Assembly: GCA_046567085.1 (NCBI GenBank)
Contig: JBKICP010000167.1
Coordinates: 3,051 to 67,050, forward strand
Direction: 5' to 3'
Source: Acidobacteriota bacterium
Lineage (GTDB): Bacteria; Acidobacteriota; Terriglobia; Terriglobales; Acidobacteriaceae
Length of the DNA: 64,000 bases
Part shown: one piece after another, positions 1-64,000 of the stretch
How the letters are laid out: each line of letters begins with the position of its first letter
Numbering within the stretch: position 1 is the stretch's first letter
Notes under the pieces: model-generated
Database searches by the model: none
Told to the model about the DNA's origin: nothing
What the model saw: only the letters and a program-made list of their open reading frames with translations
Translations under genes and position numbers: made by a program

Positions 1-879
1 GAGAGCGATGCCGACATTCGCGCCATGGCGCAGGACGAGCTGACCATGCTGGAGGCGCGGGAGCCGCAGATCGAAGAGGATCTGAAGCTGCTGCTGCTGC
101 CAAAGGATCCCAACGACGAGAAGAACGTCGTGCTCGAGATTCGCGCCGGCACCGGCGGCGATGAGGCCAGCCTGTTTGCCGCGGAGATCTTCCGCATGTA
201 CAACCGCTTCGCCGAGCAGCATAAGTGGCGCGTGGAAGTGCTCTCGTCGTCGGAGTCGTCGGTGGGCGGCCTGAAAGAAGTGATCGCGATTATCGAGGGC
301 GACAAGGTCTATTCGCAGCTGAAGTACGAGAGCGGCGTGCATCGCGTGCAGCGGGTTCCGGCAACGGAGACCCAGGGCCGCGTCCACACCAGCGCCGTGA
401 CCGTGGCCGTGCTGCCGGAAGCCGAGGATGTCGACGTGAAGATCGAGGCGAAGGACATTCGCATCGACACCTTCTGTTCTTCGGGCCCCGGCGGACAGTC
501 GGTCAACACGACGTATTCGGCGGTGCGCATTACGCATCTGCCCACGAACACCGTCGTCAGCTGCCAGGACGAGAAGTCGCAGATCAAGAACCGCGAAAAG
601 GCGATGCGCGTGCTGCGCGCGCGGCTCTATGAAGTAGAGATGGAGCGGCAGCAACAAGCGCTGGCAAAGGAACGCAAGCAGCAGGTGGGCAGCGGCGACC
701 GCAGCGAGAAGATCCGGACGTACAACTTCCCGCAGAACCGCCTTACCGATCACCGCATCGGCCTGACCATTCATCAGCTCACCGAGATCATGGAAGGCAA
801 GCTCCAGCCGGTGATCGACGCCCTCATCGCACACTTCAATGCCGAGCGGCTCAAGAGCGAGGCGGAGGCAGTGGCGTAA
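1..879 (+). CDS. prfA: Peptide chain release factor 1, 5' end cut by the window edge
   Basis: Frame 1 is open from nt 1. GGQ motif present ([11 protein letters not shown]). RF-1-type sequence throughout. prmC lies downstream. Confidence 0.95.
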
Positions 880-946
880 GACAGGGCGCAGAGAATCGGT
901 GACGATGGTGCTTGATTGTGCCCGGAGTAATGTTGAGACGACATGA

Positions 947-1096
947 TCGGCGATCTACGATCGGGTCGTGAAGATCGCGTACGATCCGGCAAAGAACGAG
1001 CGGAATATGCGCGAGCGCGGATTATCCTTTGAGCGGGCGAGAGAGTTTGACTTCGAGACGGCTAAAGTCTGGGATAAGCGGAAGATTCCGATATGA
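947..1096 (+). pseudogene. Truncated BrnT (DUF497)-like toxin remnant
   Basis: Short ORF (best start GTG 968) reads VKIAYDPAKNERNMRERGLSFERAREFDFETAKVWDKRKIPI*. This resembles the N-terminal third of BrnT toxins (xWDxxKxxxNxxKHGxxFxxA). It stops early, with its TGA overlapping the GNAT ATG. Confidence 0.4.
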
Positions 1097-1623
1097 ATAT
1101 TCGACCTGCGGAGCCAAAGGATGCGTCGGCCATCGCCCGAGTGCACCTGGCGAGCTGGAAAACGACGTATCCGGGAATCATTCCGCAGGAGTACATCGAC
1201 GGCCTGCGCGTGGAAAACGGCATCGCGCGCTGGCAGATCGAGCTGAGTGGCAGGAAAGCTACGGTCCTCGTCGCCGAAGATCGGCGCGGGGTCTTCGGGT
1301 TCATTGCCGGCGGCGCGATCGAGCATCCTGTGGACGGATACCAGGGAGAGCTCGGGGCCATCTATCTGCTGGCGTCGCACCAGAGGAAGGGCGCGGGCGC
1401 AGCGCTGGTGCGGCATCTCGCACGCGATCTGCGGCAGCAGGGATTCGCCAACATGGCGGTGTGGGCGCTCGAAGCGAATCCAGCCTGCGCATTCTACCGG
1501 CGCCTGGGCGGCGTTCAGGTCGCCGAGCAGACGATCGAAATCGGCGGCAAGGCGCTGCCGGAACTCGCCTTCGGCTGGCCGCAGATTGGCGTTCTGTGCG
1601 ACGAGCCGGGCGTACAAAGCTGA
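1093..1623 (+). CDS. GNAT family N-acetyltransferase
   Basis: 176 aa. Acetyl-CoA binding region present (LLASHQRKGAGAALV, the Q/RxxGxG/A motif). Typical GNAT length. Confidence 0.85.
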   Translation: MNIRPAEPKDASAIARVHLASWKTTYPGIIPQEYIDGLRVENGIARWQIELSGRKATVLVAEDRRGVFGFIAGGAIEHPVDGYQGELGAIYLLASHQRKGAGAALVRHLARDLRQQGFANMAVWALEANPACAFYRRLGGVQVAEQTIEIGGKALPELAFGWPQIGVLCDEPGVQS

Positions 1624-1624
1624 C

Positions 1625-2464
1625 ATGCCCGACAGGACCATCCGGGAACTTCTGGATCACGCAGCCGCGCGTCTGAGCGGCTCAGCCACGGCCCGGCGCG
1701 ACGCGGAGCTGTTGCTGATGCGCGCCGCAGGCCGCGATCGCGCATGGATCCTCACCCATCCCGAAGCGCAGCTGGACGCTGAACCGATGGCCGCGTTCGA
1801 GAGCTGGATTGCGCGCCGTGCGCATTATGAACCGGTCCAGTACCTCCTGGGCGAGACGGAATTCTATGGGCTGGCGTTCACCGTCACGCCGGACGTACTG
1901 ATCCCCAGGCCGGAGACCGAACACCTGGTGGAAGCAGCTCTGGAGCGTGTGCAGCGAGCCGCCCCCGTCAGGATATGCGACGTCGGCACCGGATCGGGAG
2001 CGATTGCAGTGGCTCTGGCGCACACACTGCCAAATGCCCATGTAACTGCTCTGGATCTTTCGCCTGCGGCTCTGGCCGTGGCTCGGCAAAACGCGGAACG
2101 CTGCGGCGTCGCCGACCGGATGCGATGGGCTGAATCCGATTTGCTGAACGCTGTGTGCGGCGAGCGATTCGACATGGTGGTCTCGAATCCGCCCTATGTG
2201 CGCGATGACGAGAGACTCGAAGAGCAGGTGCGCAATTTCGAACCGCACGCCGCGTTATTCGCCGGGCCAACCGGGCTGGAGGTCTACGAACGGCTGATCC
2301 CCGAAGCACGCGTGGCCCTCGTTCCCGGCGGCTGGCTGCTGATGGAGATCGGCCAGGGACAGCGGGACGCGCTGGCCCACCTGCTCGCAGGCTGGGAAGC
2401 AGTCGCCTTCAAAGATGACTTCCAGGGAATCCCGCGCGTTGCCATGGCGCGGCGCGGGGCCTGA
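1625..2464 (+). CDS. prmC: Release factor glutamine N5-methyltransferase PrmC/HemK
   Basis: Internal ATG at 1625 of ORF 1247-2464 (MPDRTIRELLDH...). SAM motif DVGTGSGAI and catalytic NPPY (VSNPPYV). Near prfA. Confidence 0.9.
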   Translation: MPDRTIRELLDHAAARLSGSATARRDAELLLMRAAGRDRAWILTHPEAQLDAEPMAAFESWIARRAHYEPVQYLLGETEFYGLAFTVTPDVLIPRPETEHLVEAALERVQRAAPVRICDVGTGSGAIAVALAHTLPNAHVTALDLSPAALAVARQNAERCGVADRMRWAESDLLNAVCGERFDMVVSNPPYVRDDERLEEQVRNFEPHAALFAGPTGLEVYERLIPEARVALVPGGWLLMEIGQGQRDALAHLLAGWEAVAFKDDFQGIPRVAMARRGA

Positions 2465-2475
2465 GAATAGAACGC

Positions 2476-3738
2476 ATGAGCGCTACCGCCACAGAAACTC
2501 TCACGACAACGAAGGACTTCGCCACAAAGCTCGACCGTCTGGCCGAAGTCGCGATCAAATCCGGCCTGGGACTGGCCGAGGGCCAGGAACTCGTCATGAC
2601 CGCCTCGACCGATGCGCTGCCGCTGGCGCGGCTGATCACGAAGCATGCGTACCAGGCGGGCGCCTCGCTGGTGACGATCCTGCTCAGCGACGAAGAGGCG
2701 TCGCTGATGCGCTATCGCTATGGTCGCGAGGGCAGCTTCGATGCGGCTGCAGCCTGGCTCTACGATGGCATGGCCGCCGCCTACAAAAGCGGGGCCGCGC
2801 GCCTGGCGATCACAGGCGGGAATCCTGCGCTGCTGTCGAAAGAGAATCCGGAGCACGTGAGCCGCGCGAATCGGTCGATGTCGAAGGCCTACCGCCCGGC
2901 GCTCGAGCTGATCACCCGCCACGACATCAACTGGACGATCGTTTCGGCGGCGACCCCGGCATGGGCGGCGGCCGTCTTTCCGAACCTGCCCCCCGACGAA
3001 GCTCTTTCAAAACTGTGGGATGCGATCTTCGCGGCGAGCCGTGCGGACCTGGCCGATCCGGTTGCCGCCTGGAAGCAGCACGACGACAAGCTGCATACAT
3101 GGGCTGATCGCATGAACGCGCGGCGTTACTCGGCTCTGCACTTCAAAGGTCCGGGCACCGACCTGAAGGTTGGCCTCGCCGACGATCATCTCTGGCTGGG
3201 CGGCGGAACGACGGCAGGGAACGGCAACTACTGCATCCCGAACATGCCCACCGAAGAAGTATTCACGACGCCCCACAAGGATCGCGTAGAGGGCACGGTG
3301 ACGAGCACGAAGCCGCTGTCCCACCAGGGAACGCTGATCGAAGGAATCAAGGTGCGCTTTGAGGGCGGGAAGATCGTCGAGGCCCACGCCGCGAAAGGCG
3401 AACAGGTGCTGCAGAAGCTGATCGAGACGGATGAAGGCGCGCCGCGCTTGGGCGAGGTATCGCTGGTGCCGAACTCGTCGCCCATCTCGGCGAGCGGGCT
3501 GCTCTTCCTCAACACCCTCTTCGATGAGAATGCCGCGTGCCACATCGCGCTGGGACAGGCGTATTCGAGCTGCGTGAAAGACGGCGACAAACTCACGCCC
3601 GAACAGCTGGCTGCGAAAGGCGCGAACGAGAGCCTGATCCATGTGGACTGGATGATCGGCTCGGGAAAGATCGACGTGGACGGCATCACGGCGACAGGCG
3701 ATGCGGAGCCGGTGCTGCGCCAGGGCGAGTGGGTTTGA
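2476..3738 (+). CDS. M29 family aminopeptidase (AmpS/PepS-like)
   Basis: 420 aa. Whole-length resemblance to thermophilic metalloprotease M29 proteins (EVFTTP, HIALG, IHVDWMIG regions). Confidence 0.85.
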   Translation: MSATATETLTTTKDFATKLDRLAEVAIKSGLGLAEGQELVMTASTDALPLARLITKHAYQAGASLVTILLSDEEASLMRYRYGREGSFDAAAAWLYDGMAAAYKSGAARLAITGGNPALLSKENPEHVSRANRSMSKAYRPALELITRHDINWTIVSAATPAWAAAVFPNLPPDEALSKLWDAIFAASRADLADPVAAWKQHDDKLHTWADRMNARRYSALHFKGPGTDLKVGLADDHLWLGGGTTAGNGNYCIPNMPTEEVFTTPHKDRVEGTVTSTKPLSHQGTLIEGIKVRFEGGKIVEAHAAKGEQVLQKLIETDEGAPRLGEVSLVPNSSPISASGLLFLNTLFDENAACHIALGQAYSSCVKDGDKLTPEQLAAKGANESLIHVDWMIGSGKIDVDGITATGDAEPVLRQGEWV

Positions 3739-3762
3739 GTAACGGCAGGGAGCAGGAAATAG

Positions 3763-3800
3763 AGGCCCGGGCCGCTGATGATCAGCGCCGGGCCTTTGCT
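3763..3800 (+). terminator. Putative intrinsic terminator after the aminopeptidase gene
   Basis: aggcccgg(gc)cgctga-tga-tcagcg-ccgggcct hairpin followed by ttgctttc. Confidence 0.45.
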
Positions 3801-3878
3801 TTCAGGAGCTAAGGCCCACCCTCGGATACGGGCGGTTTTCCTGCGCCACTTTTCCTGGCGCAGCGCGTTGAAGAGATT

Positions 3879-4487
3879 ATGTCGAGCCGACGGGTTTCCA
3901 TCCTCGCCTCTGTCGCTGTGCTCGGCGCGGCGCTGTACGTTGCGGTTCCGGGCCTGCGAGCGGAGGCCGCTCCTCTGACCACCGAAGAACTGGTGGCGCT
4001 GGGGGCCAATGCCACCTTCCACACCGATCTCACCTTCGACGAGTCGATGCTGCACGCGGCCAGCCAGGAGATGCCGGGCGAGGATCAGCCGATCATCGCG
4101 AAGCTTCGCAGCATTTCCGTCCACACCTACCGCTACTCCTCCCCGGGACTCTACGACCCGGCAACGCTGGCGGCAATTCGAGCCCAGTTCGACGGCGAGG
4201 GCTGGAGCCACCTCGTGGTAAAACAGCCGCACCCGCAGGTGGCTGCGGCCGATCCGGATGCCGCGCCGATGCAGGCAGAGCCTCCGCACGACCCCATGCG
4301 CACCGAGGTGTGGGTGAAGATGAAGCACACCAATGTGGAGGGGATCGTATTACTGGTGGCGAACGAGAAAAACGTGAACCTGATCGTGATCGACGGGATG
4401 ATCAGCCCATTGGATCTGCTGCACCTGCGCGGGCACTTCGGCATTCCGCGCTTCAGTGGGGATGAATACGAGAAGGGCAGCCGGTAG
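3879..4487 (+). CDS. Secreted DUF4252-like protein
   Basis: Signal peptide (ILASVAVLGAALYVAVPGLRAEA). C-terminal pattern LIVIDGMISPLDLLHLRGHFGIPRF is typical of DUF4252. Confidence 0.6.
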   Translation: MSSRRVSILASVAVLGAALYVAVPGLRAEAAPLTTEELVALGANATFHTDLTFDESMLHAASQEMPGEDQPIIAKLRSISVHTYRYSSPGLYDPATLAAIRAQFDGEGWSHLVVKQPHPQVAAADPDAAPMQAEPPHDPMRTEVWVKMKHTNVEGIVLLVANEKNVNLIVIDGMISPLDLLHLRGHFGIPRFSGDEYEKGSR

Positions 4488-4561
4488 GCGCGACCGCAGT
4501 CGAAAGCGGCCATGGATGCCGGTTCTGCAGTCAGAGCCAACGCCGCAACAGAAAAAACGAA

Positions 4562-4588
4562 GGCCACGCAGTCTCGATCTGCGTGGCC
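4562..4588. terminator. Bidirectional intrinsic terminator between convergent genes
   Basis: Perfect 10-bp stem ggccacgcag/ctgcgtggcc with a 7-nt loop. An A-run lies upstream and gtttgtttg downstream. Confidence 0.6.
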
Positions 4589-4610
4589 CGTGTTTGTTTG
4601 CGACCTGCCG

Positions 4611-5081
4611 TCAGATATGGCAGCTGACCATGCCCCGTTTCTCGAGGTACTTCTGGTGGTATTCCTCGGCGCGCCAGAAGGTCTCCGCCGGGACCACCTG
4701 CGTGACGATGGACTTTGAGAATCGCTTCTCAGCCGTGAGCCGTGCGATGGTCTCCTTCGCCGCCCTTTCCTGTTCGGGCGAGTGGAAGAAAACGGCGCTG
4801 CGATATTGCGTGCCCCAGTCCGGCCCCTGGCGGTTCAGCTGCGTGGGGTCGTGCAGCGCGAAGAACTCGTCCAGCAGCTGCTGGTAGCTGATCTTCGACG
4901 GGTCGAATTCGATCTCGACGGCTTCCGCATGCCCGGTGCGGTCGGTGCACACCTGCTGATAGCTGGGGTTGGTCAGCGTGCCACCCTCGTAACCGACGGC
5001 GGTTGCAGTCACGCCGGGCAGCTGCTGGAAGCGCGCTTCGACGCCCCAGAAGCAGCCCGCGGCAAATGTAGCCTTTTCCAT
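4611..5081 (-). CDS. msrA: Peptide-methionine (S)-S-oxide reductase
   Basis: GCFWGVE active-site motif. Start MEKATFAAGCFWG is preceded by GAGAGAGG. The longer ORF reaches 5111. Confidence 0.9.
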   Translation of the reverse strand: MEKATFAAGCFWGVEARFQQLPGVTATAVGYEGGTLTNPSYQQVCTDRTGHAEAVEIEFDPSKISYQQLLDEFFALHDPTQLNRQGPDWGTQYRSAVFFHSPEQERAAKETIARLTAEKRFSKSIVTQVVPAETFWRAEEYHQKYLEKRGMVSCHI

Positions 5082-5141
5082 AGTTCCTCTCTCTGAACCA
5101 TTCGATTCCACAAGCGCGTTCGGGGACGCATCGTCTCGAAG

Positions 5142-6110
5142 CTAAACGTCGTTGCCGAGGTGGAAGATCGGTTCCACGCCGGTTGCGCCGCTCAGCAGAG
5201 CCTGTTCCTCGGTGGCGCCAAGGGGCGTGTAGTTCTGCGCCACGTCCATGGCGAGGCGGAAGTAGCGCTCGTCGCCGGGCGGAATGGCTGCGGTGATGGG
5301 ATGGCCGAGAGTCCAGCGCAGACCGAGAGAGGCCTGGTGGGGGAAGTCGGCCGGCTGATACCAGCATTTCGGCGCCGAAGGATGGTTCTTCTGCTCGTCG
5401 GCCGGCCACACGGTTTTCGCCATCGACTTCAGACAGAGGATGCCGACCTGTTTCTCGCGCGCGGTTTCAAGAATCTGCGGCCCGAAGTGCGCCTGCGTGT
5501 AAAGCACAAAGTTCAGCGGGAACAGAACGGTGTCGAAAGGGTAGCGATTCATCGCGGCCACGGCGGTCTCCTGCGAGTGCACGGAGAAGCCGATGTAGCG
5601 GATCTTGCCTTCCTTCTTCGCGGCCTCGAGCGTTTCCATGGCGCCCCCGGGTCCGAGGACCTTGTCGAGGTCTGTCATTTTGGTGAGTGCATGGAACTGG
5701 TAGAGGTCGAAATGGTCGGTCTTGAGCAGCTTCAGCGAGTTCTCCAGCTGAGCCCGGCAGCCGTCGCGGGTGCGGTCCTCGGCCTTGCAGGCGAGGAAGA
5801 CCCGATCGCGATAAGGAGCCAGCGCCGGACCGAGGCGTTCCTGCGCATTGCCGTAGCTGGGCGCGACGTCGAAGTAGTTGATGCCGCGATCCACGGCTTC
5901 CGCAACGATATTCGAGGAAGAAGACGGGTCTTCGTTCATGACGACGATGCCGCCGAATCCGATGATCGACAGCTCCTCGCCGGTTTTGCCGAGCTTGCGG
6001 CGTGCGATCGGATGCGTGGGAGTGGTGGCTTTTGCGTGGAGCGTGTCGGCGGCAGCCATGCCCGCGGCGGTGATGGCTGCATTCTTGAGAAACTCGCGGC
6101 GTTTCATCAT
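5142..6110 (-). CDS. Aldo/keto reductase with twin-arginine signal peptide
   Basis: N-terminus MMKRREFLKNAAITAAGMAAA (Tat motif RREFLK). AKR fold motifs present (GINYFDVAPSYG, YIGFSVH). Confidence 0.85.
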   Translation of the reverse strand: MMKRREFLKNAAITAAGMAAADTLHAKATTPTHPIARRKLGKTGEELSIIGFGGIVVMNEDPSSSSNIVAEAVDRGINYFDVAPSYGNAQERLGPALAPYRDRVFLACKAEDRTRDGCRAQLENSLKLLKTDHFDLYQFHALTKMTDLDKVLGPGGAMETLEAAKKEGKIRYIGFSVHSQETAVAAMNRYPFDTVLFPLNFVLYTQAHFGPQILETAREKQVGILCLKSMAKTVWPADEQKNHPSAPKCWYQPADFPHQASLGLRWTLGHPITAAIPPGDERYFRLAMDVAQNYTPLGATEEQALLSGATGVEPIFHLGNDV

Positions 6111-6200
6111 CGAGACTCCTGAAGATGAAGGTTCGTGCTTGGTTTCTCTGGATATTGTGGCACGGAAGCCCGAACGAGGGGCACACTTCGTCCGAATCGA

Positions 6201-7193
6201 CTATCGATTCCCGCTGCGCGGTCGACGGACTCGGTTCCGCTTTGCTCCCGACGGTGCGGAGGCTGAAGCACCACGCGTCGTTGGGCGTCGACGCTGATCG
6301 GAAGGGTTCGAATCGCGAACCTGCTTGCCGCGTGCTGCCCTGGATGTTTTCCCCTCCGCGGCACGGCGCAGCGCAGCGATTTCTTCAAGGCTCAGATCCC
6401 GGGAGCGGCCGGGCTCCAGATCGAGGACCAGCGGTCCGTACCCGACGCGGCGAATCTTCTCCACGTGATGGCCGATCTCCTCGAACATCTTGCGGATCTC
6501 GCGGTTGCGACCCTCGATCAGGATCATCTCGTACCACGGGTTCTCGCCCTCGCGCAGCAGGCGGATGCGCGCTGGCGCGGTCATCACGCGGCCCTCGTTG
6601 TGCCGGGGCTGCTCCGCCTGCGGACGTCGCCCAGGTTTTGATTCCGGCCGGATCTGCGAACCGCGATCGATCATCACACCCTGACGGAGCTGATTCAGCG
6701 CAGACTCCGAGGGTTTGCCGCTCACTTTCACCAGATAAGTCTTCTCGACACGCGCCGCCGCGCGCGTGAGCGCGTTCGCGAGATCGCCGTCGTTGGTCAT
6801 CAGCAGCAGGCCTTCGCTCGAATAGTCGAGACGGCCGACGGGAAAGAGCCGCTCGCCCCCCTTCACCAGATTCATCACGGTGGGCCGGCCTTCGGGATCG
6901 CTCGCCGTTGTGACGTAGCCTTTGGGCTTGTTGAGGACGACGTAGCGCGGGCGCTCCGGCCCCTGCAGCAGCTTGCCGTCCACGCGGATGTGGTCGCGTG
7001 CGGGGTCGGCTTTCGTGCCGAGTTCGGTGACCGTCTTCCCGTTGATCTGGACGCGGCCGCCGAGGATCAGCTCCTCGGCTTTGCGGCGCGACGCGACGCC
7101 GGCAGCGGCAATGATCTTCTGCAGGCGTTGCCGCTCATCGGAGGCGCCTGGCTCCTCATGTTGTAGCGGTGCGTTCTCGATCGGATCCTTCAC
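6201..7193 (-). CDS. rluB: 23S rRNA pseudouridine synthase RluB-type (S4 domain + RsuA/RluB catalytic domain, Arg-rich tail)
   Basis: S4 region LQKIIAAAGVASRRKAEELI. Catalytic motif PVGRLDYSSEGLLLMTNDG. Its start overlaps the scpB stop. Confidence 0.85.
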   Translation of the reverse strand: MKDPIENAPLQHEEPGASDERQRLQKIIAAAGVASRRKAEELILGGRVQINGKTVTELGTKADPARDHIRVDGKLLQGPERPRYVVLNKPKGYVTTASDPEGRPTVMNLVKGGERLFPVGRLDYSSEGLLLMTNDGDLANALTRAAARVEKTYLVKVSGKPSESALNQLRQGVMIDRGSQIRPESKPGRRPQAEQPRHNEGRVMTAPARIRLLREGENPWYEMILIEGRNREIRKMFEEIGHHVEKIRRVGYGPLVLDLEPGRSRDLSLEEIAALRRAAEGKTSRAARGKQVRDSNPSDQRRRPTTRGASASAPSGAKRNRVRRPRSGNR

Positions 7194-8296
7194 GACTGCG
7201 CCTTCTCGGCGGGTTCGGGATCGCCCTCCTCAGCGGAGACAGCATCGTCCTCGCTTTTCGGAAAAGCATATTCCTCGACCGCTGCGATTTCGTTTTCCTC
7301 CAGCCGCGAACTCCCTGGGGTCTCCTGCAGCTCCTCACCTGCGGAGGATTCTTCGATCTCCGCGATTTCGTTCTGCGCGAACGGCAGCTCCTTCTCCTCC
7401 GGCGCGATGGGCCCCTCGGCCTCGGTCTCCGCCAGTTCGCTGGCCATCTTCTCGAACTCTTCGAGCGAGGGCAACTCGCTGACTTCCTTGAGGCCGAAGC
7501 GGACCAGAAACTCTTTCGTCGTCTTGTAGAGGATGGGGCGGCCCAGCACCTGCTTGCGACCGGCGGTGGTGATCAGCTTGCGCGCAACCAGCGAACCGAG
7601 AACGCCGCCCGAATCCACGCCGCGGATCTCACCGATCTCAGGGGCAGTGATGGGCTGCTTGTACGCGATCACGGCCAGGGTTTCGAGCGCCTGCAGCGAG
7701 AGCTTAAACGGCGGCTTGAGCGTCTTGATGAAGGCGCGGACCGCGTCGTGATATTCCGGACGCGTGCCGAAGCGGAAGCCCCCGGCAACTTCGCGAATCT
7801 CGAGGCCGCTGTCCTGCGCGCTGTAGTCGGCGATCAGCTCGTCGATCAGGCGGCGCAGTTCGTCGCGTACCTCGCGGTCGCGCTGCCGCGCAGCCTTCTT
7901 TTCCGCTTCTGCCGCCGCTTCCACGGAGATCGTTTCAGCCGCCGCGGCATCGGCCGCTGGTGCTTCCTCCGGTGCCTGATCGGCGGCCGGTCCAGGTGGC
8001 TCCGGAGCGGACTGCGGCTCGCCTGCAAAGTCGGCGGTGGCGGCTTCGGCGTCGGAGGAATTCTGCGCGGCGGGCTCCGAGGCGACGGCAGCCGGCGAAG
8101 AATCCTCGTCGGCCGGGATCAGATCCGCGGCAGCCGGAAGGTCGGTTTCGGCGGGCGCTTCAGGATCCACGGCCGCCGCGGAACGCGCGGCGCGCGAGGC
8201 GAGTGCTTCGTCGCGGAACAGGGAGGCGAGCTGCGCCAGCGTCACAGGTTCTTCGGCGGCGTAAATGACGGCTTCGATGCGGGCTTTAAGACTCAT
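7190..8296 (-). CDS. scpB: Segregation and condensation protein B with a large low-complexity insertion and acidic tail
   Basis: N-terminus IEAVIYAAEEPVTLAQLASLF. Second wHTH region ETLAVIAYKQPITAPEIGEIRGVDSGGVLGSLVARKLI...GRPILYKTT. Confidence 0.85.
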   Translation of the reverse strand: MSLKARIEAVIYAAEEPVTLAQLASLFRDEALASRAARSAAAVDPEAPAETDLPAAADLIPADEDSSPAAVASEPAAQNSSDAEAATADFAGEPQSAPEPPGPAADQAPEEAPAADAAAAETISVEAAAEAEKKAARQRDREVRDELRRLIDELIADYSAQDSGLEIREVAGGFRFGTRPEYHDAVRAFIKTLKPPFKLSLQALETLAVIAYKQPITAPEIGEIRGVDSGGVLGSLVARKLITTAGRKQVLGRPILYKTTKEFLVRFGLKEVSELPSLEEFEKMASELAETEAEGPIAPEEKELPFAQNEIAEIEESSAGEELQETPGSSRLEENEIAAVEEYAFPKSEDDAVSAEEGDPEPAEKAQS

Positions 8297-8500
8297 TGAA
8301 CGTGGGGATGAAGGAAACCCTTCCTCAGGGGCTCAGGCCCCTTATTGTGCGGCTGCGGCGTCACGGCTGAAGCTGTGCGCCTTCCGGAAGCAATCTCATG
8401 CACCAGCGAACTCGTGCACCAGCCAGGTTTGCGGCCGTCATAAACGGCGCCTTCTCGATAGTACCGAAAGCGCCGCTCTCCCGGGCAGGCAGGCTGTGGA

Positions 8501-10165
8501 TCACATGAACTGGCGCATCAGGAAGAAGATGCCGGCGGCGAGCAGCGCGGCGGCCGGCAGGGTGAAGACCCAGGCAAGAGCGATGTTGCGAATGGTGGCG
8601 AACTGAAGCCCGCTGCCGTTCGCCGGCATCGTGCCCGCCACCCCCGAAGAGAGAACATGCGTGGTGGAGACGGGCATGTGGAACTGGTCCGCGCCGACAA
8701 TCGTGACCGCCGCAACAATCTGCGCGGCTGCCCCCTGAGCGTAAGTGAGGTGCTGCTTGCCGATCTTTTCGCCGACGGTGACCACGATGCGCTTCCAGCC
8801 GACCATGGTGCCCAGGCTCAGCGCGAGCGCGACTACGACCTTGACCCACGTGGGAATGAACTTGGTGGCGTTGTCGAGCTGATTCTTGTAAGCATGAAGG
8901 TCCCTGTTCTCCGCGGGCGTAAAGACCGGAGTTCCGTCCGTGCCGGCGTTCCTCGCCATCAGGCGGAGCGACTCGCTCACAATGTACATGTCGTTGCGAA
9001 CGTTTTCCTGCTAGCCGGCGGGGACTTTGTTCAGCGACTTGTAGAGGACGACTTCGTCGGAGATCTGATCGACCATCTGGCGCGTCGCGGCCAGCGTGTC
9101 CGGCGTGAACTGCCGGGTGCTGATATAGCCGGTGAGAACGGCGCGCGGATCCGGCGGGTCCGCCTCTGCGGAGGAGAGGTGGCGATCGAAAACCGCTTCC
9201 GCCTCGTGAGAGATGGCGGCGAAGGTCTGCGTCTGGCGATAGCCAACCGCGTGGTTGAGCGCGTAGGCGGTGGGCACCGTGCCGATGAGGATCAGCATGA
9301 TGAGCCCCATGCCCTTCTGGCCGTCGTTGGAGCCGTGACCGAAGCTCACACCGGTGCAGGTGAGGATGAGCAGGGCGCGAATCCACAACGGCGGCGGCTC
9401 CGATCCCCTGGGCGATTCGTAGAGAGCTTTGTTCCTGACGAAGACTTTCAGAATGAGCAGGAAAAGCGCCGCGCAGCCGAAGCCGACCACGGGCGAGATG
9501 AGCAGCACTTTGAAAACGCTGGAGGCTTGTTCCCAGTCGACGCCGCTGGTGGCGGTGCGCGAATTCATCAGCTGGTTGGCGATGCCGACGCCGATGATGG
9601 AGCCGATGAGAGTGTGCGAACTGGAAGCCGGCAGTCCGAACCACCAGGTGCTCAGGTTCCAGAGAACCGCCGCAATGAGCAGCGAGAAAACCATGGCGAA
9701 GCCCGGGCCTCGACCCACCTGGAGGATCAGTTCGACGGGCAGCAGCGACAGGATGGTGAAGGCGACCGCTCCGGAAGAGGTGAGAACGCCGATGAGGTTC
9801 CAGATGCCCGACCAGACGACGGCGACGTTCGGCTCCAGCGAATTGGTATAGATCACCGTGGCCACGGCATTGGCGGTGTCGTGAAAGCCATTGACGAATT
9901 CGAAACCCAGGGCAATCAGCAGCGCCAGGCCGAGCAGGATATAGGGCCACGCTGAGGGCAGATGGACGGCGGAGAGATCGCGGGCAATCTGCGACGCGGC
10001 ATAGATGAGGCCCGCGACCAGAGCCGCTGCAAAAAGCAGAATCCCGAACCGGCTGGGTGAGGCTTTCAGCCTGGCATCGGGAAATGAAGGGGAATAGATA
10101 ACGCTTTCCGGGGATACAGCGGCCGGAATCGGTTCCGGAATGGAGAGCCTTGCTCCTGCAGCCAT
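8501..10165 (-). pseudogene. PiT/PHO4-family inorganic phosphate transporter interrupted by an in-frame TAG (pseudogene or split gene)
   Basis: ORFs 9011-10267 and 8501-8989 share one reading frame. They are separated by TAG (plus-strand cta at 9011-9013). First half has GFEFVNGFHDTANAVAT; second half has VSTTHVLSSGVAGTM. Confidence 0.6.
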
Positions 10166-10305
10166 AAAGGTTGCCGGGACCAGTGTATAGGGTCCACACA
10201 GGGTGCAACCACGGTACCAATGGCTATTACCGCAGTGCGAGACGGCTGGCCGTGAGAGCCTACCCACCTGACAGCAAATGGGTTACGCATGAGATGCGCC
10301 CCGGT

Positions 10306-11244
10306 CTAGCTCCAGTCCCCCTGCGCGCTGAGCCGCTCGTTGATCACCTGCTCGAACTGTTCGTGCTTCTTGACATAAATTTCGCTGAAACTGCGGTCCT
10401 GGCGGAGCAAAATCGCCTGCAGTCGCACTAACTCCAGCAAAGCGAGGAACATCGCGACGATGGCGTTCACCGAGCGGCTGTTCGCGAGCAGCTTGGACAG
10501 CGCCACCGGCCGGTCTTCCATCATCAGCCGGCGGCGGACGAAGTCGATCATCTGGCGCACGGTGACGGTGTCTTCCCGTACATCGAGGACGGGGCGGTTC
10601 TTCGCCCGCTCGAGGATTTCGCGGAAGACCCGGACGAGGTCCATCGTGTCGGCGGCGATCTCCTGATCCGCGTTCGCCACCTCGCGAAACTCGCGGATGC
10701 CCGGATTAGTCCAGGAGGCCTCCTCCAGTTGCTGCTTCTGCTGCAGCATCTGGGCGGCGTTGCGGAAGCGCTCGTGTTCCAGCAGCCGCTCCACCAGTTC
10801 GTGACGGGGATCCTCAGCCTGGCCCTCGGCGGCTTCCAGCGGATCGCGCGGCAGCAGCATCTTGCTCTTGATGTGGATCAGCAGCGCCGACATGTAGATG
10901 AACTCCCCGGCCGTGTCCACATCGGAGGCCTTCAGATGCTCCACATAGGCGAGGAACTGCGCCGTAATCTTCGCGATGGGGATGTCGTAGATGTCGATGT
11001 TCTGCCTGCGAACGAGATCGAGCAGCAGATCGTAGGGACCCTCGTAGACCTGACCGACGATGACGGAGAAGGGGAAGGCGGACTCTTCCTCCTTGCGCAG
11101 ATCGGCCTTGGTCTTCTCGTACGGACCTTCGCGCCCCGCGGGGACTCCGCGTTCCGCGCCCTGAGCGGGGGCGGAAGCGGACTCCTGTGCCGGAGTCTGC
11201 TGCTCCGCTGTGGGCTGTTCGTGTTGGTCTTGGGGATCGGTCAT
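10306..11244 (-). CDS. scpA: Segregation and condensation protein A
   Basis: YEGPYDLLLDLVRRQNIDIYDIPIAKITAQFLAYV and C-terminal winged-helix region. 4-nt overlap with trpS. Confidence 0.85.
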   Translation of the reverse strand: MTDPQDQHEQPTAEQQTPAQESASAPAQGAERGVPAGREGPYEKTKADLRKEEESAFPFSVIVGQVYEGPYDLLLDLVRRQNIDIYDIPIAKITAQFLAYVEHLKASDVDTAGEFIYMSALLIHIKSKMLLPRDPLEAAEGQAEDPRHELVERLLEHERFRNAAQMLQQKQQLEEASWTNPGIREFREVANADQEIAADTMDLVRVFREILERAKNRPVLDVREDTVTVRQMIDFVRRRLMMEDRPVALSKLLANSRSVNAIVAMFLALLELVRLQAILLRQDRSFSEIYVKKHEQFEQVINERLSAQGDWS

Positions 11245-12284
11245 GCGGGGGATATTCCTGTAACGCCCATAGCGGAGCGCACTTCCTGCATCGTCTGCTC
11301 GGCGCGAGCGGTGGCGCGGCGGGCGCCCTCGGCGAGGATATCGGTGACGAGCCCAGGATTCTGTTCGAATTGCACGCGCCGCTCCTGGATCGGGGCGAGC
11401 GTGGCGACAATCGCGTCGGCGGTCCAGCTCTTACATTCGATGCAGCCGATGCCCGCCGTCGTGCAGCCTTCGTAGACCTTGGCGATGGTTTCCTGGTTGG
11501 AGAAGATCTTGTGCAGATCGCCGACCGGGCACTTGTCGGGATTGCCCGGATCTTTGCGGCGGATGCGCGCCGGGTCGGTGACCATGGGCTTGATCTTCGC
11601 GCGAATCTCCGCCTCGGGATCCGAGAGCAGGATCGTGTTGCCGTAGCTCTTGGACATCTTGCGGCCGTCGGTGCCAGGCAGCTTGGGCGCTGGCGTGAGG
11701 AGAGCCTGCGGCTCGGGCAGGATCTCGGCGCCGGCCGAGCCTTTGTACATCTGATTGAACCGCCGCGCCACTTCGCGTGTCAGTTCGACGTGGGCTACCT
11801 GATCCTGCCCGACCGGCACGAACGCCGGCTGGTAGAGCAGGATATCCGCGGCCTGCAGCAGTGGATATCCAAGGAACCCGTAGGTGCTCAGGTCTTTGTC
11901 GCGAATGTTCTCCTGCTGCTCCTTATACGTGGGAACGCGCTCCAGCCAGCCGACGGAGGTGATCATCGACAGCAGCAGATGCAGTTCGGCATGCGCCTTC
12001 ACGTCGCTCTGGACGAAGAGGACCGAGCGGGCCGGATCGAGGCCGGCGGCGAGGTAGTCGAGGATGACCTCGCGCTTGTTGGCCGCGATCTGCGAGGGAT
12101 CGGCGTAATCCGTGGTCAGCGCGTGCCAGTCGGCGATGAAGAAATAACAGTCGTAGGCGTCCTGCAGACGCACCCAGTTGTGCAGGGCGCCCATGTAGTT
12201 GCCGAGGTGCAGTTTACCGGTGGGGCGCATGCCGCTCAGGACACGCTTGCGTTCAGAAACAGGAGTCGACACAGAATCCTTCAA
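11241..12284 (-). CDS. trpS: Tryptophan--tRNA ligase
   Basis: Class I signatures: GKLHLGNYMG (HIGH-like) and KMSKS (KMSKSYGN). Confidence 0.95.
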   Translation of the reverse strand: MKDSVSTPVSERKRVLSGMRPTGKLHLGNYMGALHNWVRLQDAYDCYFFIADWHALTTDYADPSQIAANKREVILDYLAAGLDPARSVLFVQSDVKAHAELHLLLSMITSVGWLERVPTYKEQQENIRDKDLSTYGFLGYPLLQAADILLYQPAFVPVGQDQVAHVELTREVARRFNQMYKGSAGAEILPEPQALLTPAPKLPGTDGRKMSKSYGNTILLSDPEAEIRAKIKPMVTDPARIRRKDPGNPDKCPVGDLHKIFSNQETIAKVYEGCTTAGIGCIECKSWTADAIVATLAPIQERRVQFEQNPGLVTDILAEGARRATARAEQTMQEVRSAMGVTGISPA

Positions 12285-12403
12285 GAGGGAAATGGCTCTG
12301 GTTATTGTACCGGGAGCATTGCATGCAGCAGCCCCGCCTGCGGCGGAAAAACGCGGTGCTGCGCACCTCGACTGGGCTGTAATCTAGGTACCGGAACCCT
12401 CCT

Positions 12404-13093
12404 GTGAAGACCGCCATCAGCGTTTCCAAAGAGGACTACCTCAAGGCCATTCTCGAAGCCGAGAGCGAGGGCCAGACCGTCATCTCGGCGACGCTGGCGC
12501 ACTGGCTCGCGGTGTCGCCGCCGGCGGTTTCGATGGCGCTGCGCCGCCTGAAACGCGATGGCTTTGTAGAGGTGCGCTCCGATGGCGTGGTGCGCCTCAC
12601 GCCCAAAGGGCACGAGACGGCCTATCGCACCGCGCTGCGCCATCACCTCATCGAGCGCATGCTCTCGGAGATGTTCGGCATGCCGTGGTACGAGGTCCAC
12701 GACGAAGCCGAGCGCCTGGAGCACGCCGTCTCGCCCGCCTTCGAAGCGCTGCTGATGAAGAGGCTGGGCGAAAAAGGAACCTGTCCCCACGGCAACTCCG
12801 TGCTGCCGGAGAGCGACGCGACCCGCAAACGGCATGGCGTGCGCCCCCTGGCCGAAGTGGCTCCGGGCACCGACTACACCGTAACCAGCCTCTACGAGCG
12901 CGACGAGAAACTGCTGCGCTTCCTGCAGCAGGCCGGCATCGAGCCGGGCGGATCCGTCCGCGTCCTCCAGCGCAACTACGATCAGACCGTCGCGATCGAG
13001 ACCGAAGCGGGCAACTTCACCATCGGGCCCGCCGCCGCGGAGAAGGTGCGTGTGAAGAAATCCGCAGCCCGGACCGCGCGCAACAGCCATTGA
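12404..13093 (+). CDS. DtxR/MntR-family metal-dependent transcriptional repressor with C-terminal FeoA/SH3-like domain
   Basis: N-terminal wHTH (EDYLKAILEAE...LAVSPPAVSMALRRLKRDGFV). Metal-site region HHLIERML...EAERLEH. GTG start. Confidence 0.85.
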   Translation: MKTAISVSKEDYLKAILEAESEGQTVISATLAHWLAVSPPAVSMALRRLKRDGFVEVRSDGVVRLTPKGHETAYRTALRHHLIERMLSEMFGMPWYEVHDEAERLEHAVSPAFEALLMKRLGEKGTCPHGNSVLPESDATRKRHGVRPLAEVAPGTDYTVTSLYERDEKLLRFLQQAGIEPGGSVRVLQRNYDQTVAIETEAGNFTIGPAAAEKVRVKKSAARTARNSH

Positions 13094-13176
13094 TCGCAAT
13101 CCGCATTCCACGCGGTAACGCTTGCAGTCAAGAAAACTGAGCGCGGCATCCTCGCCGCCATGTAGCATTTTTCTCA

Positions 13177-16100
13177 GTGTTTCCGGCAATCTCCACGCTG
13201 CGGTCCTCCGTTGTTCTGTGCGCCGTCTTCATCGCGCTGACAGGATTTCCCGCGCGAGCGCTCGACCCGCACACGGCGCTGGCCCAGTATGGCTACCAGT
13301 CCTGGCAGACCGACACCGGCCTGCCGCAGAACACCGTCCACGCCATCGTGCAGGGCCGCGGCGGCTTCCTCTGGATCGCGACCGAGGGCGGACTCGTGCG
13401 CTTCGATGGCGTGGACTTCCGTACCTGGACGCGCGCGAACACCCCGGCTCTGCCCAGCGATCTCATCGACGACCTGATGGAGGATCGCGCGGGCGCCCTG
13501 TGGATCGGCACCTCCGGTGGTCTGGCGCGGATGCGCGCAGGCGCGGTCGAGCCGCTCGGCCCTGCACGGGGAATGCCGTCGACCCAGGTATGGCGCACCT
13601 TCGAGGATGCCCGGGGCAGGATATGGGCGCTGACGGCGGCGGGGCTCTTTCGCATCGAAGGCGAACAGGCGACGCGGCTCTCGCTGGACGACGGCCTGAC
13701 AGAAAACAGCCGGATAGCCGCAGGCCGGGATGGTGCGCTGTGGCTCGGCTCGGCCGATGGCCTGTTGTGCGCCGGTGCGGACGGCGTGTTTCGCAGGGTC
13801 GGCGGCGCAGGCGAGGTCACCGTGCTGGCGGTTGACGGCGATGGCCGCGCATGGGCGGGATTGCGCACTGGCCTTGAGGTTTGCTCTCCGGACACTTGCC
13901 GGAGCGTGGATTTGCCCGGCAGCCAGACGGTGAATGCTCTGGCCGCCGACGCTTCCGGGCATGTGTGGATCGGAACCGATGCCCGCTTATATGCAGCGCG
14001 CGGAACGCAGGTGACTGCATTCGACCAGGAGGCAGGACGCGTCGACTTTCTCCACGTCGATCGTGAGGGCATGCTGTGGGCGGGCACGGCACATGGCCTG
14101 ATGCGCATCGCTCCCGACTCGCCGCAGCGCGCCGAACTGCTGCCGGGCGGCGACGTCTTCCTCAGTGCCGCGGAAGATCGCGAAGGAGATTTGTGGCTGG
14201 GCACGGAGTCGGGCGGCTTGGCAGTCCTGCGCGATCGTAAGTTCACCACCTTGACAGCGGAGAACGGGCTGACCGACGAGTATGTCCTCGCGCTGGCCCA
14301 GGCTCCGAACGGGCAGGTGGCCGCAGGCACCAAGGGCGGCGGCCTGAACGTCTTTCGCGACGGAAAATTTCATGCCCTGACCACCGAACAGGGTTTGTCC
14401 AGCAACGTGGTGCTCGCCGTGGCCGCCGCGGCGAACGGCGATGTGTGGGTGGGGACGCCGGATGGCCTCGATCTGCTCCACGACGGCCGCGTGGCGCGGG
14501 CGTTCACAACGGCCGATGGCCTTGCCGACGACTTTGTCCGTTCGCTGCTGGTCGGTCGTCGCGGCGCCTTGTGGATCGGCACGCGCCGGGGCCTGTCGCT
14601 CTACGAGAATGGAAAATTCACCACCTGGACGGCGATCGATGGCCTGGGCAGCGATCTGATCGGAGCCATGGTGGAGACGAACGACGGATCCCTGTGGATC
14701 GGAACCCTCGGAGGACTGAGCCGCTATCGCGAGGGGAAGTTCACCAACTTCACCACGAAGGACGGCCTCTCCAGCAACGTGGTCACGGCTCTGCACGAAG
14801 ATAAAGACGGAACCCTCTGGATCGGAACGAACGACGGCGGCCTGAACCGCTGGCGGAACGGCAGAATTGTGAGCATAGCGTCGCCGCAACTTCCCTATCG
14901 CGTCATCGGCATCCTGGAAGACGGTAGCGGCTATTTGTGGATCAGTTCCAACACCGGCATCTATCGTACGCGCCGCGCGTCCCTGAACCGCATGGCCGAT
15001 GGCGGCCCGGCGGGTGAGGTGATGCGCTTCGGCGTTGCCGATGGCATGCGTATCAGCGAGTGCTCGAGCGGCGGACATCCGGCGGCGGTGCGGCTGAGCG
15101 ACGGAACCCTGTGGTTTGCGACCCTGAAGGGCATCGCCCGCGTCGATCCCGAACACATGCCGATGAATCAGGTGCCCCCCCGCGTAGTCGTGGAGCAGGT
15201 GAGTGTCGACGACGTGGCGCAGGCGTCCACGTCGCAGCTCAGGGTGCCCCCGGGGCACAGCCACTACGAGTTCGACTACGCCGGGCTGAGTTTTGTCGCG
15301 CCGCAGAAGGTCGAGTATCGCTACCGGCTCGAAGGATTCGATCCCGACTGGGTGGATGCCGGGACGCGTCGCGCGGCGTATTACACCAATCTGCCGCACG
15401 GCCGCTACACGTTTCGCGTGATCGCGCGCAACAACGACGGCGTATGGAGCCAGGCCGCGGCCACCGCCGGTCTGATCGTCGAGCCGCACGTCTATCAGAC
15501 CCTCTGGTTCCGGTTGCTCGTGCTCCTCGCCCTTGCCGCGCTCGGCTATGCCGCGTGGCGGCGTCGCCTCCAGCGGGTGGAGCGCGAATTTCAGGCTGTG
15601 CTGGGCGAGCGAACGCGCATCGCGCGCGAAATTCACGATACGCTGGCACAGGGATTCGTTGCTGTCTCGGTCCATCTGGAACTGGTCGCGCAGCTCATGC
15701 GGAGCTCCGCCGATGCCGCCAGAGAACAGCTGGAGCGGGCTCAGGCGCTGGTGCGCAGCAGTCTCGATGACGCTCGCACCTCGATCTGGGAACTTCGCTC
15801 GCAGGCCGGTGAACGCGAGGACCTGGCGGCGCGGATTCTCAAGATGGCCGAAGAGGTCACCGGACGGGCGCACGCGCGCGCCCGGGTGCAGATGCACGTT
15901 ACCGGAATGAATCATCCGCTCGACGAAGACGTGGAGCGGGAACTGATTCGGATCGCGCGCGAGGCCGTCACGAACGCTGTGCGGCATGGCGATCCGGAGA
16001 ACATTGCCGTGCGCCTGGAGTTTGAGGGGAGTATGTTCGGGATGGAGATTCGCGACGATGGGCGCGGTTTCGCGGGGACGCCGCCCGACGGATCGAGCGG

Positions 16101-16236
16101 CCACTTCGGCGTGACGGGCATGCGGGAGCGCGCGCAGGCGATCGGCGCCACCCTCGCCATGGAGAGCCATCCCGGGCAGGGAACCGCCGTGCGCCTGGCG
16201 CTGGCCCTGAGCCGCGAAATGGAGAAACAAACGTAA
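13177..16236 (+). CDS. Hybrid-architecture sensor histidine kinase: signal/TM, two-component-regulator beta-propeller repeats, Y_Y_Y domain, TM, HisKA_3, HATPase
   Basis: Repeated LWIGT/GGL propeller motifs. YRYRLEGFDPDW (Y_Y_Y). H-box REIHDTLAQGF. ATPase N/G boxes NAVRHG, DDGRGF, GVTGMRERA. Confidence 0.85.
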   Translation: MFPAISTLRSSVVLCAVFIALTGFPARALDPHTALAQYGYQSWQTDTGLPQNTVHAIVQGRGGFLWIATEGGLVRFDGVDFRTWTRANTPALPSDLIDDLMEDRAGALWIGTSGGLARMRAGAVEPLGPARGMPSTQVWRTFEDARGRIWALTAAGLFRIEGEQATRLSLDDGLTENSRIAAGRDGALWLGSADGLLCAGADGVFRRVGGAGEVTVLAVDGDGRAWAGLRTGLEVCSPDTCRSVDLPGSQTVNALAADASGHVWIGTDARLYAARGTQVTAFDQEAGRVDFLHVDREGMLWAGTAHGLMRIAPDSPQRAELLPGGDVFLSAAEDREGDLWLGTESGGLAVLRDRKFTTLTAENGLTDEYVLALAQAPNGQVAAGTKGGGLNVFRDGKFHALTTEQGLSSNVVLAVAAAANGDVWVGTPDGLDLLHDGRVARAFTTADGLADDFVRSLLVGRRGALWIGTRRGLSLYENGKFTTWTAIDGLGSDLIGAMVETNDGSLWIGTLGGLSRYREGKFTNFTTKDGLSSNVVTALHEDKDGTLWIGTNDGGLNRWRNGRIVSIASPQLPYRVIGILEDGSGYLWISSNTGIYRTRRASLNRMADGGPAGEVMRFGVADGMRISECSSGGHPAAVRLSDGTLWFATLKGIARVDPEHMPMNQVPPRVVVEQVSVDDVAQASTSQLRVPPGHSHYEFDYAGLSFVAPQKVEYRYRLEGFDPDWVDAGTRRAAYYTNLPHGRYTFRVIARNNDGVWSQAAATAGLIVEPHVYQTLWFRLLVLLALAALGYAAWRRRLQRVEREFQAVLGERTRIAREIHDTLAQGFVAVSVHLELVAQLMRSSADAAREQLERAQALVRSSLDDARTSIWELRSQAGEREDLAARILKMAEEVTGRAHARARVQMHVTGMNHPLDEDVERELIRIAREAVTNAVRHGDPENIAVRLEFEGSMFGMEIRDDGRGFAGTPPDGSSGHFGVTGMRERAQAIGATLAMESHPGQGTAVRLALALSREMEKQT

Positions 16237-16238
16237 CT

Positions 16239-16865
16239 ATGACGGATACAATCAGAATCCTCCTCGTCGACGACCACCACATTGTGCGCCAGGGGCTGGC
16301 TGCGCTGCTGAAAACGGTTCCCGGAATCTCCGTGGTGGCCGAGGCTTCCGACGGAGAGCAGGCGGTCGAGCTCTTCCGCCGGCACAAGCCGGATGTGACG
16401 CTCATGGACCTGCGCCTGCCGAAGATGAATGGCGTGGATGCCATCGGCCGTATCCGTCAGGAATTTCCCGGCGCGCGCATCATCGTGCTCACCACCTTCG
16501 ACGGCGACGAGGATATCTACCGCGCCATGCAGGCGGGCGCGAAGGGCTACCTGCTGAAGGGTATGGACCTGAACGAGCTCACCGAGGCCGTGAAGGTCGT
16601 TCATGCCGGGAAATCGCGCATCCCGTCGCGCGTGGCGGAGAAGCTCGCCGAACGCATGGGCGGTGCCACCCTCACCGCGCGCGAACTGGAAGTGCTGCAC
16701 CTGATCGTGGCCGGCAAGAGCAACAAAGACATCGGGAGTGCGCTGTTCATTTCCGAAGCAACCGTCAAGACCCACGTGAACAGCCTGCTGAGCAAGCTGG
16801 GTGTCGAAGATCGCACCCAGGCTGCGACCACGGCCCTGCAGCGTGGGATCGTGCATCTGGATTGA
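16239..16865 (+). CDS. NarL/LuxR-family response regulator
   Basis: Receiver domain (ILLVDDH...LMDLRLPKMNG). LuxR HTH (LTARELEVLHLIVAGKSNKDIG...TVKTHV). Starts 3 nt after the kinase stop. Confidence 0.9.
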   Translation: MTDTIRILLVDDHHIVRQGLAALLKTVPGISVVAEASDGEQAVELFRRHKPDVTLMDLRLPKMNGVDAIGRIRQEFPGARIIVLTTFDGDEDIYRAMQAGAKGYLLKGMDLNELTEAVKVVHAGKSRIPSRVAEKLAERMGGATLTARELEVLHLIVAGKSNKDIGSALFISEATVKTHVNSLLSKLGVEDRTQAATTALQRGIVHLD

Positions 16866-16895
16866 GAAGCAGCAGTCAGGAACCTGGGAGCAGGA

Positions 16896-17444
16896 ATGGG
16901 ACGAGCGAGAGCAGTTCGCGGCTTAAAGTGGATGATGGCGGCAGGCCTGATGGCCATGCTGGCCATCGGCGCATGGGCTCAGGAACGACACAGCGCGGAG
17001 TGGCGCGTGGCCACCGATGCCGAGCTGCGCTCCGTGATACCGGCGCGCGCGCCGGTCGTGCAGGAGCGGATCGAGACCGAGATGCGCTCGGCCTCCGGCA
17101 TCACCAACGGACACGGCAAATATATTGCCGGCGTCGTGCTCATCACCGCCGGCTATTCCGCAGAGGGGAAGTACTCGCATTTCTTCCTCACTCAGGTGCC
17201 TCTGCGGATCGGTACGGACGTGCAACTGGCGCCGGGCGAATACCTGATCGGTTACGAACACGGGGAGAATAACGAGCTGATGATTCGCTTTTACGATGCG
17301 GCCACCGGACACCCCGAGGGCAAAGTGCAGGCGACCCTGATGACCGGTTCCACGCGCGTAGAATCGTTTCGCATTTGGCCGCCTGCCGATCGTGCCACCA
17401 TCCAGATTGGACGATTTGGTTTCAGTTATCAGATTGGGAGCTGA
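16896..17444 (+). CDS. Hypothetical secreted protein
   Basis: Signal peptide (MMAAGLMAMLAIGAWAQ). Coding-like composition. Ends 6 nt before the next gene. No family recognised. Confidence 0.55.
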   Translation: MGRARAVRGLKWMMAAGLMAMLAIGAWAQERHSAEWRVATDAELRSVIPARAPVVQERIETEMRSASGITNGHGKYIAGVVLITAGYSAEGKYSHFFLTQVPLRIGTDVQLAPGEYLIGYEHGENNELMIRFYDAATGHPEGKVQATLMTGSTRVESFRIWPPADRATIQIGRFGFSYQIGS

Positions 17445-17450
17445 CGACGC

Positions 17451-18647
17451 ATGCCGCAGAGTTTGACGCAGAAAGAACAGAAGGTGCTGGAGGCGCTGAA
17501 CGAAAACTGGCAGGCCGAGATGCGTGGCTTCCATACCTACAACACCCTCTCGGAACGCGACGACGACCCCATCCGCAAGAAGACGCTGCGGCATATGGCG
17601 GAGCAGGAAGCGCACCACGCGGCCCTGTGGGCAAAGCGCATTCGCGAGTTGGGCGCCGAGCTGCCGAAGTATGAGGGCAAGGAATCGGGCGACGCCGACA
17701 CTCTGGTCAACCGCCTGGGCGGCCCGCAGATGGCGCTGCGTCGGCTGGAGATCGAAGAGAGCCGCGACATCGCGCGCTACGGCCAGCAGCTGAAGGACCT
17801 GGGCGACGAGCCCAGCATCGAAATCCTCAATCAGGTCATCGCCGAGGAACAGGAGCACTATCGCGAGCTGAGCGAGCTGGTGCGCCACCGCTATCCCCGG
17901 ACGCCGGTGACGTCGGAGATGGCGCGCAAGGAACTGGACGAGTTGCTCACACGCCGCAATCGCTCGGGCCGGCAGACAGCAGGCTGGATCGGCGATGCGA
18001 TTTACGGCGTGAACGATGGATTGGGTGCGATCTTCGGCATCGTATCCGGCGTCTCCGGCGCGACTTTGGGCAACAGCCACTGGGTGCTGCTCTCGGGGAT
18101 GGCCGGCATGATCGCGAGCGCGCTTTCCATGGGCTCAGGCGCGTATCTTGCGGCGAAGAGCGAGCGCGAGATCTACGAGGCTGAGCTGACCCGGGAGCGC
18201 GATGCCATCGCCATGAACGGCCCCGAAGCCCGCGAGCTTCTCTCGCTCTACTACCAGGTGAAGGGCATTCCGCGCGACGATGCGGATCACGTCGTCGAGC
18301 ACCTGGCCGAGTCGCCGGAGCAGTTCACACGCGCCCTCGCCGCCGAGCGCCTGAATATGACCGAAGAAGGCCTCAGCCAGCCGTGGGTTTCTGCCTGGTC
18401 CGGAGCCCTCTCCACGGCCGTCGGCGCCTTCGTCCCGATCCTGCCGTTCTTCTTCATGAACGGCATTCGCGCCGTGATCGCTTCCGCCATCATCTCGCTG
18501 ATCGCGCATTTCGCCGTGGGAGCCGCCAAGTCGTTGATCACCGTGCGCAGCTGGTGGGCCAGCGGTCTGGAGATGACCCTGGTGGGTGCACTCGAAGGCA
18601 TTGCGACGTACGTCATCGGTATCGGCCTCGGACACCTCGGCGCTTAG
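17451..18647 (+). CDS. mbfA: Ferritin-like (erythrin) domain fused to VIT1/CCC1 membrane domain; MbfA-type iron/manganese exporter
   Basis: N-terminal four-helix ExxH motifs (EQEAHHAALW, EEQEHYREL). C-terminal VIT1 region (GVNDGLGAIFGIVSGV and TM helices). Confidence 0.75.
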   Translation: MPQSLTQKEQKVLEALNENWQAEMRGFHTYNTLSERDDDPIRKKTLRHMAEQEAHHAALWAKRIRELGAELPKYEGKESGDADTLVNRLGGPQMALRRLEIEESRDIARYGQQLKDLGDEPSIEILNQVIAEEQEHYRELSELVRHRYPRTPVTSEMARKELDELLTRRNRSGRQTAGWIGDAIYGVNDGLGAIFGIVSGVSGATLGNSHWVLLSGMAGMIASALSMGSGAYLAAKSEREIYEAELTRERDAIAMNGPEARELLSLYYQVKGIPRDDADHVVEHLAESPEQFTRALAAERLNMTEEGLSQPWVSAWSGALSTAVGAFVPILPFFFMNGIRAVIASAIISLIAHFAVGAAKSLITVRSWWASGLEMTLVGALEGIATYVIGIGLGHLGA

Positions 18648-18662
18648 ACGCAGGCACAAAAA

Positions 18663-18690
18663 AGAGGCCGGAGCCGCAGCTCCGGCCTCT
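18663..18690. terminator. Bidirectional intrinsic terminator
   Basis: Perfect 12-bp stem agaggccggagc/gctccggcctct with loop cgca. A-run upstream, T-rich downstream. Sits between convergent genes. Confidence 0.65.
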
Positions 18691-18704
18691 TCGCTTCGCG
18701 CAGC

Positions 18705-21700
18705 TTAGTGGATGCCCAATCCGTCGTGCTCGTGGTAATTCGGATACGGCGGCCTGGGATAAGTGGGCAGCGGATGCTCCTTCAGCTGCTCCATCTCGTA
18801 CTGCACAGCGCGCTCCAGCTGCGGATCGTGCCCCGCCGCCACCTCCTTCGGCAGATACTCCACCTCGATGTCCGGTGCGATGCCGTGATTCTCCACCTCG
18901 AACTGCCCGTGCAGGCCATAGATCGCGGTGCGCGGCGCAGTGATTGTGCCGCCGTCGAGCAGCACCGGGTAGCCGCCGATGCCGACCAGTCCGCCCCATG
19001 TGCGCACGCCGATCAGCGGGCCGAGGCCGGCTTTGCGGAAGTACCACGGCATCAGATCGCCGCCCGACCCCGCAGACTGATTGATGAGCATCGTCTTGGG
19101 GCCGAAGATCGCACCCTGCGGATCGGTGACGTCCTGGCCTTCGCGCGTCTCGTAGCGGGACATCGGAACCCGCCGCAGCGTGTCGATCACGTAGTCGGCG
19201 ATCTGTCCGCCCTCGTTGTAGCGCTCGTCGATGATGACGCCTTTCTTGTCCACCTGCGCGAAGAAGTACCGGTTGAAGTTCGTGAATCCCGCGCCTGCCG
19301 TGTTGGGAATGTAGACGTAGGCGATCTGGCCGTGCGTCATCTCATCCACCTTGCGGCGGGTGCCTTCGATAAACGCGAGGTTACGCAGTCCGTGTTCGGA
19401 ATCGATCGCCACCACCGTCACATCACGCGCGCCTGTGCCATCGGCGTTCGGACCCACACGCAGCACGACCTGCTTGTCCGCGGTGCCCTCAAAGAAACTG
19501 TAGAGATTGTCAGAGGCGTGCAGTTCGCGGCCGTTCACCGCCAGCAGATACTCACCCTCCTTCACGTTCACGCCCGGCTGCGTAAGCGGTGCGTGCAGCG
19601 CGGGGTTCCAGTTTTCCCCGTTGTAGATATGCGCGAATTTGTAGCGGTCGTGGTCCACGGAGTAGTCCGCGCCCAGCAGCCCGGTTTTCGGTGAATGATC
19701 GGGCTCGCGCGGCCCCCGGATGAACATGTGCCCCACCGTGATCTCGCCCAGCATCTCCTCGAAGAGGTAATTCAGCTCATCGCGAGAGCCGATGCCGTCC
19801 AGATACGGCTGATAGCGCTTTTCCGCTTTGGCCAGATCAAGCCCGTGGTGATTCGGGTCGTAGAAGAAGTCGCGCTCGATGCGCCACGTCTCGTGGTACA
19901 TCTGACGATACTCGGCGCGCGGATCGATGTGCGCCTGCAGATTGCCGAGATTCAGCGGCTTGCCGGGACTGGTCTTCACCTCGTCGGCCGAGGCAATGAG
20001 CCAGCCATCGCCCTTCCTGTAGAGCATCTTTTCGCCGTTCGCGGAGATATCGAATCCGCCGATGCCGGAGAGCACCTCAGTGGCCTCGCGCTTCTCCAGC
20101 GAGAAACGGTAGAGAGCGTGAATCTCGGGCCCGTTGCCGTGCGATGGGTTCGCCACCGGGGCACCCTCCGCCAGATAAATCACGCCTTCCTTGCCCGCCT
20201 GCAGATCCACGTAGTTGCGCGCCGGAATCGGCAAAGCCAGGATGCGCTGATCGATGCCGTCGAAATCCACCTTCACGACCGGCGGCTTCTTCTCCTCTTT
20301 CTTTCCTTTGTCTGCGGTCTCGTCCTTCTTTTCTCCGGCGGCCTGATCGCCGTTCTTCTTGGCTTCGTCCGGCGGCTTGCTCTCGTCCTTTGCTTTCTCG
20401 TCGTCGCTCTGCGGAGGCAGCGGCGACGGCAGGTCTTTCGCCAGCACGACGACGTACGCGTTGCTGCTGACCGCATGATCGAGGCTCGACAAATCGAAGC
20501 CCGCAACCGACGGCCCCACGTTCGTACTCGCCGTGAAGTAGAGATACTTGCCGTTGCGGTCCCATGCCAGCGTACCCACATCGCTCATGCCGTCGGTCAC
20601 CTGCGTCGCTTTACCGGAGTCCAGCGAATAGAGGAAGACCGCCTTCATGTGGTTGTGCAGTTCCTTCAGATAGCCGATCCATTGGCTGTCCGGCGACCAG
20701 ACGGAGCTGCCCTGGAACCCGAACCCTTCATAGTCCTGCGTGTCCACCTTGACCGGGTGCGGATTGTCGACATCGACGTACCAGAGATTCAGCTTCTTGT
20801 CGGAGTAGAAAATGCGTTTCGAATCCGGCGACCAGACCGGCGCATAGAAGAACGACGGCGAAGGCCCGAGATCGATCACCTTCGGCGCTTTGATTCCGTC
20901 CTGATCGCGAATGAACAGCTGATATTCGCCGGAGGCATCGCTGAAGTACGCGATGGATTTGCCGTCCGGTGCCCACGCCGGATCGCGCTCCGCCGCATTC
21001 GAGGTGTCGGTCAGATTGCGCGCGTCGCCCTTCTCCGCGGGCACGGTAAAGATATCGCCGTGCGCCTCAAAAACGGCGCGCTGGCCGGTGGGCGAGATCG
21101 CGGCGGCAAGGATCGTGTGCGGATCGATGACCGCCAGCGTTGGCTCCAGCGCTGGCAGGTCGCCGTGCAGCGTGATCTCGACCGGATGCTGCGTACGTGT
21201 GGCCGGATCGTAGAGATGGATGCTCCCGAACTGCTCGTAGACGATGCCCCCCGGCCCGGCGCTCGCCGACTTCAGATCGAAGCTCTTGTTCTCAACCACC
21301 TGCTCCACCTGCTTCGACTTTGTGTCGTAGCTGAAGAGCGTGACCGGGCCGTTGCGGTCGGAGAGAAAGTAGACCTTGTCGCCCACCCACAGCGGATTCT
21401 TGTCGTTCGAGTTGTCGCGCGGTACCTTCGTCAGGTCCAGCGTCGCGAGGTCCACGATCCAGATCGGTTCCGTCTGCCCGCCGTGATAGCGCTTCCACGC
21501 CACCTGCCACTGGTTGAACGGCGTGTAGGCGATCTGCTTGCCGTCCGGCGAGAGCGAGCCGCTGTCTGCCGAAGGAAGCGGCAACGCAACCGGCAGCCCC
21601 GAGCCGTCGGCGTGCATGCGGAAGAGTTGCGAGAAATCGTTCCACGCCCCGCGCCCGCTCAGGAACAGGACATCCTTCCCATCGGGCGACCAGCCGACCA

Positions 21701-22028
21701 CCACGTCGTCGCCAGGATGATAGGTGAGACGATGCGCCACACCGCCGTTGGCGGGAATCGTGTAGACATCGACGTTGCCCCGGATACGCGCGGAATACGC
21801 GATGGTCTGGCCGTCAGGCGAGAAGTAAGGGCCATCGACAATGGATGCCGTGGACGTGAGGCGAACCGCTTCGCCGCCCGTGCGCGCCACCACCCAGATG
21901 TCATCGGCGTGGCGGAAGGCGATCTGATCCTTACTGAGCGAGGGATGCAGCAGAAGCAGCGGCGCAGCCTGCGAAGCCAGCGGCACAGCAAGGAGCGCCA
22001 ACAGCACGGCAAACGTGTGTCGAAGCAC
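18705..22028 (-). CDS. Tricorn protease homolog (TolB-like beta-propellers + PDZ + S41 peptidase), secreted
   Basis: 1107 aa with a signal peptide. Repeated YFSPDG/WSPDG propeller motifs. C-terminal S41 core (NQSAGSGGD). Confidence 0.85.
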   Translation of the reverse strand: MLRHTFAVLLALLAVPLASQAAPLLLLHPSLSKDQIAFRHADDIWVVARTGGEAVRLTSTASIVDGPYFSPDGQTIAYSARIRGNVDVYTIPANGGVAHRLTYHPGDDVVVGWSPDGKDVLFLSGRGAWNDFSQLFRMHADGSGLPVALPLPSADSGSLSPDGKQIAYTPFNQWQVAWKRYHGGQTEPIWIVDLATLDLTKVPRDNSNDKNPLWVGDKVYFLSDRNGPVTLFSYDTKSKQVEQVVENKSFDLKSASAGPGGIVYEQFGSIHLYDPATRTQHPVEITLHGDLPALEPTLAVIDPHTILAAAISPTGQRAVFEAHGDIFTVPAEKGDARNLTDTSNAAERDPAWAPDGKSIAYFSDASGEYQLFIRDQDGIKAPKVIDLGPSPSFFYAPVWSPDSKRIFYSDKKLNLWYVDVDNPHPVKVDTQDYEGFGFQGSSVWSPDSQWIGYLKELHNHMKAVFLYSLDSGKATQVTDGMSDVGTLAWDRNGKYLYFTASTNVGPSVAGFDLSSLDHAVSSNAYVVVLAKDLPSPLPPQSDDEKAKDESKPPDEAKKNGDQAAGEKKDETADKGKKEEKKPPVVKVDFDGIDQRILALPIPARNYVDLQAGKEGVIYLAEGAPVANPSHGNGPEIHALYRFSLEKREATEVLSGIGGFDISANGEKMLYRKGDGWLIASADEVKTSPGKPLNLGNLQAHIDPRAEYRQMYHETWRIERDFFYDPNHHGLDLAKAEKRYQPYLDGIGSRDELNYLFEEMLGEITVGHMFIRGPREPDHSPKTGLLGADYSVDHDRYKFAHIYNGENWNPALHAPLTQPGVNVKEGEYLLAVNGRELHASDNLYSFFEGTADKQVVLRVGPNADGTGARDVTVVAIDSEHGLRNLAFIEGTRRKVDEMTHGQIAYVYIPNTAGAGFTNFNRYFFAQVDKKGVIIDERYNEGGQIADYVIDTLRRVPMSRYETREGQDVTDPQGAIFGPKTMLINQSAGSGGDLMPWYFRKAGLGPLIGVRTWGGLVGIGGYPVLLDGGTITAPRTAIYGLHGQFEVENHGIAPDIEVEYLPKEVAAGHDPQLERAVQYEMEQLKEHPLPTYPRPPYPNYHEHDGLGIH

Positions 22029-22130
22029 AAAGCCTCCGGTAGGAATCGATGGTGAAGGGCAAGTGTACTCGGGTTATCGGCGCTGCGCTATGCACCCGTG
22101 ACGAACGGGCCTGCAGCAGATGTGCCGCGG

Positions 22131-23012
22131 TCAGGGTTTGTTGGGATCGCGCAGCCGGAAGCGATTGGCGTGGTCGAACTCGTCGCGCAACTCCGGCGTC
22201 CTGAGGTTTTCGCGGATGTGCGCGAGGCGCTGTTCCAGCGCGTTGAGCGAGCGGCCGATTGCCTCAGAGTTGGCGTGGGCGATGTCGCGCCACATCGAGA
22301 AAGGGCTCGCACCCAGGCGGGTCATTTCGCGCAGCGCCCGCCCGCCGATGGGCAGCAGGTCGGTGTTAGCCGCAAATTCATCCTCCAGCAGCGCGCACAT
22401 GGCCGTCGAAACCAGCTGTGGCAGGTGGCTGATCCACGCGCACAGCACATCGTGACGGTCGGCATCTATGTCGATCACCCGGGCTCCGAATCGCCCCACC
22501 CAGGCGCGCCACTCCTGCGCGGCGAACTTCGCGTTTTGCGAACCGCCTTCGGCCTGCCTGGAAGGAGTGAAAAGCCACACCGCCCCGTCGAAGAGATTGG
22601 CATCGGCGTTTTCGGCTCCGCTGACCTCTTTTCCCGCCATGGGATGCCCAGGCAGGAATCCAGCCTGGCCGGGCCCGTCATATTTGTCGCGGGCGCGAGC
22701 ACAAATGGCACCCTTCACACTGCCCACATCGGTCACGACCTGATCGTCCTGCAGCAACGGTGCCAGGCGGTTGAGCCATTCGAGGATGGTGAACACCGGA
22801 CCGCCCAGCAGGATCAGATCCGCTTCCGTCGCCGCCGCGAGTGGATCGTCGGCGATCACCGTGATCGCTTCGCGCCGCAGCGCAACGTGAACCTGCCCAG
22901 GGTTCGGATCCCATCCCGCGATCGATCCGGAAAATCCACGCGAACGCAGCGCGAGCCCCACCGATGCGCCGATGAGTCCGGTGCCGAGGATCGCGATGCG
23001 TTCGATCGCCAT
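22131..23012 (-). CDS. tyrA: Prephenate (or arogenate) dehydrogenase
   Basis: Rossmann motif IAILGTGLIGAS. GHPMAGKE catalytic region. Confidence 0.85.
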   Translation of the reverse strand: MAIERIAILGTGLIGASVGLALRSRGFSGSIAGWDPNPGQVHVALRREAITVIADDPLAAATEADLILLGGPVFTILEWLNRLAPLLQDDQVVTDVGSVKGAICARARDKYDGPGQAGFLPGHPMAGKEVSGAENADANLFDGAVWLFTPSRQAEGGSQNAKFAAQEWRAWVGRFGARVIDIDADRHDVLCAWISHLPQLVSTAMCALLEDEFAANTDLLPIGGRALREMTRLGASPFSMWRDIAHANSEAIGRSLNALEQRLAHIRENLRTPELRDEFDHANRFRLRDPNKP

Positions 23013-23018
23013 GGTTGC

Positions 23019-24035
23019 TTAGAGAGTACGCCCGACCGCGGATGCGATGATGCGCAGCGAGCCCATCAGCTCCGCGAACTTGTCCGGGAACATCGACTGC
23101 GCTCCGTCCGACAGTGCCTTATCGGGGTTGGGGTGCACTTCGATCAGCAACCCGTCTCCGCCGGCCGCCACCGTCGCCCGCGCCATCGCAGGAACCTTGT
23201 CGCGCCGGCCCGTACCGTGCGAGGGGTCGCCCACAATCGGCAGGTGCGAGAGCTTCTTCACCACCGGGATCGCGGAGATGTCCATGGTGTTGCGCGTGTA
23301 GGTTTCAAAGGTGCGGATGCCGCGCTCGCAGAGGATCACGTCGTAGTTGCCGCCGGCGAGCAGATATTCCGCACTCAGCAGCAGCTCCTCGATCGTTGCC
23401 GCGATACCGCGCTTCAGCAGTACCGGGCGGCGCACGTCGCCGAGCTCGCGCAGCAGGTTGAAGTTCTGCATATTGCGCGCGCCCACCTGGAAAAGATCGA
23501 CGTACGGCATCATCGGCTCAATCTGCGCAATCTCCATCACCTCGCTCACCACCAGCAAGCCGTGCGCATCGCCCGCTTCGCGCAGCAGCTTGAGCGCGTC
23601 GAGCCCCAGACCCTGGAAGGAGTACTGCGAGCTCCGCGGTTTGAAGGCGCCGCCGCGCAGAAAGTTCGCGCCCGCCTCTTTGACGATCTTCGCGCAGGCG
23701 AAGATCTGCTCGCGGCTTTCCACCGAGCACGGCCCGGCCATCACCACGACCTGTTCGCCTCCGACGCTGACGCCATTAGGGAAGCGCACGACCGTGCCCT
23801 CGGGACGAAAGCTGCGCCCCGCCAGCTTGTAGGGCGACGAGATGCGGATCACTTCCGCAACCCCGGCGAGTACTTCAAACTCTTTATGGTCGAAGATGCC
23901 GGGCGTTCCCACCCCGGCCAGGATGGTCTGCACCGTTCCGGTGGTGCGGTGGACGTTGAACCCGATTTCCATCATGCGCTCGACGACCGCCTGAATCTCT
24001 TCTTCGGTCGCGCGCTCCTGCATGGCTACGATCAT
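23019..24035 (-). CDS. aroF: 3-deoxy-7-phosphoheptulonate (DAHP) synthase, type I-beta, with N-terminal ferredoxin-like regulatory domain
   Basis: Resembles Thermotoga-type DAHPS end to end: MIVAMQ...EEEIQAVV regulatory domain, then GPCSVES, KPRSSQYSFQG, DPSHGTGRRD. Confidence 0.9.
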   Translation of the reverse strand: MIVAMQERATEEEIQAVVERMMEIGFNVHRTTGTVQTILAGVGTPGIFDHKEFEVLAGVAEVIRISSPYKLAGRSFRPEGTVVRFPNGVSVGGEQVVVMAGPCSVESREQIFACAKIVKEAGANFLRGGAFKPRSSQYSFQGLGLDALKLLREAGDAHGLLVVSEVMEIAQIEPMMPYVDLFQVGARNMQNFNLLRELGDVRRPVLLKRGIAATIEELLLSAEYLLAGGNYDVILCERGIRTFETYTRNTMDISAIPVVKKLSHLPIVGDPSHGTGRRDKVPAMARATVAAGGDGLLIEVHPNPDKALSDGAQSMFPDKFAELMGSLRIIASAVGRTL

Positions 24036-24355
24036 TGGTCTTTTCCTGTCTTTTGCGTGTGGGCTTCGCTGGCCGGGACGCCGGGGCGCGATGCAAGTTC
24101 GTTACGCTGCAGCGCGCGCATGACGTCGACAATCCGCTCATAGATGTGTACGAGCTCGATGTCGGGCAGCGGGCCCGGATTGTGGGTGCGGACATTTTCG
24201 AAGATGACGCGCTCGCGATTCGGTTCGTACACGGGCAGATCGGTTGTGCGCTTGAGGCGGCCGATTTCCTGCGCTGCCGCCGCGCGCTCGCTGATCAACA
24301 GCACAATTTGCCGGTCGAGTTCGTCGATTTTGCGTCGCCAGGTTTCGATATCCAT
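24032..24355 (-). CDS. Chorismate mutase (AroQ class)
   Basis: MDIETWRRKIDELDRQIVLLISERAAAAQEIGRLK is a typical AroQ helix 1. ATGA overlap with DAHP synthase. The ORF could extend to 24409. Confidence 0.8.
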   Translation of the reverse strand: MDIETWRRKIDELDRQIVLLISERAAAAQEIGRLKRTTDLPVYEPNRERVIFENVRTHNPGPLPDIELVHIYERIVDVMRALQRNELASRPGVPASEAHTQKTGKDQ

Positions 24356-24432
24356 TCTTTTCCTGAAGACCGCGCGCAACGGCGCGGCCGGAGCTGGAGC
24401 TGTCCGCAAGAAACTATCGTATACGGGGAGAA

Positions 24433-25224
24433 TCAGCGGGCCGGCACGGCGGGCTCATGGCGAGCGCCGAGCAGACCCTGAATAAATCGAGCGATGGAAC
24501 TGGCCGCGTGCTTCGGTCCAGCCTGCTCAATGGTCGCGACCAGCGCACTGCCGATCACGGCGGCGTCGGCGAACGAGCCCACCGCAGCAAATTGCTCCGG
24601 GGTCGAGATGCCAAATCCAACCGCAATCGGAAGCTTCGTGAAACGGCGCAGCCTTCCGACCAGTTGCTCAGCGTCCGAGGTCAGCGACTTTTGTGCGCCC
24701 GTGATGCCGGTGCGCGAGATGGCGTAGACAAATCCGCGCGATGCAGCCGCAATGCGCTCCAGTCGCTCATCGGGACTGGTCGGTGCGGCCAGAAAAATCG
24801 GCGCCAGTTGATGCCGGTGCAGGGCGCTGAGATATTCCTCCGCCTCCTCAACGATCAGGTCGGTGGCGAGCACGCCATCCACGCCGGCCTGCTCCGCAGC
24901 ATCGCAGAAATTTTCCAGTCCCATCCGCAGGATCGGATTGAAGTACGAGAAGACAATGAGGCCCGCACTCGGACGCGCGCCGCGCAGTCTCGCCGTAAGG
25001 GCAAGAACATCGCGCAGGCTGGTTCCGTTCTTCAGCGCGCGCTCGCTGGCGCGCTGGATCACCGGACCGTCGGCGACCGGATCGCTGAACGGCACGCCCA
25101 GTTCGAGCACATCGGCGCCCGCATCAATCGCGGCCAGCGCGATGTCGTAAGTGGCCTCGAGGTCGGGATCGCCCACCGTGAGGTAAGCAACGAGGCCTGG
25201 TTGATGGACGAACTCGATCGGCAT
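24433..25224 (-). CDS. trpA: Tryptophan synthase alpha chain
   Basis: LVAYLTVGDPD, ELGVPFSDPVADGPVIQ, GFGIS motifs. Confidence 0.95.
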   Translation of the reverse strand: MPIEFVHQPGLVAYLTVGDPDLEATYDIALAAIDAGADVLELGVPFSDPVADGPVIQRASERALKNGTSLRDVLALTARLRGARPSAGLIVFSYFNPILRMGLENFCDAAEQAGVDGVLATDLIVEEAEEYLSALHRHQLAPIFLAAPTSPDERLERIAAASRGFVYAISRTGITGAQKSLTSDAEQLVGRLRRFTKLPIAVGFGISTPEQFAAVGSFADAAVIGSALVATIEQAGPKHAASSIARFIQGLLGARHEPAVPAR

Positions 25225-25230
25225 CTTCGT

Positions 25231-26433
25231 CTATTTTCCCGCAAGCCTCAGCTCGCGCGCCAAAATCCCCATGTCTTTGTCGCCGCGGCCGGAGACGTTG
25301 ACGATGACGATGTCCCGCGGGCTCATCGTCGGCGCCACGCGGATGCATTCCGCGACGGCGTGCGCGCTCTCGAGCGCCGGGATAATCCCCTCGGTGCGCG
25401 CCAGGCGCATCGTTGCCTCCAGAGCCTGAGCGTCGGTCGCGGAGGTGTACTCAGCGCGCCCGGAGTCGTGCAGCGCCGCGTGTTCGGGACCGATCGAGGC
25501 ATAGTCCAGTCCCGCCGAAACCGAGTGCGTGAGTGCGATCTGCCCATTCTCGTCCTGCAGCACGTAGGAATACGTTCCCTGCAGAACCCCCGGGGCGCCG
25601 CCGCTGAAGCGCGCCGCGTGTTCGCCCAGCTGTGCGCTGCGGCCGCCTGCCTCGACGCCGATCAGCCGCACTTCCTTGTCGGGAATGAATTCGTAGAACG
25701 CGCCAATGGCATTCGAGCCGCCGCCCACGCAGGCGATCATCGCCGCGGGCAGTCGATTCTCCTTCTCCAGAATCTGCGCGCGCGCCTCGCGGCTGATCAC
25801 GCGATGGAAGTCGCGCACCATCGCCGGATACGGATGCGCGCCCAGCACGCTGCCCAGCAGATAATGCGTCGTGCGGACGTTCGTCACCCAGTCCCGCATC
25901 GCTTCGTTGATCGCGTCCTTCAGCGTGCGCGATCCCGACGACACGCCGCGCACCTCGGCGCCCAGCATGCGCATGCGATAGACGTTCAGCTCCTGCCGCT
26001 GCATGTCCTCTTCGCCCATGTAGACGACGCAGTCGAGGCCGAACAGCGCGCATACGGTCGCCGTGGCCACGCCATGCTGCCCGGCGCCCGTCTCCGCGAT
26101 GATGCGCTTCTTGCCCATGCGCACCGCCAGCAGCGCCTGCCCCAGGCAGTTGTTGATCTTGTGCGCGCCGGTATGCAGCAGGTCTTCGCGCTTGAGGTAA
26201 ATCTTTGCGCCGCCCAGGGCTTCCGTGAGCCGTGATGCGAAGTAGAGCGGCGTCGGCCGCCCGGCGTAATCGCGCAGCAGCGCTTCGAGTTTCAGATGGA
26301 AGTCAGGATCGGCCTGCGCTTCGATGTAAGCGTGCTCCAGTTCGTCGAGCGCCGCGACGAGCGTCTCGGGGACGTACCGCCCACCATAAGGACCGAAGCG
26401 TCCGGTCACGCGAGTTGTAGCGCTGGCAGCCAT
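25231..26433 (-). CDS. trpB: Tryptophan synthase beta chain
   Basis: [18 protein letters not shown] lysine region [11 protein letters not shown]. Start set at the internal ATG (MAASATT); the upstream extension to 26613 is Arg/Ser-rich and non-homologous. Confidence 0.95.
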
Positions 26434-26491
26434 GGTTTCAGGGTACAAGGTTGATGATGCAGCGTACAGGGCGGCGGTAGCGTGGAAATGT

Positions 26492-27199
26492 CTACTGCGG
26501 GACCAGGTGCTTGTTCTCGATCGCGGCGAAAGCCGTGCGGGCAGCCTCGATGAAGGCGCGCACGCGTGCTGGATCCTTCTTCCCCGGATACTGCTCCACG
26601 CCGCTGGAAACATCCACGCCCCAGGGTTTCACCGTCTGAATCGCCTGGGCCACGTTCTGCGGATTGAGGCCGCCGGCCAGGATGATGCGCATGTTGCCGG
26701 CCTCAGCCCCCGTTACGTCCCTGGCGCGTTCCCAGTCGAGCGGCTGTCCGGTGCCGCCCGAGGCCGACGCGTTGCGGGAGTCGAGCAGGACCGCGTCGAT
26801 ATCGTTATGCCGCCCGATGGCCCGCAACTCGTTGCGCAGCGTTTCCTCGGCCCGGGCGGGGTCGCGGGTCAGATCCCAATGGAGGGTCTGGATGAGAAAA
26901 AGACCCGCGCCGAATTCGCGGCGCAGTTTCTCGGCAAGGGCAAAATCGAGTTCTCCATGGAGCTGGACTCCGTGGAGTCCGCCGGAGCGAAGCGCGGATC
27001 GGATCTCATCGAAGTTCTGCGTATTGAAGACGCCGACGGCGGTCACATCGTCGGGCAGCGTGGGCATGATTTCGGAGATCTGCGCCATATTGACCCGGCG
27101 GATGCTCGGTGCGAAGACGAAGCCAACCGCGTCGGCCGCGTCCGCGATGGAGGGCTGAAGGTCTGCCAGAGTCTGATTGCCGCAAATCTTGATCCACAT
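26492..27199 (-). CDS. trpF: Phosphoribosylanthranilate isomerase
   Basis: MWIKICGN start. AVGFVF and [10 protein letters not shown] motifs. Confidence 0.9.
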
Positions 27200-27204
27200 T
27201 TCCG

Positions 27205-27981
27205 TCAGGCCCTCTGTGTCGTGGTCTCTGTGGACGCGCCCACCGATCGCAGCAGAGCGCCCAACGCCTCACCGGGTTCCGGCTGCCGCATAAGCGACTC
27301 GCCGATGAGAAATGCGTGGAATCCGGCGTCGCGCAGTTTTCCGATATCGCTCCCGGTGTGGATGCCGCTCTCTGCCACGCGCACGGCGGCGGCAGGCAGC
27401 AGCTCGGCCAGTTCCAGCGACGTCTCCAGCCGCACCTCAAAGGTCTTCAGATCGCGATTGTTCACGCCGTAGGCCGCGCAGCCCAGATCGCGCACCCTCG
27501 CCGCTTCCTCGGCGTTGTGCACTTCGCACAGCACGTCGAGATCGAGCGCGTGCGCGGCGGCGGCGAAGCGGGCCAGCTCGGCATCCTTCAGCGCGGCGGC
27601 GATCAGCAGGATCGCGTCCGCATGATGCGCGCGCGCCTCCACGATCTGATACTCGTCGACAATGAGATCCTTGCGCAGGCAGGGAATCCGCGTCACCCCG
27701 GAGGCCAGGTCGAGATTCGTCAAACTCCCCTGGAAAAAGGCCTCGTCCGTCAGAACCGAGAGTGCCGCGGCTCCGGCGCCTTCCAGTTCGCGAGCCAGCA
27801 GTGCCGGCTCAAAATCCTCCCGGATCAGCCCTTTCGACGGCGAAGCCTTTTTTAGCTCCGCGATGATCGCCGGGCCCTCCGCGCCGGCCTCGCGCAGACT
27901 GCGACCGAAGCCACGGGGCGTGTGCATCGCGGCCGCCCGTTCGAGCAGAGCCAGAGGAGCCCGCTCGCGGCGGCGAGCCAC
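27205..27981 (-). CDS. trpC: Indole-3-glycerol phosphate synthase
   Basis: IIAELKKASPSKG and CLRKDLIVDEYQI motifs. GTG start at 27981. Homologous N-terminal residues (LHLERILSQTRADV) continue upstream to about 28020 with no canonical start, so the true start is uncertain. Confidence 0.9.
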   Translation of the reverse strand: MARRRERAPLALLERAAAMHTPRGFGRSLREAGAEGPAIIAELKKASPSKGLIREDFEPALLARELEGAGAAALSVLTDEAFFQGSLTNLDLASGVTRIPCLRKDLIVDEYQIVEARAHHADAILLIAAALKDAELARFAAAAHALDLDVLCEVHNAEEAARVRDLGCAAYGVNNRDLKTFEVRLETSLELAELLPAAAVRVAESGIHTGSDIGKLRDAGFHAFLIGESLMRQPEPGEALGALLRSVGASTETTTQRA

Positions 27982-28158
27982 GTCGGCGCGAGTCTGGGAG
28001 AGGATGCGTTCGAGATGCAGAAGAAAGGCCCTCTCGACTCAGTATAGCGACGCCTGTCCTGGCCCCCCGCCTGACATTTGTCACCTGCGATTCCTGACGA
28101 ACCGCACTGCTGCCATCGACCGCTTTGCGCGATTCTGGAATTGTCATCAGGAGGCGTC

Positions 28159-28353
28159 ATGAACAATCCATTCCCAAATTCAATCCCCACTCCGCCGGCT
28201 CCTTCCTGGATTGAGCGCCGCTGTTCCGGATCGAACTTCCTGTTCGCCCTCGGTATCGTGCTCCTGTGCTTCGGCCAGGCCATCACCGGCGATCACCGCG
28301 TAACCATGATCGGCCTCGGCATGGTGGTCTTCAGCAGCATCTTCGAGTGGTAG
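28159..28353 (+). CDS. Small hypothetical membrane protein (64 aa)
   Basis: ATG preceded by AGGAGG. Two hydrophobic helices (FLFALGIVLLCFGQAI, MIGLGMVVFSSIF). Confidence 0.45.
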   Translation: MNNPFPNSIPTPPAPSWIERRCSGSNFLFALGIVLLCFGQAITGDHRVTMIGLGMVVFSSIFEW

Positions 28354-28366
28354 CGGCGAGTCTTCC

Positions 28367-28642
28367 TCAGGCAGCGGCCAGGCGTGGGATTTTTCTCCGC
28401 TTTACCCTCGATGCCTGCCACAGATCGTATTGGGTCTGCAAATTCAGCCACAATTCTGGTGAAGTACCGAGAGCCTCGGAAAGGCGCAGGGCCATCTCAG
28501 CAGAGATGCCCGAACTTCCATTCAGGAGGCGGGAAAGCGTTACGCGAGAAATACCCAGGTGCGAAGCGAGCCGGGTTACAGGCATGGAGCCCATGTGCTC
28601 GCGAAGAATTTCTCCGGGGTGAGCTGGATTGTGCATGCGCAT
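28367..28642 (-). CDS. higA: HigA-type antitoxin (XRE HTH)
   Basis: HPGEILREH...LASHLGISRVTLSRLLNG...ISAEMALRLSEALGTSPELWLNLQ is canonical HigA. Lies downstream of higB. Confidence 0.85.
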   Translation of the reverse strand: MRMHNPAHPGEILREHMGSMPVTRLASHLGISRVTLSRLLNGSSGISAEMALRLSEALGTSPELWLNLQTQYDLWQASRVKRRKIPRLAAA

Positions 28643-28651
28643 GTTCGCTCC

Positions 28652-28930
28652 TCAGTGATAGTCGTGGTAATCCACAAGGATTGCGTCCATCCCATCAAAT
28701 GCAAAGGTCAGCCTCCAGTTGCCGCTGACATCCACCGACCAGTGCCCTGCCAGATCGCCCTTGAGGGCGTGAAGGCGCCATCCCGGTGAATTCATATCGC
28801 CGGCCGTGACGGCTGCATTCAGCCTCGTTAATTGCAGCCTTAATCGCCTGGCATGGGATGGCTGAACTCCAGCCTTCGATCCCGTCAGGAAGAACGCTTC
28901 GAGACCCTTGTGTCTGAAGCTCCTGATCAT
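28652..28930 (-). CDS. higB: HigB-type toxin (RelE/ParE superfamily, plasmid maintenance killer)
   Basis: MIRSFRHKGLEAFF...HALKGDLAGHWSVDVSGNWRLTF is canonical HigB. Toxin-first gene order. Confidence 0.85.
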   Translation of the reverse strand: MIRSFRHKGLEAFFLTGSKAGVQPSHARRLRLQLTRLNAAVTAGDMNSPGWRLHALKGDLAGHWSVDVSGNWRLTFAFDGMDAILVDYHDYH

Positions 28931-28935
28931 CTGTA

Positions 28936-28948
28936 TAGCGTAACGCTA
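28936..28948. promoter_or_regulatory. Palindromic candidate HigA operator
   Basis: TAGCGT-A-ACGCTA perfect palindrome, 5 nt upstream of the higB ATG. Imperfect extension gta/cac on the flanks. Confidence 0.4.
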
Positions 28949-28996
28949 CACCTTACACAGGGCAAGCGGAATTGGCGGCGGGCCGGTAAACTCGCC

Positions 28997-30214
28997 TCAC
29001 CCCAGAATCCCCATCCCGTGCGCCGTCTTCTCCAGAATCTCCAGCGCCTGGTCCAGCTGCTCGCGGGTGTGCTCGCTGGTCATGATCGTCCGGATACGCG
29101 CCTTCCCCTCCGCCACCGTCGGATATGCGATGCCCGTCCCCAGCACGCCCGCCTCGAACAGCGCTCGCGAGAAATCCATCGTCTGTCGCCCGTCCCCGAT
29201 GATGATCGGCGTGATCGGCGTCTCACTCGCCGGCGTGTTGATACCGCCGATGTTGAAGCCCAGCCGGCCCAGTTCCGTCTTGAAGTAGCGCGTATTCTCC
29301 CACAGCCGCTCAATGCGTTCCGGCTCCTGTTCCAGCAGATCGAAGGCTGCCATGCACGTCGCTGTCACCGATGGTGGATGCGAGGTGGAGAACAGGAACG
29401 GCCTCGCGCGGTGGTAGAGGTAGTCGATCAGGTCCTTCGATCCGCACACATACCCGCCGATCGCCCCGATCGCCTTCGACAGCGTGCCCACCTGAATATC
29501 CACGCGCCCGTGGCAGCCGAAGTGATCGATGCTGCCGCGGCCGTTGCGGCCCAGCACCCCGGAGGCGTGCGCGTCATCGACCATCATGATCGCGCCATAC
29601 TTCTCGGCCAGATCGGCCAGCTTGTCCACCGGTCCGATGTCGCCATCCATCGAAAACACGCCGTCGGTGATCAGCAGCTTGTGTCCGGGCTCGTTCTGCA
29701 CCTCGCGTAGCAGCTCCTCGGCGTGCGCGACGTCCTTGTGCCGGAAGACCTTGATCTTCGCCCGCGAAAGACGCGCGCCGTCGATGATCGAGGCGTGGTT
29801 CAGTTCGTCGGAGAGGATGAAGTCTTCCTTTCCCAGAATCGCCGACACCGTTCCCGCATTCGCCGTGAACCCGCTCTGGAAGACAACGCACGCCTCGACG
29901 TTCTTGAACCGCGCGATCTTCTCCTCCAGCTCCATGTGGATCTTCATGGTTCCGGCGATCGTGCGTACCGCCCCCGAGCCGACGCCATAGTCCTTAATCG
30001 CCTGAATGGCCGCTTCGCGCAGCTTCGGGTGATTGCACAGCCCCAGGTAGTTGTTCGAGGCCAGGTTGATCACCCGCTTGCCGTCGTACGTGCACACCGG
30101 CGCCTGGATGTCGTCGAGGATGCGCAGGCGGAAGTGCGTGCCCTTCTGTTTGAGTTCCTCGATTTGGGCGGTCAGATACTGCAGCTGGGGGCGCTCGGAG
30201 AGCGAAGTGGCCAT
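28997..30214 (-). CDS. kbl: Glycine C-acetyltransferase (2-amino-3-ketobutyrate CoA ligase); 8-amino-7-oxononanoate synthase family
   Basis: Start MATSLSERPQLQYL. NNYLGL, DDAHASG, and PLP lysine in GTLSKA. Confidence 0.8.
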   Translation of the reverse strand: MATSLSERPQLQYLTAQIEELKQKGTHFRLRILDDIQAPVCTYDGKRVINLASNNYLGLCNHPKLREAAIQAIKDYGVGSGAVRTIAGTMKIHMELEEKIARFKNVEACVVFQSGFTANAGTVSAILGKEDFILSDELNHASIIDGARLSRAKIKVFRHKDVAHAEELLREVQNEPGHKLLITDGVFSMDGDIGPVDKLADLAEKYGAIMMVDDAHASGVLGRNGRGSIDHFGCHGRVDIQVGTLSKAIGAIGGYVCGSKDLIDYLYHRARPFLFSTSHPPSVTATCMAAFDLLEQEPERIERLWENTRYFKTELGRLGFNIGGINTPASETPITPIIIGDGRQTMDFSRALFEAGVLGTGIAYPTVAEGKARIRTIMTSEHTREQLDQALEILEKTAHGMGILG

Positions 30215-30430
30215 GAACAACCTCGGAATGCGCAAATGGGCAACCTACGATCCTAACTCCAGAAGGGGACCGGGAGGGCCGCCAGCCGGAAATGCTCACG
30301 TGCCGGAGGCCCACCCCGTCAGATACAATGAGTTTTCCACGCAGAAGCAGGCGACGGATCCGCCAGGATGCCCCTGGCGGGGGTCAGCGATGCTTCGGGC
30401 AGACGCCTGATGGGAGAGAGTTCCTTAAGA

Positions 30431-31393
30431 ATGATTTTGCAGTTCCGGAAACACATCATCCCTCAACTGACGGTTGCCGCCGGACTTTGTGCGGGCCTTC
30501 TTCTCTCCACCGGCGTTGCTCATGCCCAGGTGGCCACGCGCACGCAGCTTGCAGCGCAGAACAACAGCGGAACCCTTTCCTTCACCGCCAAAGTGGCGGA
30601 CGTCCAGGGCACGCCGGTCTCCGAAGGCTCGGTGAGCTTTGAGACGGCCAAAGGATCGCTCGGCTCCGTCTTCGTAAAAGAGGGCGCGGCGACGCTGAAC
30701 CTGACCAACGCACCCAAATGGGCGACCACGGTCACCGCGGTCTACCACGGCGATGCGGCCTTTGCGAACTCCACCGCAAGCACGCAGCTCTCGGCCGACG
30801 CCACCAGCGGCGTGCCGGGATTCACCGTCACCGCCAATCCGTCTTCCTTAACTCTCCCTGCCGGCCAGTACGGCACCGTCAGCCTCACCGTCACATCGCA
30901 GAACGGATTCTCCGAGCCCGTGAACCTGTCCTGCTCCGGACTCCCCGGCTCTTCGCAATGCGTGTTCAACCCGGTCGTGATCACCCCGCCGGCGAACGGT
31001 TCGGCCACCAGTGCTCTGCAAATCACGACCTCGGCGGCTTCAGGTATCTATTCGAGCCAGGTGCGCTCCGAGCGGTCGGGCACCCTGTACGCCATGCTCA
31101 TCCCGGGAGCGCTGGCCCTGCTGGGCATTGGAGCGATCCGCCGGAAAAACTACCGCGCGCTGCGGGCCCTGGGCCTCGTTGCGCTCCTGGCAGCGGGCAC
31201 CCTGGGGCTCACCGCCTGCAACATCCGCTATAACTACATCCACTACAAGCCCGGGCCGAACCCCGGGACTGGCGCGGGCAACTACACCATCGTGGTCGCC
31301 GCCTACGCCACCAACGGCACGGCCATCACCAACGCAACCTCGTCCGACGCTGCCTGCTCGGGCGCCGTGTGCGTAGCCCTGACGGTGCAGTAG
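30431..31393 (+). CDS. Secreted Ig-like domain repeat protein with internal TM/lipobox hairpin
   Basis: Signal peptide ending VAHAQ. Ig-like repeats (TVTAVYHGDAAFANS, SLTVTSQNGF). Later LIPGALALLGIGAIRRK, then LVALLAAGTLGLTAC. Confidence 0.7.
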   Translation: MILQFRKHIIPQLTVAAGLCAGLLLSTGVAHAQVATRTQLAAQNNSGTLSFTAKVADVQGTPVSEGSVSFETAKGSLGSVFVKEGAATLNLTNAPKWATTVTAVYHGDAAFANSTASTQLSADATSGVPGFTVTANPSSLTLPAGQYGTVSLTVTSQNGFSEPVNLSCSGLPGSSQCVFNPVVITPPANGSATSALQITTSAASGIYSSQVRSERSGTLYAMLIPGALALLGIGAIRRKNYRALRALGLVALLAAGTLGLTACNIRYNYIHYKPGPNPGTGAGNYTIVVAAYATNGTAITNATSSDAACSGAVCVALTVQ

Positions 31394-31425
31394 GGCTCAG
31401 GTTCGGAGCAGCCAATCTTCGGCAG

Positions 31426-32955
31426 TCAGCGCGCCAGGCGGCAGACCTTCACCACCCGGTTGCGCCACAGGCAGGGGAGCGCCGTCTCTGCATCCGGCGG
31501 CAGCAGCAGCCAGTTCGCCCCCAGCGGAACCAGCGTCGCCACGCGCTGCGCATCCGTCATGCGATCCACATCGAACTCCGTGTTGCGCTGGCGAGCCCAG
31601 CCATCGGCAAGGTGTGGAATCACGGCTACCACCCCCGCGTCCTTGTCGTCCGCGAGGTGGTCGCGCTCGGCGATGGCGCGGAAGCCCTGCTCGTCTTCGT
31701 CGGGGAGATAGACCAGCTCCGGATTGAAGGCAAAGACCGCATCCTGCGGCGTGCAGTCGCGAATCCAGAGGAATGCCTGCTGCCAGGGATTCGCCGGCAC
31801 CGTCCATGGGGACTCGACCCGCTCGCAGAGCGGCCATGCGAAGGATTCCGCCGCGAACATCCCGGCGAACAGCACGACCAGCAGCGAGCTGGCGGCGATG
31901 CGCGAACGCCCTGCCAGCGCGGCCACAACGCCCCCGCATAGCACGATGCCCACCGCATAGATCAGGTGAAAGCTGCGCAGCACCTGGAACGGGACCAGAA
32001 TCCAGGGTCCCCCGGTCGGGACGAACAGGGCTGCGATCAGGATGCTGGTGATGCCGACAAGCACGCTGGTGAGAGACAGGATGCGCACGGGCTCGGCGCC
32101 TCGGAGTGCCGCCAGGGCGAACAGGATCAGGGGCAGCACCAAACCCAGCATCTCGTACCACTGCCAGCGCGCCAGGAAGAGAAAGCTGCGCGGTGCGAGG
32201 GCGATCGCCTGGCGATAGCCCGGCGAGTTAGCCGCGTTGTGGTCCAGAAGGAACGCAACCCCGGCGGCGGCCACCAGTAATCCGCACGCAACGACCGCCA
32301 GCCCCGTCCTGCGCACCGTGATGAGCCCGCACAGCATCGCGAAAACGACCGCATACGCCCCCATCAGCGGATGCAGCGCGCCCGCCAGCAGCAGCAGCAC
32401 GGCCCCGCGCCCCCAGGCACGGTCCAGACAGGCGGCGACCGCCATCAGGCTCAGCGGCGTCGAAAACGATCGCGCCGTCACATAGGGATCCATGATGACC
32501 AGGGCCGTGCCGGCCACCGGAAGCGTCAAGCACCCCGCCGCCAGAAGCACGGCGCAGACCCGTGCCCCCTCGGTGGCGAAGACGCGCGCCGCCAACTGGC
32601 GGCAGGCCAGCAGAAACAGAAAGACCGACGCAAGATGCGCGATCAGCAGCAGCCACGCCAGCCGCAGATGCGCCAGCCGGACCACCGCGGCCAGCAGCCA
32701 CGCGAAGACCGACAGGCGCGTAAACGCCGCTGGGAAGGCCGCGTTCAGCGGATAGAGCGATGGATCGAGCAGGTGACGAATGCCCGCGACGTAGATGCCC
32801 GCATCCCCTGCGAAAGGGTGATATCCGTGGACCAGCAGAACCACGGGCGTAAGCACGATCGGAGCGAAAAGAGAGGCTGTCGGTGGCAGCCGGGCGTCCG
32901 ATGCGGACGCTCCGCGTTCTTTGGGCGACGAGTGGAGCACCGGCATCACAGACAC
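31426..32955 (-). CDS. Polytopic integral membrane protein of unknown function with soluble C-terminal domain
   Basis: About 12 hydrophobic segments. 10-nt overlap with the miaA end suggests co-transcription. No family confidently recognised. Confidence 0.7.
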   Translation of the reverse strand: MSVMPVLHSSPKERGASASDARLPPTASLFAPIVLTPVVLLVHGYHPFAGDAGIYVAGIRHLLDPSLYPLNAAFPAAFTRLSVFAWLLAAVVRLAHLRLAWLLLIAHLASVFLFLLACRQLAARVFATEGARVCAVLLAAGCLTLPVAGTALVIMDPYVTARSFSTPLSLMAVAACLDRAWGRGAVLLLLAGALHPLMGAYAVVFAMLCGLITVRRTGLAVVACGLLVAAAGVAFLLDHNAANSPGYRQAIALAPRSFLFLARWQWYEMLGLVLPLILFALAALRGAEPVRILSLTSVLVGITSILIAALFVPTGGPWILVPFQVLRSFHLIYAVGIVLCGGVVAALAGRSRIAASSLLVVLFAGMFAAESFAWPLCERVESPWTVPANPWQQAFLWIRDCTPQDAVFAFNPELVYLPDEDEQGFRAIAERDHLADDKDAGVVAVIPHLADGWARQRNTEFDVDRMTDAQRVATLVPLGANWLLLPPDAETALPCLWRNRVVKVCRLAR

Positions 32956-33869
32956 TTTTCTACAAGCTCGGCGGCCTGTGCGGCGACGGCCGGATCGTCC
33001 CCGAAACCGGCGAGCCAGAGAACCTCAGGCTCCCGCCGGAACCAGGTGAGCTGCCGTTTGGCATAGTTGCGGTGTCCCTGGCTTGTGGCGGCAACGGCTT
33101 CCCCTTCGCTCATTTCTCCGCGCAGCACAGCGCGCGCCTGACGATAGCCCAGCGAGTCAAAGGCGCGCGGCGACTCGCCATACTTCGCGATCAGGCCTCG
33201 TGTCTCCTCGACCAGCCCCTCGGCAAACATTCCCGCCGCCCGCGCATTGAGGCGGTCGTAGAGCGCTTCCCGCCGCGGCGCGAGGCCAATCCGCTGCACG
33301 CGATACCCCGTGAGCGGATCGCGCCCCGCCTGCCACGCCTCGGTCATCGGCTGGCGCGCCGCAAGGCACACCTCGATGGCCCGGATCAGCTTCGGTTCGT
33401 CATGGGCGTGGATGCGCGCCGCCGCCGCCGCATCAAGCCGATGCAGCACCCCATGGAGCCAGCCAGGACCATGCCGTCCCGCGCTCCTGCGCAGGCGTGC
33501 GCGCATCTCCTCGGAGCGCTGGGGTCCGGCGAAGAGCCCTTCCAGCAGCGCGCGCAGGTAGAGCCCGGTGCCGCCTGTCACGATGGGCACACGTCCGCGC
33601 GCCACGATCCCCGCCAGCGCCTCGCGCGCCAGCCGGGCATAGTCCCCGGCAGTCATGAACCGGTCCGGAGGCAGGACGTCGATCAGATGATGGGGAACCT
33701 CGCGCCGCTCGGCCGGCGATGGCTTCGCCGTGCCCAGCTCCATCTCCTGGTAAACGGCCACCGAGTCGCAGCTGACAATTTCACCCCGAAAACGCCGGGC
33801 GAGCGTGAGGGAAAGCGCCGTTTTGCCGCTGCCGGTGGGACCCAGCAGCACCACCAGAAGGGGCTCCAT
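32946..33869 (-). CDS. miaA: tRNA dimethylallyltransferase
   Basis: P-loop GPTGSGKT. CDSVAVYQEMELGTAKP. HHLIDV. Confidence 0.95.
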   Translation of the reverse strand: MEPLLVVLLGPTGSGKTALSLTLARRFRGEIVSCDSVAVYQEMELGTAKPSPAERREVPHHLIDVLPPDRFMTAGDYARLAREALAGIVARGRVPIVTGGTGLYLRALLEGLFAGPQRSEEMRARLRRSAGRHGPGWLHGVLHRLDAAAAARIHAHDEPKLIRAIEVCLAARQPMTEAWQAGRDPLTGYRVQRIGLAPRREALYDRLNARAAGMFAEGLVEETRGLIAKYGESPRAFDSLGYRQARAVLRGEMSEGEAVAATSQGHRNYAKRQLTWFRREPEVLWLAGFGDDPAVAAQAAELVEKCL

Positions 33870-33966
33870 ACAGACGGAGTCAGGTTAGCAAAGCCGGGCG
33901 TCTCGCACCGCCACCCCCACGTTTCACGGTTTCAAGCGCGCACGCAGACGACAGAATTGGCTGGGT

Positions 33967-34248
33967 TTACCGGCCAGCCATGCCGCGAGCGTTATGCAGA
34001 GGCAGGGTCGGGCCGTCCACGAACACCAGCCGTCGGTGTGCCGGAGGAGTTCTGCGAACCGTAGCCGCCGAACGTCGCCGAACCGCAAACGTGGCAGGCC
34101 GTACGTTCAGGGAACGAACCGGGGGAGCGGGGCGCATCCGCGGCACCACAGGGCCGGGATCGTATTCTTTGCGGCCGCCGATGGCGGCAACCATGGCGGG
34201 CGAGGCGACCATCGCGATGAACGCCACGGCGAAAATCAGGTCATGCAT
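33967..34248 (-). CDS. Possible small membrane-anchored protein
   Basis: MHDLIFAVAFIAMVASPAMVAAIGG forms an N-terminal helix. High third-position GC. Weak GAGG upstream. No homology recognised. Confidence 0.3.
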   Translation of the reverse strand: MHDLIFAVAFIAMVASPAMVAAIGGRKEYDPGPVVPRMRPAPPVRSLNVRPATFAVRRRSAATVRRTPPAHRRLVFVDGPTLPLHNARGMAGR

Positions 34249-34411
34249 GACCGCAGTACCTCGGAAAAGAGCAGCTAGCCCCGATGCGCCAACAGTATGA
34301 ACGCCCGGGCGATGGTCCATCTATAGCACTTCCATGGAGGGACCAACAACGAGAAAGTACCCGCTTTCGACGTTACCGGTAACCGAGGTACCGAAACCGT
34401 CGTGCGTTTCC

Positions 34412-34431
34412 AAAACGGGGCGCACCCGCCC
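34412..34431 (-). terminator. Possible intrinsic terminator after the VWFA gene
   Basis: The minus-strand RNA gggcg-ggug-cgccc is followed by cGUUUUgg. The stem is short (5 bp). Confidence 0.35.
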
Positions 34432-34454
34432 GCTTTCCGCTCTCCGCCTGCCGC

Positions 34455-35660
34455 TTACTCCACCTGCTGCTTTGCTTTATAGCCGTCACGCGCGATGATG
34501 TCGTACTTTACCGGCTTGTGCTTCTGGTCCTGCATCCGCAGCGGATGCCCTTCCTCATCCACCAGCTCGATCCGGATGCGCCGATACGTGCCGTCCATCT
34601 TGATGTTGGATGGCCTGTAGGTAATCTGATACTGGTTACGGATGGAGGCGTTGATCGCGGCAAAGTCGTCCGGCAATTCCGCCGTGAAGCGAGGCTCGAA
34701 ATACATGCCCCCGGTCATCCGGGCAAAACTCTGTAACTGGTTCTGTGCCTGCAACATACCGATGGTGTTCATCTGGTAGCTGTCGAAGCCGCCGCCTCCC
34801 ATGATCCCCGCCCCACCGGTCGCGATCGAGAAGATGGTCACGTTTGACGTCTCCTTGATCTTCTGCAGGCACTTGTCCAGCGTGATCTTGGAGAACGTAT
34901 CCCGTCCCGAGGAGACCAGGATGACGTACTTGCGTCCCTCAATGCGCGAGAGTCGGTCCAGCGTCTCGTAAATGGCGTCGAAGAGATTGGTCTCGTTCCA
35001 TGTGGGAATCGTCAGCGACTGCACCGCCTGCTGAATCAGCATCTTGTTGTGGGTGAAGTCGGTCAGGATCGTGGTGTGCATGTCGTAGGTCACGACGGCA
35101 ATGTAGTCGTCCGGCTGCAGCTGTTCGGTAAAAGCAATCGCCGAGTTCCACATGTCGAAGATGAAGTTCCAGTCGTTCGCCGCGAATTCCACCAGCAGGA
35201 CCGCCGTAATCGGCGCCTTTACCTGGTGGAACCCGATGATGTCCTGGGGAACCCCGTCCTCGAAAACTCGGAAGTTATCCTCTTTCAGGTTCGGGATGAA
35301 CTCGTGGGTCTTGTCCGTCATCACATTCACGTCCACATTCACGACGGGCACGTCGACCCGCAGCGACAGTCCGCCCAGTCCGGGAGGGTTCTTCACCGTG
35401 GGCTGGGGCGGCGGCGGAGGCGTTGCCGCGTTCGGGGACTTTTTCGGGATCGCTATCGGGCCGTTATCGTTCCCGGGCCCTCCCGCTTCGGGCGCGGTCT
35501 GGTCCGAGGGCTGCTGTTGTTGCTGCTGCGACTGAGGCTGCTGCTGGGGATTGGCAGGCGTCGTTTGCTGCCCCCATAACCACCGGGCCGGCAAAAGCGT
35601 CTGTATGAGCAGCAGAGCAAGGGCGGCGACCGCCGGAGAATACAGGTGGGATTTCCTCAT
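34455..35660 (-). CDS. VWFA-related Acidobacterial-type (von Willebrand factor A) secreted protein
   Basis: Signal peptide. Gln/Pro-rich linker. VWA core (AVLLVEF...DYIAVVTYD...LFDAIYETL...KYVILVSSGRDTFS). Confidence 0.85.
   Translation of the reverse strand: MRKSHLYSPAVAALALLLIQTLLPARWLWGQQTTPANPQQQPQSQQQQQQPSDQTAPEAGGPGNDNGPIAIPKKSPNAATPPPPPQPTVKNPPGLGGLSLRVDVPVVNVDVNVMTDKTHEFIPNLKEDNFRVFEDGVPQDIIGFHQVKAPITAVLLVEFAANDWNFIFDMWNSAIAFTEQLQPDDYIAVVTYDMHTTILTDFTHNKMLIQQAVQSLTIPTWNETNLFDAIYETLDRLSRIEGRKYVILVSSGRDTFSKITLDKCLQKIKETSNVTIFSIATGGAGIMGGGGFDSYQMNTIGMLQAQNQLQSFARMTGGMYFEPRFTAELPDDFAAINASIRNQYQITYRPSNIKMDGTYRRIRIELVDEEGHPLRMQDQKHKPVKYDIIARDGYKAKQQVE
35511..35555. repeat. CTG/CAG-rich tract encoding the poly-Gln linker of the VWFA protein
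   Basis: ctgctgttgttgctgctgcgactgaggctgctgctgggg encodes PQQQPQSQQQQQQP on the minus strand. Confidence 0.6.
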
Positions 35661-35728
35661 GGAACTACCTCTGCAACAATCTTCGTGCTGCCGATGCCTT
35701 TGCGGCAAGCGTGGGAGCAGCATAGTCT

Positions 35729-37594
35729 ATGGACGTGGTTAAGCATCTGAAAGATATCCGCAAGGGAGCCGGCGCGCTCGCTGTCTGGGCCTCCCTCGCG
35801 ACCCTTCTCCCGGCCGGAGCTGCGCTCGCGCAGGCCTCCAGCCCGGCTGTCCTGCCCCCCCATCCGCCGGAAGTGACAAAGTTCTTTCCGCTGAGCGAAA
35901 TTCATAAGGGCCTGCAGGGCGTCGCCTATACGGTCTTCGAGGGTACCAAACCCGAGCCCATGGGCGTCGAGATCCTCGGCGTGCTCCACAACGCGCTCGG
36001 CCCGCGCCAGGATATGATCCTCGGCCGCCTCGAGGGTACCAAGCCGCAATACACCGGCGTCGTCGCCGGCATGAGCGGCAGCCCTGTCTACATCGACGGC
36101 CGCCTCGTCGGCGCGCTTTCCTACCGCATCGGCCAGTTCAGCAAGGAGCCCATCTGCGGCATCACGCCCATCGAGCTGATGCTCGGCGTCGAGAAGCAGC
36201 AGGGAGCGGGGCCGCTCACGGAACTGGCCAGCGCCGCCGCCATCGGTGCGCCCGGCGATCCCGCCGCCCGGATTGCCAGCCCTGCCTTGTCCGGTTCGCT
36301 CATCCAGCCCATGGATACGCCGCTGGTCTTCAGCGGATTCAGTCCCGCCGCCCTGAAGTTCTGGAAGGAGCATGCCCCGGCCGGCCTGGTCCCCGTGGAA
36401 GGCGTCGGTGGTTCGGCGAGCAATGAGAAGCAGCCCGATCCTCTCGTTCCCGGCTCGGCGGTGAGCGCTGTCCTCGTGCGCGGCGACCTGGACATCGCGG
36501 CCACCTGCACGGTGACCTACGTCGACCCCCGGCGCATGCTCGCCTGCGGGCACCCCATCACGCAGTTCGGCCCCGTGTCGATGCCCATGACCAAGGCTGA
36601 CGTCGTGGCCACGCTCCCCTCGCCGCTGGAAGCCTTCAAGATCATCAACACCACCGAGACCATTGGTTCCATCACTGAAGACCGCGCCTCGGCCATCATG
36701 GGTGAATTCGGCAAAACGGCACGCATGATTCCCGTTACTCTGCGCGTGACACGGGGCGCCGCTGCCGCGCACCAGGTCGCCGATCCCGACACGCTGCATT
36801 TCGAGGTGATCGACCAGCCGCAGATCACCCCCATGGCCGTCATGGTCGCCGTCTATCAGGCGCTGATGCAGGAGAACGCCTACTCCGCCCAGACCACCTA
36901 TCACGTCCAGGGTTCGGTCAAGCTGAGTGGCTACCCTTCGATGAAGGTGAACAGCCTGGTCGCGCCCACCGACGCGCTGCCCGCCAATCTCCAGGCCGCC
37001 CTCACGCTGGGGGAGCGCTTCGCACGCCTCTATGACAACGCAGCGCGCCGCACCCCGATCGAGAGCGTCGATCTCGAAGTGGCCGCGATCCCGCGGCGTC
37101 TCACGGCGGAGATCGAGAGCGCGCGCACCAGCCGCATCGAAGTCCACCCCGGCGACACCGTCACCGTGGAGGCCACGATCCGTCCCTGGCATGGCGAACC
37201 CCACAACGTGCGCGTTCCCGTGAAGCTGCCGGCCAACCTGCCCGAAGGCCCCGTACGCCTTCTGGTGAGCGATGCCGGCACGCTGGACCGCCTGCTGCAG
37301 CCGCCGCAGTTCAACGCGCAGCCCCTGGATGTTGCGGCCACCATCGCGCAGCTCAACAGCGTGCACACCAGCGATCAGCTCTACATCACGCTGCTGGCGC
37401 CCGCCGCTCAGGCGGCCGTCGATGGCCGCACGCTCACGGCGATTCCCATGACCATGGCCAATGCCCTGGCCCCTCTGCGCGAGAACAAGGGCATGGCGCT
37501 GAATGGCGAATCGGCCGTCCCCATGGCTTCACTGCCCATGGACGCGGTCGTCAGCGGCCAGCAGGTCGTCACGCTCCAGGTCGAGGACCAATAA
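35729..37594 (+). CDS. Secreted protein with SpoIVB-like (S55) serine peptidase domain
   Basis: Signal peptide. TGVVAGMSGSPVYIDGRLVGAL matches the SpoIVB catalytic Ser motif GMSGSP. Candidate His/Asp lie upstream (GVLHNA, QDMILG). Confidence 0.7.
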   Translation: MDVVKHLKDIRKGAGALAVWASLATLLPAGAALAQASSPAVLPPHPPEVTKFFPLSEIHKGLQGVAYTVFEGTKPEPMGVEILGVLHNALGPRQDMILGRLEGTKPQYTGVVAGMSGSPVYIDGRLVGALSYRIGQFSKEPICGITPIELMLGVEKQQGAGPLTELASAAAIGAPGDPAARIASPALSGSLIQPMDTPLVFSGFSPAALKFWKEHAPAGLVPVEGVGGSASNEKQPDPLVPGSAVSAVLVRGDLDIAATCTVTYVDPRRMLACGHPITQFGPVSMPMTKADVVATLPSPLEAFKIINTTETIGSITEDRASAIMGEFGKTARMIPVTLRVTRGAAAAHQVADPDTLHFEVIDQPQITPMAVMVAVYQALMQENAYSAQTTYHVQGSVKLSGYPSMKVNSLVAPTDALPANLQAALTLGERFARLYDNAARRTPIESVDLEVAAIPRRLTAEIESARTSRIEVHPGDTVTVEATIRPWHGEPHNVRVPVKLPANLPEGPVRLLVSDAGTLDRLLQPPQFNAQPLDVAATIAQLNSVHTSDQLYITLLAPAAQAAVDGRTLTAIPMTMANALAPLRENKGMALNGESAVPMASLPMDAVVSGQQVVTLQVEDQ

Positions 37595-37778
37595 ACCTGA
37601 ACCGGCGGCGCCGTCCGAAGACGGACAGCCTCCTGCGAAAGCGGACATCCGCTCCCTCTCCTCTGCCGGCTTCCAGCTGTACCCAACGCAGCCATGACGA
37701 GGGTTCGCCGGTTCGTCACTCGACCCTTGCCCCGGTCCCACGCGTGCAGTCTAATAGGCGCCAACGAGGGAGGCTCCT

Positions 37779-38219
37779 ATGGCTTATGTCGAACGTATCC
37801 GTGACATGATCGCCCAGCCGCTTCTGGAGGAAATCGTCCGCCAGCGCGTCGCGGCCGGATGGCACCTGGTTTCCGTGGAATGGCGTCGCGAGCTGCCCGA
37901 CTCCGAAATGCCCACCGAAGGTGCATTCCCCGAAGACATTCCCTTCGGCCTGCGCATCTCCGAAGACTGCAAGGGACTGGAGATCGATCCCAACGAGCAG
38001 GCCGCCCTGCTGCAGATGATGGAAATGCTGGTCCAGGATTTTCCGTTCTCCAGCATCGCCAGCGATCTGAACGAGAAGGGTTACCGCACGCGCGAGGGCA
38101 AGCGCTGGAATCCAGTCGCCATCTTCAATATGATTCCGCGTCTCATCGATGTGGGCCCGCGTCTCTTCTCCACCGAAGAATGGGAAGTGCGCCGGCAGAA
38201 GTTCGCCCGCATGATCTGA
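37779..38219 (+). CDS. Stand-alone recombinase-domain (PF07508-like) protein lacking the resolvase catalytic domain
   Basis: Strong RBS GGGAGG. IDPNEQAALLQMMEMLVQDFPFSSIASDLNEKGYRTREGKRWNPVAIFNMI matches the serine-recombinase accessory domain pattern. Confidence 0.6.
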   Translation: MAYVERIRDMIAQPLLEEIVRQRVAAGWHLVSVEWRRELPDSEMPTEGAFPEDIPFGLRISEDCKGLEIDPNEQAALLQMMEMLVQDFPFSSIASDLNEKGYRTREGKRWNPVAIFNMIPRLIDVGPRLFSTEEWEVRRQKFARMI

Positions 38220-38363
38220 CTTCTCCTCCGCTCCTCGGACTTTCGCGCGCGCAGGCAGCTTTCTGTCTCCGCACGGCTCGCATCCTACCTGGAAGTGCGC
38301 GCAATTTTTCGACTCAGTTCTGCGCACGCACGTTCAAATTCCGATACAACCGAGGAGTTTTCC

Positions 38364-39569
38364 ATGAAGGCCATCAGCTATGAGGGCGAGCGCCGCATGG
38401 CGGTTTCCGATCGCCCGAAACCCGAATTGCAGAAGCCCACCGACGCCCTGCTGCGCGTCACCACCACCGGCATCTGCGGCAGCGATCTTCACATGTACGA
38501 CGGTCGAACCCCGCTGGAGAAAGGCACCGTCGTCGGCCACGAGATTATGGGGGTGATTGAAGAAGTTGGCGAAGCCGTCAGCAGTATCCGCAAAGGCGAC
38601 CGCGTCGTTCTGCCCTTTAACGTCGCCTGCGGATTCTGTCACAACTGTACCCGCGGCAACACCCACGCCTGCCTGACCATGAACCAGCAACCCCACGCCG
38701 CCTACGGCTACGCCGGCATGGGGCCCTATCAGGGTGGACAGGCCGAGTATGTCCTCGTCCCTTATGCCGACTTCAATTGCCTCAAGCTTCCCGGCAAGCC
38801 CGGCGACAAGTACGAAGACGATTTCCTGCTCCTGTCCGACGTTTTCCCGACGGCCTATCACGCCACCGAGCTCGCCGCCGTCACTCCCGGCAAAACCGTA
38901 GCTATCTTCGGCGCTGGGCCCGTGGGCCTGCTCGCCGCGCACTGCGCCATCCTGCGCGGCGCCTCCGAGGTTTACATTGTCGATCGCGTGAAGAGCCGCC
39001 TCGACAAAGCACGCGAGCTGGGCGCCATCCCGGTCAACTTCGAAGACGGCGATCCCGTGGAGCAAATCAAAAAGCTCCGCAAAAAGAATTCTGCGCATAT
39101 GTCCACTCTGCGCCCGGGCGAAGCCGACAAGCTCACCGGCGTGGACTGCGCCATCGACGCCGTCGGCTATCAGGTTCACGATCAGTCCCATCCCAACAAG
39201 GAGCGCGGTTCGCAGGCCATCGAGTACTGCGCGAAGATCGTCAATGCCGCCGGCAACATCGCTCTCATCGGCGTCTACATGGCGCCCGATCCCGGCGCGA
39301 AGGACGAGCAGAAAAAGCAGGGCATCTACCCGCTTCCCATCGGCCAGCTCTTCGACAACGCCGTCACCATCGGCATGGGCCAGTGTCCTGTGAAGAAGTA
39401 CAACGAGTACCTGCGCGATCTGATCATTCAGGGCCGCGCCCACCCCGGCAAAATCGTCAGCCACCACATCGGCATTCAGGATGCCCCCGAGGCCTACGAC
39501 AAGTTCGACAAGCGCGTCGAAGGCTACAACAAAATCCTCATTCGCTTCGACGAAGCCATGGCCGCGTAA
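38364..39569 (+). CDS. Zn-dependent alcohol dehydrogenase family, glutathione-independent formaldehyde dehydrogenase-like
   Basis: MKAISYEG start after GAGGAG. GICGSDLHMY, GHEIMGVIEEVG, GAGPVGL Rossmann motif. Confidence 0.8.
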   Translation: MKAISYEGERRMAVSDRPKPELQKPTDALLRVTTTGICGSDLHMYDGRTPLEKGTVVGHEIMGVIEEVGEAVSSIRKGDRVVLPFNVACGFCHNCTRGNTHACLTMNQQPHAAYGYAGMGPYQGGQAEYVLVPYADFNCLKLPGKPGDKYEDDFLLLSDVFPTAYHATELAAVTPGKTVAIFGAGPVGLLAAHCAILRGASEVYIVDRVKSRLDKARELGAIPVNFEDGDPVEQIKKLRKKNSAHMSTLRPGEADKLTGVDCAIDAVGYQVHDQSHPNKERGSQAIEYCAKIVNAAGNIALIGVYMAPDPGAKDEQKKQGIYPLPIGQLFDNAVTIGMGQCPVKKYNEYLRDLIIQGRAHPGKIVSHHIGIQDAPEAYDKFDKRVEGYNKILIRFDEAMAA

Positions 39570-39587
39570 TTACTCATCCGGCACCAC

Positions 39588-39627
39588 GGGCGTCCCGGAT
39601 TCTCGAAACCGGGGATAGGGGACGCCC
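39588..39627. terminator. Hairpin between convergent genes (possible bidirectional terminator)
   Basis: 8-bp stem gggcgtcc/ggacgccc with an inner ccgg/ccgg pairing. No clear U-tract. Confidence 0.4.
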
Positions 39628-39640
39628 AGCAACTGCAGAC

Positions 39641-40309
39641 TCAGGCCGCCTTGCGATGGCTGGGAAGAAACCTCGCAGCCACGCGCAGGTCCGCGACAAA
39701 CGCGGCCCGCGCCTCATGCCGGCTCTCTTCGTTCGGCGCTCGCAAAACCGACGACGGATGCACCGTTGCCAGCACCGGCGGCAGGTCCGCCACCTGCATC
39801 ACCTTCCCGCGCTTCTGTGTGACGCGGAACGAACTCCCCAGCAACGCCTGCGCGGCCGTCGCTCCGAGGCACACCACCAACTCCGGTTCCACCGCCGCCA
39901 TCTCCGCATCGAGCCACGGCCGGCACGCAGCCGTTTCCTTCAGGCTCGGCTTCTTGTGGATGCGCCGTTGGCCCCGCGGCTCCCATTTGAAGTGCTTCAC
40001 CGCATTAGTCACGTAAACATCCTTGCGCTCGATCCCCGCTTCTTCCAGGCAGTGGTTGAGCAGCTGTCCGGCCGGTCCGACGAAGGGCTTGCCCTCAATA
40101 TCTTCCCGATCGCCAGGTTGCTCCCCAACGAGGATCATGCGTGCTTCGCGCCGTCCTTGCCCGAAGACGGTTTGTGTCGCATTTTTGTAAAGAGAGCAAC
40201 CCCGGCAACCTGCCGCGGCCGCGCGCAGGGCGTCGAGACTGCGCCGCGACGAAGCGCTTGTGGGCAGGAACCCGGCAGCCGAGGGCGCGGAACCGGTCTT
40301 CGCGGTCAT
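39641..40309 (-). CDS. udgX: UdgX-type family-4 uracil-DNA glycosylase superfamily protein (uracil-DNA binding/crosslinking)
   Basis: CRGCSLY, GEQPGDRED, VKHFKWEPRGQRRIHKKP (RRIH loop), ATVHPSS. Start could alternatively be ATG 40378. Confidence 0.8.
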   Translation of the reverse strand: MTAKTGSAPSAAGFLPTSASSRRSLDALRAAAAGCRGCSLYKNATQTVFGQGRREARMILVGEQPGDREDIEGKPFVGPAGQLLNHCLEEAGIERKDVYVTNAVKHFKWEPRGQRRIHKKPSLKETAACRPWLDAEMAAVEPELVVCLGATAAQALLGSSFRVTQKRGKVMQVADLPPVLATVHPSSVLRAPNEESRHEARAAFVADLRVAARFLPSHRKAA

Positions 40310-40438
40310 CACTCCATCGGATGCGCTGGCCTCTGCCCGCGCAGCCAGCAAGGGCTTCGTTCCTTCTCGCCCCTGCATCCCAGTGAAGAGAGAGCGTTCG
40401 CGTCTCATTTCACAATCCCCCGCACAGGAGAAACCTGC

Positions 40439-40951
40439 ATGAAAGTCTTTTCCGCGAATCTCGACAATTTGCGCAAGCTTTACATCAATCAGCTGCAGAT
40501 GCTGCTGTCCACCGAACAACAGATCACCGAAGCGCTGCCGAAAATGATCGACAAGTCCGTCGACACGCAGCTCAAGCAGGCCTTTGAATCCCACTTGCAG
40601 GAAACCGAGGTGCACGTGCAACGGCTGGAGCAGATTCTCAACCAGGCCGCGGGCGAAGCAAAATCCGTGAAGTGCAAAACCCTCGCCGCCCTCGTCACCG
40701 AAACCGAAGACATGGTGAAGGATGCCGCCGACGATGCCGTGCGCGATGCCGCGCTCATCTCGGCCGGCCAGCGCGTGGAGCACTTCGAGATTGCCACCTA
40801 CGGCGCGGTCCGCCGCTGGGCGCAGTTGCTCGGCGAGAACGCGCATGTCGAACTTCTTGACAAGACCATCAAAGAAGAAGGACACGCCGACCACCTGCTC
40901 ACCCAGATCGCCGAGCGCGTGAACCCCTACGCACAGAAAGCTGCAGCCTGA
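40439..40951 (+). CDS. DUF892 (YciE/YciF-like) ferritin-like stress protein
   Basis: MKVFSANLDNLRKLYINQLQMLLSTEQQITEALPKMI... and HFEIATYG are typical of DUF892. RBS CAGGAG. Only the last 170 codons of ORF 38777-40951 are real. Confidence 0.8.
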   Translation: MKVFSANLDNLRKLYINQLQMLLSTEQQITEALPKMIDKSVDTQLKQAFESHLQETEVHVQRLEQILNQAAGEAKSVKCKTLAALVTETEDMVKDAADDAVRDAALISAGQRVEHFEIATYGAVRRWAQLLGENAHVELLDKTIKEEGHADHLLTQIAERVNPYAQKAAA

Positions 40952-41072
40952 AACCGTGAGCCGGCGCGAGTCCTCAGGGCTCCGCCGGCCTCCCCAGTCG
41001 TTTTGATCGGTTGCATTCTGCTGTTGCAGAAAAGGCCTGCGGCGCGCAACATCGGGGGAAGAGGACATTCCG

Positions 41073-41582
41073 GTGAAAGCACGGCTTGCTCTTCTCTGCC
41101 TGTTCCTGGTTGCCGTCTGCGCTCAGGCGCAAACGGCTGTCTATGGCGCCTTCAGCGCTTCCAGTTACAACCTGTCTCACAACGGCTGGCAATATGGATC
41201 GACTTTTGGACTGTACTCGCAGCCCTTCGGCGCGCCTTTCGTCCGCGCGGGTTTCGATCTCCGCGTCGCACTCTCGGGAAGCGGGAACGAAACGGTAGAC
41301 AGCTTCCTCGCTGGACCGCGCGCGCAGCTCCATCCTCACGTGTTCCCCGTCATGCCCTACGCGGAAGCGTTAGCAGGGCTGGCCCACGTCAATGTCAGTG
41401 ATGGCGTCACAAATTCGAACGGAAACGGCTTCGTCTATCAGTTCCTCGGCGGGTTGGATATCACCGTTCTGCCTCGCGTGGACTGGCGCGCCATCGAATA
41501 CACCTGGGCCTCCGTCCACTCGCCCCACGCGAACTTCCACCCGCAGACCATCAGCATGGGGATCGTGCTGCGCATGCCCTGA
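41073..41582 (+). CDS. Small outer-membrane beta-barrel protein
   Basis: Signal peptide ending CAQAQ. Alternating hydrophobic strands. C-terminal aromatic/hydrophobic residues (GIVLRMP). Confidence 0.65.
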   Translation: MKARLALLCLFLVAVCAQAQTAVYGAFSASSYNLSHNGWQYGSTFGLYSQPFGAPFVRAGFDLRVALSGSGNETVDSFLAGPRAQLHPHVFPVMPYAEALAGLAHVNVSDGVTNSNGNGFVYQFLGGLDITVLPRVDWRAIEYTWASVHSPHANFHPQTISMGIVLRMP

Positions 41583-41636
41583 GGGGAGGCCCATCGAGTG
41601 CGATAACCAACCGGCCGTGCTTTTGCGTGGAAGCCT

Positions 41637-43448
41637 CTACGCCGTCACCGTCGGATTCCGCCGCGGCCGGCGGTTCGATTGCAGAATCTTCTTCCGCAAC
41701 CGCAGCGACTTCGGCGTCACCTCCACCAGCTCATCGTCGGCAATGAACTCGATCGCCTGTTCCAGATTCATCAGATGCGGCGGCGCCAGCCGAATCGCAT
41801 CGTCTGCCGTCGAAGCACGCATGTTCGTCAGCTTCTTCTCACGCACCACGTTCACGTCCAGATCGTTGTCGCGCGAGTGCTCGCCGATGATCATGCCCTC
41901 ATAGACCTCGACCCCCGGAGGCGTGAAGAGAACGCCGCGGTCCTCGAGACCCTCCAGCGCGTACGCTGTCGTCGTGCCCGGCCGATCCGCCACCAGCGCG
42001 CCCGTCGGCCGCTGCGGAATCTGCCCCTGATGCGGCATGTAGCCGTCGAAGAGCGAGTTCATCACGATCGTCCCGCGCGTCTCCGTCAGCAGCTCGCTGC
42101 GCAGTCCGATCAGCCCCCGCGACGGTACGCGAAACTCCAGACGCACGCGTCCGTACCCATGGTTGTGCATCTTTGTCATCTCGCCGCGCCGCGGTCCGAG
42201 CCGCTCGATCACCACGCCGACAAAATTCTCCGGAATATCGATGGTCAGGTGCTCGACGGGTTCCATCAGCTTCCCGTTCACCTCTTTCGTCACGATCTCC
42301 GGCCGCCCCACCATCAGCTCGTAGCTTTCGCGGCGCATCATCTCGATCAGAATCGCCAGCTGCAGCTCGCCGCGCCCCAGCACCTTGAAGCTGTCCGGGC
42401 TGCCGCTCTCTTCCACGCGCACCGAGACGTTGGTCAGTAGCTCTTTCTCCAGCCGCTCGCGCAGGTTGCGCGACGTCACGTACTGGCCCTCGCGGCCCGC
42501 CATCGGCGAGTTGTTCACCGAGAACTGCATCGCGATCGTCGGCTCGTCGATCACAATCGGCGGCAGCGGCGCCGGATTCTCCGCATCCGTAATCGTCTCC
42601 CCGATGGTGATGCCCTCCACCCCGGCAATCGCCACAATGTCGTCGATCTCCGTCGCCACGATGTCGACCCGCTTCAGTCCGCTGAAGCTGAACATCTTCG
42701 TAATCCGCGTCTTCTGGAGTGATCCGTCGCGCTTTGAAATCGCCACTTCGTCGCCCGTGTGCAGCGTCCCCTGAAAGACGCGCGCAATCGCCAGCCGCCC
42801 CAGATAATCCGAGTAGTCCAGATTCGTCACCTGGATCTGCAGAACCCCGCCGGGATCGCCCTTGCCCGTCGGAATCGTCGCCAGAATCGCATCGAACAGC
42901 GGCATCAGATCCGTGCCGGGGACATTTGGATCGGTGCTCGCCTGCCCCTGCTTAGCATTCGTATACAGAACCGGGAAATCCAGCTGATCCTCGGTCGCGT
43001 CCAGATCGATAAACAGGTCGTAGACCTCGTTCAGCACCTCCTGCGCGCGCGCATCGGGCCGGTCGATTTTGTTGATCACCAGAATCGGCGGCAGCTTCGC
43101 CTCCAGCGCCTTCGACAGCACATAGCGCGTCTGCGGCAGCGGGCCCTCCGATGCGTCAACCAGCAGCATCACCCCGTCAACCATCTTCAGCGCGCGTTCC
43201 ACCTCGCCGCCAAAATCGGCGTGGCCCGGCGTGTCGACGATGTTGATCTTCTCGCCTTTGTAAGAAACGGCCGTGTTCTTGGCCAGAATCGTGATGCCGC
43301 GCTCCCGTTCCAGCTCGTTCGAGTCCATGACTCGTTCGGCAACGGCTTCGTTGGCGCGGAAGGTGCCCGCCTGGCGGAGGAGACCGTCAACCAGCGTGGT
43401 CTTACCGTGATCGACGTGCGCGATGATGGCGATGTTGCGGATGCTCAC
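41637..43448 (-). CDS. typA: Translational GTPase TypA/BipA
   Basis: [22 protein letters not shown]-motifs. Full-length BipA-like sequence. Confidence 0.95.
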
Positions 43449-43842
43449 AAGGGTTTCCTGACGGCTGAGATTTCAGCGATGTGAAAGTGAAGTTGTCGAA
43501 GCGGAGAAAGATAGGCCGCAGTTAGGAATGCCGGGCGTCGCCCAGAGCGTCGTCAATCGACGCAAACAGCGCGGCAAGGTCGAGGCGTATTCCCGCCTCG
43601 ACGAAAGGTGCCTGGCGTGGCACGCCACGGACATCCCGTTCTTCCGGATTCCTCTCCTCCACGACCCCATCGACAGAGTCGCAGTCCGGCCGATACCTCG
43701 CGTGCGGATATCCGGTTACGGAAACAGGAAATGGAGTGGCTGCCGCCATACCCTCTAAGTTTACCAATTTTCGGGGCAACGCCCCCCGCCGCAGGCGGCG
43801 TCCAGTAAAGAGAGGGAATCGGGCGCGCTGGGAGGTGATTCG

Positions 43843-44610
43843 ATGCACGGAATTTTTCACCGGACTCTTGCAACCGGAGCCGGTCTTGCTGTTGCCACGA
43901 TGCTCGGCGCAGCCGCCAGGGCGCAGAGCCAGCCGGCAACATCTCCGCAAGCCAGTTCAGCCGCAGCCGCGCCCAGCAGCCCGCAGCATCGCACCATCCA
44001 GATGGTGCAGGCTCAGGCGGAACTGAGCAAAACCCTCGACGCGAAGAAAGCCAGACAGGGCGATCCCGTGACCGCCAAACTCGAGCAGGGCGTGCAGATC
44101 CCCGACGCCCAGGCTCTGCCGAAAAACACGGTCCTCGAAGGCCACATCGATCAGGTGCAGCCCTCTGCACACAAGAGCGATTCCATGGTGACCGTTACCT
44201 TCGACAAAGCAAAGCTGAAGGGCGGGCAGGAACTCCCCATCAAAGCGACGGTGCTTGCCGTGGCTGAACCCGTCATGGCGCAACCGCAGGCAGAAGGCGG
44301 CATGCCCAGCGGCGCGCCCGCTGCCATGCCCAGCAGTTCTCCCTCTGGCGGTGCGCCCGGTGGCGGACCTGCCGCCGGCTCTTCGCAGCCGCAGCAGCCT
44401 CCGCAGCAGTCCATGGATACGCCCTCCGGGAACTCCGGCTCGAAGCAGCCGGCTCAAACGAAGGGCGTCCCCGGCGTCACCCTGAAGAGCGACATCCACG
44501 AGCAGTCATCCGCAACGTTTACATCGAAAGGCAAGAATGTCCATGTGCCCGATGGAACCCAGATGGCCTTTGCTCTGACCATCATCCCTCCAGGCGTCCG
44601 TATCCAGTAA
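43843..44610 (+). CDS. Hypothetical secreted protein with Pro/Gly/Ser/Gln-rich C-terminal region
   Basis: Signal peptide (AVATMLGAAARAQ). Coding-like composition. No family recognised. Confidence 0.55.
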   Translation: MHGIFHRTLATGAGLAVATMLGAAARAQSQPATSPQASSAAAAPSSPQHRTIQMVQAQAELSKTLDAKKARQGDPVTAKLEQGVQIPDAQALPKNTVLEGHIDQVQPSAHKSDSMVTVTFDKAKLKGGQELPIKATVLAVAEPVMAQPQAEGGMPSGAPAAMPSSSPSGGAPGGGPAAGSSQPQQPPQQSMDTPSGNSGSKQPAQTKGVPGVTLKSDIHEQSSATFTSKGKNVHVPDGTQMAFALTIIPPGVRIQ

Positions 44611-44619
44611 ATCGCCCCG

Positions 44620-45825
44620 CTATTCGTACCGCAGCGATTCGATCGGATCCATCGCTGCGGCACGATTCGCGGGCAGCGTTCCAAAAATAATCCCCACGGA
44701 CACCGAAGCCAGCAGGCCCACCAGCGCCGACCATCCTGAAACCGGCACGCGATACGCCGTGAAAAAGCGCACGGAGAAGGGAATTCCCAGCCCGATCACC
44801 GCCCCGATCAGTCCTCCGAACAGAGACACAAACATCGCTTCCATCAGAAACTGCAGCTTGATCTCGCGCCGCGTCGCCCCCAGCGCCTTCCGGATGCCGA
44901 TCTCCCGCGTGCGCGAACGCACCGTCGCCAGCATGATATTCATGATGCCCACGCCACCCACCGCCAGCGTTACGCCGGAGACCAGCAGCAGCATGGCGGT
45001 CAGCGCGTTCACCACCTCCCCGGCCAGCGTAATCAGCGCCGTCATCGTCTGCGTCGTGTACACCGAATTGGGCTGATGCCGCCCGTCGGTCTTCACCGCG
45101 TTCACGATTTCCCGCGCCGCGTTTTCCACGTCGTTCCGGTCGCGGATGGAAAAATAAATCTCCTTCACGTTGTCCGTGCCGCTGAAGTAGCGGCCCACCG
45201 AATAAGGAATCAGAATCGTCTGATTCGCAATCTCCGTCTGCCCGAAGGTCTCCACACGCTCCTTGAACGTGCCGATGATCGTAAAGGGGATCCCGTTGAT
45301 CTGAAAGGTCCCGCCAATCGCCTCTCCCGGACTGCCGAACATCGCGCGCGCGAACGGCTCGGTCACCACCGCCACCTTGCTGTGCGCGCTTTCGTCCTCG
45401 TCGTCGAAGAAGCGGCCGGCCAGCGTTACCAGGTTGCGAACCTGCAGGTACTCCGGCTCAACGCCCAGCACCAGCACCTCGTGCGTGATGCCGCTCAGGC
45501 TGATGTTCTGGTGCATCTCCAGCACCACCGATGATGCCGCAATCGAAGGTACCCGCTCCACGATCGTGTGCTCGTCGTCGTACACCAGGAAGTCCGACTG
45601 AATATTGGTGACCGCCCCGGACCCGCCGCCGGCGTACTCCAGTTCCACCAGGTTGGTGCCGATTCCCTGAATCTGCTTCTGGATGTACTGCCCGCCGGTC
45701 GCCGAAATCGCCACTACCAGAATCACCGAAGCCGTGCCGATGACCATGCCCAGCGCGGTCAGCAGGAAGCGCACCTTCGAGGAGCGAAAGCTGTCGATCG
45801 CCAGCTTCGCGATCTCGCTCAGCAT
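44620..45825 (-). CDS. MacB/FtsX-type ABC transporter permease (no adjacent ATPase)
   Basis: N-terminal TM (FLLTALGMVIGTASVILVVAI), periplasmic MacB_PCD region, and C-terminal FtsX helices (REIGIRKALGA). The ORF may extend to 45891. Confidence 0.85.
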   Translation of the reverse strand: MLSEIAKLAIDSFRSSKVRFLLTALGMVIGTASVILVVAISATGGQYIQKQIQGIGTNLVELEYAGGGSGAVTNIQSDFLVYDDEHTIVERVPSIAASSVVLEMHQNISLSGITHEVLVLGVEPEYLQVRNLVTLAGRFFDDEDESAHSKVAVVTEPFARAMFGSPGEAIGGTFQINGIPFTIIGTFKERVETFGQTEIANQTILIPYSVGRYFSGTDNVKEIYFSIRDRNDVENAAREIVNAVKTDGRHQPNSVYTTQTMTALITLAGEVVNALTAMLLLVSGVTLAVGGVGIMNIMLATVRSRTREIGIRKALGATRREIKLQFLMEAMFVSLFGGLIGAVIGLGIPFSVRFFTAYRVPVSGWSALVGLLASVSVGIIFGTLPANRAAAMDPIESLRYE

Positions 45826-45990
45826 GATCGTCTGGCGCGCACTGGCGATAGTTCGCTCGAAGCTAAGCAGACGTGAGCGTTCGGGGGCCATCTTCTTCTA
45901 CAGGATGCCACACCCGCCCTCCCGGGTTCCGCATTTATCGAACCGGCGTCTTCGCCCCCTCCAATTCCAGCCGGTTGATATCCTGGAGGG

Positions 45991-47376
45991 GTGATCATCA
46001 ACCTCGCCCGGCGCGCGCACGACCACAACTGGGAACTGGATCCGATCATTCGCTCGCTGCTCGACACCGATTTCTACAAGCTGCTCATGCTCCAGTTCAT
46101 CTGGAAGCATTTTTCTCAGACCCAGGTCACCTTCACCCTGATCGATCGCACCCACGAGCAGCGCTACGCCGGCCTCATCGAGATGGACGAGCTCGCCGCG
46201 CAGCTGGATCAGGTCAAAAGCCTCCGCTTCCATAAATCGGAAATCATCTGGCTCGCCGGTAACACTTTCTACGGCAGGCGCGGCATCTTCGAGCCCGCCT
46301 TCCTCGACTGGCTCGAACACCGCTTCCGCCTCTGCGAATACGAGCTCAGCATGCAGGATGGCCGCTTCTCCCTCGCCTTCCACGGCAGCTGGCCCGAGGC
46401 CACCCTGTGGGAGATCTACGCCCTCGCCGTCACCAGCGAACTCAGCACCCGCGCGCACCTCAAGCGCCTCAGCGAACTCGAGCTCGACATCCTCTACGCC
46501 CGCGCCAAAGCAAAACTGTGGGAGAAGATGGAACGCCTCCGCGGAGTTCCCGACCTGCACATCAGCGATTTCGGCACCCGCCGCCGCCACAGCTTTCTCT
46601 GGCAGGAATACGTCGTCACCGCCATGCGCGACGTCCTCGGCGAAAGCTTCCGCGGCACCTCGAACACGTTTCTCGCCTACAAGCACGACGTGGAGGCCAT
46701 CGGAACCAACGCGCACGAGCTGCCTATGGCTCTGGCCGCCATGGCGCGCACGGATGCCGATCTGCAATCGTCACAGTATCGGTTACTGGATCTCTGGCAG
46801 AATACCTACGGCGGCGAGCTCCTCATCCTCCTGCCCGACACCTTCGGCACCACGCAGTTCCTCCGCCACGCGCCGAACTGGGTCGCCGACTGGACCGGCC
46901 AGCGCGCCGACAGCAAAGACCCATTCGTCGCCGGCGAGGAGTACATCGCCTGGCTGGAAGAGCGCGGCCGCGATCCCCGCCGCAAGCTCTTCATCGCCTC
47001 GGACTCCCTCGACGTCGACGACATCCTCCAGCTGCAGGCCACCTTCGCCGGCCGCATCCAGCCCGGCGTCCGCCGCGAAGACTTCCGCCGTGCCGCCGAC
47101 TTCCTCGAGCGCAGCAAGTGGATCCCGGAACGCCGCATTCGCTTCAGCGCCGGCTGGGGCACGCTGCTCACCAACGACTTTCGCGACTGCAACCCCCAGG
47201 GCGGTACCGGATTCGATCCGCCCCGCCTGGTCTGCAAGCTCAACGACGCCGACGGACACCCCGCCGTCAAGCTCTCCGATAACGAAGCGAAAGCCCTCGG
47301 CCCTGCTCCGGAAATCGAACGCTACCGGCGCGTCTTTGGCACAGAAGGAATTTCCGAAAAACCCGTCATCACGTGA
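45991..47376 (+). CDS. pncB: Nicotinate phosphoribosyltransferase
   Basis: LLDTDFYKLLM, DFGTRRRHS, GTSN motifs. GTG start. Confidence 0.9.
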   Translation: MIINLARRAHDHNWELDPIIRSLLDTDFYKLLMLQFIWKHFSQTQVTFTLIDRTHEQRYAGLIEMDELAAQLDQVKSLRFHKSEIIWLAGNTFYGRRGIFEPAFLDWLEHRFRLCEYELSMQDGRFSLAFHGSWPEATLWEIYALAVTSELSTRAHLKRLSELELDILYARAKAKLWEKMERLRGVPDLHISDFGTRRRHSFLWQEYVVTAMRDVLGESFRGTSNTFLAYKHDVEAIGTNAHELPMALAAMARTDADLQSSQYRLLDLWQNTYGGELLILLPDTFGTTQFLRHAPNWVADWTGQRADSKDPFVAGEEYIAWLEERGRDPRRKLFIASDSLDVDDILQLQATFAGRIQPGVRREDFRRAADFLERSKWIPERRIRFSAGWGTLLTNDFRDCNPQGGTGFDPPRLVCKLNDADGHPAVKLSDNEAKALGPAPEIERYRRVFGTEGISEKPVIT

Positions 47377-47397
47377 CGTTTTCTTCCGGCCGTTCCA

Positions 47398-49095
47398 CTA
47401 CGGCAGCGGATTCGTGAAATCCTTCGGCGGCTTCAGAGCCGCTCCCGGAATCGCCACCGGCGTCACGCCCGTCTCCCGGCATGTCATCGCCGGCGGAAAG
47501 TGATTCACCACCGCGTCGGGGATCTCCGCCTGCGCCGCCGGAATCGGCGCCTTCTTCCCAGCCAGCCGCGCCGGATCGAATCCGCCCAGCAGATCCGTCA
47601 GCCGCGGATTCTCGTCGCGCGGCCCCTCCGGCAGATACGGCTTCTCATCCGGAAGCGAAGCCAGCGGCGGCAGATTGAAAAGCACATCCAGAAACTTCGC
47701 GAACGAGACGTGATCGCCCGCATCGGAAACCACTCCACCCGATCGCGCCCACGGCGAGATCAGAAGCAGCGGCACCCGCGGCCCATCGCCGCATGGATGC
47801 TGATCCGGACACGCCTCGAACTGCGGCGGCGGCACGTGATCGTAGAAGCCCTCCGAATCGTCCCACAGCACGATGATCGCCGAGTCCTTCCAGTACGGAC
47901 TCCGCGCCACCGTATTCACCACCTTCGCCACCAGCGACTCCGACAGCTGCGAATCCGAGTAGCCCGGATGATCGTCGTCGCCCAGAATGTTCGCCGCGCG
48001 CGCATCCGCCGGCTTCCATCCGAATGGATTCCGCGAGCCGCCCTTGATGAACACCACGCTCTGTGCCGGCAACTGATGCCCGTCCATCGTGGCAAAGAAA
48101 TCCAGCAGATCGTGCTCGCCCTTCCACATCGACGGATTCTGCCGCACGTATCCGAAATACTGCGGCGCGTTGTGGTGCGGGATATACGCCGGATGATTGT
48201 TGCCCGTTCCGTTACCGAAACCTTCCTGATACCAGGCCCATGGAATGGCCTCATGATTGAGCCGCGCCAGCGCGCCGATGTCGTCCTTCACGTCATCGGT
48301 GTCGATCTTCGCCTCCGGCGCGCTTTTCCCGCTCATCGACAGCATCAGCGTCGCGTAGGTCTGATCCAGTTGCTTCGGTCCGTTCGCCTGTCCGGCAAAG
48401 GCATACGGGCCGAACTTCGGTTCTGCATCATTCACCACCGGCTCGCCCGGCGTCATCGTCGACTTGAATTTCTCGTCCGGATGCCGCGCCGCCTGCGTCT
48501 GCCCGCTCTGCCCAGCAATCAGATCGATGTTCCCCGGCGTCGACGGCCCATACATCGCCTGGAAGATGTGGTCGTACAGAGTGAAATGGTGCGCGTACAT
48601 CCAGAGAAACGGAATCGTGTGGCAATCCTCATGCGCCATGGTCAGCATCCCCACCTGGCGCGCGTATTGCGGACTGCCGATGTTCTGCTGCACGATGTTC
48701 TTCTCTTCAAAGCCGACAAAATTGTCCATCTTTCCGTCGTCGCTCTTCGCCAGCAGCGCCTCGCGCGCGTGATCCGCATCCACCGTATCCGCGGCATGCA
48801 GCAGGAACGGCGTCACCCACGTCTGCCCGATCGCGTCCCACTGCCGGAACCCGTGCTGGCGCGCCTCGGCCGTCGCCAGGTTATCCACGCCCGGAAACGA
48901 TCCGAAATACGAATCGAACGAGCGGTTCTCCTGGTAGATCACGAAAACATGGTGAACGTGCGCCCGCAGCTGCGCGATGAATTGCTCCCTGGAAGCAGGC
49001 GATCCCGGCCCGTCAGGACCCGCCGGGGGCGCTGCATGACAAATGCCTGTCAGGAACGCCACACATCCCAGGAGCACCATCGTTCGCACTCGCAT
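47398..49095 (-). CDS. Phosphoesterase family protein (phospholipase C / AcpA-type acid phosphatase), secreted
   Basis: Signal peptide. HVFVIYQENRSFDSYFGSFPG is the PF04185 signature. Confidence 0.85.
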   Translation of the reverse strand: MRVRTMVLLGCVAFLTGICHAAPPAGPDGPGSPASREQFIAQLRAHVHHVFVIYQENRSFDSYFGSFPGVDNLATAEARQHGFRQWDAIGQTWVTPFLLHAADTVDADHAREALLAKSDDGKMDNFVGFEEKNIVQQNIGSPQYARQVGMLTMAHEDCHTIPFLWMYAHHFTLYDHIFQAMYGPSTPGNIDLIAGQSGQTQAARHPDEKFKSTMTPGEPVVNDAEPKFGPYAFAGQANGPKQLDQTYATLMLSMSGKSAPEAKIDTDDVKDDIGALARLNHEAIPWAWYQEGFGNGTGNNHPAYIPHHNAPQYFGYVRQNPSMWKGEHDLLDFFATMDGHQLPAQSVVFIKGGSRNPFGWKPADARAANILGDDDHPGYSDSQLSESLVAKVVNTVARSPYWKDSAIIVLWDDSEGFYDHVPPPQFEACPDQHPCGDGPRVPLLLISPWARSGGVVSDAGDHVSFAKFLDVLFNLPPLASLPDEKPYLPEGPRDENPRLTDLLGGFDPARLAGKKAPIPAAQAEIPDAVVNHFPPAMTCRETGVTPVAIPGAALKPPKDFTNPLP

Positions 49096-49431
49096 CGCAC
49101 TGTTTCCTGCCACTCGATTCTCCTTAAACTTTGCAAAAACCAAAGATCAGTACCTTTTTAAGGCGGTCCGCCACACATCCCTGTCAATTTCTCTTAACAT
49201 CAGGACCGTCGTTTCCCTTTTCATTCTCCCCCACGACAAGCATTTTGAGGAATCTTTGCTCGGGCGCGAGTAACTCGCCGAGGTAACTCCCTCGAGGAGT
49301 ATTGATGCCTGAGTTATATCCTTGCGCTCCTCCCGTTGACAGGAGACATACACGGTGGCACCATCGTGGGACCCTGCATTTGCATTACTTGCTTTCCCCA
49401 GGGACTCACGATTCGCGCGGGTGACGATGCC

Positions 49432-52400
49432 ATGCTCCAGTCCAGAGGACTTCTGTCCAGGCCCTTGCAGTGTGCCCTCATCCTTGCAGCCGCATTCTCA
49501 GTCCAGCCGACTGCCGACGGTCAGTCCAGGGAAATTCCACAAGGACGCCCCGACCCCGGTCTGGCGCGATCCCAAACGGTTCGATTCAGACCGCAATCCA
49601 CCGGCGTTGCCGGAAGCGGCAACCTTTGGCCTGCGGTGAGCGGCGTCGCCACCGTCTATTACGAAATCGATGGCTCTTCGGGGGATGTGACCAACATCAA
49701 CAATGCGATTACGCAATTTAACTCGGACTTTCCCGGCGTGATCCAGTGGGTGGACAATACCTCGCTCGGTTCCCCGAGTCCGAACTATGTACTCATCAAC
49801 CTCAGCACCAGCGACACCAGTGGTGTGTGCGAAGCGAATGTTGGCTATGACGCGATGCCGGCTCAGCCCGTCTCCGGATCCGCGAACTGCGACGAGGCGA
49901 CAATTCTGCATGAGATGGGCCACGTCATCGGACTGTGGCACGAAATGACCCGCACCGATCGCGATACCTACGTCACCGTGAACTACAACAACGTGACCAA
50001 GTCCGATTATCCGGGCAACTTCCTCATCAACACCGAGAATCAGCAGCTCCTCACAAAGTATTTCGATTACGGTTCCCTGATGCAGTATGGGGCCGCGGAT
50101 TTTTCCCGCAACAACGGCCCGGTGATTGAGAGCATCCCGGCCGGGATCCCGATGAACATCGAAGGACTTCCCGCTCCCGGTCCCAACACCAGTCCTGAGC
50201 CTGCGGATTATTCAGCCGCCGACAAGGAAGGCATTCTTCGCCTCTATGGTGCGCCGCCCACCGCGGTTACGATTACATCGAACCCGGCCGGCCTGCAGGT
50301 GATCGTGGATAGCACGACCTACACCACGCCTCACACATTTCCTCTGACCGGCGCCTGGGCGATGGGCACAACGCATACGCTCGATGTCCCGACCGGCGTG
50401 CAACAGCTATCGGGCTACATTATCGACAGCACGGCTGCGGCGAGTTTTTACTACACCTATGGCCGCTGGAACGACTCCACAGCGCAGCAGCACACCATCA
50501 CGATTACGGCGGGCGATGGCAGTCCGGGCTTTCCGCGAACCTCGCCCGAGGTGACCACCTACACGGCAAACTTTATTCAGCTGGTGCCGTATACGGCAAC
50601 GGCCGACCCGACGGGGTCGGGCACGATCAGCTCCAGCCCGCAGCCACAGGCGTATTCCGACACCAACAACAATCCCCTTGGAAATTTCTTCGTGGCCCGG
50701 CAAAACGTTACATTAACCGCCACCGCAAACTCGGGATGGAACTTCTACTGGTTCAATAACGCGCCGTTTTGGCTCCCCGGCGGCCTCTCGACCAATCCAA
50801 AGGAGCTGTTTGTTCCCGACACAGGCACTCCCATCAATTCCACCATCTATTTCTCGCCGTCGAGTAACCCGCTCTACATCGTCAATGTAACGCCGTCGGA
50901 AACTCTCGCGAACCAGTTTGCCCTGAATTGGTATGCCGACGTGGACGGTTCCTACTGGCTTGCGCCCAAGACGTTTTCCCCCAATTACTGGTCCGATGGC
51001 ACAACCTGGACGACCGGCAGCACCCACACCCTCAGCATCGCGTCGCCGATGTATGTCGGCTCCAACACGAGGTATGTCTTCAATAACTGGAGCGACGGCG
51101 GAGCGCTTTCGCATACCACAGGTCCGCTTCCGGCGACCAACGCGACTTACACAGCAACCTTCGATCCGCAGTTCGCTCCTTCGACGGGCGTGAATGCTTC
51201 CTGCGGCGGTTCAGTGACCATCAGCCAAACATCGCCAACCGGCGACGGCTTCTATCCCTGGGGACAGACGCTCACCTTCACCGCGACTCCCAATCCCGGC
51301 TGGAATTTCACGGGATGGAGCTACGATCTGGCGGGAGGATCGAATCCGGACACCATCACCGCTGACGATGAGACGCTGGCCTACGCCAACTTCAATACGA
51401 CCACCGATCCATTCGCATTCACAGGCATCAGTCCTGCCTCGGTGCAGGCGGGCACGAACGGCACGACCCTGATCCTCACAGGAACAGGATTTGATGCGGC
51501 GAACTCCTATGTGTTCTTAGGCAATACACAGCTGGCCACGACGTTCAGGAGCTCCACAGAACTGGATGCGACCGTAACCCCAGCCGAGCTCGCAAATCCG
51601 GCAACCTATCCCATCTATATTGAAAACTTTCCCAGTGGCGCCACCTGCGCCGCCTTCGGGGGCCAGACCTTTAAGGTTACGGCCCCACCGGTTACGCCGA
51701 CAATTTCCTGGACTCCGGCAGGTACCATCATCTTTGGCGATGCGGGAACGAAGGTTCTGACCGCAATCGCCAATGCTCCAGGCGCCTTTACCTACTCGGC
51801 GACACAGGGCGGTGCGCCGATCAATGTCACCAGCGGAACGCAGGGGTTGGCGGCCGGTTCCTGGAATATCACAGCAACCTTTACCCCGACCGACCCCACC
51901 ACCTACGCCACCGCACAAACAACCCTGGCCATCACGGTGAGCGGCGAGAGCGTGTGGATCCTGAACAGCGGAGGCAGCGGTGCAGAACTGGCAGGGGACG
52001 GGTACGGGATCTCGACGAGCGCCTACCCCGGAGCCAATACGGCTATCGCCATCGACAGCGGCGGCAACGTGTGGACGGCGGGCACCGGACCCCTGCTCGA
52101 GGAGACCAGCCAGGTGGGCACGGTGCAGAACACGATCAGCTCCGGAGGCGGGCTGAACGCGCCCGCTGGAATCGCCATCGACGGACTGAGCCAGGTGTGG
52201 GTGACCGACGGCAACAACAGCGTGAGCCAGTTCAGCAACGCCGGCGCGCCCGTCTCGCCCTCGACCGGTTACACCGATACCTCGCTCGCGACGCCCATCG
52301 GCATCGCCATCGATCAGGCGGGCAGCGTGTGGGTCGCCAACAAGGGCAACAACAGCCTGACGAGAATCCTGGGCGCGGCAGCCCCCGCTGCGCCTCTCTC

Positions 52401-52440
52401 CACGGCAGCAAAGAACAACACAACGGGAGCACGGCCATGA
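49432..52440 (+). CDS. Secreted multidomain protein: astacin-like (M12A) zinc metalloprotease + divergent InlB-B-like repeats + IPT/TIG + C-terminal NHL repeats
   Basis: Signal peptide. HEMGHVIGLWHEMTRTDRD (HExxHxxGxxHExxRxDRD) and Met-turn SLMQY. NHL-like GLNAPAGIAIDGLSQVWVTD and PIGIAIDQAGSVWVAN. Confidence 0.85.
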   Translation: MLQSRGLLSRPLQCALILAAAFSVQPTADGQSREIPQGRPDPGLARSQTVRFRPQSTGVAGSGNLWPAVSGVATVYYEIDGSSGDVTNINNAITQFNSDFPGVIQWVDNTSLGSPSPNYVLINLSTSDTSGVCEANVGYDAMPAQPVSGSANCDEATILHEMGHVIGLWHEMTRTDRDTYVTVNYNNVTKSDYPGNFLINTENQQLLTKYFDYGSLMQYGAADFSRNNGPVIESIPAGIPMNIEGLPAPGPNTSPEPADYSAADKEGILRLYGAPPTAVTITSNPAGLQVIVDSTTYTTPHTFPLTGAWAMGTTHTLDVPTGVQQLSGYIIDSTAAASFYYTYGRWNDSTAQQHTITITAGDGSPGFPRTSPEVTTYTANFIQLVPYTATADPTGSGTISSSPQPQAYSDTNNNPLGNFFVARQNVTLTATANSGWNFYWFNNAPFWLPGGLSTNPKELFVPDTGTPINSTIYFSPSSNPLYIVNVTPSETLANQFALNWYADVDGSYWLAPKTFSPNYWSDGTTWTTGSTHTLSIASPMYVGSNTRYVFNNWSDGGALSHTTGPLPATNATYTATFDPQFAPSTGVNASCGGSVTISQTSPTGDGFYPWGQTLTFTATPNPGWNFTGWSYDLAGGSNPDTITADDETLAYANFNTTTDPFAFTGISPASVQAGTNGTTLILTGTGFDAANSYVFLGNTQLATTFRSSTELDATVTPAELANPATYPIYIENFPSGATCAAFGGQTFKVTAPPVTPTISWTPAGTIIFGDAGTKVLTAIANAPGAFTYSATQGGAPINVTSGTQGLAAGSWNITATFTPTDPTTYATAQTTLAITVSGESVWILNSGGSGAELAGDGYGISTSAYPGANTAIAIDSGGNVWTAGTGPLLEETSQVGTVQNTISSGGGLNAPAGIAIDGLSQVWVTDGNNSVSQFSNAGAPVSPSTGYTDTSLATPIGIAIDQAGSVWVANKGNNSLTRILGAAAPAAPLSTAAKNNTTGARP

Positions 52441-53840
52441 GACGAGCCTCGATGCAGGCAACGACGATGCTGGCAGCGGTAGGCGCACTGGCGCTGGCCG
52501 GGTGCGCCACGAATGCGACGATGAGCGTGAACCCCCAGCCGAAGCCGGCCCCCGCAGCTACCGCCGTTCAGGGAGAAGCCTTCGGTGGACAGCAGCCGGT
52601 GGTGGGCATGTCGCTCCAGCTCTACGCAGCCGGCACCAGCGGCTACGGCTCGGCGGCGACGGCGGTGTTCGGCACCCCGTTGACGACCAACTCTAACGGC
52701 GGCTTCACCTTCCCCACTGGGTGGGCGAGCGGCTGTCCCACAACCACGTCTCCGGTCTATCTGGTGGGAACCGGCGGCGACCCGGTGGCTGGGAACACTT
52801 CGAACGGAGGCAGCACGGCGGCCAATCCTCAGCTTGCCCTGGCGGTCGCCCTGGGCCCGTGCAACAGTCTCAACTCGAGCACGCACATCCACATGAACGA
52901 GCTGACCACGGTCGCCGCGGCATGGGCGCTGGCCCCGTTCATGAGCGGCAACACGACGAGCTACCTGAACGTGGGAACCTCCTCGACCAACACCGCCGGT
53001 CTGGCCATGGCCTTTGCCGCGGCAGCGCAACTGGTGAATACCTCCACCGGCACGGTCGGAGGCTCAACCCTGCCCGCCGGCGCGACCGTGCCGACGGCAG
53101 AGATCTACAGCATCGGTAACATCCTCGAGGCGTGCATCAATTCAAAGGGTGGAGTGGCCAACGATGGGACGGCGTGCGGCACGCTGTTCGGGGACACGCC
53201 TTCCAGCACTGGCTATCCCACCGACACGATCACCGCGGCCATGAACATCGCGCAGAATCCGGGGAGGAACGTGGCGGCGCTGTTCAACATCGCCACCGGA
53301 ACGCCGGCGTTTATGACGCCCCTGACCTCGGCGCCCAATGCGTGGACCATCGCGATCCAGTACACCGGCGGCGGCCTGAACGCGCCAACCGCGATCGCCG
53401 CCGACCAGTCGGGCAACATCTGGGTCGCCAACAGCGCCAGCACCGGCACCGGCGCTGTCTCTCTCTTCGACAATCTGGGTAACAGCAAGCTCGGAACCAC
53501 CGGCGCGACGATCGGCGGTACGCCGGGCGGCCTTGCCATCGATCTGAACGGGAACGGGTGGGTGACCTCGTCCAACAACGAAGTCTACGAGCTTACTTCG
53601 AGCGGGACCACCACCACCACGCTTACCGGCAACGGCCTCAACCTGCCTACCGCAATCGCCATCGACCCGAGCAGCAACATCTGGCTGGTGAACAGCGCCA
53701 GCGGAGCCAATACAGTGAGCGCCTTCACCAGTGCCGGCGGTACGGTCAGTGGATCGCCGTTCTCCGGAGCAGGCATTGCAGCTCCGGCCGGCATCGCCAT
53801 CAACGGCAATGCCAACGCCAACTGCGCCGATTGCCACTAG
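52437..53840 (+). CDS. NHL-repeat lipoprotein
   Basis: ATGA overlap with the upstream stop. Lipobox LALAGC. NHL repeats (APTAIAADQSGNIWVAN, LPTAIAIDPSSNIWLVN). Ends in NCADCH. Confidence 0.8.
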   Translation: MRRASMQATTMLAAVGALALAGCATNATMSVNPQPKPAPAATAVQGEAFGGQQPVVGMSLQLYAAGTSGYGSAATAVFGTPLTTNSNGGFTFPTGWASGCPTTTSPVYLVGTGGDPVAGNTSNGGSTAANPQLALAVALGPCNSLNSSTHIHMNELTTVAAAWALAPFMSGNTTSYLNVGTSSTNTAGLAMAFAAAAQLVNTSTGTVGGSTLPAGATVPTAEIYSIGNILEACINSKGGVANDGTACGTLFGDTPSSTGYPTDTITAAMNIAQNPGRNVAALFNIATGTPAFMTPLTSAPNAWTIAIQYTGGGLNAPTAIAADQSGNIWVANSASTGTGAVSLFDNLGNSKLGTTGATIGGTPGGLAIDLNGNGWVTSSNNEVYELTSSGTTTTTLTGNGLNLPTAIAIDPSSNIWLVNSASGANTVSAFTSAGGTVSGSPFSGAGIAAPAGIAINGNANANCADCH

Positions 53841-53946
53841 CACGGGGTTTCATGCGATGTCGTGCGAAGGCGCAACCCAGGCATCGATTCGCACAATCTG
53901 CGCAGCTCCCCAGGAAGGATCTCGCAGCTCACAGTTCAGGATCAGG

Positions 53947-54801
53947 ATGGATTTGCAGCTTCACACCTCGCGCGACGCAGCCGAAACCACGGCGCTCCAC
54001 ACAGGCCCTCACCTCGCCCTGAGGGCCTGGGGCGTGCCTTTCCGGCTCTCTGCGGAAACCGGCTCTCTGCTCGAGCGAATGCGGGCTCATGCCCCTTTCG
54101 GCTCGACGGAGTGCGACCGCCAGTCCTCGGCGATACACACCTTCACGCTGCGCAGCGTTGAGGCGGACGGTCATTACCGCGTGCAGTTCGGCGATCAGCT
54201 GCTGGTGGATGCGGCGAAACTGGATTCGGCCCTGATCCAGCTCGGCGGCCACATGATGATGCATGTCGCCGAGCATTCTCCGGATTACGTCTTCCTGCAT
54301 TCCGGCGTCGTTGGCTGGCAGAATCGTGCGCTGCTGTTGCCCGGCGCGAGTTTTGCCGGCAAGTCGACCCTCGTTGCTGAGCTGGTGCGGGCCGGCGCCA
54401 CCTTTTATTCCGACGAGTTTGCGCTCATCGATGCCGAAGGCCGCGTGCATCCGTTTCCTCGCGACCTGCAACTCCGCAGTCCGGGCCGCGTCGAGCAGAC
54501 CGTTGTACCCCTCGCTCAACTCGAAGGCCGCGCCGGCAAAGAGCCCATCCCTGTCTCACTCGTCATCTTCACGCAGTTTGCTGAAGACGCGCGCTGGTCG
54601 CCCGAGCCGGTTTCCCCTGGCCGAGCCGTACTGGAACTGCTGCTGCACAGCACGCCCGTTCAGCGCGCCCCCGCGCGCGTTCTCGCGACCCTCACTGCGA
54701 TGATGCGCAACGCCACGGCATGGCGTTCGCCCCGCGGAGAAGCCAGCGCCGCGGCCCGCTCGCTGCTTGCCGCTCTCGCCGCAGGAGGGCCACCCGCATG
54801 A
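53947..54801 (+). CDS. HprK-related kinase (HPr kinase C-terminal-like P-loop protein)
   Basis: FLHSGVVGWQNRALLLPGASFAGKSTLVAELVRAG (Walker A GxxxxGKST) in an HprK-like context. An alternative start lies at 53857. Confidence 0.75.
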   Translation: MDLQLHTSRDAAETTALHTGPHLALRAWGVPFRLSAETGSLLERMRAHAPFGSTECDRQSSAIHTFTLRSVEADGHYRVQFGDQLLVDAAKLDSALIQLGGHMMMHVAEHSPDYVFLHSGVVGWQNRALLLPGASFAGKSTLVAELVRAGATFYSDEFALIDAEGRVHPFPRDLQLRSPGRVEQTVVPLAQLEGRAGKEPIPVSLVIFTQFAEDARWSPEPVSPGRAVLELLLHSTPVQRAPARVLATLTAMMRNATAWRSPRGEASAAARSLLAALAAGGPPA

Positions 54802-55934
54802 GACCCGGCATGCACTGGCTGCTCCGGCTGCTGCGTGGACAGGCGCGGTGGAACGACGCCCCCGAGACGGAGTGGATGAAGGTACTTGATCTCGCCGAGC
54901 AGGAGAACGTTCTGCCGTGGGCTGCAACCCGTCTGCGCGCACAGCTCGACAACTCCGCGTCGCCCTTTGCAGCACGCCTCGAGCGGGTCGCGCGCAACGC
55001 TCGCGTCTTCGCCTTTCTCTGGAGCGCGACGCTGCGGTCGACGCTCGCGGAATTCCACCATCGGTCCATCCCGGTTCTTTCGCTCAAGGGGCCATGGATG
55101 GCCCATCGGTTGTACGGCGATGCGTCGCTGAAACTCTACAGCGACCTTGATCTCCTTGTGCATCGCCAGGACATCGCTCGCGCCGAGAGCCTCCTCGTCC
55201 AACTGGGCTTTCATGCCAAAGAGAGACGCGACGACTACCATCGTCCCTGGCATCGCGAAGGCCTCAGGATTGAGCTTCATCACGATGTAGAGAACCCGCT
55301 GGCGTTCGACTTTCGTGTCGAGGACGCATGGGGCCGCGCGGTGCCCGCCGCATTCGACGGTGTCCCGGCACGGCTGCTCTCGCCTCCCGACGAATTGCTC
55401 TTCCTTTGCCTGCACAGCGTGCGCCATCGCTTCGAACGTCTCAGCCACGTCCTCGACCTGCTGCTGGCCTTCCATCATTTCGGCGATGCTGTCTCTGCAG
55501 CGGCAAAGTGCGCGCCTGCCGCCCAGCGCGTCCTGACTCTGGGAGCGATCATGGCCTCGCGCCTCGACCCTCGCTTTGCCGTTCCGGCCGAATTCGCTCG
55601 CACGTCCGACTACACGGCGCTCGAAAGGCTGGCCGATTCGCTCTGGGAGGAGCGCATGCAGCAGCCGGCGCCTGCCCTCGACTGGAAGCTGCAGCATCGG
55701 TTCTATCTCGCCCTCGAAACACGCCCGTGGGATCGTCTGTTCGCTCGCTTCCGCCACCTCCGCATCCTCGCTACCCGGCTCATCGAGCCGGACTTCGCCT
55801 TCGCCGCGCGGTTCCACCTTGATCGGAGCTGGCAAGTCTGGCTCGTCAGACCCATTCGGCTCTTGCGCAGGTCTGCAATGCGGCCTCCCGCGGATCCACG
55901 ATGGTCGCCTGAGAACATTCACGTCAACGGCTGA
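54798..55934 (+). CDS. PF14907 (NTP_transf_5) nucleotidyltransferase family protein
   Basis: ATGA overlap with the kinase stop. Pol-beta-like NTase motif LKGPWMAHRLYGDASLKLYSDLDLLV, followed by LELHHDV. Confidence 0.8.
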   Translation: MRPGMHWLLRLLRGQARWNDAPETEWMKVLDLAEQENVLPWAATRLRAQLDNSASPFAARLERVARNARVFAFLWSATLRSTLAEFHHRSIPVLSLKGPWMAHRLYGDASLKLYSDLDLLVHRQDIARAESLLVQLGFHAKERRDDYHRPWHREGLRIELHHDVENPLAFDFRVEDAWGRAVPAAFDGVPARLLSPPDELLFLCLHSVRHRFERLSHVLDLLLAFHHFGDAVSAAAKCAPAAQRVLTLGAIMASRLDPRFAVPAEFARTSDYTALERLADSLWEERMQQPAPALDWKLQHRFYLALETRPWDRLFARFRHLRILATRLIEPDFAFAARFHLDRSWQVWLVRPIRLLRRSAMRPPADPRWSPENIHVNG

Positions 55935-55971
55935 ACGGCAACAGAATCGAATGCAGGAAAGGAAATTCAGG

Positions 55972-56394
55972 ATGAACTCGACCCTAAGGCCACGCAGCAT
56001 GCGCGACGAGCGAATTACGGTTCAGCAGGTAGGTGAGGAGACGCTCCTGTACGACGAGCGCACCCATCGGGCCTGGTGCCTCAACGCCAGCTCCGCCTGC
56101 GTCTGGCGCCTCTGCGATGGCCAGACCACGGTGGCTCAGATCGCTGCCGGCGCCGCGGCGGAGCTGCGTGCGCCCTTCAGTGAAGAACTCGTCCTGTTGA
56201 CCCTTGCGGAATTGCGCGAGCAGGGCCTGCTGCAGTCCGACCCAGGGGACGCACTGCCGCAGGGGGTTACGCGACGAGCCATCATCGGCAGGATCGGCCT
56301 CACCGCGGCTGCGCTGCTCCCGGTGATCGCCGCCCTCACCGCGCCGCCCGCCTCAGCGCAGGGTGGATCGGTCGGTAGCGGTGGGAACGGGTAG
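55972..56394 (+). CDS. PqqD-family (RiPP recognition element-like) protein with C-terminal Tat-signal-like hydrophobic tail
   Basis: LLYDERTHRAWCLNASSACVWRLCDGQTTVAQIAA...LAELREQGLL is PqqD-like. Tail is TRRAIIGRIGLTAAALLPVIAALTAPPASAQGGSVGSGGNG. RBS AGGAAAGGA. Confidence 0.8.
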   Translation: MNSTLRPRSMRDERITVQQVGEETLLYDERTHRAWCLNASSACVWRLCDGQTTVAQIAAGAAAELRAPFSEELVLLTLAELREQGLLQSDPGDALPQGVTRRAIIGRIGLTAAALLPVIAALTAPPASAQGGSVGSGGNG

Positions 56395-56440
56395 CGCCTC
56401 CCGAAACCCCGGGCCGGCTCTCCATCGTTACAATCGCCTT

Positions 56441-56683
56441 ATGCACGACGTGATCGTCTATTCGCGCAAAGGCTGCCATCTCTGCGATGTCGTGAAAGAG
56501 ACGCTGACGCGAGTCCAGAGCGAGGCCGACTTCCGGTGGCGCGAGGTGGATATCGACACGGACCCGCAGTTGCAGCAGAAGTACAACGACGAGGTCCCCG
56601 TTGTCGTGATCGACGGACGCAAAGCGTTCAAGTATCGCGTCGACGCGCGTGAGTTTCTGCGTGCTCTGGCGGCACGAGAGTAG
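56441..56683 (+). CDS. Glutaredoxin-like small protein (DUF836-type)
   Basis: 80 aa. CxxC motif (KGCHLCD) in a thioredoxin-fold pattern: VIVYSRKGCHLC...VDIDTDP...VPVVVIDG. Confidence 0.8.
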   Translation: MHDVIVYSRKGCHLCDVVKETLTRVQSEADFRWREVDIDTDPQLQQKYNDEVPVVVIDGRKAFKYRVDAREFLRALAARE

Positions 56684-56704
56684 AACACTCGGGGCTTTGC
56701 CCCG

Positions 56705-57688
56705 TCAACGTTTCATCCCTGCCAGCTCCACCGCCTGCGCTTCTGTCCCCGGCTGCGATGCGAGCGCCGGAACCAGCCATCTCCGGTATGCCCGCAAATG
56801 TCCGCGCATCGCCTCGAAGTACAACCGCCTCACCTCGCGCGTGATTGCGCCAATGGCCCCGTCGTTGACAGGCCGGTTGTCCACACGAACCACCGGCGCA
56901 ATGCCCACCGCTGTCCCGGTAAGAAACAGCTCCTCGCACACATACAATTCGCTGCGGTCGATCGCCCGCTCCTGTACTGCCAGCCCCATCTCCCGCTCCG
57001 CCAGTTCCATGACTGAATCCCGCGTGATCCCTTCCAGCACGTTTTCCGTCACCGCCGGGGTTACGAGTTTGCCTTTGCGCACCATAAAGAGATTGCAGGT
57101 CGCGCCCTCGGCCACCTGGCCGTTTTCGTTCAGCAGCAGCGCCTCATCGAAACCGGCGCGTCGCGCATCGTCGCTCGCCAGGGCGCTGTTCACATACGCT
57201 CCGCAAATCTTGGCCCGGGCCGGAATCGAATTGTCTTCGATCCGCCGCCAGGAGCTCACCCCCGCATGCACGCCCTTATCGCTGGGCAGATATTCGCCGA
57301 ACGGCAGCGCAATCACCGCGAAGGCATCCTGATCGTCCGTGGCCACACCCACCCGCTCCGCACACTTGTAGGCGATGGGCCGGATGTAGATGTCGCTGCG
57401 AAACCCGTTCCGCCGCACCAGTTCTGTCGTGATCGCAGTGAGTTGCTCGGCCGACGGGGGAACCTCGATGCGCAGGATGCCGCAGTTCTGCTTCCAGCGC
57501 TGATAGTGCTCGCGCGGCCGCACCAGAAACAGCTGCTCCCCGGCATCGTCCCAGTATCCCCGGATCCCTTCGAAGACGCCGGTTCCGTAATGCAGCGCGT
57601 GTGTCAGGATCCCCACGCGCGCTTCGCGCAGCGGCACATACTCGCCGTTGAAATAGATAATCAGATTTGGATCCGCTTCAGCTTGCAT
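56705..57688 (-). CDS. ilvE: Branched-chain amino acid aminotransferase (class IV)
   Basis: HALHYGTGVFEGIRGY, YIRP, and EGATCNLF regions. Confidence 0.9.
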   Translation of the reverse strand: MQAEADPNLIIYFNGEYVPLREARVGILTHALHYGTGVFEGIRGYWDDAGEQLFLVRPREHYQRWKQNCGILRIEVPPSAEQLTAITTELVRRNGFRSDIYIRPIAYKCAERVGVATDDQDAFAVIALPFGEYLPSDKGVHAGVSSWRRIEDNSIPARAKICGAYVNSALASDDARRAGFDEALLLNENGQVAEGATCNLFMVRKGKLVTPAVTENVLEGITRDSVMELAEREMGLAVQERAIDRSELYVCEELFLTGTAVGIAPVVRVDNRPVNDGAIGAITREVRRLYFEAMRGHLRAYRRWLVPALASQPGTEAQAVELAGMKR

Positions 57689-59144
57689 GACACTCCTCGT
57701 GGAGCGACGCCCGCAGCAGCTCGCGCCCGCGCGCCAGCGCCCGCTCGTCCAGTTCCAGCCATTTCGCGCTCTTCACCAGGCGGCGCAGCGACTCGTCCAC
57801 ACTCTCCTGTGGAACCGCGTCCGTGCACTCCAGCAGCGCGCCCAGCATCACCATGTTCCCGGCGCGCGTGTCGCCCAGCTGGTTCGCAACCTCGGTAAAC
57901 GGCCGCGCCAGCACCCGCACGTCGCTCCGCTCGCAGCCCGCCGGCAGCGCTTCGCCGTTGTAGAGCACCCATCCGCCCGCCCGCACGCTCTCGTAGAACT
58001 TGTGCAGCGACGGCTCGTTCATCGCCACCAGCACATCCGGCCGCACCACCAGAGGTGAATCGATCGGCTCCGTCGACAACCGCACGTGACAGTTCGACGT
58101 CCCCGAACGCATCTCCGGCCCGTACGACGGCAGCCATGAAACCTCCAGCCCCGCATCGAGTCCCGCCTCCGCCAGCACTTCTCCCAGCAGCAGCACGCCC
58201 TGCCCGCCGAACCCGGCCACGCGCACTTCCAGATTGATCTCGGGCGGCATTACACCCGCCGCCGCATGCCACTCCGCCATCTCGTCATCGGCTAAGCCGA
58301 GAATCTTCGGAACCTCACTCGTTGCCGGAGCCGGTTCGGGCGCCTGCCGTGGCTGCGCTTCTTTCGTGCGATCGCGCATCGCGCCCAGCGGATAAGTCTT
58401 CTCCATCACATCGCGCACCCAGTGCTGTGCCTCCACCGGCGACATCTTCCAGATCGTCGGGCAGGGCGACAAAATCTCCACCAGCGAGAAGCCCAGCCCC
58501 TTCACCTGGTTCTCCAGCGCCTTGCGCACCGCGCGATACGCCTGCGCCACCTGTTTGTTATCGCCCAGGCCGACCCGCTCGATGTAAACCGGGGCCTCGA
58601 GCGTCGCCAGCAACTCGCTCACGTGCAGCGGGTAGCCCTCGTTCGCAGGATTCCGCCCGCCCGGAGTCGTCGTGCTGCGCTGCCCTACCAGCGTCGTCGG
58701 CGCCACCTGTCCGCCGGTCATGCTGTAGATGGCGTTGTTCACGAAGATCACGCTGATGCTCTCGCCGCGATTGGCCGCATGCAGAATCTCGGCAGCGCCG
58801 ATCGCCGACAGATCGCCGTCACCCTGGTAGCTGACCACGATGCTCCCCGGCCGGCTCCGCTTCACTGCGGTGGCCACGGCGGGCGCGCGTCCGTGCGCCG
58901 ACTGCACGTTGCCCACATCGAAGTAGTAGTAGGCGAACACCGAGCAGCCGACCGGACTGATCAGGATCGTACGGTTCTGGATCCCCAGCTCGTCGATCGC
59001 CTGCGCCACCATCTTGTGGATCGTTCCGTGCCCGCACCCCGGACAGTAATGCGTGTGCTGCTGCAGCTCGTCCTTGCGCTCGAAGTTCCTGTAGAACGCC
59101 TTCGGCCGCGCCTGCGCCACTTCGTACAGCGTCTCGTCAGACAT
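57678..59144 (-). CDS. 2-oxoacid:ferredoxin oxidoreductase beta subunit fused to gamma domain
   Basis: N-terminal TPP-binding beta region ([12 protein letters not shown]...NN). C-terminal gamma domain ([14 protein letters not shown]...SYGPEMRSG). Confidence 0.85.
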
Positions 59145-60213
59145 GGACTACCTCGCTTTCCGCGCAGCGCCGCGCCTGCTCCTGCACCACCGCCAGCACT
59201 TCCTCGTGCGACGGAACATTCCCGCCCACGCGCCCGTAGAACTCCACCGGCCGCGCTCCATTCAGCGCCAGCCGCACATCCTCCACCATCTGGCCCACGC
59301 TCATCTCCACCACCACGAAAACCTTCGCGCGCTCGGCCACTTTCTGGAACGTCGCCGTCGGGAAGGGAAACAGCGTAATCGGCCGCAGCACGCCCACGCT
59401 CAGCCCCGCCGCGCGTGCCTCCGCCGCCACTGCTTTCAGGATGCGCGCCACAATCCCGTAGCCCACCAGCACCACATCCGCATCGTCCGTGTCGATCTCT
59501 TCGGCGCGCGCTTCCAGCCGCTGCGCCATGCAGTACTTCGCCTCCAGCTGCCGTATGTGCGCTTCGAGCTCGTCGTTGTCGAGGTAGATCGAGCTGATCA
59601 GATTCCCCCGCGTCTCCTCCGTTCCCGCTACCGCCCACTTCGGCAGGCTCGGCTCCGTCGCGGTTTGTGGAAACTCCACCGGCTCCATCATTTGCCCGAT
59701 GAACCCATCCGCCATCAGCACCACCGGATTGCGGTAGCGGTCCGCCAGCTCAAACGCCAGCGCCGTCAGGTCCGCCATCTCCTGCACCGAATGCGGCGCC
59801 AGCACCAGCGTCCGGTAGTTGCCGTGGCCCCCGCCCTTCACCACCTGGTGATAATCGCTCTGCTCCGACGTGATATTCCCCAGCCCCGGACCCGCCCGCG
59901 TGATATCGGCAACTACGCAGGGCAGCTCCGCGCCTGCCAGATAGCTGATCCCTTCCTGCATCAGGCTGATCCCCGGCCCGCTCGACGCCGTCATCACCCG
60001 CACCCCGGCCGCCGCCGCGCCGTACAACATATTGATAGCCGCGACTTCGCTCTCCGCCTGCAGAAACTTCCCGCCCACCCGCGGCAAATACTGGGCCGCC
60101 GCTTCGGTAATCTCGCTCGCCGGCGTGATCGGATACCCGTAGAACCCCCGGCACCCGGCCAGCACCGCAGCCTTTACGACGGCCTCGTTCCCCTTCATCA
60201 GTTGCCGGCTCAT
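59137..60213 (-). CDS. 2-oxoacid:ferredoxin oxidoreductase alpha subunit
   Basis: [35 protein letters not shown] is typical of the alpha subunit. ATGA overlap with the delta stop; 8-nt overlap with beta. Confidence 0.85.
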
Positions 60214-60491
60214 TGCGCCACGCCTCCGATCGCCGATCCCTTCGCCGCTCCCGCTGTATGCCCCAGGCGCAGCACCGTCACCGCTCCCGGTTCCGGACAA
60301 ATCAGGAAGCACATCCCGCATCCCGTGCATCCTGCGCCCGCATACATCGCCGTGCGATAGCCATACGGATTCAGCTGCTCGCTCAGGTGAATCACCTTCG
60401 GCGGACACGCCTCGATGCACAGCCCGCACCCCTTGCACTCGTCCGTGTCGATCTCGAGCCGCCCTCGATCCTGCTTTCCGGTCTCCGCCAC
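60210..60491 (-). CDS. 2-oxoacid:ferredoxin oxidoreductase delta subunit (2x[4Fe-4S] ferredoxin)
   Basis: GTG start 5 nt after GAGGAGG. Two CxxCxxCxxxCP motifs ([24 protein letters not shown]). Confidence 0.75.
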
Positions 60492-60502
60492 CGCATCCTC
60501 CT

Positions 60503-61834
60503 CTAGGTGCGCTCCACCAGCTCGGCCGCCGCCTTGCGTTCCAGATAATGGGCGCGCACAGCAAAATCCTCCAGCTCCGCCTGGAAGTGCGGATCGGCAA
60601 TTGCAATCAGCGCCTCGGCCCGCTCCCGCAGCGTCTTGCCGTGCAGATACGCGATGCCGTGCTCGGTGACCACGTAGTGCACATCCGCGCGCGACGTCAC
60701 CACCCCCGCCCCCGGCTCCAGCACCGGCACAATGCGCGAAAGCGATCCGCCCCGCGCCGTCGACAGCAGCGCGATAATCGGCACCCCGCCCTTCGAGCGC
60801 GCCGCGCCGCGAATGAAATCCACCTGCCCGCCGAACCCGCTGTACGGCCGCGTGCCCAGCGAATCGGAGCACACCTGGCCGGTCAGATCCACCTGCAGCG
60901 CCGAGTTGATCGCCACCATGCGATCGTTCTGCGCCACCACGAACGGATCGTTCGTGTAGCTGATCGAACGAAATTCGAAACTCGGGTTCTCGTCGATGAA
61001 ATCGAACAGCCGCTTCGTCCCCAGCACGAACGCCGCCACCGCCTTGCCGCGATGCAGCGACTTCCGGTCCCCGTTGATGATCCCCGCCTCCATCAGCTCG
61101 ATCACGCTGTCGGAAAACATCTCCGTGTGAATCCCCAGATCCCGCTTCTCGTCGAGGCACGTCAGCACCGCCTCCGGAATCCCGCCGATCCCCGTCTGCA
61201 GCGTCGCCCCGTCGGGAATCAGCGACGCTACATTGCGCGCCACCCGCAGATGCACATCCGTGAAGGGCTCGCTCTGCAGTTCCAGCAGCGGCCGCGACGT
61301 CTCCACGATGGCCGCGATGTGGCTCACGTGGATGAACGTGTCGCCATGCGTCCGCGGCATCTGCTCATTCACCTCGGCGATCACCACGCTGGCGCAGCGC
61401 GACGCCGTCAGCGTGCAGTCCACCGTCGTGCCCAGGCTCACGAACCCATGCTCATCGGGCGGCGACACCTGCATCAGCACGACATCGAGCGGCAGCTGCC
61501 CGCTCAAAAACAGCCCCTCAATCTCGCTGAGGAAGATCGGCGTGTAGTCCGCCCGCCCCGCCGCTACCGCCTCACGCGTATTCGCGCCCAGGAACAGTCC
61601 CCGATGCCGAAACCGCCCTTCATACTCCGGCTTCGTGTAGTCGGCGCTGCCCAGCGTCATCATGTGGACCACTTCCACATCGCGCACTTCGTTCGCGCGC
61701 GCCACCAGCGCATTCACCAGCGTCGAGGGCGTCCCCACGCCCGACTGAATCCAGACACGCGCTCCCGAACGGACCGCTCCCAGAGCCTGGGCCGCCGTCA
61801 TCCGCCGGCTCCGATATTCCTCTTTCCAGGTCAT
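60503..61834 (-). CDS. Acetyl-CoA hydrolase/transferase family protein (4-hydroxybutyrate/succinyl-CoA:acetate CoA-transferase-like)
   Basis: [18 protein letters not shown] start. GIGGIPEAV and SGFGGQVDF motifs. Confidence 0.85.
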
Positions 61835-62190
61835 GAATCCCTCGTCTCCATCGGTGCGCTGCCGGCTCCGCACCATCGCTCAAGCGGCTAACCCACGCAG
61901 AATCAATCCACCGAGCCCGGTAAGCGAGCTGCGGGCGCGCTGCGAGGCTTCCGCCTCCAAAACCCTCGTACGCTACGCTCCCACCCGGGCAGGTAGCAGT
62001 GACGACCATCACTCCGATTGCGGGATTCCGTGCAGAACAGGACCTTCGCCGACACCGAAGGCCCGGCATGGGAATGGACCGGGTTACTAACGAGTTTCCT
62101 CCTCGACGCGGCGCCACTGAAATAAACGGCTGCACTGGCCGATATCCGAGAGACAGGGCCCCGTCCGATGTTTGAAAGGGATTTGTCCTC

Positions 62191-63486
62191 ATGTCCGATC
62201 TGTTTATCCCGCAGCCGCAAGAGCATGCGGGGCGCCTGACCTCGCGCACCGCCACTCCCGCTGTCGCTCCCACCCGGTTCCTTGGCCGCCAGCCCATCCT
62301 CAGCTCCGATCGCAGCCTCTTTGGTTATGAACTGCTCTACCGCGAAAGGGGCGGCGAGCATTTCTCCGGCGATCCCGACCGCGCGACCCGGGAAGTCGTC
62401 GACCACTGGCTCATGCTCATCCCCGACGCCCATCAGGGCGTCGCTTTTGTGAACTGTCCCGCCAGTGCCATCGTGAACGAGTTTGTGAGTGTTCTCGATC
62501 CGGAAGCCACCGTCCTCGAGATTCTCGAAGACGTCGAGCCGGAACCGGCGGTGCTCGACGCCTGTCTTTCTCTGAAAGCGAAAGGCTATCGTTTTGCACT
62601 CGACGGGTATCTCCCCCGTCCTTCACGCGCTCCGTTCCTGGCCCTCGCGGATTTCATCAAGATCGACTTCCAGACAGCGAATTTCTTCGACCGCCAGGCG
62701 ATTTACGCGCTGGCTAAAGGCACTTCGGCGCGGCTGGTCGCCGAGAAAATTGAGTCCGAAACGCAGATGCGCATCGCTCTGTCCGAAGGGTGTTCTCTGT
62801 TCCAGGGATACTTCTTTTCCGAGCCCACCCTGACGGCCTCGTCCACCGTTCCGCAGAACCACTTTGTCTACCTGCAGCTGTTAGCCGAACTGCACCAGGA
62901 ATCGCCGAACCTGCGCAAAATCGAAAAGCTCGTCGCCGGCGATGCTGCCCTCTGCTACCGTGTCCTGCGCATCGCCAACTCCGCGCTCCGTTATCGCCGC
63001 GGGGAGGTCAACACCGTCCACGAAGCTCTCATGATGATCGGCGAAAACGCCCTGCGCCACCTCATGACCGTCTCCATGACCGGCGCGGCCACCAGCGACC
63101 GCTGCTCAGCTCTCCTGCAGATGATCCTCACGCGGGCCCGCTTCCTGGAACTGATCGCTCCGAAACTCGGTCGGGACTCCGCCGAGATGTACTTCCTCGG
63201 AATGTTGTCGCTCCTGGATGTGCTCCTTCAGGTGCCCTTCGGGCGCATTCTTGAGTCCATTCCCATCGGCCAGGCGATGAAGCAGGCTCTGGCGGGGGAT
63301 AACAGCAGCAGCGGCCTGGCCCTTGCCCTGGTCCGAAGCCTCGAATCCTGCGACTGGAAGAAGTGCGACACGGTGCGCCTCGATCTGAGCCTTTCCGAAA
63401 GCGATATCGCCGCCGCCTACACCACCTCCCTGCACTGGGCCGCCAGCATGTCCGGCGAGGGCATCCCCCCTTCTTCCGGATCCTGA
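62191..63486 (+). CDS. EAL and HDOD domain-containing protein
   Basis: N-terminal degenerate EAL-type region (FLGRQPILSSDRSLFGYELLYR...IKIDF...VAEKIES...FQGYFF). C-terminal HDOD (LRIANSALRY...). Confidence 0.85.
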   Translation: MSDLFIPQPQEHAGRLTSRTATPAVAPTRFLGRQPILSSDRSLFGYELLYRERGGEHFSGDPDRATREVVDHWLMLIPDAHQGVAFVNCPASAIVNEFVSVLDPEATVLEILEDVEPEPAVLDACLSLKAKGYRFALDGYLPRPSRAPFLALADFIKIDFQTANFFDRQAIYALAKGTSARLVAEKIESETQMRIALSEGCSLFQGYFFSEPTLTASSTVPQNHFVYLQLLAELHQESPNLRKIEKLVAGDAALCYRVLRIANSALRYRRGEVNTVHEALMMIGENALRHLMTVSMTGAATSDRCSALLQMILTRARFLELIAPKLGRDSAEMYFLGMLSLLDVLLQVPFGRILESIPIGQAMKQALAGDNSSSGLALALVRSLESCDWKKCDTVRLDLSLSESDIAAAYTTSLHWAASMSGEGIPPSSGS

Positions 63487-63537
63487 CCGCCATCGGAACA
63501 AGCCCCCCAGCGCAGTCGTCAGCTTCGGCAAAATTCG

Positions 63538-63564
63538 AACCCGGGAAGGAAACAGCCCCGGGTT
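63538..63564 (+). terminator. Hairpin downstream of the EAL-HDOD gene
   Basis: Perfect 8-bp stem aacccggg/cccgggtt with an 11-nt loop. No U-tract. Confidence 0.35.
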
Positions 63565-63830
63565 GCCTCCTCACCGCCCCCCCTGCGCGCGGCGATCGCG
63601 CGTCACTGGCGGCCCCGGATCGCGGAATTCGTCACCGCCAAACCCTGCTGCTGGTACTCCGACCAGAAGATTGCCCGCTTTTCGCGAAGCGGTGCTGCGG
63701 AGCAGCACGGCGGTGAAAGCCCCGGCCTTCAGCCTGGAAAACTTGAAGCGGTCAGGCTGCAAGATCGGCAGGAGATGCGGCACAATGGCTCCGGGTGAAG
63801 TTGACGCACGGTTGAGTGCAGGAGTGACAG

Positions 63831-64000
63831 GTGAAGAGTACTAGACGAGTGTTTCTGAAACAGGCAGCGGCGCTCTCCGCATCCTCGGCATTGTCTCTCC
63901 GCGTCCCGGCGTCTGCAGAACGGGTGCAGGGAACTGCACAGGGTGTCGGCGCCGCTCAGCCTGGCTGGTTTCAAAAGCCGATGCGCTGGGCGCAACTGAG
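63831..64000 (+). CDS. Tat-signal secreted protein, 3' end cut by the window edge
   Basis: GTG after AGGAGTGA. VKSTRRVFLKQAAALSASSALSL is a twin-arginine signal. The frame stays open to the window end. Confidence 0.6.
   Translation, partial: MKSTRRVFLKQAAALSASSALSLRVPASAERVQGTAQGVGAAQPGWFQKPMRWAQL

Follow-up and report, generated by a model that had tools for sequence, protein, structure and literature searches.

HprK homologues of lasso-peptide clusters phosphorylate precursor peptides, and a nucleotidyltransferase then puts hexoses onto the phosphate (PMC8498205). The gene block described here resembles lasso tailoring (paeninodin PadeK; pseudomycoidin PsmK/PsmN) in its combination of a small HprK-related P-loop kinase, a nucleotidyltransferase and a PqqD/RRE fold. 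The nucleotidyltransferases of lasso clusters, for example PsmN, presumably belong to PF14907. However, a cyclase, a B2 protease and an ABC exporter were not found at this cassette, its acceptor cannot be a C-terminal Ser, and its RRE forms one protein with the putative substrate, with an export signal besides. The same three kinds of gene also occur together in HPr-rel-A, an uncharacterised neighbourhood (TIGR04352, kinase A; TIGR04353, PqqD family chaperone).

RREs known so far either stand alone or come fused to the enzyme that makes the modification, and they bind the leader in trans. Here, the missing substrate is most likely the product of the gene annotated as "PqqD chaperone".

Layout of the Gene Block

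Six genes (G1 to G6) were present on the + strand of the window, that is, the whole 64-kb stretch of DNA analysed. They encode an astacin-NHL protein of NHL class A (G1, 49432..52440), an NHL class B lipoprotein (G2, 52437..53840), a cytoplasmic P-loop kinase with the HprK/PEPCK fold (G3, 53947..54801), a cytoplasmic PF14907 (NTP_transf_5) nucleotidyltransferase (G4, 54798..55934), a 140-aa protein with an RRE/PqqD domain, a Tat-type signal and a short tail, which is the proposed precursor and hub protein (G5, 55972..56394), and a glutaredoxin-like DUF836 protein (G6, 56441..56683). An independent gene call on the contig copy L081 agreed with the ORF map. ATGA start/stop overlaps join G1 to G2 (52437–52440) and G3 to G4 (54798–54801); the intergenic distances are 37 nt between G4 and G5 and 46 nt between G5 and G6. 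The first-pass annotation had described six co-directional genes with these domains and both overlaps, and the ORF map, Pfam/NCBIfam HMM searches and a base-by-base check bore this out. Its gap of 16–106 nt before the kinase gene reflects two possible starts of G3: 53947, used in both the NCBI record and the Logan gene call and giving 284 aa, and the alternative 53857.

Between a minus-strand phospholipase-C-like gene and G1 lies a divergent intergenic region (49144..49431), whose G+C content is 0.57–0.58 versus 0.63–0.68 within the block. The promoter of the block probably lies here; the region holds no match to the sigma-70 consensus, so the promoter is inferred only. No Rfam families or tRNAs were found in the window.

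Recurrence of the Module

The arrangement of G1 to G5 recurs in diverged Acidobacteriaceae, with kinase identities of 47–70% and mostly different outer flanks. The recurrent module is five of the six genes and not the six-gene unit first described: by tblastn, G6 had no homologue in 80 kinase-anchored loci or in 19 close PqqD-anchored loci with enough flank. G6 matches Pfam Glrx-like DUF836 (76 bits) and has a CxxC motif. By eye, a TACAAT hexamer at 56429–56434 ends 6 nt ahead of its ATG, and no obvious Shine-Dalgarno sequence precedes it. G6 is probably a co-directional bystander outside the module, and it would stand outside the system proposed below.

In Acidobacteriaceae, NHL genes adjoin the kinase/PqqD-like gene in 11/11 kinase-anchored genome loci and 19/19 PqqD-anchored metagenome loci, which confirms a recurrent tie of the cassette to exported NHL proteins. 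In five loci (L009, L010, L012, L014, L015) the G5 gene has NHL genes on either side. The tie ends with this family, however: NHL genes were found in 0/53 kinase-anchored and 0/13 distant PqqD-anchored loci beyond Acidobacteriaceae, where the kinase-G5 pairing is still there. It could be argued that NHL genes and cassette lie side by side by ordinary synteny or chance and are functionally unlinked. Every NHL-linked locus is from Acidobacteriaceae, so shared ancestry contributes. However, the linkage outlasts a fall in kinase identity to 47% and the change of most outer flanks, it is kept in 30/30 loci with enough flank, G5 moves between NHL genes, and the ATGA overlaps point to translational coupling. 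Mere synteny is thus a very improbable explanation.

The kinase-anchored search found a G5-family member in 43/64 loci, and the PqqD-anchored search found a kinase or nucleotidyltransferase in 14/19 close and 11/13 distant loci. Kinase and G5-family genes are adjacent in both search directions in about six phyla, and often no other pair is conserved; the loci belong to Acidobacteriota, Gemmatimonadota, Eremiobacterota, Abditibacteriaceae, Actinomycetota and Proteobacteria. With these recurrent loci, and with no asparagine-synthase homologue found by tblastn in the window, the kinase/PF14907/PqqD-like cassette that lacks lasso machinery is real, as the first-pass annotation held. No G5-family member lies within reach in 20/53 kinase loci outside Acidobacteriaceae. 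Five of the 19 close PqqD-type loci, plus L082–84, have NHL genes with no kinase or nucleotidyltransferase nearby, and orphan G5-type copies sit amid housekeeping genes in L127 and L128. The kinase-less loci and orphan copies mean that the partnership of G5 and kinase is not obligatory in cis.

The NHL Proteins

In G1, a signal peptide and an astacin (M12A) metalloprotease head are followed by Ig-like/CoaZ repeats and, at the C-terminal end, by an NHL propeller and a conserved tail (...ILGAAAPAAPLSTAAKNNTTGARP). It matched Pfam Astacin (5e-24, 85 bits, cut-off 22.5) and NHL (33 bits, cut-off 20), and further Flg_new_2 (Pfam) and the CoaZ repeat (NCBIfam, 56 bits); the astacin zinc motif HEMGHVIGLWHEMTRTDRD is intact in the translation. 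Orthologues over the full length precede the kinase gene in L001, L004, L007, L008 and L011, and in the remaining Acidobacteriaceae loci only the C-terminal NHL part of G1 is conserved. The astacin head is restricted to some NHL-A proteins (full-length matches in 5/15 genome loci).

The G2 translation has a lipoprotein signal with the lipobox LAGC and ends in ...AINGNANANCADCH. Its NHL score of 17.5 bits is under the cut-off of 20, whereas its orthologues in related loci score above it (46–64 bits). Orthologues with 55–65% identity occupy the equivalent position in L004–L008 and L011, and a G2-type gene immediately precedes the PqqD-like gene in the kinase-less loci L082–84, L086, L092 and L094.

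The Kinase and the Nucleotidyltransferase

Both enzymes have intact catalytic motifs and no signal peptide. The motifs LLLPGxSxAGKSTLVAEL and YSDE are invariant across 20 homologues of G3, to which the 284-aa protein P0001 is 100% identical. The AF2 model of G3 has a pLDDT of 88, and its top PDB folds are ATP-dependent PEPCK and HprK/P. G4 matched PF14907 at 7e-43 (147 bits), and a G4-type gene follows the kinase in at least 48 of the 64 kinase-anchored loci with enough flank.

The trio had been assigned to HPr-rel-A. TIGR04352 is indeed the best NCBIfam match of the kinase (E 5e-19); it covers the P-loop core alone, at 68 bits against a cut-off of 200, and G5 scores 16 bits against 35 on TIGR04353. 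Both are far under the curated cut-offs, and membership at threshold was rejected. TIGR04353 moreover models a bare PqqD domain over 74 positions, whereas G5 has a twin-arginine signal and a tail besides.

G3 also resembles FomB, a small-molecule kinase, in a weak HMM match. This likeness, together with the position of the cassette at the ends of glycan and envelope operons in Blastocatellia, makes a non-peptide substrate possible. The two enzymes would then act on an envelope glycan, lipid-linked intermediate or phosphonate-like molecule, and G5 would be a co-regulated secreted peptide or scaffold. Small-molecule kinases share the PEPCK-like fold, and the neighbours of the cassette outside Acidobacteriaceae are glycan and envelope genes. 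In Blastocatellia/Pyrinomonadaceae the pair stands last in an operon with GT4 (WecA-like), Wzy_C (O-antigen-ligase-like) and TPR/CBM genes, with about 20 such loci having no G5; Wzz/BY-kinase, AsnB, GT1 and epimerase genes adjoin elsewhere. However, no glycan genes stand beside the cassette in the window or in Acidobacteriaceae loci generally, the adjacency of kinase and G5 family is tight, reciprocal and cross-phylum, and the characterised relatives of the kinase-nucleotidyltransferase pairing have peptide targets. We consider a non-peptide substrate unlikely, with a small but real chance of being right.

Architecture of G5

The RRE of G5 (residues 8–88, 55993..56235) is a PqqD-like winged-helix domain, predicted to be cytoplasmic. 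G5 matched PF05402 PqqD above threshold (39 bits), and the AF2 model (pLDDT 79–95 per 10-residue block) has three strands followed by three helices, as in the stand-alone RREs PqqD and lasso B1 TbiB1. The top Foldseek matches were the lasso B1 RREs (TbiB1 5v1u, 6jx3; TM-score on target 0.65–0.72) and PqqD (5sxy). Residues Y27, D28, H32, A34, C36, L37, N38 and W45, on strands 2/3 and helix 1, are invariant or nearly so, and a conserved partner is therefore implied. In contrast to the stand-alone RREs, this domain is fused upstream of an apparent substrate.

A twin-arginine-type signal follows (residues 100–129, 56269..56358). It starts at T100-R-R (T-R-R-A-I-I-G-R-I-G), continues with the hydrophobic stretch LTAAALLPVIAALTAPP and ends in A-S-A129, a signal-peptidase-type site; R101 and R102 are invariant in the close-family alignment A2. 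Features shared with Tat signals are [ST]-R-R-x-hydrophobic-hydrophobic-x-[KR], a moderately hydrophobic stretch, a helix-breaking Pro, A-x-A and, frequently, a basic residue in the c-region. TAT HMMs gave no match for G5 of the window, and one relative narrowly missed the cut-offs of TIGR01409 TAT_signal_seq and formate_TAT. Internal Tat signals exist in Sec/Tat dual-targeted membrane proteins such as actinobacterial Rieske proteins. The G5 signal differs in that it stands behind a soluble folded domain of about 95 residues, rather than at the N-terminus or behind membrane helices, and its cargo would be a very small peptide. A signal that begins some 100 residues in, behind a folded domain, is unusual for Tat and counts against reading G5 as a precursor.

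The last part is the tail QGGSVGSGGNG (residues 130–140, 56359..56391), the proposed exported core peptide. In the AF2 model, tail and signal are nowhere docked onto the RRE. Judged from its sequence, the "PqqD chaperone" joins an RRE, a Tat-type signal and a variable tail in one protein and is no free-standing chaperone. The first-pass annotation had treated it as a plain RRE and reported no obvious short precursor ORF in the window; given this architecture, the missing precursor is probably present, as G5 itself.

Could the trio instead supply tailoring enzymes in trans to a conventional lasso cluster at another place in the genome? HprK-like kinases paired with a nucleotidyltransferase have been characterised only in lasso clusters, and lasso B1 proteins are the closest structures to the G5 RRE. 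However, an Asn-synthase-like cyclase is absent from the window, and the lone Asn synthase in the annotated neighbour clusters of 80 related loci has a full GATase domain and is AsnB-like. G5 scores 19 bits on lasso PqqD models with a cut-off of 70, and a lasso B1 protein would need neither an export signal nor a variable tail. The expected lasso-type acceptor is missing too: C-terminal Ser occurs in just 8/163 family members, and G5 of the window ends in Gly. Tailoring in trans is hardly to be expected, and the block itself was rejected as a lasso cluster by the lack of a cyclase in the window, the lack of a C-terminal Ser rule and the 19-bit score.

The G5 Family and Its Tails

A profile search with G5 returned 8,651, 4,919 and 692 cluster representatives at E-values of 1e-3, 1e-10 and 1e-30 or below, respectively, so that the supposed plain RRE belongs to a very large family. 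The RR pair, hydrophobic stretch and small-x-small site are kept in 146 of the 147 best-scoring distant representatives. Mean pairwise identity is 0.62–0.68 in the leader (0.68 in the signal segment) versus 0.23 in the tail. Family tails are hypervariable, mostly with paired cysteines; the Cys number is even in 123 of the 142 tails that have at least two. A knottin-like C-C-CC-C-C spacing was found in 25/148 representatives and 18/55 genome-locus members, which, from Cys spacing alone, suggests a knottin fold like that of inhibitor-cystine-knot peptides. The tail in the window differs from these: it has 11 residues of low complexity, the clade motif [SG]-G-S-x-G-[ST]-G and no Cys. MauE and double-redoxin membrane proteins and C25 peptidases adjoin Cys-rich members, and an extracytoplasmic, disulfide-bonded tail therefore fits. 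Locus L078 has three tandem copies with leaders 94–95% identical and tails 72–81% identical.

Domain-sized RiPP leaders are known from the nitrile-hydratase-like NHLP and Nif11 families. G5 shares with them a long, conserved, domain-derived leader, a short hypervariable core and sometimes several copies per locus; its leader, however, combines an RRE fold and an export signal and is not an enzyme-derived domain with a Gly-Gly site.

The same topology, N-in and C-out, would be expected if G5 were an uncleaved single-pass membrane adaptor. Its signal would then be a signal-anchor, the outer tail would touch NHL-B and the RRE would touch the kinase and nucleotidyltransferase, as a trans-envelope sensing or assembly device. 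The short, low-complexity tail in the window would suit this, as would the NHL-B gene adjoining G5 even where the kinase is missing and a Trans_reg_C/PD40 regulator upstream in L082. A CxDC motif stands either at the C-terminus of NHL-B or where the G5 tail begins, and the two never occur together, which suggests that the two ends may meet; however, this swap separates two clades only and so represents one evolutionary event. The Pro-containing c-region and small-x-small site show the conservation of cleaved signals, hypervariable, knottin-like and tandem tails elsewhere are the trait of a secreted product rather than an adaptor, and there is no consistent linkage to a sigma factor or response output. 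An adaptor role is possible, and we regard it as unlikely.

Proposed Mechanism

Our tentative preference, at somewhat less than an even chance, is that G5 is the substrate: a ribosomal precursor with the recognition domain within its own leader, tailored by the cytoplasmic kinase and nucleotidyltransferase, exported by Tat and cleaved. The RRE would recruit the kinase in cis in the cytoplasm, and a Ser/Thr near the signal-tail junction would be phosphorylated. Since family members rarely end in Ser, as the lasso rule would demand, the acceptor residue is a guess; the best candidate may be the conserved S/T at +2 from the predicted cleavage site (GS in the window clade). Ser/Thr occupies this position in 71% of 163 members, and G5 of the window has Gly at +2 and Ser at +4. 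The PF14907 enzyme would add a glycosyl or nucleotidyl group to the phosphate, by analogy with pseudomycoidin PsmK/PsmN. The twin-arginine signal would then carry the C-terminal tail over the membrane, with the RRE kept inside, and signal peptidase would cut behind A-S-A129 to free the 11-residue peptide. In other lineages the released peptide would be disulfide-rich and knottin-like. Modification, export and cleavage are all inferred steps.

Among the candidate substrates named in the first-pass annotation, the comparative data favour the PqqD protein's own tail over the C-termini of the NHL proteins. In the latter case, the G5 RRE would bind the conserved C-terminal tails of these proteins (class A ...PLSTAAKNNTTGARP, class C ...PVKTPLLGPPAQP) in trans, and the kinase and nucleotidyltransferase would modify them before export. 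Such tails carry Ser/Thr in paralogues, NHL linkage is universal in Acidobacteriaceae, and L001 has an astacin-NHL protein, kinase and nucleotidyltransferase with no G5. However, the kinase-G5 pair persists where NHL genes are absent (0/53 and 0/13 loci), the fusion of the RRE to an export signal and variable tail is left unexplained, and the NHL proteins have N-terminal Sec or lipoprotein signals and are thus only briefly cytoplasmic. NHL substrates are quite unlikely in our view. With G5 as the precursor, the NHL/astacin proteins would act outside the cytoplasm, as partners specific to one lineage: in Acidobacteriaceae, the co-transcribed G1 and G2 would bind or process the released peptide there. 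G5-type proteins would then form a large family of secreted peptides, apparently undescribed.

Organization of the Six-Gene Block

Six genes lie on the plus strand at 49432-56683, and minus-strand genes border them at either end. Their order and domains had been claimed in the first-pass annotation and were confirmed by ORF translation, Pfam/NCBIfam searches and an independent gene call, which gave identical gene boundaries on a second copy of the contig (L081). Both claimed ATGA start/stop overlaps, between the first and second and between the third and fourth genes, were exact on a base check. Two database proteins (P0001, the kinase, and P0121) are 100% identical to proteins of the window, whose source is a metagenome-assembled genome of Acidobacteriota.

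G1 (49432-52440) encodes an astacin-NHL protein. Its M12A astacin domain scores 85 bits in Pfam (threshold 22.5), the zinc motif HExxHxxGxxHE...RxDRD is intact (HEMGHVIGLWHEMTRTDRD and SLMQY in the translation), and Ig-like/CoaZ repeats are present. Its NHL match (PF01436, 33 bits) is above the gathering score of 20, while that of the lipoprotein G2 (52437-53840) is below it at 17.5 bits; G2 orthologues and the class C paralogues score 46-64 bits. G1 also bears a 'choice-of-anchor Z' repeat, and its C-terminus is encoded at 52369-52437. The next three genes encode a P-loop kinase (G3, 53947-54801), a predicted nucleotidyltransferase (G4, 54798-55934; PF14907, 147 bits against a gathering score of 31.2, with the motif KG...YSDLDLLV in the translation) and a PqqD-like protein (G5, 55972-56394; PF05402, 39 bits against 23.4). 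G6 (56441-56683) is a DUF836 glutaredoxin-like gene (76 bits).

Rfam and tRNA scans of the window returned nothing. No promoter was found by a scan meant to delimit the transcription unit, and the three terminator-like sites detected are below the chance expectation of 5.8. A minus-strand ORF of 446 aa with an ATG start (54660-56000) runs antisense across the whole nucleotidyltransferase gene and has no family matches of its own; equivalent ORFs occur in L001, L006 and L009. It is a typical frame shadow of high-G+C DNA. A search of G3-G6 and their gaps for a concealed short precursor turned up nothing but frame shadows, which is what all small ORFs in 53800-56750 proved to be.

G5 Belongs to a Large Family Combining an RRE, a Tat-Type Signal and a Tail

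The G5 homologues taken from the genome loci are all built alike. They begin with a PqqD-like domain some 95 residues long and continue with the motif [ST]-R-R-x-hydrophobic-hydrophobic-x-[KR]-hydrophobic-G. Next comes a moderately hydrophobic stretch, closed by a c-region with Pro and by a small-x-small site (usually APTAAQA; APPASA in the window), and last a tail that varies between lineages. In the window protein the signal reads T100-R-R-A-I-I-G-R, then LTAAALLPVIAALTAPP, then A-S-A. In the AlphaFold2 model, residues 8-88 form a winged-helix fold in which three strands precede three helices; block-mean pLDDT is 79-95 there, and confidence is low elsewhere. Foldseek found the RiPP recognition elements (RREs) of lasso B1 proteins and PqqD to be the best PDB matches of the model. 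Residues 100-140 were of low confidence in the monomer, and neither signal nor tail was docked onto the RRE.

A profile built from 21 homologues was searched against 1.84 billion cluster representatives and matched 8,651 of them at E ≤ 1e-3, 4,919 at E ≤ 1e-10 and 692 at E ≤ 1e-30. The twin arginine and hydrophobic stretch are kept in 146 of the 147 best representatives, in which the median tail length is 61 residues. The Cys number is even in 123 of the 142 tails having at least two Cys, and a knottin-like C-C-CC-C-C spacing was found in 25/148 representatives and 18/55 genome-locus members. Within the window clade, mean identity is 62-68% for the RRE and signal and 23% for the tail. A Longimicrobiales locus carries three tandem G5-type copies, whose leaders share 94-95% identity and whose tails share 72-81%. 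G5 and its family fit the RiPP pattern of conserved leader, variable core and adjacent enzymes, here the kinase and the nucleotidyltransferase.

A G5 relative scores 13.7 bits with TAT_signal_seq (TIGR01409, cut-off 16.7) and 17 bits with formate_TAT, just below threshold; the window G5, with its signal internal from residue 100, has no match to these Tat models. Public annotation names G5-type proteins only 'PqqD family protein' or 'peptide modification chaperone', and our literature search, which left most subscription journals outside its reach, found no description of such a fusion family. We are highly confident that G5 belongs to a large family, so far unannotated, in which an RRE, a Tat-type signal and a tail are combined and which is linked to this kinase.

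Some members (L021 8988-9851, L043 8918-9781; P0260, P0291, P0316) carry tails of about 150-190 residues after the Tat-type signal, which begin with G-C-V-L and have ...VSHN 5-50 residues from the C-terminus, resembling a Hint/intein-type autoprocessing domain. The Pfam Hint match of P0260 is below threshold (E 2.5e-4). In this group the signal has T-R-A or S-R-R.

The Block in Related Genomes

We performed a kinase-anchored scan with one genome per GTDB species, which gave 80 loci. The six window proteins were placed on these loci by tblastn, and all neighbouring ORFs were clustered. A second, independent scan used G5 as the anchor on metagenome contigs. Our length-based gene picker was misled by the minus-strand shadow ORF, both in the window and in a few of the loci, and the cluster-based nucleotidyltransferase counts are too low as a result.

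In every Acidobacteriaceae locus of the first scan (L001-L015, among them L012 of Granulicella paludicola DSM 22464; kinase identity 47-70%), the kinase gene is directly downstream of 1-4 paralogous NHL-propeller genes. When only loci with at least 2.5 kb on either side were counted, an NHL gene accompanied the kinase in 11/11 Acidobacteriaceae loci and in 0/53 loci outside this family. The G5-anchored scan found NHL genes in all 19 close loci with enough upstream sequence, and a kinase or nucleotidyltransferase in 14 of the same 19; no NHL gene was seen in L114, which ends at a contig edge. Recurrent linkage of the cassette to NHL genes, as first proposed, is thus borne out by both scans. The outer flanks are mostly unlike between Acidobacteriaceae loci. 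Mere synteny is one alternative, and it explains less well the joining of an RRE with a signal for export and a highly variable tail.

The proposed six-gene unit stood in part. G1-G5 recur together in Acidobacteriaceae, whereas the glutaredoxin-like gene, which had been counted as the sixth member, is never conserved with them (0/19 of the close G5-anchored loci with enough upstream sequence), and G6 was ruled out as a module gene on this ground. Because of this conservation pattern in the two scans, we regard G1-G5 as a genuine recurrent module in Acidobacteriaceae and G6 as probably a bystander. By eye, the gap upstream of G6 (56395-56440) has no obvious Shine-Dalgarno sequence, and a TACAAT hexamer at 56429-56434 stops 6 nt before its ATG. 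A short GC hairpin (CGGGG-CTTTG-CCCCG, 56690-56704) was likewise seen between G6 and the convergent branched-chain aminotransferase gene. The consensus scan flagged neither.

The NHL genes form three orthologous classes, each with its own conserved C-terminus. In class A (G1-like) an astacin head occurs on some members only, with a full-length match in 5/15 genome loci, and class C has no copy in the window. Conserved Pro/Ala-rich C-terminal tails were observed in L004-L015 in class A (...ILGAAAPAAPLSTAAKNNTTGARP) and class C (...FIGVAAPVKTPLLGPPAQP), and could be a sorting, processing or modification signal. The NHL tails might be the substrates of the cassette, a reading that accounts less well for the duplicated, Cys-paired tails of the G5 family.

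Comparison with Lasso and HPr-rel-A Systems

The first-pass annotation had noted that the window lacks a lasso-type cyclase and a B2 protease, and both absences hold. An Asn synthase query had no tblastn match in the 64 kb, and no gene of the six matches a transglutaminase-like B2 family. The Asn synthases that do occur in the neighbour clusters annotated around the 80 related loci all carry a full GATase domain; neither a lasso-type cyclase nor a recurrent B2-type neighbour was found there. G5 scores 19 bits with the lasso PqqD model NF033530 (cut-off 70); its fold is nevertheless B1-like. The lasso kinase acceptor is a C-terminal Ser; G5 ends in Gly, and a final Ser is found in just 8 of the 163 members of its family. 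A lasso cluster was therefore rejected, on the missing cyclase and B2 protease, the failed lasso PqqD models and the missing C-terminal Ser. The trio could still be a lasso tailoring set acting in trans, but this explains less well a recognition element fused to its own export signal.

Membership in HPr-rel-A was not supported. TIGR04352 is the top match of G3, at 68 bits against a trusted cut-off of 200 and over profile positions 74-160 of 280 only, and G5 scores 16.3 bits (E 0.015) with TIGR04353 (cut-off 35). Membership at the curated cut-offs was ruled out on these two scores.

Lasso precursors can be phosphorylated by an HprK homologue, after which a nucleotidyltransferase attaches one or two hexoses to the phosphate (PMC8498205). 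Such tailoring of a lasso-precursor RiPP by kinase and nucleotidyltransferase is the closest working likeness of our locus, which however falls outside both the lasso clusters and the HPr-rel-A equivalogs. It is RiPP-like, but with the RRE in cis and a Tat-type leader, and has a fair chance of representing a new class.

The Kinase, the Nucleotidyltransferase and Their Pairing with G5

The AlphaFold2 model of G3 (pLDDT 88) matched ATP-dependent PEPCK and HprK/P chains in the PDB with probability 1.0 and E of 6e-5 to 4e-3, and the Walker A motif GxSxAGKST is invariant among homologues. Its score with TIGR00679, the model of true HPr kinase, is 11 bits against 240; therefore, G3 is not an HPr kinase. 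A PDB sequence search found relatives of neither this kinase nor the nucleotidyltransferase. Both enzymes lack a signal peptide and are predicted to be cytoplasmic. A few homologues of the kinase (P0067, P0094, P0096, P0101) carry a precomputed PF27840 assignment, and P0067 had no match in our Pfam search; Pfam may recently have curated this kinase family under that accession.

The kinase-anchored loci span Acidobacteriota (Acidobacteriaceae, Blastocatellia/Pyrinomonadaceae, Vicinamibacterales), Gemmatimonadota, Eremiobacterota, Abditibacteriaceae, Actinomycetota and Proteobacteria. A G5-family gene is present in 43 of the 64 loci with enough flank, usually as the next gene. Around distant G5 relatives (<55% identity) the kinase is adjacent in 11/13 loci with enough flank, often in the order kinase-G5-nucleotidyltransferase. 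A knottin-like G5 gene sits between the two enzyme genes in L037, L070, L075, L079 and L080.

Pairing of kinase and G5 in cis is not obligatory. In several Acidobacteriaceae loci (L082-84, L098, L104), G5 directly follows a G2-like (NHL-B) gene and no kinase lies within 10 kb. In the closest species-level relative (L001 6923-11919; kinase 70%, G1 75%), astacin-NHL, kinase and nucleotidyltransferase genes occur with neither G2 nor G5 within 10 kb. The module may be split into two complementary sites in some genomes. An orphan knottin-like G5-family gene was also observed at L128 9977-10471 (and in L127), with no kinase within 10 kb; its neighbours, identified by eye, are DnaC-like, RarA-like and glycogen-debranching-like, and a 159-aa receiver-domain-like ORF is just upstream.

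In about 20 Pyrinomonadaceae-type loci, the kinase and nucleotidyltransferase close a GT4/Wzy_C/TPR operon that has no G5. In L016, L018, L023, L025, L027, L029, L031, L033, L036, L051 and L072 this conserved Pyrinomonadaceae/Blastocatellia operon, viewed over about -7.2 kb to +1.9 kb around the kinase, comprises GT4 (WecA-like), Wzy_C (O-antigen-ligase-like), a TPR protein, a small (about 210 aa) secreted protein, a TPR+CBM_4_9 protein and, last, the kinase and nucleotidyltransferase; tsaB-like and rimI-like housekeeping genes (by eye) come after it. The glycan-gene context in Blastocatellia, together with a weak resemblance of the kinase to FomB, lends support to a non-peptide substrate, glycan or small molecule, for the two enzymes. 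Such a substrate explains less well the RRE-signal-tail fusion that makes up G5.

Proposed Mechanism

The data show how G5 is built, how large its family is, how its parts vary, which genes adjoin it and where the enzymes are predicted to reside; the following steps, including all of their chemistry, are inferred. The RRE domain of G5 would recruit the kinase in cis, and the kinase would phosphorylate a Ser/Thr near the signal-tail junction. By analogy with the lasso case (PMC8498205), the PF14907 enzyme may then extend the phosphate. The tail would be exported by way of the twin-arginine signal and released by signal peptidase. We put forward this full mechanism tentatively, as having a little under an even chance of being right.

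A Ser/Thr is found at +2 past the predicted cleavage site in 71% of 163 family members and is a candidate phosphate acceptor; the tail motif of the window clade is [SG]-G-S-x-G-[ST]-G, with Ser at +4 in the window G5. MauE plus double-redoxin membrane proteins and C25 peptidases adjoin Cys-rich G5 members, which fits a disulfide-bonded product processed outside the cytoplasm. In Acidobacteriaceae the corresponding role could fall to the astacin and NHL proteins. The membrane protein directly adjoining the Cys-rich-tail genes is a MauE/DoxX domain fused to two thioredoxin-like (redoxin/AhpC-TSA) domains (L039 3367-4887, L047, L058, L060, L066, L073, L160, L162), a plausible dedicated disulfide-forming partner of G5 tails. 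Peptidase C25 genes near G5 recur in five loci.

A C-x-[DN]-C motif was observed at the extreme C-terminus of NHL-B in the window clade (...NANCADCH; window 53796-53837), where the G5 tails (window 56359-56391) have no Cys. In the sister clade the G5 tail opens with it (AQA-YSGCVDC), whereas the C-terminus of NHL-B is ...AVTPK. All 16 loci inspected, L009, L010, L012, L014, L015 and L082 among them, have the motif in exactly one of the two places, although the swap amounts to effectively one evolutionary event because it separates only two clades. This suggests, from the sequence pattern, that the G5 tail and the NHL-B C-terminus may meet outside the cytoplasm. They might also be brought together if G5 were an uncleaved membrane adaptor joining NHL propellers to the kinase. 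However, an adaptor, like the other four alternatives considered, explains less well why an RRE, a signal for export and a hypervariable tail, Cys-paired and often duplicated, are joined in one protein, which an exported and modified peptide would account for.

Biological Implications

The locus may point to an undescribed class of secreted ribosomal peptides whose leader carries its own RRE and Tat signal. Before export, the HprK-like kinase and PF14907 transferase would attach a glycosyl or nucleotidyl group through a phosphate, close to the cleavage site. Thousands of sequence clusters in soil phyla would fall into the class, including bacterial knottin-like peptides, and in Acidobacteriaceae the released Gly/Ser-rich peptide would act with NHL-propeller proteins and an astacin at the cell surface. 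Taken as a whole, this picture is possible but we consider it rather unlikely.

If it is true, it would be a new design of peptide natural product, in which the recognition element lies inside the substrate, a Tat-type signal couples export, and the kinase and nucleotidyltransferase are the only tailoring enzymes. A function would be given to the 4,919 cluster representatives at E ≤ 1e-10 that now have only a 'PqqD family' label, and Acidobacteriota and other hard-to-culture soil bacteria would hold a reservoir of small disulfide-rich secreted peptides. The uncharacterised pairing of HprK-like kinase and PF14907 enzyme becomes directly testable, with a defined candidate substrate encoded next door. 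In Acidobacteriaceae, a set of genes for a surface protease and propellers would be tied to a specific small peptide.
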